Of a DNA stretch of 37,917 bases, positions 1 through 37,917 are shown one piece after another (position 1 is the stretch's first letter; the number at the start of each line of letters is the position of its first letter). Origin of the DNA: a virus (Duplodnaviria; Caudoviricetes); the IMG/VR virus record IMGVR_UViG_3300049982_000039, positions 1 through 37,917 of that record. One strand, given 5' to 3'. The position numbers were made by a program, and so were the translations under genes. The notes under the pieces were generated by a model that saw only the letters and a list, made by a program, of their open reading frames with translations, was not told where the DNA came from and made no database searches.

Positions 1-130
1 AAACTTTACATTGCAATAAAACAAATGCCTTACTGCTAAATATGGAGATAACATGAGAAAGTTGGCTCTTAGTCTCGTTCTGGGATTTAGTGCAATCTTT
101 GGGTATGCACAAACTCCTGAGCAATTTGCC
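1..130 (+). repeat. Terminal direct repeat, left copy (circular assembly overlap)
   Basis: 1-130 equals 37788-37917 except position 4 (C) versus 37791 (G). Confidence 0.97.
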
Positions 131-547
131 AAAAATGCAGAAGCGTTTGCGGCGCAAGCATCCTCGGCAATGATCGTTGTTCGGCAAACATTTCAGAAGG
201 ATGCCTGGACAAAAGTACAGGCTCGCCTTGCTAGCGCAAAGTGGGATGTTAAAAAAACCGATTCTTTACTTACCCCGACTATTGCCATAGTTGTTATTGA
301 ATTACAGTCAGGCGTATCGGGGCGGTATGCCTCGACGGAAGAGGCTGAAGCTGCATCAGGAATACCTTGGACGTTTCTTGAACGGGTTGAATTAGAATAC
401 GTTCCGACATCCACGGGGTGGGCGATTAATAAAGGCCGTACCTTTCACCACGATCTAAAGCAGTGGCTTCCGGCGAAGGAACACCCCGACCCCACGATGT
501 TTACCCCGATTGGATGGGCAATCAAGGGGTTTGCAATCGCGAAGTAA
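53..547 (+). CDS. Secreted/periplasmic moron protein with Sec signal peptide, function unknown
   Basis: GGAGA RBS; MRK + hydrophobic core + GYA/Q cleavage-like site; lies between lysis cassette and attP. Confidence 0.8.
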   Translation: MRKLALSLVLGFSAIFGYAQTPEQFAKNAEAFAAQASSAMIVVRQTFQKDAWTKVQARLASAKWDVKKTDSLLTPTIAIVVIELQSGVSGRYASTEEAEAASGIPWTFLERVELEYVPTSTGWAINKGRTFHHDLKQWLPAKEHPDPTMFTPIGWAIKGFAIAK

Positions 548-556
548 TGCCATCGG

Positions 557-578
557 TTTTGCGCGACTTTTGCGCGAC
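557..578 (+). repeat. Putative integrase arm-type sites, left arm: 2 x TTTTGCGCGAC
   Basis: Tandem 11-bp repeat; the same TGCGCGAC core recurs across the att core; inverted variant at 613-621. Confidence 0.75.
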
Positions 579-665
579 TCCGTTCTGATCTGTGCTGATT
601 CGTTCTGCAATACTCGCGCAACGGGCGTTGGCAAGTAGCTGATTAATAAAGTAAATTTCCCTGAC

Positions 666-717
666 TACTTGGCTACGAACCAAGGGGTCGTGGGTTCGAT
701 TCCTGCCAGCCGCACCA
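666..717 (+). other. attP core: 3' part of tRNA-Arg(ACG)
   Basis: TACTTGGCTACGAACCAAGGGGTCGTGGGTTCGATTCCTGCCAGCCGCACCA contains an anticodon arm with ACG, a T arm with GTTCGA and a CCA end; 5' half absent; adjacent to integrase. Confidence 0.92.
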
Positions 718-733
718 GTAATACCGGTAGTAA

Positions 734-746
734 AATCAAGGGCTTA
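734..746 (+). promoter_or_regulatory. IHF-binding site in attP
   Basis: AATCAAGGGCTTA matches WATCAANNNNTTR; near match on the minus strand at 632-644. Confidence 0.65.
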
Positions 747-777
747 CCGTCTGATACACGGTAGGCCCTTGTTCTTT
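738..777 (+). terminator. Hairpin terminator after the tRNA fragment, possibly bidirectional with int
   Basis: 13-bp stem AAGGGCTTACCGT/ACGGTAGGCCCTT followed by GTTCTTT. Confidence 0.65.
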
Positions 778-798
778 CTGCGCGACTTTCTGCGCGAC
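775..798 (+). repeat. Putative integrase arm-type sites, right arm: 2 x TTTCTGCGCGAC
   Basis: Tandem 12-bp repeat sharing TGCGCGAC with 557-578. Confidence 0.75.
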
Positions 799-805
799 TT
801 TTCCC

Positions 806-1903
806 TTACGCATTTACAACCCGCAGCAGCGTCGTCGCGTCCCTGGTCTGCTGAACGCGGTTGGCCAGCTCCACCAATCGCGCCACCGTGGGCGTTGCAT
901 AGTGCTTCGGCATGCTGTCGGTCGCGTGTCCGAGCAACACCGCGCGATCTTCTTCAGCAACCCCGGCATCCCGCAGCCGCTGCGCAAAGGTGTGGCGAAA
1001 GTCGTGGATGCGCACCTGAGTCAGCTTGGCCCGCTTCCGCGCATTCTGATAGGCCGTATTGTTCATGGTGTCCATCCGGTACGGCTCCAGTCCGCGCGCG
1101 GCATCGGAATACGTGAAAACATAATCCTGATGCTTGCCGCGGCACGACTCCACCACGCTCATTGCGACATCGTTCAGAATCAGGACGTGCGGCCGTTTCC
1201 CCTTGTATTCCTCCGCAGGGATCACGAACACGCTGCGCCCCAACTCCGGGATGCGCCGCTCCCACTGCCACCGCAGGCCGCACACATTGTCATCGCGCGC
1301 GCCGGTATTGATGGCAAACAGCGCCGGGCGCTCGATGTGTGGCGGCAGTTGCGCAAATAACTGCCGCTGTTCTTCCCATGAAATCGGATAGGGCTGCCGC
1401 CGATTCTCGTCCATCATTTCGATCATCGGCGCCGCTCCGAGCCATGCCTTGCCATCTTCGCCGCGCCACACGCGCGCAGCCCGGTTAAGGATGGTTCTTG
1501 CTACCTCCAGCGTGCGATTGATCGTCGTCGGCGACACCTTGTCGTCTTCCATCCGATCCTCGATAAACGACTCGAACGAACCGGAGTGGACTATCTCCAG
1601 CGGCTTTGTCCCCACGTACGGCAGGAGCAGGGAGACGTGATAGATAATCACGTCCAGCGACCGGACCTTCTTTCGCTCGCATTCTAAGAGGTACTTTTTA
1701 GCCGCATCGCAGAACAGGCGTCGAGGGTTGCCTTCAATTTCGATTTCACCGTCGATCCTGTCTTGCTGTTTCCGGAGCCAGATTTCCGCTTCCTCCTGGC
1801 TGACCCGGCCGAGTCGTTCGAAAATTCGCCTTCCCCGGTACTGCTTGTTGACGACCTTGCTGCCGTCGCTGGCAGCCTGGATTCCTTTTGTCCTTGTTCG
1901 CAT
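806..1903 (-). CDS. int: Tyrosine recombinase (phage integrase)
   Basis: TGAR, HDFRHTF, LLGH and downstream Y catalytic motifs; points toward attP. Confidence 0.95.
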   Translation of the reverse strand: MRTRTKGIQAASDGSKVVNKQYRGRRIFERLGRVSQEEAEIWLRKQQDRIDGEIEIEGNPRRLFCDAAKKYLLECERKKVRSLDVIIYHVSLLLPYVGTKPLEIVHSGSFESFIEDRMEDDKVSPTTINRTLEVARTILNRAARVWRGEDGKAWLGAAPMIEMMDENRRQPYPISWEEQRQLFAQLPPHIERPALFAINTGARDDNVCGLRWQWERRIPELGRSVFVIPAEEYKGKRPHVLILNDVAMSVVESCRGKHQDYVFTYSDAARGLEPYRMDTMNNTAYQNARKRAKLTQVRIHDFRHTFAQRLRDAGVAEEDRAVLLGHATDSMPKHYATPTVARLVELANRVQQTRDATTLLRVVNA

Positions 1904-2115
1904 TCTTGTGCTCCAGATTTGCGACTTGGACGCCCGTTGCAGGTTTTATAATCTTCCACCCATGCATCCAAGTCAAGCCGATCGAACGCGACGCCCTGGA
2001 CGCCGATCGGGATTTCCGTCAGTTTCGGACGCACTTCTCTGTCGAAGCGATTTTTGTCCATGCCGAGATAGCCGGGGGCGTCCCGGTACCGGATAAGGCG
2101 GGGAACGATGATCAT
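1684..2115 (-). CDS. xis: Excisionase-like HTH protein overlapping the int 5' end
   Basis: N-terminal PRLIRYRDAPGYLGM...AFDRLDLDAW resembles Xis/AlpA-type winged helix; directly upstream of int; basic low-complexity tail in the overlap. Confidence 0.65.
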   Translation of the reverse strand: MIIVPRLIRYRDAPGYLGMDKNRFDREVRPKLTEIPIGVQGVAFDRLDLDAWVEDYKTCNGRPSRKSGAQECEQGQKESRLPATAARSSTSSTGEGEFSNDSAGSARRKRKSGSGNSKTGSTVKSKLKATLDACSAMRLKSTS

Positions 2116-2342
2116 TCGGCCGCCTCACTCTTCCGCTTTCGAAGCATCGAATCCACCGCAGTTCGCGGTGCTTGGCCTGGATACCAGCCGGCGCGCGCAT
2201 CGGCCAACTCCTGCGGTGTGGGGGTCACTTTCTCCCATCCGCATACTGTATGAAACCAGTCCATGAACAGTGCGCACTCGGAATGCGGATTCGCTTCAAG
2301 ATAATCGTCGGTATCGTCGCCGCTCATGGCATCACCATGCAC
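2112..2342 (-). CDS. Hypothetical protein (start may be the second Met)
   Basis: Stop overlaps the xis start; part of a coupled leftward operon. Confidence 0.6.
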   Translation of the reverse strand: MHGDAMSGDDTDDYLEANPHSECALFMDWFHTVCGWEKVTPTPQELADARAGWYPGQAPRTAVDSMLRKRKSEAAE

Positions 2343-2668
2343 TTGGGTGGATTGGCGTCATCAGCACGCCAGTGCGCGCCGCAATCGCAGATCATGCTCT
2401 TCCCGTGGCGCCATGCCTTGCAGCCTGGGCGAAGAGTGCGGAACGCGATCAGCTCATTCGCGCCGGGCAGATTCCCCGAATTGCGCACCATTTCATCGAA
2501 CTCGGCTTTCGTGCTGGCCATGCCATAGGTAAGCGCCTGCGCGACGACCAATTTATAGAGTTGCGCATCGGTGTAAAGCGCAGACACCTCAGGCGGCGCC
2601 GGTCGCTGCTGGAGCATGGGCGGGCGTTCCATCATGGACAACATTTCGAGAACAGTTGGCTTGTTCAT
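2324..2668 (-). CDS. Hypothetical protein with Cys-rich C-terminus (possible Zn ribbon)
   Basis: ATGA coupling to upstream gene; C..ICDCG..C residues. Confidence 0.6.
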   Translation of the reverse strand: MNKPTVLEMLSMMERPPMLQQRPAPPEVSALYTDAQLYKLVVAQALTYGMASTKAEFDEMVRNSGNLPGANELIAFRTLRPGCKAWRHGKSMICDCGAHWRADDANPPKCMVMP

Positions 2669-2874
2669 TGATCGGCTCCCTTCGGTGCGCGGCGCAATTC
2701 TTCGACTTGATGCTGCAACAGGTAAATGCGGAAAACCATCTTCGACAGTAGCAGCATGTGCTCGGGCAGCTGCGGTCCGGAGCGGTCTGCATAAGGCTTG
2801 AGCGCATCGATGACGGCGAGCAGATCCGCGTCATCGATGGGCAGGGAATCGTGTTTGAAGTTAATGTCAAACAT
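2665..2874 (-). CDS. Hypothetical protein
   Basis: Coupled to both neighbours. Confidence 0.6.
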   Translation of the reverse strand: MFDINFKHDSLPIDDADLLAVIDALKPYADRSGPQLPEHMLLLSKMVFRIYLLQHQVEELRRAPKGADQ

Positions 2875-2977
2875 CGGTCATCATCCCTGTGCTCAGCCAA
2901 AGAACGAACAGCAGAAACAGGCAGAGGGCAGGGCGCTGCGCCAGCCAGTCGTTCGGATTGAAAAGCAGCCGCATCAT
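2867..2977 (-). CDS. 36-aa single-pass membrane peptide (absent from ORF track)
   Basis: MMRLLFNPNDWLAQRPALCLFLLFVLWLSTGMMTDV; start overlaps upstream stop, stop overlaps downstream start, exactly filling the operon gap. Confidence 0.6.
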   Translation of the reverse strand: MMRLLFNPNDWLAQRPALCLFLLFVLWLSTGMMTDV

Positions 2978-3213
2978 GGTCGCCTCCTGCTCGAAACGAG
3001 ACGAAGAGCAGGCCTTTCCGCCCTTAGAAGTTCATCCTCTGCACAGGACGCCAAGAATCGTACAGTCGTTTCTTGAGTGGACCTGTCGACCTTCCGAAAT
3101 TCAGCCAGAAGCGCCACTTCAAGCAGGTTCCTTGCTACCTTATCGGCATCCTGGCCAAGCCCGCCCAGAATGCAGCGCAGTTCAGATGCGGCGTTTTCAT
3201 CGCGTTGGCTCAT
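2974..3213 (-). CDS. Small helical protein, paralogue of 3210-3482
   Basis: ATG at 3213 overlaps upstream TGA; shares E..L..FRKV....Q and ALRLVS motifs. Confidence 0.7.
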   Translation of the reverse strand: MSQRDENAASELRCILGGLGQDADKVARNLLEVALLAEFRKVDRSTQETTVRFLASCAEDELLRAERPALRLVSSRRRP

Positions 3214-3482
3214 TGCGATCCCCCGTTCGAAACAAGGCGAAGTGCCGATGCTTTTGGTGCCGGGCGCATGAGAAGCTGCGTTTTTGCGACAAGCTCCAAG
3301 GTCTCGGTGATATGGTCTTGGCATTCGTCGCTGACCTTTCTGAACGCTCGAAGCATTCTTATCTCACTCGCGGTTAGGTCGTCGAAGGACTTGGGATCAC
3401 CTGGAACAATTTGCAATGTCGGGGTAGCGACAGATGCTGCTTTACGCGATCCGCGTGTTGGTTTGGAAGCATCCTTATTCAT
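3210..3482 (-). CDS. Small helical protein resembling an Xre-repressor C-terminal domain without HTH
   Basis: LTASEIRMLRAFRKVSDECQ...ALRLVS; RBS GGGAGG upstream of ATG 3482. Confidence 0.7.
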   Translation of the reverse strand: MNKDASKPTRGSRKAASVATPTLQIVPGDPKSFDDLTASEIRMLRAFRKVSDECQDHITETLELVAKTQLLMRPAPKASALRLVSNGGSQ

Positions 3483-3777
3483 CGGCGGCCTCCCGCTGGT
3501 CGTCATTCAGATGCTCTTCGGCGTTGATCATGGAAAGCAGGACGCCCATCTGCTTATCCATCAGCGCTATAAACGCTGTCACGGTTGAGCGCGGGTCCAT
3601 TCCACCGGGTGATGTGGCAATATTGATGAACAGCGGGACTGCTGCCGCCAGCGATTCAATGGCATCAGCCAGTACCAACAATTCGCGGTTGAATCGTAAT
3701 GATCGTTTGGCATCCATCCGGATGACATCCCCGCGTGTCAGTCCGCTGTTTTCTTCAGTGTTGAGCGCCTTAGCCAT
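3475..3777 (-). CDS. Hypothetical helical protein
   Basis: TGATG coupling at 3777; AAGGCGG RBS. Confidence 0.7.
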   Translation of the reverse strand: MAKALNTEENSGLTRGDVIRMDAKRSLRFNRELLVLADAIESLAAAVPLFINIATSPGGMDPRSTVTAFIALMDKQMGVLLSMINAEEHLNDDQREAADE

Positions 3778-4073
3778 CACGCACCGCCTTTCGCTGTGTT
3801 CCCTGCAGAGCCGGCAATTGCACCGACAAGCCCCGCGGTGAGACAAGCCATTTCGGACGCCAACGACGTCAGCGCATGCATGTCGGCATCACTCAGTTCG
3901 ATCGTAAAGCCTGCGGTCTGATCCGAAATTAATCCCGAAATCACGGCCAGCTGCGCCGCCTTCTGCTCCGCATACGCAGGAACCTGGGCGTCGGGAACAG
4001 CGAGGATGGCAGCATAATCAAGCTGCACCGATACGCTTGAGGCGGCCGGCTGCATAGGCGTTGTGGCTTTCAT
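3777..4073 (-). CDS. Hypothetical helical protein
   Basis: ATGA coupling to upstream gene. Confidence 0.7.
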   Translation of the reverse strand: MKATTPMQPAASSVSVQLDYAAILAVPDAQVPAYAEQKAAQLAVISGLISDQTAGFTIELSDADMHALTSLASEMACLTAGLVGAIAGSAGNTAKGGA

Positions 4074-4459
4074 TTCGCACCGCCTTGCTTGGGGCTGAGG
4101 TTATCGGAAAAGAAGCTGGCGGTATCTTCGAGAGAAACGGCAAGACCTCTGGCCACCAGGATTAGCGCCTGCATCAGAGCGCCTTCTTCAGCTGGGGTGA
4201 AAACATCCTCTCTAAAGTCTTTGGAAATGTCGTTCTTGAGAAGCAGCTCAGCGATCGTGTCGATAGTGGATGCCGCTTGATAAGCGTGCTCAAGATCGCG
4301 GCCGGCGCGCTGAATCAGCGCGGATTGACCATCCAGCGCATCGAGATCGAAGTGCGAGCACAGAGGCAGCAGATGGTGGTTCTCCTGATCCGTCTCTTGC
4401 TTTTGATCGACGACGCTTTCTTTTTTCGTGCTTTCGGTGGTACTATTTTTCGCAGCCAT
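4070..4459 (-). CDS. Hypothetical helical protein
   Basis: GGGAG RBS before ATG 4459 (MAAKNS). Confidence 0.75.
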   Translation of the reverse strand: MAAKNSTTESTKKESVVDQKQETDQENHHLLPLCSHFDLDALDGQSALIQRAGRDLEHAYQAASTIDTIAELLLKNDISKDFREDVFTPAEEGALMQALILVARGLAVSLEDTASFFSDNLSPKQGGAK

Positions 4460-4528
4460 GAAATCAACTCCCAAGGTTATGAATGGTGGCCGTCTTGGTG
4501 GTGCAAACACCTTGACGGCCGGTTTGAA

Positions 4529-5065
4529 TCAGTCGGTCGATTGGTTTGGCCCGACGTACATGTCGAGGCAATCTTTGGGTGTTACCTGGTAGTTGCTGAT
4601 TTGGTAGATTTGGAGCGCGTAGTCGAGCGTGATGCGAGTCACACCCTGGCACCATTGGCTAACCAGGCTCGGTGATGCCGATGGCACAACCATCAGCCCG
4701 AAGCTTGCCTGCGACAGTCCGTTTGCTTTCAGGTAGTCGCCCAAGCTCATGTTGTTCCGCATGGCGGCCGCAGGCATAACGATTTTTGCGGACTTGTCGA
4801 CAGGGGTATGCTTGAAGGTCTCTTCGGACATGGTTTGAACCTCGCCGAGAAGCTCCATTGCATGCGCCAAGGCGACAGGCATGCTCTTATCCCGAATGCG
4901 GTGTCCATCGGCGAACCCAGATTCGGAGCGCTCCAAGGCGGTTAAAACGCGAACGCAATCGATAATGGCAGTTGCGGCCACGAGCTTTTCATCTATCAGA
5001 TCCTGCCGATCGACCCGTTGGGTGCCTGTCGCGGTGGCGTCTTTCCTCTCACTTACCTGTTGCAT
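4529..5065 (-). CDS. First gene of leftward operon: helical N-domain fused to a C-terminal Cro/Xre-like HTH
   Basis: AGGAG RBS before ATG 5065; MSLGDYLKANGLSQASFG...SPSLVSQW HTH pattern. Confidence 0.75.
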   Translation of the reverse strand: MQQVSERKDATATGTQRVDRQDLIDEKLVAATAIIDCVRVLTALERSESGFADGHRIRDKSMPVALAHAMELLGEVQTMSEETFKHTPVDKSAKIVMPAAAMRNNMSLGDYLKANGLSQASFGLMVVPSASPSLVSQWCQGVTRITLDYALQIYQISNYQVTPKDCLDMYVGPNQSTD

Positions 5066-5108
5066 TTTTTCTCCTGTTATTCGAATTGAACGTTGCCGCC
5101 ACACCCAA

Positions 5109-5137
5109 ATATTAGGTGTACCTAATATAGAAGTCAA
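5109..5137 (-). promoter_or_regulatory. PL-like sigma70 promoter
   Basis: Minus strand TTGACT (5137-5132), 17-bp spacer, TAATAT (5114-5109); overlapped by an operator. Confidence 0.8.
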
Positions 5138-5159
5138 ACTATATTTTAGGTGCACCTAA
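5112..5159. promoter_or_regulatory. OL operators, two TTAGG-N4-CCTAA palindromes
   Basis: TTAGGTGTACCTAA at 5112-5125 and TTAGGTGCACCTAA at 5146-5159; same motif between cI and cro. Confidence 0.88.
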
Positions 5160-5380
5160 TATAATGGGCAAAGTTAGTACATAGGTACTTCGTATGATCT
5201 ATGTCGCAACTGCCGTGACGCTGTTAAATCACGCTGTAGTTCAATATAGAGTGTGAGGGTAGGGTAAAGGCAACATTCGTTGCCATGAGGGAGGCCTGAG
5301 GGAACCTAGTATAAATAAAGGCGTTACTTAGGTTGAGGTGCCCTAAGGGTAAGGCGTAGTACCCTCAGGGTGGGTTAAGG

Positions 5381-6394
5381 CTAGTTGCGTCTAATACTAT
5401 CCGGACGGACAAGCATATCAATGGCTTCTCCAACTCGTCCGGATATGTCGAACTCGGTGTGCAGCCATTCCACTACATCTCTCTGACGCGGCCATGTGTC
5501 ACGGTCATTAATGTCAAAAGTGATTCCGTAATATCGTTCAACTACTCGTTCAGCGAGTTCGATCATTCTGGTTCTATGTTGCATAATCGGAGCGTTTTCG
5601 ACGTGCTTTTGTTCGCCTATAAACTCCTGTACACCAATATATTGCTGGAATGCAGCTTTTAAAATTTCTACTTCATGTGGTTTTGGATCTTTGCCATGAA
5701 AGAAGACTCCATATGCAGTCATGTGAGATTTTTTTATATAAAACTCGTTTGCCCACCAAGGAAAACGGAATTCGGGGCCGCCGTCATAATGAGCGCCTTT
5801 AACTTTGAGGAAAATGTATTCCTCCTCCGAAAAAAGTACTGGAGTATAAGATTCATCTGTCTCTGATTTTCGATAAAGCGGCATTCCTTCTGTGAAGAAG
5901 TTACATACATAGCGCACGGCCGATCCAAAGTCCTCCTCAAACTTCGAAAAGAACGTTTGGGTGACGAACTCTGGCCGCGGATCAACAAAGCTTGGAAGAT
6001 ATGGGTGCAGGCCTGACTTTATATAGAAGCCTTTAGCAATATATTCCTTTAATGAATGGAATTCCTGAGCATCATCGAAAACGTCTATTTCATTAATGTA
6101 CTTTAGAACAATTTCGGCGATCTCTCGGTAGCGTGCGCATTCCCACCACTCAGACACGCGCTTTCCATCACTAGTAATTGAAAATGGGTTGGGAGAGCCA
6201 GACTCATTGCCGAGAACGGCGCAACAAAGGAACTGCGCAAACTGTATCGGATCTGTCTCGATTAATTTATGGACTTCTTGCAGCTCGTTCGACTGCATTA
6301 GTTCTAGATTTTCAGCTAAAGCTCTTCGGTAACGTTCTTTTTCTTGAGATGCCAAAAACATTTCGAGCTTAGCGTCATATTTGGTTTTCTCCAT
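5381..6394 (-). CDS. AT-rich accessory protein co-transcribed with cI (lambda rex position), C-terminal winged-helix-like segment
   Basis: GAGGA RBS before ATG 6394, 10 bp after the cI stop; visibly AT-richer than the core genes. Confidence 0.8.
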   Translation of the reverse strand: MEKTKYDAKLEMFLASQEKERYRRALAENLELMQSNELQEVHKLIETDPIQFAQFLCCAVLGNESGSPNPFSITSDGKRVSEWWECARYREIAEIVLKYINEIDVFDDAQEFHSLKEYIAKGFYIKSGLHPYLPSFVDPRPEFVTQTFFSKFEEDFGSAVRYVCNFFTEGMPLYRKSETDESYTPVLFSEEEYIFLKVKGAHYDGGPEFRFPWWANEFYIKKSHMTAYGVFFHGKDPKPHEVEILKAAFQQYIGVQEFIGEQKHVENAPIMQHRTRMIELAERVVERYYGITFDINDRDTWPRQRDVVEWLHTEFDISGRVGEAIDMLVRPDSIRRN

Positions 6395-6404
6395 GTTCCT
6401 CTCC

Positions 6405-6725
6405 CTATTTACCCATAACGCCAAAGGCCTTCAGTTGCGTAAGGATTGCGTCACGCTGAGCTGGATCCTTAAGTCTCAATATGGCGGCAGCGATTGCATT
6501 GGCCTCCTTCGTCGCAGTTTCGTCGGCTGCTCCGAACATTAACCATTCAGGCGCAATGCCGAGGGCCGAGCAAACCCGTAGCAGATTCTCGCCGTCCATC
6601 TTTTTGATTTCCCCGCTTTCCCAGTCGGTAACAGTGGGCGCCGAAACTTTCGCCTGTCTCGCCAGTTCCATTTTTGTGATCCCGGCGGCGATCCTGGCTT
6701 CCTGCAGTCTTTTATTCCAGCTCAT
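6405..6725 (-). CDS. cI: CI-like immunity repressor, Xre HTH, no S24 peptidase domain
   Basis: RLQEARIAAGITKMELARQAKVSAPTVTDWESG...PEWLMFG; divergent from cro across operators; only 106 aa. Confidence 0.88.
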   Translation of the reverse strand: MSWNKRLQEARIAAGITKMELARQAKVSAPTVTDWESGEIKKMDGENLLRVCSALGIAPEWLMFGAADETATKEANAIAAAILRLKDPAQRDAILTQLKAFGVMGK

Positions 6726-6819
6726 AAGGCCCCCCTAATGTTTGTTTAGGTAATCCTAACACTGTTATGTTTAGGTGTGCCTAAAAATATTCCTTGCGGG
6801 ATTCATTAGGTGCACCTAA
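6725..6819. promoter_or_regulatory. OR operators, three canonical plus one degenerate TTAGG-N4-CCTAA
   Basis: 6746-6759, 6771-6784, 6806-6819; degenerate TAAGGCCCCCCTAA at 6725-6738. Confidence 0.88.
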
Positions 6820-6822
6820 AAT
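6794..6822 (+). promoter_or_regulatory. PR-like sigma70 promoter
   Basis: TTGCGG, 17-bp spacer containing an operator, TAAAAT. Confidence 0.7.
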
Positions 6823-6828
6823 TAGGGA

Positions 6829-7044
6829 ATGGACAAACAAACCTCTGCCAACACACTGATCGCCCGACTCGGTGGAACGACCAGTGCTGCGAAGTATTTC
6901 GAGATTGAGCCGCCCTCTGTATCTGAATGGCGGGACAACGGCATTCCGAAGGCGCGTATGCAGTTGCTTCGCGTAGCACACCCCGAATGGTTCGACAAAA
7001 ACGGGGTGCCAATTCCTCTCCCAAGCTATGTAGCAGCGCCCTGA
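6829..7044 (+). CDS. cro: Cro-like repressor
   Basis: LIARLGGTTSAAKYFEIEPPSVSEWRDNGIPKAR Cro pattern; divergent from cI. Confidence 0.88.
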   Translation: MDKQTSANTLIARLGGTTSAAKYFEIEPPSVSEWRDNGIPKARMQLLRVAHPEWFDKNGVPIPLPSYVAAP

Positions 7045-7264
7045 AATCGGCGAAAGCAACGACTGCGGCCATCCATCGCCCAAATTTCAAAGTTTGATCT
7101 ATATCAAGTCAATTTCGCAGGAGGAACAGTGATTACACCGCCCACCACCGCAGCTCGATGCGGACACCGCTGAAGCGACTTGTGATGTTTGCCTATAACC
7201 ACGGCCTGATTCGGGGCCAAACCATTTTGCGCCTGTTCCGGCGTTTCGATTTGTGGAGTGCTTG

Positions 7265-7642
7265 ATGAACAAAGAAAAAAACAAAGAAGTGAAGGTCGCC
7301 GCCAATCCTGGGTTTCACATCGCGTTCTTCACTACGGCCCAAGGCGATGCGTTGAACGTGTTCTTGCAACTATCTGGGGGCAGCGAGCCCCAGATAGTTT
7401 TTGCGCGCAAGAACGGGGCGTTGCCGCTCTACGAATACTCGCTGTCTGGCCTGTTGAATGCGATGCTTCACAGAACAAGCTTTACATGGTGCATGGACGA
7501 TGATGACCCAATCGAATCAGCGGTCACGCTCTCAGTGGACGATGTGCAGCGCATAGGCAAGATCGCTTCTTCAATGCTTTCTCCGTTCATGGGCCGGTAC
7601 GCACTGGCTTGGGCCCCATTCAATCCGCAAGAGCCGTTTTGA
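7265..7642 (+). CDS. Hypothetical protein
   Basis: GGAG RBS before ATG 7265; no recognised motif. Confidence 0.6.
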   Translation: MNKEKNKEVKVAANPGFHIAFFTTAQGDALNVFLQLSGGSEPQIVFARKNGALPLYEYSLSGLLNAMLHRTSFTWCMDDDDPIESAVTLSVDDVQRIGKIASSMLSPFMGRYALAWAPFNPQEPF

Positions 7643-7659
7643 ATGTTGAGGATCCGGGC

Positions 7660-8589
7660 ATGAACAATTCAAATCTTCCGCAATTAACGATCGACGAAGA
7701 ACTGCGCGTATGGATCGACCCGCTGTCATCCGAAGAATATTCGCTCCTGGAAGCGAGCATATTGCAAGACGGCTGCCGTGATCCGCTAGTGGTCTGGGGC
7801 GGTTATCTGCTGGACGGGCACAACCGGTATGAAATTTGTCTGAAACACGGCATTGAGTTCCAGACGTTCGAGAAAGCCGGCTTGAAGACGAAGGCTGACG
7901 CCAAGATATGGATGATCGAGAACCAGCTCGGCAAGCGCAACACAACCGACTTCAGCCGCGCCGCCTACGTTCTCAAGCTGAAGCCATTGCTCGCGCAGCG
8001 AGCTAAAGAGCGGCAAGTCGGGACGTTGAAACAGAGCAATTCTCCCGTTCGTCCCATTTCGGACGAACGGGGAATTCGCACTGATGACGCTTTGGCGAAA
8101 ATGGCTGGCGTGGGTCGAAATACCGTGCGCAAGGTCGAAAAGATCATCGAAAAGGCGGCGCCAGAAGTCATTCAGAAGGTGCGCGCCGGCGAAATGTCGA
8201 TCAACGCCGCGGCCAAGACAGTCGAACCGCCAAAGCCAAAAGCGCCCGAGACTCCCCGCGATGAGCCGCCCCGGCCGGCGCTCAAGCTGGCTGACACACC
8301 GCCGCACCCCGACGTTGAAGGCGATCCGGAAAGCTATGGCCCATCCAAAGAAGAGATGCAAAAGTCGCTTGATGACGAGGCAGCCGACATTGACGCGCTG
8401 CGCCGGTGGGCCGAGTCGGATGACAAAATTGCCGCTGCTCTGGCAGAAGTAAAACAACTCCGCGAACTGAATCGTGTCCTGAAGTCGCAGAACGACGGTA
8501 AGCAGAACACGATCAACGAGCAGATTCGCATGATCAGGTCCCTGCAGCGGCAGGTGAAGAAGCTTGAGCAAGGGCGCGCCGCAGCATGA
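7660..8589 (+). CDS. ParB/Srx-like N-domain protein with HTH and C-terminal coiled coil
   Basis: SILQDGCRDPLVVW..LLDGHNRY motif; LAKMAGVGRNTV HTH; GAGGA RBS. Confidence 0.85.
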   Translation: MNNSNLPQLTIDEELRVWIDPLSSEEYSLLEASILQDGCRDPLVVWGGYLLDGHNRYEICLKHGIEFQTFEKAGLKTKADAKIWMIENQLGKRNTTDFSRAAYVLKLKPLLAQRAKERQVGTLKQSNSPVRPISDERGIRTDDALAKMAGVGRNTVRKVEKIIEKAAPEVIQKVRAGEMSINAAAKTVEPPKPKAPETPRDEPPRPALKLADTPPHPDVEGDPESYGPSKEEMQKSLDDEAADIDALRRWAESDDKIAAALAEVKQLRELNRVLKSQNDGKQNTINEQIRMIRSLQRQVKKLEQGRAAA

Positions 8590-10124
8590 GGGATATGTTC
8601 AACAGCGGTGTGCCGGATTACGCGAATGCGACGTTTCCCGACCCTCGCGAATTCCAGGTCGCCGCACATGATGCACTGCGAGCAGGCTATGCGGCCGGCC
8701 ACAAGAATCAGGTCATCATGGCACCTACCGGAGCCGGCAAGACCTACCTGGGCTTGCGTATCGCCCATGAAGCCCTGTTGAAGGGCAAGCGGGCCCTGTT
8801 CATCTGTGACCGCACCACGCTGATCAATCAGACCTCCGCCGTGGCTGACAGTTATGGCTTGACCGAGCACGGCATCATTCAGGCCGATCATTGGCGCGGA
8901 AATAACTACCCGTTTCAGATTGCGAGCGCGATGACCCTCGCGGCGCGCAATCAATGGCCAGCGGCGAACGTGATTATCGTCGACGAATGCCATACTCAGA
9001 TCAAGGTCTGGACCGAGTACATCAAAACCTGTAAGGCGGCGGTCGTCGGGCTTAGTGCCACGCCATTCTCAAAGGGACTCGGGAAACTGTTCTCGAACCT
9101 GATCAACGCCACCACCATGCACGCGCTTACCGCGTGCGAGAAACCGGTTCTGGTTCCGATGCGCGTCTTCTCCTGCACCAAGCCGAACATGGCCGATGCG
9201 GCAACGAACGACGAGGGCGAGTGGACCAGCATCGCGGCAGCTGAGCGCGGCATGAAGATCGTCGGCGATGTCGTGACCGAATGGATCAAGTTTGCAGAAG
9301 GGCGCAAGACCATCGTTTTTGCCGCAAACATTGCACACTGCGAAGAGCTCTGCCGGCAATTCAATGATGCGGGAATCATGGCGTCGACCTTCACCTCGGA
9401 AACCAGCGCGCACGACCGGGAACAGATACTGGCGGAGTACTCAAAGCCCGACTCGGTGATCCGCGTGCTGATTTCGGTGGAAGCGCTCAGCAAAGGTTTC
9501 GATCGTCCTGATGTCGGCTGCGTGGTCGATTGCCGGCCGCTGCGCAAGTCGCTCTCCACCGCGATTCAGATGTGGGGCAGGGGGCTGCGAGCATCTCCAG
9601 ATACCGGAAAGAAGGATTGCATCCTGCTGGACCATAGCGGGAACATCCTGCGATTCGCCGAAGACTTCAGCGACATCTTTTACAACGGGCTGGACGCGCT
9701 CGACGCCGGCGAGAAACTCGACAAGACGGTACGCAAGGAAACAGAAGAAAAGGACATCGTCGCCTGCCCGAGCTGCGGCTTCAAACCCTATGCGCGGCGC
9801 TGCATCTCCTGCGGTTTCGAGGCCAAAGCACCGTCCCTGATAGAGCACGAGCAGGGCGAAATGCGCGAAGTCATTATCGGCAAGCGCAAACTGGCGGACG
9901 ATCCGCGCCATCTATATGCGCAACTGTGCGCCTATGCCCGGACCTATTCGAAGCCGGAAGCACAGAAGGGCCGCGCCGCCCATCTGTACAAAGACATCAT
10001 GGGTTCATGGCCGCCGAACGAATTCCGGTTCGAGACCACGGCCGACACACCGATTTCTCATGCGGTCCTCAATCAGATCCGCTCAAAAAATATCCGGCAT
10101 GCGAAAGGCAGGAAGAGCGCATGA
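8586..10124 (+). CDS. SF2 DExH helicase with C-terminal Zn ribbon
   Basis: APTGAGKT, DECH, SAT, KGFD, QMWGRGLR motifs; CPSC...CISC. Confidence 0.95.
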   Translation: MRDMFNSGVPDYANATFPDPREFQVAAHDALRAGYAAGHKNQVIMAPTGAGKTYLGLRIAHEALLKGKRALFICDRTTLINQTSAVADSYGLTEHGIIQADHWRGNNYPFQIASAMTLAARNQWPAANVIIVDECHTQIKVWTEYIKTCKAAVVGLSATPFSKGLGKLFSNLINATTMHALTACEKPVLVPMRVFSCTKPNMADAATNDEGEWTSIAAAERGMKIVGDVVTEWIKFAEGRKTIVFAANIAHCEELCRQFNDAGIMASTFTSETSAHDREQILAEYSKPDSVIRVLISVEALSKGFDRPDVGCVVDCRPLRKSLSTAIQMWGRGLRASPDTGKKDCILLDHSGNILRFAEDFSDIFYNGLDALDAGEKLDKTVRKETEEKDIVACPSCGFKPYARRCISCGFEAKAPSLIEHEQGEMREVIIGKRKLADDPRHLYAQLCAYARTYSKPEAQKGRAAHLYKDIMGSWPPNEFRFETTADTPISHAVLNQIRSKNIRHAKGRKSA

Positions 10125-10972
10125 ACTTCGCCACCTTCGCCAGCCTGCACGGACTGATCGTCGGCGATGTCTACGCCAGCGACAAGATCAAACGCTGCCC
10201 GACTGAAATGCATCCGCGTTCGGACAACGGCGCGTATTTCTTTGATGGCCGCCGGGGATGGGTGTTTGCATGGGATGGCGCCGCGCAAACAGTCTGGTGG
10301 AACGATGAAACCGCAACGCCTTGGACCGATGCGGAAAAACGCGCATGGGCCGAACGCCGGCGCAAAGAGACCGAACGCCGGAAGGATATGCAGCGCCGCG
10401 CCGCGGTGAGTGCGCAGGAACTGATCAAGCGCTGCAAGCCAATGCCGCACAACTATTTGCGCTCGAAGCAGCTGCCCGATGTGATGGGCCTGGTCAACGA
10501 GGAAAACCATCTGATCGTGCCGATGCGCGACCTTGAGACCAATGCGCTCCACGGGGCGCAAGTCATCCGCTGGCTGATGGAAGAACGGCAGTGGGAAAAG
10601 AAGATGCTGCCGGGGATGAAGGCTAAAGGTGCTGTCCTGCGGCTGGGATCGGTCAAGACCGGGGAAACGTGGCTGTGTGAAGGGTATGCCACCGCACTCT
10701 CGATTGAGGCGGCCCTGCGTCGTCTGAATGCGAATGCGAGCGTTCTGGTGTGCTTCTCCGCGAACAATCTGATGCAGGTTGCGCCGATGGTTAAGGGGCG
10801 CCGGTTCGTCTATGCGGATCACGACAAGAGCGGCACTGGGCAGCGCGCCGCTGAGGACACAGGACTGCCGTTCTGCATGTCCGATGTCGAGGGCAATGAT
10901 GCAAATGACGATCACTCGCAGTTTGGGCTGATGGCGGTCTGCAAGAAGATCATGGAGGCGCGGCGGGCATAA
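10121..10972 (+). CDS. TOPRIM-domain primase
   Basis: LCEGYATALS and YADHD motifs; ATG 10121 overlaps helicase stop. Confidence 0.88.
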   Translation: MNFATFASLHGLIVGDVYASDKIKRCPTEMHPRSDNGAYFFDGRRGWVFAWDGAAQTVWWNDETATPWTDAEKRAWAERRRKETERRKDMQRRAAVSAQELIKRCKPMPHNYLRSKQLPDVMGLVNEENHLIVPMRDLETNALHGAQVIRWLMEERQWEKKMLPGMKAKGAVLRLGSVKTGETWLCEGYATALSIEAALRRLNANASVLVCFSANNLMQVAPMVKGRRFVYADHDKSGTGQRAAEDTGLPFCMSDVEGNDANDDHSQFGLMAVCKKIMEARRA

Positions 10973-10988
10973 GGATTGAGCAGTAACC

Positions 10989-11410
10989 GCAACCGGATAT
11001 GTTCAGGGTGAACCGCGTAGGGTCCGGACGCGTGACAGTAAAGGCGACCAACTAAGCTTAAGGGTCGCGCCGTGGTGGTGGCACTGCAGCAGCATGGAGA
11101 AATTTCTGATGGACGGCACCAGCACGAGAGTGTGGGGTACGCGCAAGCCTTCCGGACGTCAGAAACCATGTGGTTGTGGGCGGGGCAGAGCGGCTAGGGC
11201 GTGCGCACAACGGCACGCGATAGTCTGCCCAGTCGGGATGCAACGTTTAGCGAAAGCCCGACCCGGTTGTAAGAGTGGATACCTCATTTATACCGGATGC
11301 CCCAGGTCCGCGATCTTCTGGTCGTGGCTTGGGATGGTTATGCCGGAAGGTCGAGCGTTTCCTATTTTCCCGGTTGCAGGCGTCAGTCAGGTAGAGGCAA
11401 AGCGCTTACA
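10989..11410 (+). ncRNA. Candidate large structured ncRNA or structured replication origin
   Basis: Many nested helices with G-U pairs and GNRA loops filling the primase-downstream intergenic space (detailed in findings). Confidence 0.65.
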
Positions 11411-11443
11411 AGAACAGCAGCTAGACATTAGAAAGGGGTCCGA

Positions 11444-11740
11444 ATGAAATTGAGTGAATCGGAGTTGGATGACCTGCGCTATCTGCGCCGGCGCTATGGG
11501 TGGGATGACAGGGACGCTCGTGGCGTGATGGCGGCGATTGCGGAAAGCGAGCAGGGCCCGCGCTATTTTGTGGTGCTGGCGGCAGCTCACCGCGCCGGCT
11601 ATGAACCGGCTCCGGAGAACGATTTCATTCGCCTGAATACCTGGTGCGTCGAACAGGGATTTGGCGATCCGTTCGGCCCGGAATTTGATCTGGCGGCGCT
11701 GCAGGCGATGGGCCGCGACCTGGTGGAGATGGCGGGATGA
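11444..11740 (+). CDS. Hypothetical protein
   Basis: AAGGGG RBS; coupled to next gene. Confidence 0.7.
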   Translation: MKLSESELDDLRYLRRRYGWDDRDARGVMAAIAESEQGPRYFVVLAAAHRAGYEPAPENDFIRLNTWCVEQGFGDPFGPEFDLAALQAMGRDLVEMAG

Positions 11741-12054
11741 GCAATTTGGTCGAAGTGACGCAAGCGATGGTCGACGCTGCGCTCGCGGCCGGCAAGGCAT
11801 CCGGGGCGCTGGCGGGCAATGCGAGGGCAGGGGATGTGCGCAGGCTGATCGCGGCAGCCTTGGGTGAGGCACCGGTGAAGGAAAACGGCGTGCGCTTCAA
11901 TCTGCTGGTGAACACCGCGATTACGGTCAAGAAAGCCCGATTCCTGGGCGCGACGGGGCAGCGGTGCTACTACCGGGTGGAATGCGAAGACGGGCAGATT
12001 CTGACGGTGCACGGCAACGAGATCCATGCCGATGGCGGGACGCGGCAGGCATGA
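11737..12054 (+). CDS. Hypothetical protein
   Basis: ATGA coupling on both sides. Confidence 0.7.
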   Translation: MSNLVEVTQAMVDAALAAGKASGALAGNARAGDVRRLIAAALGEAPVKENGVRFNLLVNTAITVKKARFLGATGQRCYYRVECEDGQILTVHGNEIHADGGTRQA

Positions 12055-12560
12055 GACTGAAACGGATCACGGCGAGGCAGCAGGCTGTGTTGGACTTTGT
12101 TGTGTCCCAGATTGGCGACAAGGGGTTTCCTCCCACGCGCGCGGAAATCTGCGAGCACTTTGGTTTCAAATCTGCGAACGCTGCGGAGACCTATCTGGTG
12201 ATTTTGCGCGACAGGGGTTACATCACGCTTATCAAAGACATAGCGCGCGGCATTCTCGTGAGCCCGGAGCAAATGACGGCATTTCGCATGAGGCATGCGC
12301 TTGCAATGCCTGGCTCGACAGCGTTTGCCCTCGTTGCCGACACCGATGATCTGCCCGGCCGGCTGGCATTCCTTCGAATGCTGAAGGAAAAGACGGTATA
12401 TGCCGATCACGCGACCTTGGGCCTGATCATTCAGGACTACGAGCGGACATTCCGGTTGCGGCGCGCGGTAGAGCAGAGCGTGGAGAACGAGGACCGGCGC
12501 GGCCGAACGATGCGACCGCAGCAGCGCAATCAGATTTCACGGTTTCAGAAGGTCGGCTAA
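12051..12560 (+). CDS. LexA DNA-binding-domain protein lacking the peptidase domain
   Basis: TARQQAVLDF...GFPPTRAEICEHFGFKSANAAE..L..RGYI....ARGI closely follows the LexA N-domain; unrelated C-terminus. Confidence 0.85.
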   Translation: MRLKRITARQQAVLDFVVSQIGDKGFPPTRAEICEHFGFKSANAAETYLVILRDRGYITLIKDIARGILVSPEQMTAFRMRHALAMPGSTAFALVADTDDLPGRLAFLRMLKEKTVYADHATLGLIIQDYERTFRLRRAVEQSVENEDRRGRTMRPQQRNQISRFQKVG

Positions 12561-12587
12561 GTGAGCTTTTACAGGGAGAGCAGGGCA

Positions 12588-13169
12588 ATGACTGAGATTT
12601 TCAATAGTGCGCACGCTGCATTGACATTCGCATACCGGTTTTCGTCCGAGCAGTATGATCGGCCGCTAATGAACCGACTCGCCGACAAGGAATCCCGCAC
12701 AGGCAAAGGGCTGGCCGGCATGAACGGCGCAGGGCAGGCCGGAATGATCCGCAGAGAGGTCAAGGCGCTGGGCGACCTGTACGAAGCCCTGGTCATTGCA
12801 TCCTTCGCGCCGCACGCCACCCCCTGCACCTGCAAGGCATCGTGCTGCGCCGGGGAGAAGGTGAACCGCGAGTGGAGCGATGCTATTTATTTGATCACCA
12901 TGAGCGCCATGCAGGAGCTATCGGGGAAACTATCGCATTACGCGTTGCGGCGCGGGATTATTGAACGCCACTTCGGGGTAAAGCGGACCATCACGGAGTT
13001 GGCAGAGCTGTGCGGCGTCCATCGCGATACGGTATCCGAGCACAATTCCATCCTGACGCTCTGGCTTGCCGGTGACAGGCGGCGTGATACGCCGAACGCG
13101 AAGGTAGGCGAGATTACCAGGGCGATCGCGGCCGCTGGCGAAAGGCTGTCGTTATGCGGAATGGTATAG
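12588..13169 (+). CDS. Probable Q-like late antiterminator/regulator
   Basis: Last early gene before late promoter and terminator; CxC...CC cluster and C-terminal HTH (ITELAELCGVHRDTV). Confidence 0.6.
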   Translation: MTEIFNSAHAALTFAYRFSSEQYDRPLMNRLADKESRTGKGLAGMNGAGQAGMIRREVKALGDLYEALVIASFAPHATPCTCKASCCAGEKVNREWSDAIYLITMSAMQELSGKLSHYALRRGIIERHFGVKRTITELAELCGVHRDTVSEHNSILTLWLAGDRRRDTPNAKVGEITRAIAAAGERLSLCGMV

Positions 13170-13193
13170 AGATAAATAGGGTATGCGGAATAA

Positions 13194-13223
13194 CTTGTAG
13201 CACGCTGCAGATCGTGCTACAAG
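13194..13223. promoter_or_regulatory. Perfect 11-bp inverted repeat containing a possible promoter
   Basis: CTTGTAGCACG-N8-CGTGCTACAAG; TTGTAG-17-TACAAG spacing. Confidence 0.6.
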
Positions 13224-13259
13224 CATCCAACGGATTATTGTGTGGAAGGACAAACTCAT

Positions 13260-13469
13260 ATGTCGCAGACCATTACTCAACTGAGTGCGCCCGCGCGTAG
13301 CGAACTCAATGCCTGGGCTGAGTCTTATGCTGCCGCAATTGATAAAGCCGTGAAAGTTCTTGGTTCAGACGCCGTCCGGGCAGAGCTGGCTGAAGTTGGC
13401 GCTGCAATCGAGCGTGCCCAGGTGAAGTTAAGCGCCATCGATACTGCCGTTTTCAAGAAAAGCAGTTAA
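13260..13469 (+). CDS. Small helical moron protein
   Basis: AAGGA RBS before ATG 13260; flanked by AT-rich spacers. Confidence 0.65.
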   Translation: MSQTITQLSAPARSELNAWAESYAAAIDKAVKVLGSDAVRAELAEVGAAIERAQVKLSAIDTAVFKKSS

Positions 13470-13581
13470 CCGACATTCTTGACCTTCCAGCCTGGATTCC
13501 CACACGGGAGCCCCGGATTTCGCTAAGTCTGTTTCAACACGCTAATCTGGATACCCGATAAATAATATTTTCTTGGAAAGC

Positions 13582-13610
13582 TTGACTATAACCAATGCTT
13601 TGCGGAAAAT
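13582..13610 (+). promoter_or_regulatory. PR'-like late promoter
   Basis: TTGACT, 17-bp spacer, GAAAAT; followed ~40 bp later by a terminator. Confidence 0.65.
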
Positions 13611-13648
13611 AGAGCCTAATTAGATAAGGTGTATTGCTACGCCAAACG

Positions 13649-13679
13649 AACCCGCCTCCCGAAAAGGACGCGGGTTTTT
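13649..13679 (+). terminator. tR'-like intrinsic terminator
   Basis: AACCCGC-C-TCC/GGA-C-GCGGGTT stem plus T tract. Confidence 0.8.
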
Positions 13680-13933
13680 GCGTTTACGCAGCGCCATCAA
13701 GCAAGTCCGTTAGCAGGACACTTTCCTGTTGCTTCGGCCGGAGCGGCCCGAGAGGCTTAATGGTCTGCCTTGATAGCGTGCGCGCCAAATCGCCATTTTT
13801 GGCGGGAATTTGACAATAAGTCACAGCAAATCAAGAAGTTAACCGTGCGCGCCATATGGAGCGCTTACCGCGTCCCCTCCAGATCACATCCCGCGATCGG
13901 ATTCAGCCACCCCTAGTTCTCTGAGCTAGTCCA

Positions 13934-13966
13934 GTTCGTTATCGGAATCACGATAACGGGCTTTTT
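13934..13966 (+). terminator. Second intrinsic terminator in the late leader
   Basis: AGTTCGTTATC/GATAACGGGCT stem plus T tract. Confidence 0.6.
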
Positions 13967-14160
13967 ACCGAGGCTGCCATGTTCACACTGCGCCACATCG
14001 GACCGAGTTGGATCATCCGTATAGATGCATGGAGAGGGCATGGCGCCACACCGCAGGATGCATATCAGGACCTGATGTACTGGAAGAAGGTAGGCAGACG
14101 GTGATTCCAGTAGGGGTGGTACGCCGCATGATGCCTAATACAAATCTAGAAGGAAAAAAC

Positions 14161-14376
14161 ATGGCAGCCGCCCCAAACATTGTTGTCAATGTCGTCACGG
14201 TAGAAGGCGTAAAGCTGAATATCGCGGAAGGCGACACTCTCGCTGTGATGGTGCCGCAATTGCTGACGGCAAAGCAACGTGAGTGGATCCGCGCTGCCAT
14301 AAAGAACGAATTCGCCAACGTGAAGGTGTTGGTTCTTGATGGCGGCATTACGGTAGCGGCGATACCTCAGGCATAA
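14161..14376 (+). CDS. Hypothetical protein
   Basis: AAGGA RBS before ATG 14161. Confidence 0.7.
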   Translation: MAAAPNIVVNVVTVEGVKLNIAEGDTLAVMVPQLLTAKQREWIRAAIKNEFANVKVLVLDGGITVAAIPQA

Positions 14377-14380
14377 GCGC

Positions 14381-14662
14381 ATGGCGATTCAGACCGCATT
14401 TGAGATCGGCGAAAAGCTGAGCAAGGCGCTGGGCCTGCCGAAGAATGTGAGGTGGCTGGAACTGCGTGTCGCTGGCAATGAGGCGGTCACAGTCCGGTGT
14501 GAATACTATCCCGAGCGCGTGGATGGCATGCCGCTTGATACTGTGCTCGCGGAATATGTAGTGGTGCGGCGCGAAGTAGAGTTGGCCGCCAACGTCCATT
14601 TCGACGCCTGGTTCAATGCGCGCAGGAATGCGGCACATGCAGCCTTCATAGGCAGACGATGA
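14381..14662 (+). CDS. Hypothetical protein
   Basis: Tightly packed in the late operon. Confidence 0.65.
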   Translation: MAIQTAFEIGEKLSKALGLPKNVRWLELRVAGNEAVTVRCEYYPERVDGMPLDTVLAEYVVVRREVELAANVHFDAWFNARRNAAHAAFIGRR

Positions 14663-14781
14663 GCGGCATGTCGATGTGGCAGCTAATGCTAGAGATGTGG
14701 CACATCGAATACCTGCACCAGCTCACGGTATGGCACGGCGAGCGATGGAAGCAGATCGAGGCGCAGATCAAGAAAGCCTGA
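14659..14781 (+). CDS. 40-aa hypothetical protein (absent from ORF track)
   Basis: MSGMSMWQLMLEMWHIEYLHQLTVWHGERWKQIEAQIKKA; ATGA coupling; ends 3 bp before the HNH gene. Confidence 0.55.
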   Translation: MSGMSMWQLMLEMWHIEYLHQLTVWHGERWKQIEAQIKKA

Positions 14782-14784
14782 CCT

Positions 14785-15108
14785 ATGGCATGGAGCAAGG
14801 AATCCCGTCACAAGCGCGGCTATGGCACAGCATGGGACAAGATCAGGGAGCGCATCCTCAAACGAGATGAGGGCATGTGCCAGTGCACCGACTGCAAAGG
14901 CATCAAGCGCTCAGCTAACGAGGTCGACCACATCGTCAGCAAGGCGAAGGCCAAGCGGCTCGGATGGTCGCAGGCGCGCATCGATGCCGAGAGCAACCTG
15001 CAAGCGATCAACCATGATTGCCATATCAAGAAGAGCGCAGAAGAGCAGGGACAAGCGCTCAAGCCCAAGGTGAAGATCGGACTCGACGGCTGGCCGATCA
15101 GGCAATGA
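14785..15108 (+). CDS. HNH endonuclease, HK97 gp74-like terminase cofactor
   Basis: CQC..C, VDHI, NLQ, CH motifs; directly upstream of terS. Confidence 0.9.
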   Translation: MAWSKESRHKRGYGTAWDKIRERILKRDEGMCQCTDCKGIKRSANEVDHIVSKAKAKRLGWSQARIDAESNLQAINHDCHIKKSAEEQGQALKPKVKIGLDGWPIRQ

Positions 15109-15256
15109 TGATGCAGAGCAGCAACTATTGCTACATTTGAAATGTTGCACAGGGGTAAGGGAGGGTGGGAAGTCCGAGCAGCAACTTTTTAAGGACCGCA
15201 TCGACCCCATTTATTCACACCGTCAGTTAGCAAAAACGGTTTTTCAGACAAGCACT
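15109..15256. other. Probable cos/packaging region (exact site not determined)
   Basis: Non-coding gap between HNH and terS, where HK97-type phages carry cos. Confidence 0.5.
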
Positions 15257-15667
15257 ATGACCGCCAAGAAGCCTACCACCCTGAAATCCATCGCTGGCAC
15301 AGGTAGGCCGGACCGGGACGCTCCGAGCACGGTCTCCATGCCGGCGATCAGCCAAGCACCCAAGGCGCCTGACTGGCTGCCGAACTCGCATGCGGTGAAA
15401 GAGTGGAATCGACTCACTGCAATTCTCACAGCGAACAAATTGTTGACCGAAGCCAGCCTGTCGGCGCTGGGCATGCTGTGCGCCCTACACGGAAAGATAG
15501 TCCAGTTGTATGCGGCCGGCGAAGCTCCTACGGCAAGCATGGCCGGAACTCTGCGCAACATGGAAAACGACTTCGGCCTTACGCCGGTCGCTCAAGGCAA
15601 GGTGAAACAAGTTGGCGAAACGGACAAAGGAAACAAGTTCGCAAATAACGGAAAGCGGACAGCGTAA
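15257..15667 (+). CDS. terS: Terminase small subunit, P27-like
   Basis: KPTTLK...G..R, PKAPDWL...KEWNRL, FGLTP motifs. Confidence 0.85.
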   Translation: MTAKKPTTLKSIAGTGRPDRDAPSTVSMPAISQAPKAPDWLPNSHAVKEWNRLTAILTANKLLTEASLSALGMLCALHGKIVQLYAAGEAPTASMAGTLRNMENDFGLTPVAQGKVKQVGETDKGNKFANNGKRTA

Positions 15668-17369
15668 CTACGTCCAGATTGCGATCGACTACGCGCAGGC
15701 CGCGGTCGATGACAAGGATAGAAAGCGGTTCGGGAAATGGGTTCGTCTCGCCGCAAAGCGGTTCCTGGAGGACTTGAAGAAGGCAAAGCGCAAGGGCAAC
15801 AGCTTTACATTCGACCCATGGCATGCGACTGATGCCTGCGACTTCATTGAGAAGCTGCCACACGTAGAGGGAGAGTGGGACACCGAAAACGTGGTGCTGC
15901 ATGCCTCGCATGTGTTTTTCGTGGTGAACCTGTTCGGCTTCAGGAACCAAGACGGGACACGGCGCTTTACGACCGCCCTGTTCGCTGTAGCGCGGAAGAA
16001 TGCCAAGTCGTTTCTTTGCTCGGCGATCCTACTTTATTGCTTCTGCTGCGAGAAAGAGAACGGGCCCCAGGTCATCAGCGCAGCGACGACCGGCTCGCAG
16101 GCGCGGATTGTTTTCAACGTCGCCAAGCGAATCGTCGAAAAGGTCGCCGATCTGCGAGAAGCATTCACCCTGGAGCCGTTTGCAAACGCCATTGCCCGGT
16201 ATGAAGTGGGCGGCACATTCAAGCCGATCAATGCCAAGGCATCAACACAGGATGGTTTGAACCCGTCGCACTGCGGCATTGATGAGATTCACGCACACAA
16301 GACGCATGACCTGCTGAATGTCCTGAAGTCGGCCGCCGGCGCGCGCAAGAATCCGCTGTTCCTCTACACCACGACCGAGGGCTACGAGAGCCCTGGACCG
16401 TGGGGCGAGATCCGGCACTTTGCCAAGCAATTACTGGAAGGCCTGGTCGAAGCAGATCACTTCCTGGCTGTGTACTTCGCTCTTGATGACGAGGACAAGG
16501 CGGAGGAAATCACCGCCGATGACGACTTTGATGAGTCGAAGTGGATCAAGGCCAACCCCTTGATGGAGGTGAACCCGCTTCTGCTCAAGGAAATCCGCAA
16601 AGAGGCTATCGAAGCGAAGTCGATGCCCGGCCGGCACGCTGAATTCAAGATCAAGCGGCTCAATCGGCCTTCGGCGGCGGCCGGGGGGTGGGTCAACTTA
16701 GTTAAATGGAAGGCCTGCAAAGGGGCGGTCGACCTTGAATGGCTGCGCCAATATCCCTGCTGGGGCGGACTGGATCTGGCGAGCACGCGAGATTTGACCT
16801 CGTTCCGACTGGTTTGGCCAGTTGAGGGTGTGCTGTACACGCACGGATGGCGATTCGTGCCGGCGGCTGCGGTTCATGGCCGCACCGAGCGCGGACTCGT
16901 GCCTTACCAGGCGTGGGTTCAAGCCGGCTATTTGATTGAATCCGGGCTGGAAGTCACTGACTACGACGCGGTTGAGCAATGCGTTCTGGGCGCGAAGGCG
17001 AATTTCAATCTGCAAATGATTGGCTTCGACGCGTGGAATGCGAAGCAGCTGGTGCAGAAACTAAAGGGCGCTGAAGTGCCGATGCAGGAATTCATTCAGG
17101 GGCCGAAGAGCTATCACCCTGCAATGCAGGCGCTTGAGCTTGCGTATGTGGGCGGAAATTTCTGCCATGGCAATGATCCCGTTCTGAATTGGTGCGCGTC
17201 GAACCTGATTGCACGGACGGATGCCAACATGAACACCGCGCCAGACAAAAAGAAGGCGCCCGAAAAGATCGATGACATGGCGGCGCTGCTGATGGGTATC
17301 GGCACCATGCTGCAATCCGAAGCTGAGGCCGATCTGGACGATTTTTTAAATAACCCGATAAGAGCATAA
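15612..17369 (+). CDS. terL: Terminase large subunit (start uncertain)
   Basis: ARKNAKS Walker A, IDEIH Walker B, GLDLAS and KIDD nuclease motifs. Confidence 0.95.
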   Translation: MAKRTKETSSQITESGQRNYVQIAIDYAQAAVDDKDRKRFGKWVRLAAKRFLEDLKKAKRKGNSFTFDPWHATDACDFIEKLPHVEGEWDTENVVLHASHVFFVVNLFGFRNQDGTRRFTTALFAVARKNAKSFLCSAILLYCFCCEKENGPQVISAATTGSQARIVFNVAKRIVEKVADLREAFTLEPFANAIARYEVGGTFKPINAKASTQDGLNPSHCGIDEIHAHKTHDLLNVLKSAAGARKNPLFLYTTTEGYESPGPWGEIRHFAKQLLEGLVEADHFLAVYFALDDEDKAEEITADDDFDESKWIKANPLMEVNPLLLKEIRKEAIEAKSMPGRHAEFKIKRLNRPSAAAGGWVNLVKWKACKGAVDLEWLRQYPCWGGLDLASTRDLTSFRLVWPVEGVLYTHGWRFVPAAAVHGRTERGLVPYQAWVQAGYLIESGLEVTDYDAVEQCVLGAKANFNLQMIGFDAWNAKQLVQKLKGAEVPMQEFIQGPKSYHPAMQALELAYVGGNFCHGNDPVLNWCASNLIARTDANMNTAPDKKKAPEKIDDMAALLMGIGTMLQSEAEADLDDFLNNPIRA

Positions 17370-17378
17370 GACAAACTC

Positions 17379-18626
17379 ATGGCGATATTCCTGAATACCT
17401 TTCTCGGCTGGTTTGGCCGGGGCGGAGCCATGGGCGAAAGCACGGGGCAGCAAAACCCGGTGCCGAGCACCGCTCTAATTTCGGATACCGCGAACATCGG
17501 ACCGGATGGCGCCCTACAGATCAGTACCGTATGGGCCTGCATAGAACGACGGGCAACGACGATCGCGAGCCTTCCGTTCTTCGCCTATCAGCAATTGCCC
17601 AACGGACAAAAGGAACTGGCTCGCACGTCGCGTCTTTACTCGCTGCTGCACGACTCGCCGAACAGCCGGATGACGCCGTTCGAATTCTGGCGGGCCATGC
17701 TGATGAATCACGACCTCCGGGGCAATGGCTATGCGCGGATAGACCGGGACGACAGCGGTGAAGCAATCGCCTTGTGGCCGATGCCGGCAGACCAGACAAA
17801 TCCGTATGTGCTGGATGATGGCTCGATGGTCTACCAGTACCGCATCGGAAACGATGTCGCCATTCTGGCTGCTGAAAATGTCCTGCACTTGAAGAACCTC
17901 GGCAATGGCACGGTCGGACTGTCCAAGCTCGAATTCATGCGCGCAAGTACTGACGAGGCCGCGAAGGCGCAGGCTTCGGCCAGCAAGCTGTTCGGCAGCA
18001 GCGGCAAGCCTACCGGCGTGTTGATGATCGACAGGGTGATCACCAAGGAGCAGCGGGCGAAGATCAATGAAAACTTCGCTGAGATGGCGAACGGCTCCAC
18101 GTCGCGCCTCTATGTCCTCGAAGCCGACATGAAATATCAGCAGCTCAGCATGACGCCGGAAGATCAGCAGCTGCTCGAAACCCGAAAGCTGTCGGTGGAG
18201 GAATTCTGCCGGTGGCTGGACGTGCCTCCGGTGCTGGTGCATCACTCGAACGTCACGACGTGGGGCAGTGGCATCGAGCAGATCGTCGACGGCTGGCACA
18301 AGCTGTCGATCCGACCGATGCTGGTCTCCATTGAGCAGGCAGTGCGCAAGCGCGTCATGACACCTCGACAGCGCGCGACCATGTCAATCGAGTTCAACTT
18401 GGATGCGCTCTTGCGCGGCAATCCGAAGGACCGGGCCGAGCTGTATGCGAAGCTCGTCCAAAACGGCGTCATGGATCGCAACGAGGCCCGGCAATTAGAA
18501 AACCTGCCGCCGCGGACGGACGCCGGCGAGCTTACTGCGCAATCGAACCTGGTTCCCTTGCGCTTACTTGGAAAAGTTTCAAACGGAGGCAGCAATGTTG
18601 CTACGCAAGACCCTATCGCTAACTGA
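17379..18626 (+). CDS. Portal protein, HK97 family
   Basis: ISTVWACI, PNSRMTPFEFW, LRGNGYA, NEARQLENLPP. Confidence 0.95.
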   Translation: MAIFLNTFLGWFGRGGAMGESTGQQNPVPSTALISDTANIGPDGALQISTVWACIERRATTIASLPFFAYQQLPNGQKELARTSRLYSLLHDSPNSRMTPFEFWRAMLMNHDLRGNGYARIDRDDSGEAIALWPMPADQTNPYVLDDGSMVYQYRIGNDVAILAAENVLHLKNLGNGTVGLSKLEFMRASTDEAAKAQASASKLFGSSGKPTGVLMIDRVITKEQRAKINENFAEMANGSTSRLYVLEADMKYQQLSMTPEDQQLLETRKLSVEEFCRWLDVPPVLVHHSNVTTWGSGIEQIVDGWHKLSIRPMLVSIEQAVRKRVMTPRQRATMSIEFNLDALLRGNPKDRAELYAKLVQNGVMDRNEARQLENLPPRTDAGELTAQSNLVPLRLLGKVSNGGSNVATQDPIAN

Positions 18627-19293
18627 CGTCAACCTGAAGATGGACGGCGATGCCGGGAAGTTTTCCGGATATGCATCGGTCTTCGGTGGCGTCGATTCCT
18701 ACGGCGACACGATCGTCAAGGGCGCATTCGAATACACCCTGAAAAACAACGGCAAACCGAAGATGTTCCTGGAGCATTCGTGGGCCTACGCATCCGGCCC
18801 GGCCGCGCTGCCGATCGGGAAATTCAATGTCGCCAAGGAAGATGATCACGGACTGTATGTCGAGGGCGAACTGACGCCCGGCATGAGCCTGTCGGCGGAC
18901 GTGCATGCAGCGATGAAGCACGGCACGCTCGACGGCCTGTCCATCGGCGGCTACGTCAAGAAAGGCGATTACGACGAAACCGAAAAGGGTCGCGTCATCC
19001 GGCGCTGGAGCAATCTGGTCGAGATTTCGCCGGTGGTTTTCCCGGCGGACGGCTCGGCCCGCATCGACCTGTCGACGGTGAAGTCGGCCGAGTTCGAAGA
19101 CGAGATTGCACACATCGAAACAATCAGAGATTTTGAATACTTCTTGCGGGATGCAAGCGGGTTCAGCAAAGGGGCGGCGCAAGCGTTGACCGCCCGCGTG
19201 AAGGCCTTGTTCAACCTGCGGGACGCGGAAGAACAGGACGAAGCGAAGCATGCGGCCGAGATTCTGGAACGACTCCAGAAGATGGCCGCATAG
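18595..19293 (+). CDS. Prohead protease, HK97 family
   Basis: FSGYASVFGGVDSYGD, GLSIG, EISPVVFPA; GGAGG RBS. Confidence 0.95.
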   Translation: MLLRKTLSLTDVNLKMDGDAGKFSGYASVFGGVDSYGDTIVKGAFEYTLKNNGKPKMFLEHSWAYASGPAALPIGKFNVAKEDDHGLYVEGELTPGMSLSADVHAAMKHGTLDGLSIGGYVKKGDYDETEKGRVIRRWSNLVEISPVVFPADGSARIDLSTVKSAEFEDEIAHIETIRDFEYFLRDASGFSKGAAQALTARVKALFNLRDAEEQDEAKHAAEILERLQKMAA

Positions 19294-19313
19294 ACGCGCA
19301 TTCCGCAAATACA

Positions 19314-19338
19314 GGCCGCCACTTAGGCGGCTTTTTTT
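19314..19338 (+). terminator. Intrinsic terminator-like hairpin before the capsid gene
   Basis: GCCGCC/GGCGGC stem plus T tract. Confidence 0.7.
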
Positions 19339-19356
19339 ATTCCCGAAAGGTTAAAA

Positions 19357-20520
19357 ATGTCCGAAGCAATCATGAAAGCACTCGACTCGGTCGAGATGAA
19401 ACTGAAGTCGATGTCTGAAAAGGCAGACGGCGAACTCGCTACGTTGGGCAAAGTCACGGCGGACACCAAAGCCGCAATCGACGCAATTGGTGTCGAGCAG
19501 CGCGTTCTGGCCGACCGTATGCTGCAGCTGGAGCAGAAAGGCGCCGCCCGCGGTCCGGACGAAAAGACTGAGGAAAGTTGGGGCTTGCAGTTCACGAAGT
19601 CCGAGCAGTTCAAGGCGTTTGCTTCTGGCAACCTGCAAAAAGCACGTGTGGAAGTGAAAAACACGGTGACTAATACAGTAGGAAACACGTTTAGCGATCG
19701 CAAGCCCGCGATTGTTGGCGGCGCCTTCCGTACCCTGACCCTCGAAGAGTTGTTTGTCAGTCTGCCGACCAGCTCGAACGCTGTCGACTACGTACGCGAG
19801 AACGTGTTCACGAATAGCGCCGCGGAAACCGCTGAGGGCGCGGCCAAGCCGGAAAGCGCGGTCACCACGACGCCGATTACAGAGCCCGTTGCGACCGTCG
19901 CACACTGGATCAAGATCAGCCGCCAGCTCGCGGCGGACAACGCCGCACTGGCTGCATACATCAACTTGCGTATGCGCTATGGCGTCGATCTGCGCGTTGA
20001 GAACCAGATCATCAACGGTAACGGCACTGCGCCAAACATGTCCGGCATGCTGAAAACGGGCAATTTCACCGCTCATGGCTATACCGCGGCAAGCTTGACC
20101 ACGCGGTTCGGCGCCGGCTACACCCGTCTGGACCTGCTCCGTGCCGTCATTGCCGACTGCATGACCAGCGACTATCCCTGCGACGCGATCATCCTCAACC
20201 CGGTGGATTGGGCGACTATCGAAACCCTGAAGGATTCGCAGGGCCGTTACATCATCGGCAATCCGAACGACGGTTCCGCACCGCGCGTATGGAAAAAGCC
20301 GATTGTTGAGTCGAACGCAATTGGTGCGGATCAGTTTATCGCCGCAAGCCTGATGAACGCCGCAACGTTCTATAACCGGGAAGGCGTAGTGGTGGAGGTG
20401 TCCGAATCGGATAGCGACAACTTCACCAAGAACCTGGTGACCGTGCGCGCCGAGCGTCGCTGCATGCTGGCAGTCGAGCGTCCAGCGGCAATCCGCGCTG
20501 GTGATCTAACTCCGGCGTAA
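19357..20520 (+). CDS. Major capsid protein, HK97 fold with N-terminal delta domain
   Basis: AEGAAKPES, TVAHWIKISRQL, NFTKNLVTVRAERR. Confidence 0.95.
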   Translation: MSEAIMKALDSVEMKLKSMSEKADGELATLGKVTADTKAAIDAIGVEQRVLADRMLQLEQKGAARGPDEKTEESWGLQFTKSEQFKAFASGNLQKARVEVKNTVTNTVGNTFSDRKPAIVGGAFRTLTLEELFVSLPTSSNAVDYVRENVFTNSAAETAEGAAKPESAVTTTPITEPVATVAHWIKISRQLAADNAALAAYINLRMRYGVDLRVENQIINGNGTAPNMSGMLKTGNFTAHGYTAASLTTRFGAGYTRLDLLRAVIADCMTSDYPCDAIILNPVDWATIETLKDSQGRYIIGNPNDGSAPRVWKKPIVESNAIGADQFIAASLMNAATFYNREGVVVEVSESDSDNFTKNLVTVRAERRCMLAVERPAAIRAGDLTPA

Positions 20521-20573
20521 TAGAACGGGGGCTGACCGATCCGGCCGGCCCCCTTCGTTTCCATTCAATCGAG

Positions 20574-20780
20574 GTGAACATGGAACTCGTTCAAGTAGAA
20601 CTCATTACGACGGCGGTAACGGCTCGCTATGGGACGCTCACCACCGGCGACGTGCTTCGTACCGACGCGGCATTTGCAAAGCACTTGGTGGAGGACTGTG
20701 GTGCGGCCAAATACGTCACCGCGCCGAAAGAGGCTGAGGCGCCAGCCACCAAGTCCACCAAAGCAACCAAGGGTAAATAA
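20574..20780 (+). CDS. Small post-capsid protein
   Basis: GAGG RBS; basic tail; usual position after capsid gene. Confidence 0.7.
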   Translation: MNMELVQVELITTAVTARYGTLTTGDVLRTDAAFAKHLVEDCGAAKYVTAPKEAEAPATKSTKATKGK

Positions 20781-20782
20781 CC

Positions 20783-21199
20783 ATGGCAATCACCGCAGCA
20801 TTCCCGAATTCGGCAAAGCTGGAGGCATTGCAGCGCCTCTGCCCATCGGGCAACGTCTACAAAATTGCGTTGTACACCTCGGCGGCCACGCTCAGTAAAG
20901 CGACGATAACCTATTCCGCGACGAACGAAGTTGTCGGAACCGGCTACACGGCTGGAGGCGCGACGCTTTCGGGGTATTCGGCTGCGATGGATGCAGATAC
21001 TGCCGTCCTCGACTTCTCCGACCCCTCCTGGGCAAGCAGCACCATCACTGCGCGCGGCGCGACTATCTATGACAGCACGGACGGCAACAAGGTGCGTGCC
21101 GTGCTCGATTTCGGCAGCGACATCACTTCGACCAATGGCACCTTTACCGTGACCCTGCCGGCGGCGACTGCTGCGGCTGGCCTGATCCGGATCGCGTAA
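20783..21199 (+). CDS. Beta-rich virion structural protein, candidate fibre subunit
   Basis: YKIALY...EVVGTGYTAGG...DPSW..STITARGA.IY...LDFGSD..STNGTFTV pattern of small phage structural proteins. Confidence 0.7.
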   Translation: MAITAAFPNSAKLEALQRLCPSGNVYKIALYTSAATLSKATITYSATNEVVGTGYTAGGATLSGYSAAMDADTAVLDFSDPSWASSTITARGATIYDSTDGNKVRAVLDFGSDITSTNGTFTVTLPAATAAAGLIRIA

Positions 21200-21696
21200 T
21201 GGACTACGCCGCTCTCAAAGCCGAGATTGAAGCGAATCCCGCGTGCTCGCCGCACGCTCATACAAATGACATGCCGCGCATCTCCTCTGCTGATGTCTCA
21301 GTCAAGGATCAAGCGATCGCCGACATCATCAATGCCGAGACCGTGGAAGTCATGGTGTCAATTCCTGTCGAGGAAGTTTTCGATGCGCTTTTCACATCGG
21401 GCGATTATTTGTCGATCAAGCAGGCTCAGATGGGCGGCAACCCGGTCGCAGCGATGTGCTTCGCCGTCTTGGATGACACAAAGCGCATCGGTCCTGGCCG
21501 CGTGAATCTCGAACTGCCGGGCACAAAAGGCTTGCTTGACCAGCTGCAGTCAGCCTCGCTGCTGACACAAGGCGGCCGGGACGCGCTGACTGCGCGCGCG
21601 ACCGTAATTAAGCGGGCATCCGAGATCAAATACGGCCGGCCTGTATCGGGCGCTGACGCCAGCCGAGCCCTGCGCGGCCCATGGGGGAATGAATAA
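21199..21696 (+). CDS. Hypothetical protein in fibre-like module
   Basis: TAATG coupling on both sides. Confidence 0.7.
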   Translation: MDYAALKAEIEANPACSPHAHTNDMPRISSADVSVKDQAIADIINAETVEVMVSIPVEEVFDALFTSGDYLSIKQAQMGGNPVAAMCFAVLDDTKRIGPGRVNLELPGTKGLLDQLQSASLLTQGGRDALTARATVIKRASEIKYGRPVSGADASRALRGPWGNE

Positions 21697-22124
21697 TGGC
21701 CAGCGTACTTAACACTCAACAAGTCCAGTGGGCGGCGGCGGACAGCAAGACCGTCGCCGCCAACACGATCCAATGGTCAGATGCGATCACGCTTAATGTG
21801 GAAGATTGGGACGGCTCTTTGCAGGTCAGCGCGGATAACGCCGGAACTGCTGCGGCCGGCGATACGTGCGATGTGTATATCGGTTGGAGTAATGGCGACG
21901 TTCTCGGGGATACCGGGAACGACTTCGACACGGATGAGCATGCGGAGTTTGTAGGCAGGCTTGATACCTATGCGACAAACTCTCCTGGAGAAGATCCGGC
22001 TCGGAAAACATGGGATATTAATGTCTCCGGAAAAGTCGCGCTTCGCATCGGAGTCATCTGTCCGCAGGCGGCGACTCGAAACATCGCCGTGCGCGCTCGT
22101 TTGACGACGCATCGTCCTGCATAA
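21696..22124 (+). CDS. Hypothetical beta-sandwich-like protein in fibre-like module
   Basis: Coupled ORF; acidic with alternating beta pattern. Confidence 0.7.
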   Translation: MASVLNTQQVQWAAADSKTVAANTIQWSDAITLNVEDWDGSLQVSADNAGTAAAGDTCDVYIGWSNGDVLGDTGNDFDTDEHAEFVGRLDTYATNSPGEDPARKTWDINVSGKVALRIGVICPQAATRNIAVRARLTTHRPA

Positions 22125-22133
22125 AGATTCGCG

Positions 22134-23675
22134 ATGAGCTTGATTAGCCGTCGCAAGCGGGGCACACGGCAACCGCACGGGTCAATTCGGATCAATCGCG
22201 CCAATTCGCTCGGCGCGAAGGTAATCGAGTACCTGCCGCTTAATGCGTATGGTCGCGCGGTCGTATCAGGGGCAAACGTCTCGCTTGCCGCGCCGGGTTC
22301 GCTTCGTGCTAATGCTCGCGGCGTCAGCTTGCGTGCAGCAGGATCGGGAGTAGCTGCGACAGTGCCTCTCAACCTGTCGGCATACAACGCTATCAGCATC
22401 GCGTTTTTTGGTTACGTAGATGCGTACAACAACACCGACAAATTTTTCCTTGAGCTGACGTCAAACTCACAAACGACTAACGGCGGGTTTTACATCGATC
22501 CAGACTCCGGCGCGGCCGGGCGCTTTGACATAGCCGCACGTAACGCAGGCATCAGCGGGTATGACACGTTCATGGGCGCGCGGCCGGCCGCATCGTGGAA
22601 TCATTACATCGTCACGATCGACATGAGCGCAAACCTTGCGATCACGTTAACGCTCAATGGTAATAACCTCTCGTCGAGCGGCACGACACTAACCGCAGGC
22701 GTAACCGGAAATTTTGCCGATTCAACGCTTTATATCGGCGGGCGCTCCGGCGGGGTCTTCTCGTTGACCGGCGGGATTCAGGATGTGACGTTTTTTCGCG
22801 GCGTGCTTTCTCCCGTCGAAAAACGAAGGCTTTACGAAAACCCGGACCAGATAATTCAGGTGCCGGAACGCCGGGTACTTGTTGCGGCCTCTGCGCCGGC
22901 AGGCGATGCGATTGCTTACCCGGCTGGCACCACTGCATCTGGATCAACGGGTTCGGCATCCGCGAGCGGCGCAGCAAATACAAGCCCTTCTGGCATCTCG
23001 GCAGTTTCATCCATCGGCACCGCAGCCGCATCCGGTGCCACGACTGTCAATGCAACAGCGACCCCTGCCGGCGTCAGTGCCGCAGCGTCGATCGGTTCGG
23101 CAACGGGCAGTGGCGGCGCGAGCATAGCGGCTTCCGGCGTACCGGCCACAGCATCAGTTGGTACTGCCACTGCATCAGGTGCGACGGTCGTTCATGGCAA
23201 TGCTTCTGCGGCCGGGGTATCCGCCGCGAGCGCTACAGGCACAGCAGCCGCGTCCGGGCAGGCTTCCGTCACAGCGTCCGGTGTGTCCGCAACAGCATCA
23301 GTCGGCACGGCGTCAGCTACTGCCGGAACAGTCGTCCACGGAACGGCGACGCCTGCCGGTGTCAGCGCGACGGCCTCCAGAGGCGCAGCAACGGTTTCAG
23401 CGGGAGCGAATGGAAGTCCTCCCGGCGTATCGGTCCTGGCGACGATCGGCAGCCCGATTGCAAGTGGACAGATATTTGTCAGTGCGACGGCTCTACCGGC
23501 TGGCGTCATTGCGTATGCATCGACCGGAACGGCGGTCGCGTCGGATGCGTCGGCACCTGTTTATGCCCGCGCTCCCGCAGGTTCAGGCTATGCACCGCAG
23601 CGCAGCAACGTGAGCACTAGGCCGAGCAGCAATGTGAGCGCGCGACCAGCGAATATACAAAGGAATAAGAGATGA
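22134..23675 (+). CDS. ConA/LamG-like lectin domain plus Ala/Ser/Gly/Thr repeat stalk
   Basis: WNHYIVT..., LYIGGRSG..LTGGIQDVTFFRGVLS; alternating 22/26-aa repeats. Confidence 0.75.
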   Translation: MSLISRRKRGTRQPHGSIRINRANSLGAKVIEYLPLNAYGRAVVSGANVSLAAPGSLRANARGVSLRAAGSGVAATVPLNLSAYNAISIAFFGYVDAYNNTDKFFLELTSNSQTTNGGFYIDPDSGAAGRFDIAARNAGISGYDTFMGARPAASWNHYIVTIDMSANLAITLTLNGNNLSSSGTTLTAGVTGNFADSTLYIGGRSGGVFSLTGGIQDVTFFRGVLSPVEKRRLYENPDQIIQVPERRVLVAASAPAGDAIAYPAGTTASGSTGSASASGAANTSPSGISAVSSIGTAAASGATTVNATATPAGVSAAASIGSATGSGGASIAASGVPATASVGTATASGATVVHGNASAAGVSAASATGTAAASGQASVTASGVSATASVGTASATAGTVVHGTATPAGVSATASRGAATVSAGANGSPPGVSVLATIGSPIASGQIFVSATALPAGVIAYASTGTAVASDASAPVYARAPAGSGYAPQRSNVSTRPSSNVSARPANIQRNKR

Positions 23676-24208
23676 CAACAACACTCGTCACTCCGTCTGA
23701 GGAATTGCCGGTAACAGTCGAAGAGGCAAAGGACAATCTGGGAGTCATCGGCACGGACGACGATGCGCAGATTCGAATGCTGATCGCTGGCATTGTCGAG
23801 GAAACGGAAAGCTATCTCGGGCGCTCGATTATCAACAAAACATGGCGAGTCACTCTTGATGCCTTTCCAGATGCAATCGAACTCGCGAATCCGCCCATCT
23901 CGTCGGTAAGCTCGGTGCAGTACTACGATACGGATGGCGTACTGCAGACTCTTCATCCGGATGATTATTATGTCGACAGGGTGATGCTTCCCGGTTATGT
24001 AGTCCCGTCCGTCGGTAAGCGCTGGCCCTCCACTCAGTGCAGGCTCAATGCCGTGATGGTCGAATACATCGCCGGTTACGGTGAAACGTCAGCATCGGTG
24101 CCCGCCGACATACGGGCATACATTTCTGCCAAGTTGAAGGAAGAGTTCGACAACGAAAAGCCGAATCCTTACCTGATCCGAAAAATCAACGGCAAGAAGG
24201 TGTATTGA
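23672..24208 (+). CDS. Head-tail connector, gp6-like
   Basis: PVTVEEAK..L, GRSIINKTW, YIAGYG...VPADIR. Confidence 0.88.
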   Translation: MTTTLVTPSEELPVTVEEAKDNLGVIGTDDDAQIRMLIAGIVEETESYLGRSIINKTWRVTLDAFPDAIELANPPISSVSSVQYYDTDGVLQTLHPDDYYVDRVMLPGYVVPSVGKRWPSTQCRLNAVMVEYIAGYGETSASVPADIRAYISAKLKEEFDNEKPNPYLIRKINGKKVY

Positions 24209-24556
24209 ATGGACACCCCCAACCTCGACGGACGCATCACGATCGAGCAGAAAAGCGTGACCAAGGATCCCGTCTATGGATCTGAAGTCATCGGGTGGAT
24301 CGTGTTCGGCGAGACGCGCATGAAAGCCGAAGTACGGGACGCGCTTCCGACTAGATCCGAACGGGTAAATCAGGGCATTCGTGTTGCGAGCCGTCCGACG
24401 CGCGTACGCATGCGGTATCTGTCGGGCGTTACATCCGATATGCGGGTAACCATCCACGGCGACACGGACCGCGTGTGCGAAATCGTGGGCGGCCCGGCTG
24501 AGATTGGCGGGCGGCGCAAGTACCTGGAACTCGTCGTGGAAAGCTATTCCTCGTGA
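24209..24556 (+). CDS. Head closure (head-tail adaptor) protein
   Basis: LDGRITIEQ, MRYLSGVTSDMRV; synteny. Confidence 0.85.
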   Translation: MDTPNLDGRITIEQKSVTKDPVYGSEVIGWIVFGETRMKAEVRDALPTRSERVNQGIRVASRPTRVRMRYLSGVTSDMRVTIHGDTDRVCEIVGGPAEIGGRRKYLELVVESYSS

Positions 24557-25050
24557 GCCAATACAAGAACATCAAGGGCGGCGCGGAGCTGCAGAAATTT
24601 CTCACCGAGCTGCCTGTCAAGGTAGAGCGCAACATCATGCGTTCGGCATTACGTGCGGGAGCAAAGCCGATCGCGGAGGACATTAAAGCGAATGCCCCCG
24701 AAGACGAGGGCGACACTAAGAGAAGCGTTCGGGTAAGCACTCGTAGCAGGCGAGGTGTCGTGACTGCATCGGTGAAGGTCGGAGATAAAAAGGCTTGGTA
24801 TGTGCACCTCTTGGAATTTACCGGCGCGGTACCGCATAGGATCGCGGCGAAAGGCGGCGGGTTCCTGAAGTTCGCCGGCGGCCTATATAAGGCCGTCAAC
24901 CATCCGGGTATGAAAGCCAAGCCCTTCATTCGTCCCGCGCTCGACAACAGAGCGAACGACGCCATTCAAGCTGTCGGCAACCAGGTTCGCAAGCGCCTGA
25001 CGAAAGCGGGCTTGAACGCGGCGCCCGTGGAGGTAGATGATGTCCGCTGA
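24553..25050 (+). CDS. HK97 gp10-like tail completion protein
   Basis: IKGGAEL..L, ALRAGAKPI, AKPFIRPA. Confidence 0.88.
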   Translation: MSQYKNIKGGAELQKFLTELPVKVERNIMRSALRAGAKPIAEDIKANAPEDEGDTKRSVRVSTRSRRGVVTASVKVGDKKAWYVHLLEFTGAVPHRIAAKGGGFLKFAGGLYKAVNHPGMKAKPFIRPALDNRANDAIQAVGNQVRKRLTKAGLNAAPVEVDDVR

Positions 25051-25444
25051 AAAAGTGATCAACGCACTACTGAAGGCGGATGCCGATTTGGCTGCGCTCA
25101 TAGGCGACGAAATCCATGCTGGCGTCATCCCGCAGGGAACAGCATTGCCCGCGGTTGGTTATAACCACATCAGCACGATCGAACGTCCAACGGTGTCCAT
25201 GGGCGAAGCGACGACGCTTTGCACCAGCCGCATCGAAGTCGCCGTGCAGGCAAAAACCTATCCGCAGCAGAAGGCGGTATTGAAAGCGGTGCGCAAAGCA
25301 TGCCGGGCCAAGCAGGGTGTGTTCGCCGGCGTGACGGCGCATAGCGTTCTTGTCGATACCATCGGCCCCGATATACGCGACGACGATGCAAAGATTTTCA
25401 TGCAGACGCAGGATTTCATGGTCGCCTATACCGAAGTCAATTAA
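25037..25444 (+). CDS. Tail terminator, DUF3168-like
   Basis: Synteny; LPAVGYNHIS, QTQDFMV. Confidence 0.75.
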   Translation: MMSAEKVINALLKADADLAALIGDEIHAGVIPQGTALPAVGYNHISTIERPTVSMGEATTLCTSRIEVAVQAKTYPQQKAVLKAVRKACRAKQGVFAGVTAHSVLVDTIGPDIRDDDAKIFMQTQDFMVAYTEVN

Positions 25445-25462
25445 CTCGTTTTAGTTTCATCA

Positions 25463-25498
25463 GCCCGCCCGCCCCGCATTCCGCTGGCGGGTTTTTTT
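25463..25498 (+). terminator. Intrinsic terminator-like hairpin
   Basis: CCCGCC/GGCGGG stem plus T7. Confidence 0.7.
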
Positions 25499-25519
25499 AT
25501 GGAAGGAAGGTAAGTCATC

Positions 25520-25960
25520 ATGTCATTTCATACCGTAGCAACCACCACTCTCAGCGTCTCCGCTGCGGCTCCCGGAACCTACGATGCGGCCGGATACGGC
25601 GCGCTCTCATGGACTGCAATCGGAGAGCTAACCGATCTCGGCAGTGTCAAGGGCCGCTCCTATAACACGTCCACCCATGCGCCCGTAGCCTCGGCTCAGC
25701 AGACTCAAAAAAAGGGTAGCTACACGCTGCCGAACGCCGATTTTGTCTGCGCATGGGATGAAGATGATGCGGGACAGATCATCATCGAGGCTGGCTCGAA
25801 GAACAACACGGTGTATTCGTTCAAGATGGTCAAGGCAGATGGCTCGATTCGCTATTTCACCGCACAGGTGATGAGCTTTATCGAAAGCCTCGGCACCGTC
25901 GACAACGTTGTTACCGGCGCGTTCTCGTTGCTCCGTCAGACCGATTCCGTCACCGCTTAA
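25520..25960 (+). CDS. Major tail tube protein
   Basis: PGTYDAAGYGALSWTAIGE, KKGSY, DDAGQ, RYFTAQVMS; synteny. Confidence 0.8.
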   Translation: MSFHTVATTTLSVSAAAPGTYDAAGYGALSWTAIGELTDLGSVKGRSYNTSTHAPVASAQQTQKKGSYTLPNADFVCAWDEDDAGQIIIEAGSKNNTVYSFKMVKADGSIRYFTAQVMSFIESLGTVDNVVTGAFSLLRQTDSVTA

Positions 25961-25968
25961 GGATAGAC

Positions 25969-26478
25969 ATGGCAAAGACAGCATCTTCTACGGTCAAGCT
26001 GAGCGTGGTTGGCGAGCTCGCCGATGCGCTGGATTTGGGGATGGCGACATTCGCCCCGAACTACAGCGCAACGTTCGGACTCACCAACGGCACCGGCGCG
26101 AACCAGATCAATCAACTTTTCGCCGATACGCGCACGCTGGCGGCGAGCGCGACCGAAAACATCGACCTGGCCGGCGGCCTGACCGATCCATTCGGAACGG
26201 CGATTACTTTCACCAAGATCAAAGCACTGATCATCCGGGCGAAATCGACAAACACGAATGATGTCGTCGTGGGCGGCCATGCAACAGCTGCTTGTGCGTC
26301 GTTCTTCGGCGATGCGACCGACAAGGTGAAAGTCAAACCGGGCGGCGTGGTTGCTTTCGTTGCCCCGGATGCCAACGGTTACGCCGTCACGGCAACGACT
26401 GCTGACTTGCTGACGATTGCCAACAGCGCGGCCGGAACTGGCGTGACTTACGACATCTTCCTCCTCGGTACCGTTTAA
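25969..26478 (+). CDS. Extra beta-rich structural protein between tail tube and chaperone
   Basis: AAGGA RBS; Ala/Thr/Gly-rich. Confidence 0.65.
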   Translation: MAKTASSTVKLSVVGELADALDLGMATFAPNYSATFGLTNGTGANQINQLFADTRTLAASATENIDLAGGLTDPFGTAITFTKIKALIIRAKSTNTNDVVVGGHATAACASFFGDATDKVKVKPGGVVAFVAPDANGYAVTATTADLLTIANSAAGTGVTYDIFLLGTV

Positions 26479-26580
26479 TCATCTGGCCTTCGGGCCATTC
26501 ACCAGCACCGACCGGGCTGCTGTCTCCTTCGCGGGAGCGGCGGCTCGGCACGGGCAATATCAACCCGCGAAAGGTAAAAC

Positions 26581-27006
26581 ATGGACATCCGCAAATTTGC
26601 AGTAGAGGAAACCTCGACTCTCCATCTGCGAAACGCCTCCGATGAACTGATGTACGTCGAAGGTTCGGACGGCAAGCCCGACCTGGCCAAGCCGATGAAA
26701 GTCATCCTGTACGGCCCCGGCTCGAAGCCCTACGCCAAAGCGCAGGCTCGCAATTCGAACCGCATGATCGACCGGCTGAAGAAGAAGGGCAAAACCGAGC
26801 AGACTGCGGACGAAAAAACGCAAGAAACTGCGGAATTTCTGTCGGACTGCACCAAGGGCTTCGAGAACATCGAATACGACGGACTGCAGGGCCCCGATTT
26901 GTTCATGGCGGTCTATACCGATCGAAGTATCGGATTCGTTCCTGAACAAGTGAACAAGCACCTCGGTGAGTGGGGAAATTTTACGAAGGGCTCTACGAAG
27001 CCCTAA
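26581..27006 (+). CDS. Tail assembly chaperone, gpG-like
   Basis: Position; ends in ..WGNF slippery site. Confidence 0.8.
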   Translation: MDIRKFAVEETSTLHLRNASDELMYVEGSDGKPDLAKPMKVILYGPGSKPYAKAQARNSNRMIDRLKKKGKTEQTADEKTQETAEFLSDCTKGFENIEYDGLQGPDLFMAVYTDRSIGFVPEQVNKHLGEWGNFTKGSTKP

Positions 27007-27425
27007 GTACCTATGTTCGGTACTGCGCCTGGCTGAACGCAGTACCGAAAGATGGCAACCCCGCTCCGAAAACGATGGGCATGGTTGCAAAGCCGGAATC
27101 ACGAGCGGAGGCATGGAAGCGCAAAGGCATCGAGCCGCGCATGCCACCGATCGATGCGGAATACCTGATCGGCTATTTATGGGAAGCCGGGCCGACGATG
27201 CCCGGTGCGGCCGGCGCGGTCCCGCTCACGCAATCTGAGCTGCGTGCGTGGCAGGAGAACACGGGTGTTGATCTGCAGCCGTGGGAAGTGCGGATACTCA
27301 GGCGCCTGTCGTGCGATTTGGTCGCCGAGATGAGGCGCGCGGAAGATCCCGTAGCCACGCCACCGTACGGGGAATTGGTCAGAGCGCCGGACCTTGAAGA
27401 CAAGATAGATACCTTTTTAGATTAA
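26973..27425 (+). CDS. gpT-like extension reached by -1 frameshift
   Basis: Open -1 frame without its own start/RBS; ELRAWQENTGVDLQPWEVRILRRLS motif. Confidence 0.75.
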   Translation, partial: GKFYEGLYEALSTYVRYCAWLNAVPKDGNPAPKTMGMVAKPESRAEAWKRKGIEPRMPPIDAEYLIGYLWEAGPTMPGAAGAVPLTQSELRAWQENTGVDLQPWEVRILRRLSCDLVAEMRRAEDPVATPPYGELVRAPDLEDKIDTFLD

Positions 27426-27442
27426 ACAGAATCAGGAAAATC

Positions 27443-29812
27443 ATGATTGCAGGCTCCCTTGAAATCCAGTTGCTCGCGAATATGGCGCGTCTCCAGAAAG
27501 ATATGGACGATGCCAAGCGCACGGTGGGCGGCGCCATGGATTCAATAGAGCGAAGCATTGGCCTGGCCAAGTCCGCATTTGCAGGCCTGGCAGCCGGGAT
27601 GGCCGCTGGTCTTTCGGTTGCCGCGTTCGTCGGGGTTATCAAAAGCAGCATCGACGCTGCAGCGAAGCTGAATGATCTGAGCATCCAAACAGGTGCGACC
27701 GTCGAGGCATTATCAGCCCTGGTTGAGATCGGCAAGCTGAGTGATATAAGCGCGGGGCAAATCGGCGGCGCGATGAACAAGCTCGCCAAGAACATGGCGG
27801 GGGCAACGGAAGACGCAAAGGGAGCCGGGAAGGCGCTCGAAGCGATCGGCTTGCGATTCGACGATTTCAAGAAGCTTGACCCCACACAGCAAATGCAAGC
27901 TATCGCCAAGGCGATGGATCAGTTCGGGGACGGCTCTGGTAAAGCTGCGGTTGCGATGGCTTTATATGGCAAGGAAGGTGCGGCCCTGCTGCCGTTCCTG
28001 AAAGATCTCGCTGTTGCCGGGCATCTGCAGGCCACGACGACCACCGAGCAGGCTGCCATGGCCGACAATTTCAGCGACAACCTGATCAAGATCCGCGTCA
28101 GCGGCAGTGCGTGGGGGAAGGAACTCACGCATGGAATTCTTCCTGCCATGTCGGACCTCTCGGATGCGTGGCTAGATGCGATGAATGGCAGCGGCGGCCT
28201 GCGGGAGACGATCCGAAAATTGGCGACCGACGGCACGCTCGACAATTGGGCGCGCATGGCAGTTACTGCGTTGACCTACCTGATGGATGTGGGACAAGGC
28301 CTAATCAGCATCTTCCCGATGATCGGCAAGGCGATTGCCGGGCAGGTAGCGGCAACTACCATCGGCTTCGGTGCAATTTATGACGCATGGATCAAGTTTC
28401 AGAACTTTGATCTGGACGGAGCGTGGGCCGCACTCAAGGGCGGCATTGCCGGTGTGAAGTCGGTCGCCACGGATACGGCGACCGACATTGCCGGCATTTG
28501 GAACCAGGAGATGCTCGGCGAAAAAATCCGTAAAAACATGGAAGAGGCGCGCAAGGCCCGCGAGGAGGCGGGGAAGGATGCGAACAAGCCAAATCTTGAT
28601 TTCACCAATACCAACGGCAAGGACAAGGCTGCCGAAGCAGCGAAAAAAGAGCTGGACGAGCAAGCAAAATTGCTCGCGAAGCTATCCGGGGTGAACGCCG
28701 ATTACATGGAGCAGCTTACCCGGCTGCAGGTGATTCGCGATAAAGGCAGGCTCACGGAAGAGCAGTACATCGAGGCAGTAAAAGAATTGATCGCTGTGCA
28801 GCCGGGCGCAAAGAAAGCCATGGAGGAACAGGCGAAAGCAACCAAGCTGGTTGACGATGCCAACGCCGATGCGTCAAAAGCATATTCCAAATTCTACGAT
28901 GACTTGATTCAGGGGACAGACAAGCTGAAGGCCGATACGCAGGCGCAGCAAGACCATAACGACCGTCTGGGGCTGAGCAAGGAAGCCGTTGCCGCACTCG
29001 ATGCCGCAAAGCTTGAAGAGCAGGCAACGACTCTGGAAGGCATCGCGATCAAGCGGCTCGACAAGGATTTGGATGAAGGGGTCTATAACCTTTACAAATC
29101 ACAGGCGGAAGAACTGCGCAAGCTCGCCAAACTGAAACAGGAAGGTGCAGGAAAAGAATCGCTCATCGAAGAGCATAAGAAAGTTGCGGAAGAAGAAAAG
29201 AAGATCGTCGATAACCTCCGCGAAAACCTTCAACGCAATCTTGGCGACGAGTTGTTCAACATGATGGACGGTAACTTCGAAAATATCGGCGATTCGTTCA
29301 AGCGCATGCTGATGCGCATGCTTGCCGATGCCGCAGCGGCCGACCTCATGAATGCATTGACCGGCAATGGAGGCGGCGGGTCCGGCGTATTCGGATCGCT
29401 ACTTCAGGCAGGGCTGTCGCTATGGGCCGGCGGCGGCAAGCTAGAAGTCGACACGAACGGGATGGGCATCGGCGAGATTGGTTCCAATAACTTCTCGGCC
29501 ACAGGAGCAGATGTGCTTGCGCGCCGTGCGGCAGGCGGACCTGTCGGTGCGGGCGGTCTGTACGAAGTCAATGAGCTAGGCCCGGAATTACTTTCAGTCG
29601 GAAATCGAGACTACCTGATGATGGGGAGTCAAGGCGGAACCGTCACGCCGAACAGCGCGATAGGTGGGAGCCAGATCACCATCACCAGCGCGCCGGTGAT
29701 TCATATCGATAGCCGCTCGGATCAGGCGCAGGTTAAGCGGATGGTGTTGCAAGCGGTCCAGCAAGGCAATGCGGAACTTGTCGACAAGCTCCAGCGAGCA
29801 GGGAAGGTCTAA
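27443..29812 (+). CDS. Tape measure protein
   Basis: Long Ala-rich helical ORF; AGSLEIQL start; RAAGGPV...EVNELGPE C-terminal motif. Confidence 0.92.
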   Translation: MIAGSLEIQLLANMARLQKDMDDAKRTVGGAMDSIERSIGLAKSAFAGLAAGMAAGLSVAAFVGVIKSSIDAAAKLNDLSIQTGATVEALSALVEIGKLSDISAGQIGGAMNKLAKNMAGATEDAKGAGKALEAIGLRFDDFKKLDPTQQMQAIAKAMDQFGDGSGKAAVAMALYGKEGAALLPFLKDLAVAGHLQATTTTEQAAMADNFSDNLIKIRVSGSAWGKELTHGILPAMSDLSDAWLDAMNGSGGLRETIRKLATDGTLDNWARMAVTALTYLMDVGQGLISIFPMIGKAIAGQVAATTIGFGAIYDAWIKFQNFDLDGAWAALKGGIAGVKSVATDTATDIAGIWNQEMLGEKIRKNMEEARKAREEAGKDANKPNLDFTNTNGKDKAAEAAKKELDEQAKLLAKLSGVNADYMEQLTRLQVIRDKGRLTEEQYIEAVKELIAVQPGAKKAMEEQAKATKLVDDANADASKAYSKFYDDLIQGTDKLKADTQAQQDHNDRLGLSKEAVAALDAAKLEEQATTLEGIAIKRLDKDLDEGVYNLYKSQAEELRKLAKLKQEGAGKESLIEEHKKVAEEEKKIVDNLRENLQRNLGDELFNMMDGNFENIGDSFKRMLMRMLADAAAADLMNALTGNGGGGSGVFGSLLQAGLSLWAGGGKLEVDTNGMGIGEIGSNNFSATGADVLARRAAGGPVGAGGLYEVNELGPELLSVGNRDYLMMGSQGGTVTPNSAIGGSQITITSAPVIHIDSRSDQAQVKRMVLQAVQQGNAELVDKLQRAGKV

Positions 29813-29815
29813 GCC

Positions 29816-30427
29816 ATGAGTGTCATTACGTTGCCGGACTCCTTGATCGTCACCGGGAGTACGTGGAAGCAGGAGCGCAAAGAGATCGCATTCAGATCCG
29901 TTTTCGGCTCCCAGACTCAGGAAGTGTCCGCTCCGGTATGGGCCGCATCCTATGAATTCGATGAGGTACTGGAAGAAGAATCCGGCGCCCTCAAGGCCTT
30001 GTCGATGCAGCTCCAGGGGCAGCGTAATCAATTGGCTGCATGGGACGTCGCGCGTCCTGTGCCAAGGGGGACGCTGCGTGGCACGCTCACACTGAAGGTG
30101 GCGCACGCCCAAGGCGCCACCAGCCTGCAAATCCAGGCCGCCGCCGTGGCAGGGAAAACGCTGCTGGCCGGCGATTGGCTCGGGCTTGGAAGCGGCACGA
30201 CGCAACAGGTGGTGATGTGCACAGCGGACGGAGTGACCGACTCGGCCGGCGTGATCACTGTTCCCGTAATGAATCCGCTGCGAAACGCATTCGTGATCGG
30301 CGCAGGTGTCGTTTGGGATCGTCCGAAAGCCTTGTTCCGGCAGCGCAACGCCGAATCGGGATGGTCATACAGCAGCATATTTGCCAGTGGCTTCGGGCTT
30401 GACCTGGTGGAAGACTGGCGGCCATGA
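29816..30427 (+). CDS. Distal tail-like protein
   Basis: Directly after the tape measure gene. Confidence 0.65.
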   Translation: MSVITLPDSLIVTGSTWKQERKEIAFRSVFGSQTQEVSAPVWAASYEFDEVLEEESGALKALSMQLQGQRNQLAAWDVARPVPRGTLRGTLTLKVAHAQGATSLQIQAAAVAGKTLLAGDWLGLGSGTTQQVVMCTADGVTDSAGVITVPVMNPLRNAFVIGAGVVWDRPKALFRQRNAESGWSYSSIFASGFGLDLVEDWRP

Positions 30428-31002
30428 CGACGACAACCAGCCAGCAAGCCGCGCTTGAAAAAGCGAACGCCACGCTCGTCTATTTCGCCGAATTCCAGTT
30501 TTCCACCGCGCCGCTGTACCTGTCGACGTTCAACCAGCCTCTGAACTGGGGTGGCCATGACTGGATCGGGCTCGGCCATCTCGCCTCAATTGGGTCGGTG
30601 GAAGAATCGGACGGACTGGAGCCGAAGGCGCTGAACTTTACGCTGTCCGCCTCCGATCCTTCGCTACTGGCGTTGGCCGCCGGCCCGGTCGAACAGTATC
30701 GCGGCCGGGATGCAAAGCTGTACATGTGCCCGCTCAATGACCAATACCAGCAGATCGACACGCCGATCCTGTGCTGGCGCGGGATCATGGACATGATGAG
30801 CATCGGCATTGACCAGGACGGGGCAGGGCAGATCATCCTCAAATGCGAGACGTCGAGCTATGGACTCAAGCGCCAGCCATCGTTGCGCATGAACCATCAG
30901 CAGCAGAAGAGCCGGCACGAAGGCGACAGGGGCTTCGAGTATTTGGAGAAACTGATCGCCGAGCCGGCCGTATGGCTCAGTAAAAAATTCCAGGAACGGT
31001 AG
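30424..31002 (+). CDS. Tail tip/hub-like minor tail protein
   Basis: WGGHDWIGLG, QQQKSRHEGDRGFEY; synteny. Confidence 0.7.
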   Translation: MTTTTSQQAALEKANATLVYFAEFQFSTAPLYLSTFNQPLNWGGHDWIGLGHLASIGSVEESDGLEPKALNFTLSASDPSLLALAAGPVEQYRGRDAKLYMCPLNDQYQQIDTPILCWRGIMDMMSIGIDQDGAGQIILKCETSSYGLKRQPSLRMNHQQQKSRHEGDRGFEYLEKLIAEPAVWLSKKFQER

Positions 31003-31362
31003 ATGACGCTCGCCGAGTACATCACAGCGAACCTCTCGCGGCGGTTCGCGTGGGGCGAATGGGATTGCGTTCTCGCTGCTGCCGGCTGGCTGAAGGAATC
31101 GACCGGACGCGACTACCTCAACGGTATTCCCAAGTGGGTCAACAAAAGGCAGGCGTTGCGAATCATCGCTGATCTTGGTGGTCTGGAAGCAGCGACGGAT
31201 ATGCGCATGAGTCGCGTTCTGCCGGCGCTTGCAAAGGACGGCGACATCGCACTTTACAACGACGTCATGTGTATTTTCAGTGGGCCGCACATCGTGGGGC
31301 CTGGCGCGACCGGACTTGTATTTTTTGATAGGACGAAAGCAGAATGCGCCTGGTCTTACTAA
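31003..31362 (+). CDS. NlpC/P60-like tail assembly protein
   Basis: FAWGEWDCVLAAAGW...TGRDY, GDIA. Confidence 0.7.
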   Translation: MTLAEYITANLSRRFAWGEWDCVLAAAGWLKESTGRDYLNGIPKWVNKRQALRIIADLGGLEAATDMRMSRVLPALAKDGDIALYNDVMCIFSGPHIVGPGATGLVFFDRTKAECAWSY

Positions 31363-34300
31363 CTCTTTTGCTGACGCCTCTCACGGCGCACGCGGCGGAA
31401 GCCGTCGCCTGGGTCGTCGCGAATTGGGTACTCGTCGCCCAAGTAGTGATTACCGTTGGCACGGCGGTCTATGGGTCAGCTCAGCAACGCAAGGCGGCGC
31501 GACAGGCGAAGAACGACTACAACGCATCGCTGCAGGATCGCACCGTCACCCGCATCGCCTCTGAGGCCCCGCACGTCTATGTCTATGGGCGCGCCAAAGT
31601 CGGGTCCGCGATCGTCGCCATGTTCACCAGCGGCGACAAGGATCAATACAAGCATCTGGTCTGCGTCCATGCCGCGCACGAATGCGACGGCATCGAAGCG
31701 ATCTATGTGGCGGGCAAGAAGCTTGAGAACCTCGATGCTAATGGCTTCCCGACTACCGGGCCGTTCGTCAAGACCCGCACCGAATGGATCAACGGCGAGG
31801 CGGTATCGGGGCAAACCTTCACCTTGAGCCAAGCGCCGCTCGATGGCGCTACCTGGCTGCATCTAGCCTTCGGCCTGGAAGTCAGCAATGATGACGGCGG
31901 CGATGTGTATCGCCCGCCAACGGTACCCGAAGCGGTGCCAGCGCGTATCGTGTCGGTGGTCGGCCAGGTGGTCACGCTCGATGCGGACTATGGACAGATT
32001 TTTGTGTCGTATCCATACGTCGTGAGCGAGTCGGTGGTGCGCGTAAAAACGCATCTGGGCGCGCCGAGCGATCCCGCCGATGCGCAGCTGATCGCCGAAC
32101 TGCCCGACAAATGGACATCGGCGCATGTGCTGCGCGGATTCTGTTATACGTATGTCCGCCTTGATGTGAATGAGGCTGAATTTCAGGGCGGTCCGCCATC
32201 GGTGGAAGTGGTCATGCGCGGCAAGAAGCTCTACGACTTCCGCGCCGGCATAACCGCTTGGAGCGACAACGTAGCGTTGGGGGCATACGATTACCTGACC
32301 AGCGAACTATGTGGAGTTGATCCTGACGATTTGCCCGAGGCGCAGTTCATCGCTGCGGCAAATGCCTGTGATGTCGTTGATCCTGCCAACCCGGCCGGAG
32401 GAAAGCGGTACACACTTAACGGCACGGTCACGTCAGACCAGCCGCAAACCGGCGTGCTGGAGAAGATGGCGCAGGCGATGGCAGGCGGGATCGTCTCGAC
32501 GACCTGGGACATCTGGGCGGGAACATATGTGGCGCCGGTCATGGCACTGGACCAATCCGACATCATCGGCCAAATCGCGGTCACGCCCGGCATCTCGGAC
32601 GCGGACCTTTATAACGGCGTGCGCGGCCAATTCATCAGCGCCGAAACCAGCTATGTTGCCACCGACTTCGAGCCCTACCAAAACGGCACGTATCTGGCGG
32701 CGGACGGCCGGGAACTGTGGACGAACATCGATTTCCCCTTTACCGATGGTACGCAGCGAGTCCACAACCTGGCCCGCATCTTCACCGAAGATCAGCGCAA
32801 CGGCTACACGGTCAAAGCTGAATACTCGCTGAAAGCATGGAAGCTGAAAGTAGGCCAGCGCATCACACTGACAAGTACCTTCTTCGGCTGGTCGGCGAAG
32901 GTCTTCCGCGTGATGGACAAGAAGTTCGCGCCGAACGCTGCGGTGGAATTGACGTTGAAGGAAGACACCGCCGAAATCTGGGACTACGCGGATGCAGTAA
33001 CAGTTGATGCGACGCCGAACACAAATCTGCCTGACCCGTTCGCGATTGAAAAAATTGGCTCGGTGACTTGCGAATCGGGCACGAATGCGCTGCTGCAGAT
33101 GGCGGATGGAACTATCTCATCCGGCATCATCGTGAGCTGGCCGGCTGCGAGATCACAGGCCGTGTCCATCAATGGAAAGATCGAGATCCGGTATTTGCGT
33201 ATCGGCGGCGCGATGTGGCAGTGGGTAGAGGCTTCAGGAAGTGACACGCAGGCGCGCATAGGGCCGGTGCAGGACGGGGCTCAATACATTGTTGCTGCGC
33301 GCTGCTGGAACCCGTATCTTAACGTCCGTTCGGACTGGACCTATGCGCAGGTTCATACCGTGATCGGGAAATCAGAGCCGCCGACCGCGCCGGCAGCTGT
33401 AGCGGCTACCCCGGACAAAGTGATCTTTACCGGCTCGCCTGATCTGGACATGGATGGATACCGCATCCGCTACAACACGGGCACGAATACGAATCCGAGT
33501 GTGGCGACCCTCTTACACAATGAGGAAACGCTTGTCCCTGGCTCCCCCTGGCCAATGCCGATCCGCCTGTATGGGGTGAACACGATCCTGGTCACTGCCG
33601 TTGACAGGTCCGGCAATGAATCGGTTGCCGCCTATGACACGCAGGACTTCGGCATCCCTGATGCGGCCAATATCGCGCATGTCACGGATTACGCTGCGAC
33701 AGGCTTCACGGGCTTCGTCACGAACGGCACCGTGACGGGAACCGACCTCGAAGCCGATGCCGATCCCGCAGCGGACTTCTACGGTTCCGGTTCCGGCGTG
33801 GACATCTATTACCGGGATGGGGCAGAGGACATCTACGGCGGCAGCCAGTACCTCGAAATGACCTACATCGCCACCTATGCCAGCCCGTACAACGGTGGAA
33901 CGATCCTGCTCGACCATTCCATCGTCGGAGCAAGAGCCACCATCGAATACCGGGTGGACGGCGGGGATGGCGACATTTATTCCGGCGACAACATCTATTC
34001 GGGCGAGTCGATCTACGGAGCGGAGCAGAACTGGCAGCCGTGGCCCGGCGCCATCTATCCGACCGTGGCCTGGCGCGGCTATCAGTTCCGCGTCACGACG
34101 GACGCCGGCAGCGCGCAGGGGATTATCGACGCCTTCGCGGTGCGCACCGAAATGCCGACCATTTCGCAGACCTTCGGCCGCGTGATGATCAACGCAGCAG
34201 GGACGATTCTGGCGCCTTCGGCCGGACTGCCCGCAGTGGACTGGATTGCGATCGAGGATGTCCAGATCACACCATTGGCTGACAGCGGCGGTGCGATCGC

Positions 34301-34409
34301 GGGGCGCGTGAAGAGTCTCGACCCCGCCATAGGAGTTGAAGCGGAACTGATCAATGAGCTTGCTGCGACTGTGACAGGGCCAGCATTCGTACGAATTTCT
34401 GGATATTAA
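31344..34409 (+). CDS. Central tail tip / host-specificity protein, J-like, with FN3-like domains
   Basis: YVYGRAKVG, RGKKLYD, YNGVRGQF, VTAVDRSGNES; 1021 aa. Confidence 0.85.
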   Translation: MRLVLLTLLLTPLTAHAAEAVAWVVANWVLVAQVVITVGTAVYGSAQQRKAARQAKNDYNASLQDRTVTRIASEAPHVYVYGRAKVGSAIVAMFTSGDKDQYKHLVCVHAAHECDGIEAIYVAGKKLENLDANGFPTTGPFVKTRTEWINGEAVSGQTFTLSQAPLDGATWLHLAFGLEVSNDDGGDVYRPPTVPEAVPARIVSVVGQVVTLDADYGQIFVSYPYVVSESVVRVKTHLGAPSDPADAQLIAELPDKWTSAHVLRGFCYTYVRLDVNEAEFQGGPPSVEVVMRGKKLYDFRAGITAWSDNVALGAYDYLTSELCGVDPDDLPEAQFIAAANACDVVDPANPAGGKRYTLNGTVTSDQPQTGVLEKMAQAMAGGIVSTTWDIWAGTYVAPVMALDQSDIIGQIAVTPGISDADLYNGVRGQFISAETSYVATDFEPYQNGTYLAADGRELWTNIDFPFTDGTQRVHNLARIFTEDQRNGYTVKAEYSLKAWKLKVGQRITLTSTFFGWSAKVFRVMDKKFAPNAAVELTLKEDTAEIWDYADAVTVDATPNTNLPDPFAIEKIGSVTCESGTNALLQMADGTISSGIIVSWPAARSQAVSINGKIEIRYLRIGGAMWQWVEASGSDTQARIGPVQDGAQYIVAARCWNPYLNVRSDWTYAQVHTVIGKSEPPTAPAAVAATPDKVIFTGSPDLDMDGYRIRYNTGTNTNPSVATLLHNEETLVPGSPWPMPIRLYGVNTILVTAVDRSGNESVAAYDTQDFGIPDAANIAHVTDYAATGFTGFVTNGTVTGTDLEADADPAADFYGSGSGVDIYYRDGAEDIYGGSQYLEMTYIATYASPYNGGTILLDHSIVGARATIEYRVDGGDGDIYSGDNIYSGESIYGAEQNWQPWPGAIYPTVAWRGYQFRVTTDAGSAQGIIDAFAVRTEMPTISQTFGRVMINAAGTILAPSAGLPAVDWIAIEDVQITPLADSGGAIAGRVKSLDPAIGVEAELINELAATVTGPAFVRISGY

Positions 34410-34420
34410 AGGAGAAATAC

Positions 34421-35299
34421 ATGGCATGGCCGACTAGATCATCTCTGTTCCCAGTTGGAGCATTATTGCCGGCGACATTCAAGACGTTGCTGGCTGCGTT
34501 TTACGACGAGGTTGTATTGCGGCTGGGAGCGGACGCAAGCATTGGCATCAATGCCGAGCGGGTTTCCGGCTTGTCAGGCAACGTCAACGCCACCACGCCG
34601 CTGACCAAGTTCGACTTGTCGGCAGGTAGCGTCACGCTCCGAAACGCGACGATCAATACTGTCGTTCGTCGCAACACAGGAACATTGACCTGCGACCTCG
34701 GGCTGGCAGGACCCGCCGCCAACGGCCGGGATCAGTCGGGCGCGTTCACGGCGAACTCGTGGATTCACCTGTATTTCATCTGGAACGGCACGACCCTCGC
34801 CACGCTGGCCAGCACGACCGCGCCGACTTCCTTCACGGGCTCGACGCTCCCAAGCGGTTATACGCACTGGTGCTATGCGACCTCGATCCGCTGGAATGGG
34901 TCGAGCAACATCGTGGCTGGCATGGTGCGCGGGAAAGCGTTCTTCTACCGTTCTCCGGTTTCCGTGCTGACGGCGGGCGCGGCGACGGCGCTGACCTCGG
35001 TCAGTTGTGCGACGGCGGTGCCGCCGAATGCGCTGCTGGGGAAGCTGCGGGTGGGGGTGGCTGGCGTGTGGGCGTCGGGCAATTACGCCTCGGTCAACAT
35101 CAGCGCGGAAAACACGGGCGGCACGATTGCATTTTCGAGCAGGATGGAAGGCGGAGGGATCGCCGCCGAAGGACTCAGCCCGATTGATTTTCCGTTGTCG
35201 GCAGCCTCCGCGATTTATTACAACCTGGTCGCGGCGCCGACCTCGGGCGGCGCGGAAATTAGCGCCTATGGCTACGTCGTTCCCAACGGAGACGTCTGA
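34421..35299 (+). CDS. Tail fibre / receptor-binding protein
   Basis: AAGGAG RBS; GPAANGRD, LPSGYTH motifs; follows the tip gene. Confidence 0.7.
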   Translation: MAWPTRSSLFPVGALLPATFKTLLAAFYDEVVLRLGADASIGINAERVSGLSGNVNATTPLTKFDLSAGSVTLRNATINTVVRRNTGTLTCDLGLAGPAANGRDQSGAFTANSWIHLYFIWNGTTLATLASTTAPTSFTGSTLPSGYTHWCYATSIRWNGSSNIVAGMVRGKAFFYRSPVSVLTAGAATALTSVSCATAVPPNALLGKLRVGVAGVWASGNYASVNISAENTGGTIAFSSRMEGGGIAAEGLSPIDFPLSAASAIYYNLVAAPTSGGAEISAYGYVVPNGDV

Positions 35300-35727
35300 T
35301 GAAATCCTTTCGCGATCCTGCAACCGGCGTCCTGAAGGCATGGGGGTATGTCGAGTCGAACGGCGATGACCTGGCAAGGGACGAGCCGGACAATTTCAAC
35401 CTGGAGCCGGGCAAGTGGAAGCTGATCAATGGCGCCTGGATCGCCATCGACACCTCGAAGCAGGAGGCGATCGCCGCCAACATCGCCGCGATCGAAGCCG
35501 AAATGCACCGGAAGGCGGCGCTCAGGCAGTACGACAACATCAAATCCGCCGCACTGCGCGCCGGCTATCCCGGCCCATTCCATGATGAGGGCGTGGCTTA
35601 TGCAACATGGATGGATGAATGCTATGCGCTGGCCATCGCTGTGCTGGAAGAGGTTGATGCCGGCACACGGCCGATGCCGACGCCGGAAGAATCGGTCGCC
35701 ATGATGCCCGAGCTGGTGCTGCCATGA
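35299..35727 (+). CDS. Tail fibre assembly/chaperone-like protein
   Basis: Coupled to the fibre gene; QYDNIKSA, WMDECY, MPELVLP. Confidence 0.6.
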   Translation: MKSFRDPATGVLKAWGYVESNGDDLARDEPDNFNLEPGKWKLINGAWIAIDTSKQEAIAANIAAIEAEMHRKAALRQYDNIKSAALRAGYPGPFHDEGVAYATWMDECYALAIAVLEEVDAGTRPMPTPEESVAMMPELVLP

Positions 35728-36083
35728 TGGACTTTCTATTATTCCCTTTCGTCTACGCCCTCAAGGGCATTGCGTCCATCTGGTGGTTATGGGTGTTCTA
35801 CCTTGCCGTCATGCGGCTTCAGCAGGTGCGTGATGCCGGCAAGATGACACCAATCGGCCGCGCAGTCGGGGCAACCGTGCTCTATCCCGGCTATGCCCTC
35901 GACATCTTTGTCAACATCGTTCCGATGACCGTCATTTTGCTGGAGCCACCAAGGTGGGGAGAATGGACTGTGACGGCCCGACTCAAGCGCCACATTAAGG
36001 GCGATGGCTGGCGACAGCGGTTCGCGCAATGGATGGGCGACCACTTCCTTGATGCTTACGACCCCTCTGGAAAACATCTGTAA
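35724..36083 (+). CDS. Membrane-associated hypothetical protein
   Basis: Hydrophobic segments; EWTVTARLKRH, LDAYDPSGKH. Confidence 0.7.
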   Translation: MMDFLLFPFVYALKGIASIWWLWVFYLAVMRLQQVRDAGKMTPIGRAVGATVLYPGYALDIFVNIVPMTVILLEPPRWGEWTVTARLKRHIKGDGWRQRFAQWMGDHFLDAYDPSGKHL

Positions 36084-36089
36084 CCCATC

Positions 36090-36109
36090 CCCGCTTCGGC
36101 GGGTTTTTT
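36090..36109 (+). terminator. Intrinsic terminator
   Basis: CCCGC-TTCG-GCGGG plus T6. Confidence 0.85.
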
Positions 36110-36135
36110 ATTATCTGCCCGCTTAAAGGAAGCAC

Positions 36136-36396
36136 ATGCCGGACAAATTCAAAGACACCCTCAATCTTCCTATCGCCATACCAGCCTGGGGTCTCGTCGT
36201 CATGCTGATCGGGGGTGTATTCACTGCCGGCGTGACGTTTCAAAAGCTGGATCAGGTCATCGAGACGACGAAGAAGATCGATGTGATACAGGAGCGGCAA
36301 ATCAACGGGCTGGCAACACTGCGAGCCCACGACGCGCAGTTGCTGAACCACGACGCGCGCATTACCAACCTTGAACAAGCGATGAGGCAGAAATGA
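36136..36396 (+). CDS. Single-TM coiled-coil protein, holin/antiholin candidate
   Basis: One TM helix plus coiled coil at the start of the lysis cassette. Confidence 0.6.
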   Translation: MPDKFKDTLNLPIAIPAWGLVVMLIGGVFTAGVTFQKLDQVIETTKKIDVIQERQINGLATLRAHDAQLLNHDARITNLEQAMRQK

Positions 36397-36863
36397 TCAT
36401 CACGACACTGCTCTCATTTTTAGGCGGCAATGCCTTCCGCATGATCTTCGGAGAGGTCACCGCCTACTTCGACAAGCGACGCGAGCACGAAGCCGAAATG
36501 GAGCGCATGCGGCTGCAAGGCGAAATGGAAGCCGCAGCGCACGAACGCAACCTTGCCGCGATCAAGCTGCAGGCCGACATGGGCGTTCAGGTGATTCGCG
36601 TTCAGGGGGAGATCGACCTCGACAAGCTGGCCGCCGAAGGCTTCAACACGGCGGTTGAGCTCACCGGAAAGATGACCGGCATCGGATGGGTCGATGCATG
36701 GAATCAGTCGATCCGTCCATTCCTCGCCACGATCTGCATTTTCCTGATGGTGCGCCATGTGGCGACGATCGGATGGCGGATGGATGAGCAAGTGTGGGCG
36801 ATCGTCGGGGCAGCGCTCGGCATCTTCGTGGCTGACCGCCAACTGCTCAAGCGTGGCAAATGA
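36393..36863 (+). CDS. Multi-TM holin candidate
   Basis: N-terminal hydrophobic helix, coiled coil, WVDAWNQSIRP, two TM helices, basic C-terminus; directly before endolysin. Confidence 0.65.
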   Translation: MIITTLLSFLGGNAFRMIFGEVTAYFDKRREHEAEMERMRLQGEMEAAAHERNLAAIKLQADMGVQVIRVQGEIDLDKLAAEGFNTAVELTGKMTGIGWVDAWNQSIRPFLATICIFLMVRHVATIGWRMDEQVWAIVGAALGIFVADRQLLKRGK

Positions 36864-37321
36864 CACGAGCCGAATTCATCGACCTTGCGGTCAAGGTTGC
36901 GGAAGCGCTGGCCCGCCGGTTCGAGGGGCTGGTGCTGCATCCATACCTGTGCAGTGCCGGCGTCCCGTCGATCGGCTACGGGGCAACCTATTACCTCGAC
37001 GGCCGGCGCGTGACGCTGAGAGACCCGCCGATTACAAGAGCTGAAGCGGAAGTGCTATTGCGGGAAATGGTGCGAACCATCTACTTGCCGGCGGTCCTCA
37101 AGCTCTGCCCGAACATCGACACACCCGAGCGATTGGCCGCGCTGATCGACTTTACCTTCAACCTGGGCGCCGGGAATCTGAAGGTGTCAACCCTGCGCAA
37201 GCGGGTCAATTCCGGAGATTGGGCGGCCGCCAAAGAGGAAATCATGAAGTGGATTCGCGGCGGGGGCAGGGTGCTGCGGGGGCTGTTTCTGCGGCGCGGA
37301 GCCGAACGAAATTTAATGTAG
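36860..37321 (+). CDS. Endolysin, GH24 lysozyme
   Basis: FEGLVLHPYLCSAGVPSIGYG, DFTFNLG, STLRKRVN, GLFLRR..E. Confidence 0.93.
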   Translation: MTRAEFIDLAVKVAEALARRFEGLVLHPYLCSAGVPSIGYGATYYLDGRRVTLRDPPITRAEAEVLLREMVRTIYLPAVLKLCPNIDTPERLAALIDFTFNLGAGNLKVSTLRKRVNSGDWAAAKEEIMKWIRGGGRVLRGLFLRRGAERNLM

Positions 37322-37330
37322 GGGGTGAAC

Positions 37331-37549
37331 ATGGCAGACGACGCAGACAAAACTGATCATAACATCGAGCAATTGACGCAGGCCGCCATATGGCAGGCTA
37401 GGTCGGCACCGATGCTCAAGCCCAATGGCAAGTGCCATTCCAGTTCATGCGGAGAATGTGTTCCTGACAAACTGCGATTCTGCGGGCCTCAATGCCGGGA
37501 TGATTTCCAGGCGGAAGAGGATGCCATGAAGCGGGCAGGCCGGCGATGA
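37331..37549 (+). CDS. TraR/DksA-like C4 zinc-finger protein
   Basis: MADDAD acidic tip; C....C...C...C cluster. Confidence 0.7.
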   Translation: MADDADKTDHNIEQLTQAAIWQARSAPMLKPNGKCHSSSCGECVPDKLRFCGPQCRDDFQAEEDAMKRAGRR

Positions 37550-37737
37550 GCGACGAGAAAGGCCCCATCCTTGCCGAGATCGAATGCAGCGATTTTGTTC
37601 CGTCCATCACCATCGCTCAGACTCGCTATGACAGGCTGCGTGCAAGGGAAGCGGCTCTAATCAAGTTCGTCCGGATGCAGCGAGCGCTTGAGGCAGCGTG
37701 GAACGAGATAGATGAGCTGGTGGGGCGGGACGGTTAA
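37546..37737 (+). CDS. Hypothetical protein
   Basis: ATGA coupling. Confidence 0.55.
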   Translation: MSDEKGPILAEIECSDFVPSITIAQTRYDRLRAREAALIKFVRMQRALEAAWNEIDELVGRDG

Positions 37738-37770
37738 GCGCGCTGCAGGTCGTATCCCATAAATTAGGTA

Positions 37771-37786
37771 TGGCAAGAAAGTTGCA
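37771..37786 (+). promoter_or_regulatory. Sigma54-type -24/-12 promoter upstream of the secreted moron
   Basis: TGGCAAGAAAGTTGCA gives GG-N10-GC; moron ATG at 37840 (equals position 53). Confidence 0.55.
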
Positions 37787-37787
37787 T

Positions 37788-37917
37788 AAAGTTTACATTG
37801 CAATAAAACAAATGCCTTACTGCTAAATATGGAGATAACATGAGAAAGTTGGCTCTTAGTCTCGTTCTGGGATTTAGTGCAATCTTTGGGTATGCACAAA
37901 CTCCTGAGCAATTTGCC
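37788..37917 (+). repeat. Terminal direct repeat, right copy
   Basis: Identical to 1-130 apart from one base; implies a unit length of 37787 bp. Confidence 0.97.

Follow-up and report, generated by a model that had tools for sequence, protein, structure and literature searches.

The window, by which we mean the whole 37,917-nucleotide stretch analysed, is a 37.9-kb IMG/VR phage record with an estimated completeness of 86%. Its genes run from an integrase and repressor-like genes through a ParB-like protein, an SF2 helicase, a TOPRIM primase and several small genes to HNH, terminase, portal and capsid genes further along (Pfam and PHROG assignments). The nearest named relatives of the primase come from Burkholderiales, which is the sole basis for naming a host. 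Neither an initiator nor a DnaB-type helicase was found among the window ORFs scanned (28 by Pfam, 31 by PHROG), in keeping with the initial annotation, which had noted that an O-type initiator and a hexameric helicase were missing. To our knowledge, the lambda model does not explain how replication starts in phages that combine a monomeric SF2 helicase with a TOPRIM primase and have no O-type initiator. The structured element described here begins 20 nt past the primase stop codon (Table 1). Beyond it, a gene for a LexA DNA-binding domain (11964-12560) and a 202-aa gene without family match (12561-13169) lie at the place of the lambdoid late antiterminator.

Non-coding nature and novelty of the element

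A 117-codon ORF crosses the element, but its aligned frame meets an early stop in 16 of 16 homologues and its ATG is present in one of the 16; a coding role was rejected on this lack of conservation, and the earlier description of the region as non-coding stands. At gathering scores, Rfam 15 detected no family in the window, RNAI included, and a search of 10900-11500 returned one chance snoRNA match (E 7.1). ARAGORN and Rfam found no tRNA or tmRNA, which agrees with the original judgement that the element was not recognisable as either of these, as RNase P or as a group I/II intron. We found no paper that describes it; PMC5737381 and PMC10690425, both available in part, could catalogue a fragment in their supplements. 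By comparative analysis, the element is a real and new RNA family without an Rfam match, the outcome of a check put forward with the initial annotation.

Table 1. Coordinates of genes and structural parts at the locus (window positions).
Feature	Position	Strand	Evidence
ParB-like protein gene, opens the module	7609..8589	+	PHROG 4715, E 8e-14
SF2 helicase gene (ResIII, Helicase_C)	8586..10124	+	Pfam; PHROG 16
TOPRIM primase gene, 283 aa	10121..10972	+	Pfam Toprim_3; PHROG 2249; 917 homologues
Whole conserved structured element, ~370 nt	10993..11365	+	17-sequence alignment A4, covariation, fold z -4.5
P1 hairpin CCGGAT/GTCCGG (10993-98/11022-27), conserved loop (TTCAGGG..AACCGCGT..GG)	10993..11027	+	at least 6 pairs in 17/17; alignment
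P2 hairpin, conserved AACTAAG..AG loop	11044..11068	+	89.4% paired; both-side changes in 4/5 pairs
Pseudoknot strand X (GCCGT), then GG; partner 11190-11194	11069..11073	+	100% paired
P4 long arm, variable interior, GAGA loop at 11126	11084..11179	+	two helices, covariation
Spurious 117-codon ORF across the element	11094..11447	+	no family match (Pfam, PHROG)
P5 helix GGGCAGA/TCTGCCC, encloses strand B (11190-94) and P5b	11183..11230	+	covariation
Inner hairpin P5b, inside P5	11199..11218	+	covariation
Kissing loop, P5b loop (11205-06, 11209-12) with P6 loop (11244-47, 11250-51)	11205..11251	+	covariation
P6 hairpin GTCGGG/CCCGAC	11232..11262	+	97.1% paired
Conserved GGATACCT word	11277..11284	+	alignment
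3' domain, P8 hairpin with G-rich 3' arm, then conserved GTTTCCTA end	11301..11365	+	per-sequence folds, alignment

Homologues and covariation of the fold

Homologues were sought in 244 loci gathered via the primase, from which nhmmer first recovered the element in the three loci L052, L061 and L121, and next in L073 and L236. Four IMG/VR pattern scans contributed additional copies; one of them yielded 120 stretches, mostly chance, from which members were chosen by nhmmer, and L245, L248, L283 and L304 were discarded as chance pattern matches. Model R1 contributed one copy, in G030, which was also its only match in a weak search of 151 + 151 bacterial genomes (24 candidates per genome scored); across 300 sources it gave no additional member. 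Blastn searches of GenBank phages, for which the copies from the window, L369 and L073 served as queries, and of plasmids, for which the L369 copy was used, gave nothing significant. The 18 distinct homologues come from betaproteobacterial and freshwater phages, and 17 sequences, 43-59% identical to the window, were aligned (A4) after exclusion of near-identical copies (L256, L277, L336 and duplicates).

Folding energy by itself was weak evidence until the region was trimmed to its conserved part. The interval 10960-11440 folded just modestly better than its shuffles (z -1.97 on the + strand, -0.30 on the - strand), whereas 10985-11366 reached z -4.5 on the + strand and -0.65 on the - strand (40 shuffles). 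The initial proposal that nearly the whole 470-bp gap is folded is confirmed in part. In the main helices, 86 cells hold G-U and 8 hold A-C; because G-U outnumbers A-C to this extent, the + strand is the folded one, as had been suggested.

Under the named structure 92.4% of 982 cells are paired, compared with 76.9% in shuffles and 36-45% with slid partners; the structure came from the same alignment, so that these whole-structure controls favour it and more weight falls on the per-pair tables. Compensatory changes on both sides occur in 38 of 59 pairs, which is what the covariation check on homologous loci, also proposed at the outset, has returned. They affect 8/8 and 4/4 pairs in the two P4 helices and 2/5 in the H-type X/B pseudoknot, and in the kissing helix, which is 100% paired, all 6/6; P5 and P5b are paired in 98.3% and 98.0% of cells. 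Two included helices fared poorly. The long-range helix GGATAC/GTTTCC, proposed for the conserved GGATACCT word (75.6% paired), is misregistered and unsupported in the register tested, and the P8 hairpin at 11301-33 is present in per-sequence folds but reaches only 76.5% in a fixed register. Loop tips include GNRA on P4 in 4/17 sequences and UNCG on P8 in 5/17. We conclude that the sequence is conserved, that its predicted RNA fold includes a pseudoknot and a kissing loop that both covary, and that the structure so predicted is under selection.

The comparison revises the initial fold in several places. All the sequences it quoted lie where it had put them, and GCGACC/GGTCGC (11044-68), the long arm 11084-11179, GGGCAGA/TCTGCCC with inner GCGTGC/GCACGC (11183-230) and GTCGGG/CCCGAC (11232-62) are kept in homologues with compensatory changes, as is, by per-sequence folds, the hairpin at 11301-33. 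The closing helix 10989-96/11263-70 has at least 6 pairs in just 4/17 sequences, and the CGCGT/ACGCG arm has its 5 pairs in just 4/17, with P1 formed instead in 17/17; GTTCA/TGAAC is not conserved (by eye on the alignment), and the last arm (11353-408) falls away because conservation stops near 11365. Of the GNRA loops named, GAGA at 11126 is a loop of P4, whereas GAAA at 11252 sits in the kissing loop and is no tetraloop. Neither the pseudoknot (11069-73 with 11190-94) nor the kissing loop (11205-12 with 11244-51) had been part of that fold.

Strand X has a second potential partner. The B word is nearly duplicated just 3' of X in 17/17 sequences, and X can pair alternatively with this near-copy (11086-11090). 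Changes in X are tracked by both copies of the word in L073, L236, L275 and L297, which suggests a folding switch between the two partners.

Gene neighbourhoods and related RNAs behind the primase

The element lies behind the primase in the window, L052/L061/L121, L073, L236 and L395, and upstream of the ParB-helicase-primase operon in L400, L369, L403, L402, L404 and L405, so that it usually flanks this operon, on either side. In one lineage (the L275/L307/L335/L297 group) it stands ahead of terminase, separated from the primase by ~8 kb in G003 and 11 kb in G008. The suspected tie to the replication module survives as adjacency to helicase and primase in most lineages, not as a fixed place behind the primase. 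A primase profile matched in 12/26 element-bearing records and in 3/5 of those at least 90% complete; most records missing the primase are 5-16 kb fragments, and G020, a further record at least 90% complete, has the helicase.

Other copies have different neighbours. In G011, a 24% complete fragment, the element is divergent from an O-like initiator, and a restriction to initiator-less phages is not supported. In G023, a 94% complete provirus, it follows cro and directly precedes an RNase H gene that starts at its 3' end (PHROG 531, E 8e-47). No primase or helicase matched in G023, nor did any replication family among the 28 of its 81 ORFs scanned. An RNase H gene, 68% identical to that of G023, is also next to the element in L395; the catalytic domain matched at no other fetched locus, and there is no RNase H beside the element in the window. 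The two cases share one RNA subtype and may reflect a single event. The G030 copy has no replication gene within 17 kb.

Some features of these loci are recorded as observations. The G023 RNase H (L409:7184-7867), immediately 3' of the RNA, carries an N-terminal extension, and ~1.2 kb of gene fragments (L409 7900-9100) occupies the place where replication genes usually lie. The G030 copy (L428) is in a gene-poor island of a Thauera genome, beside a tRNA-like gene (by eye). A small Cys-rich ORF follows the element in L052/L121, L073, L398, L400 and L403 and is missing from the window; the ~80-aa Cys-rich protein (L412:2738-2989; also L052, L073, L121, L400, L403, L114, L041, L027 and L222) occurs in primase loci without the RNA as well. 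An HNH-like ORF lies 3' of the element in L236 (by eye). Some 200 nt ahead of the RNA, L052, L369, L393, L396, L398, L400, L402, L403 and L405 have a promoter-like stretch, a long imperfect hairpin and a T run, a leader that the window does not have and that resembles c4/CI-type antisense-controlled leaders.

The slot behind the primase is often filled by other RNAs. Betaproteobacteria-1 (RF02932, an Rfam family of unknown function) stands there in 3/3 relatives in one set and 4/19 in another. Among 158 distinct primase loci, each with at least 1.5 kb downstream of the primase, 64 carry Betaproteobacteria-1, 5 this element, none both and 89 neither, a mutual exclusion that is suggestive only, as few lineages are involved. 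Eight of the 89 remaining loci have another conserved element, family C, whose layout matches ours, the P5b-P6 kiss included; model R1 lands on its P5, at E 0.24-1.5 only, and Rfam had no match to it in L012. In all, related RNAs fill the slot in at least 77 of the 158 loci.

Betaproteobacteria-1 shares with the element this position behind the same primase family, a covarying H-type pseudoknot in which X is followed by GG, a helix arm ending AG(A/C) and a duplicated word. It differs in length (~195 nt versus 370), in lacking the P4 arm between X and P5, in a kissing pairing of its own that uses the P2 loop and in giving no Rfam or HMM cross-match; the element matched RF02932 neither at the gathering cut-off of 49.4 bits nor at E up to 10. 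A pseudoknot-core descriptor, written post hoc once the families had been viewed, matched 14/17 sequences of this element, 40/55 RF02932-like and 6/8 family C sequences, against no more than 2 matches over ten rounds of base shuffling. We read the element, family C and RF02932 as structural relatives.

Separate observations concern these and neighbouring loci. Family C, structured and ~290 nt long, immediately follows the same primase and comprises P1, P2, a pseudoknot, P5 and a kissing loop (L012:4381-4698, L054, L062, L067, L091, L096, L099, L106, L116, L225 and L226). The RF02932-like family (55 sequences) runs ~75 nt beyond the Rfam model; a covarying pseudoknot and a pairing between loops are present, and one of its strands can choose between two partners. 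A family D, conserved and with apparent X/B pairing, lies 140-450 nt past the primase stop (L024, L026, L055 and others), and L041 has yet another conserved element behind the primase. In some relatives, tRNA arrays lie past the primase and ahead of the next genes (L004:5152-5633, L144:6113-6876).

A candidate origin RNA and its alternatives

The best single reading, which we hold tentatively, is that the element is a transcript-borne replication origin RNA that works like plasmid RNA II. In this scheme, transcription that begins with the early rightward operon would continue across the element; once folded, the RNA would remain paired with its template as an R-loop close to the G-rich 3' domain and be cut back to a primer by RNase H, after which the phage's helicase and primase would assemble the fork. 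Switching of strand X between the two copies of one word would time folding, and in the lysogen the origin would be silenced along with the repressed operon, so that no antisense RNA would be needed. These steps, from transcription and R-loop to priming, helicase and primase action and the X switch, we infer from the layout and from ColE1 biology as given in the available parts of PMC8683028 and PMC7157519; conservation, covariation, strand, non-coding nature and gene neighbourhoods are established for the element.

The closest plasmid likeness is to pES213, a Rep-less and atypical MRB member. In the available text of PMC3035462, its origin fragment is sufficient for replication, is under repression by RNA I and yields a larger RNA in the opposite direction; apart from 110 bp, it is not homologous to other MRB origins. 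From a promoter and a terminator read by eye, its + strand would be RNA II. On this strand, at 2916-2970, pES213 has a putative equivalent of the P5/P5b/P6 kissing module: a P5 helix with a CAGAG arm and an inner hairpin that kisses the next hairpin. Of 11 plasmid loci, a kissing descriptor, written post hoc after pES213 had been viewed, matched pES213 alone; the kiss there spans 6 bp, against a background of 2 such matches per 1.47 Mb. Mean local alignment z was 4.4 for pES213, 3.1 for ColE1 and -0.1 to 2.1 for four other MRB origins, with seven controls at -0.5 to 2.4; pB1005 gave 1.4 and pAsa2 -0.4, and pAsa1, which carries a Rep gene, was set aside as uninformative. Short words and a similar 3' end (by eye) are also common to both, but some of the words come in another order, the profile scores are not significant, and pES213 is a plasmid that has an antisense RNA I and does not require a phage helicase or primase. 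Model R1 lands at the right place on pES213 at E 1.4, for a single sequence with no diverged relative for covariation, and pES213 was not among the matches of the 3'-end HMM. In the pES213 origin region (L429:2690-3140), a loop word of the type AAC(T)TAGCG.AA, known from P2 of the phage RNA as well, occurs three times, and the word GTCGGCA is duplicated.

The likeness to ColE1 is more distant. The ColE1 origin and seven relatives have a helix with P5-like flanking words (AGAGCG and ATAGTC in ColE1) and a covarying long-range pairing; in the ColE1 family and MRB, an upstream loop pairs with the strand after the P5-equivalent helix. We noted this covarying pseudoknot at L418:934-940 with 1077-1083 in the ColE1 family/MRB RNA II regions, and also in L431 and L432-L435. 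The MRB origins described by PAGEV (RF03037) have the helix order P1-P2-P4-P5 with an inner hairpin. In both ColE1 RNA II and PAGEV, however, X sits in a hairpin loop and no P5b-P6 kiss was found, and ColE1 RNA II is ~550 nt long with an RNA I overlap. ColE1-type origins also depend on an R-loop, RNase H cleavage and extension by Pol I, for which the RNase H gene adjoining the element in two records is the only, indirect sign here. Direct homology to ColE1 RNA II was rejected: model R1, HMMs in both directions and the descriptor (pseudoknot core, 0/8 in the ColE1 family) all failed, the PAGEV covariance model matched 0/5 element records, and MRB profile HMMs gave no cross-match with the element either way. 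The initial suggestion of a ColE1 RNA II-like role is accordingly retained as a tentative role, and membership in that family is dropped. A phage precedent comes from cluster A mycobacteriophages, whose RNA-based prophage origins involve, in the available text of PMC7157519, a non-coding RNA beside par genes that is needed for replication. There, that text states, it serves extrachromosomal prophage maintenance and is dispensable for lytic growth, whereas the window phage has an integrase; the likeness is one of description, accompanied by the negative blastn against the phage collection.

For the origin reading we count the selected structure, the usual position flanking the helicase-primase operon, the RNase H gene at the 3' end in G023 and L395, the putative kissing module in pES213, the upstream-loop pairing of the ColE1 family and MRB, the helix order of PAGEV and the mycobacteriophage precedent. 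Against it count the terminase-side lineage, the O-like initiator in G011, the isolated G030 copy and the absence of any significant profile match to the plasmid origins tested. A phage with its own primase, moreover, does not obviously need an RNA pre-primer, and 10500-11800 shows no sign of an antisense RNA I, as it contains no promoter-like and no terminator-like sites.

Several of these points would suit an RNA that controls transcription or acts in trans, by antitermination or as a scaffold for helicase, primase or a small zinc-finger protein, and that is no origin; we consider this unlikely, if the least so of the alternatives. Such an RNA would be free in position, as found before and after the operon, before terminase and after cro, could accompany an O-like initiator as in G011 and would fit both the small Cys-rich ORF in L052/L121, L073, L398, L400 and L403 and the promoter-like stretch, long hairpin and T run (by eye) ahead of several homologues. 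It leaves unexplained, however, the RNase H gene at the element's 3' end and the module apparently common to the pES213 origin, and the window is without the small ORF.

That the element acts instead as single-stranded DNA, a priming signal that loads primase or helicase, is improbable. It adjoins both genes, and comparative folding does not separate RNA from ssDNA (available part of PMC5737381), but the GNRA and UNCG tips on P4 (4/17) and P8 (5/17), the kissing loop with the pseudoknot, and an orientation that agrees with the downstream gene in the contexts shown all fit RNA better.

A ribozyme with a group I-like core, cutting or circularising its own transcript, is very improbable. The pseudoknot helices are nested in the same order as in group I, with invariant bases at the helix junction, and we take X/B, P5 and P5b to resemble P3, P7 and P8. 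Group I introns have a P7 with a bulged guanosine-binding site and interrupt a host gene; here P5 is a continuous 7-bp helix without such a site, the position is intergenic, and no Rfam intron or ribozyme matched. Equally hard to credit is a selfish or vestigial mobile RNA settling in transcribed intergenic gaps, for which the scattered positions, the gene-poor island of G030 and the HNH-like ORF of L236 (by eye) might speak, since the copies share no mobility gene and the filling of one slot by related RNAs at at least 77/158 primase loci suggests a needed function.

A wider version of the origin reading is more doubtful than the reading itself. The element, family C, RF02932 and probably more would form a superfamily of interchangeable origin RNAs that primes replication in a sizeable group of initiator-less SF2 helicase/TOPRIM phages and shares ancestry with pES213-type RNA II, and RNA plus RNase H would be the whole replicon in some prophages; we regard this as possible but rather unlikely.

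The element is a defined cis element with two covarying long-range pairings that can be broken and restored, and, whether or not it is an origin, a new 370-nt RNA with two pseudoknots suited to structural work. Under the origin reading, RF02932, an orphan in Rfam, would gain a candidate function. Should the connection with pES213 prove true, the range of RNA-primed origins would widen from plasmids of gammaproteobacteria to phages of betaproteobacteria, and small replicons for Burkholderiales could result.
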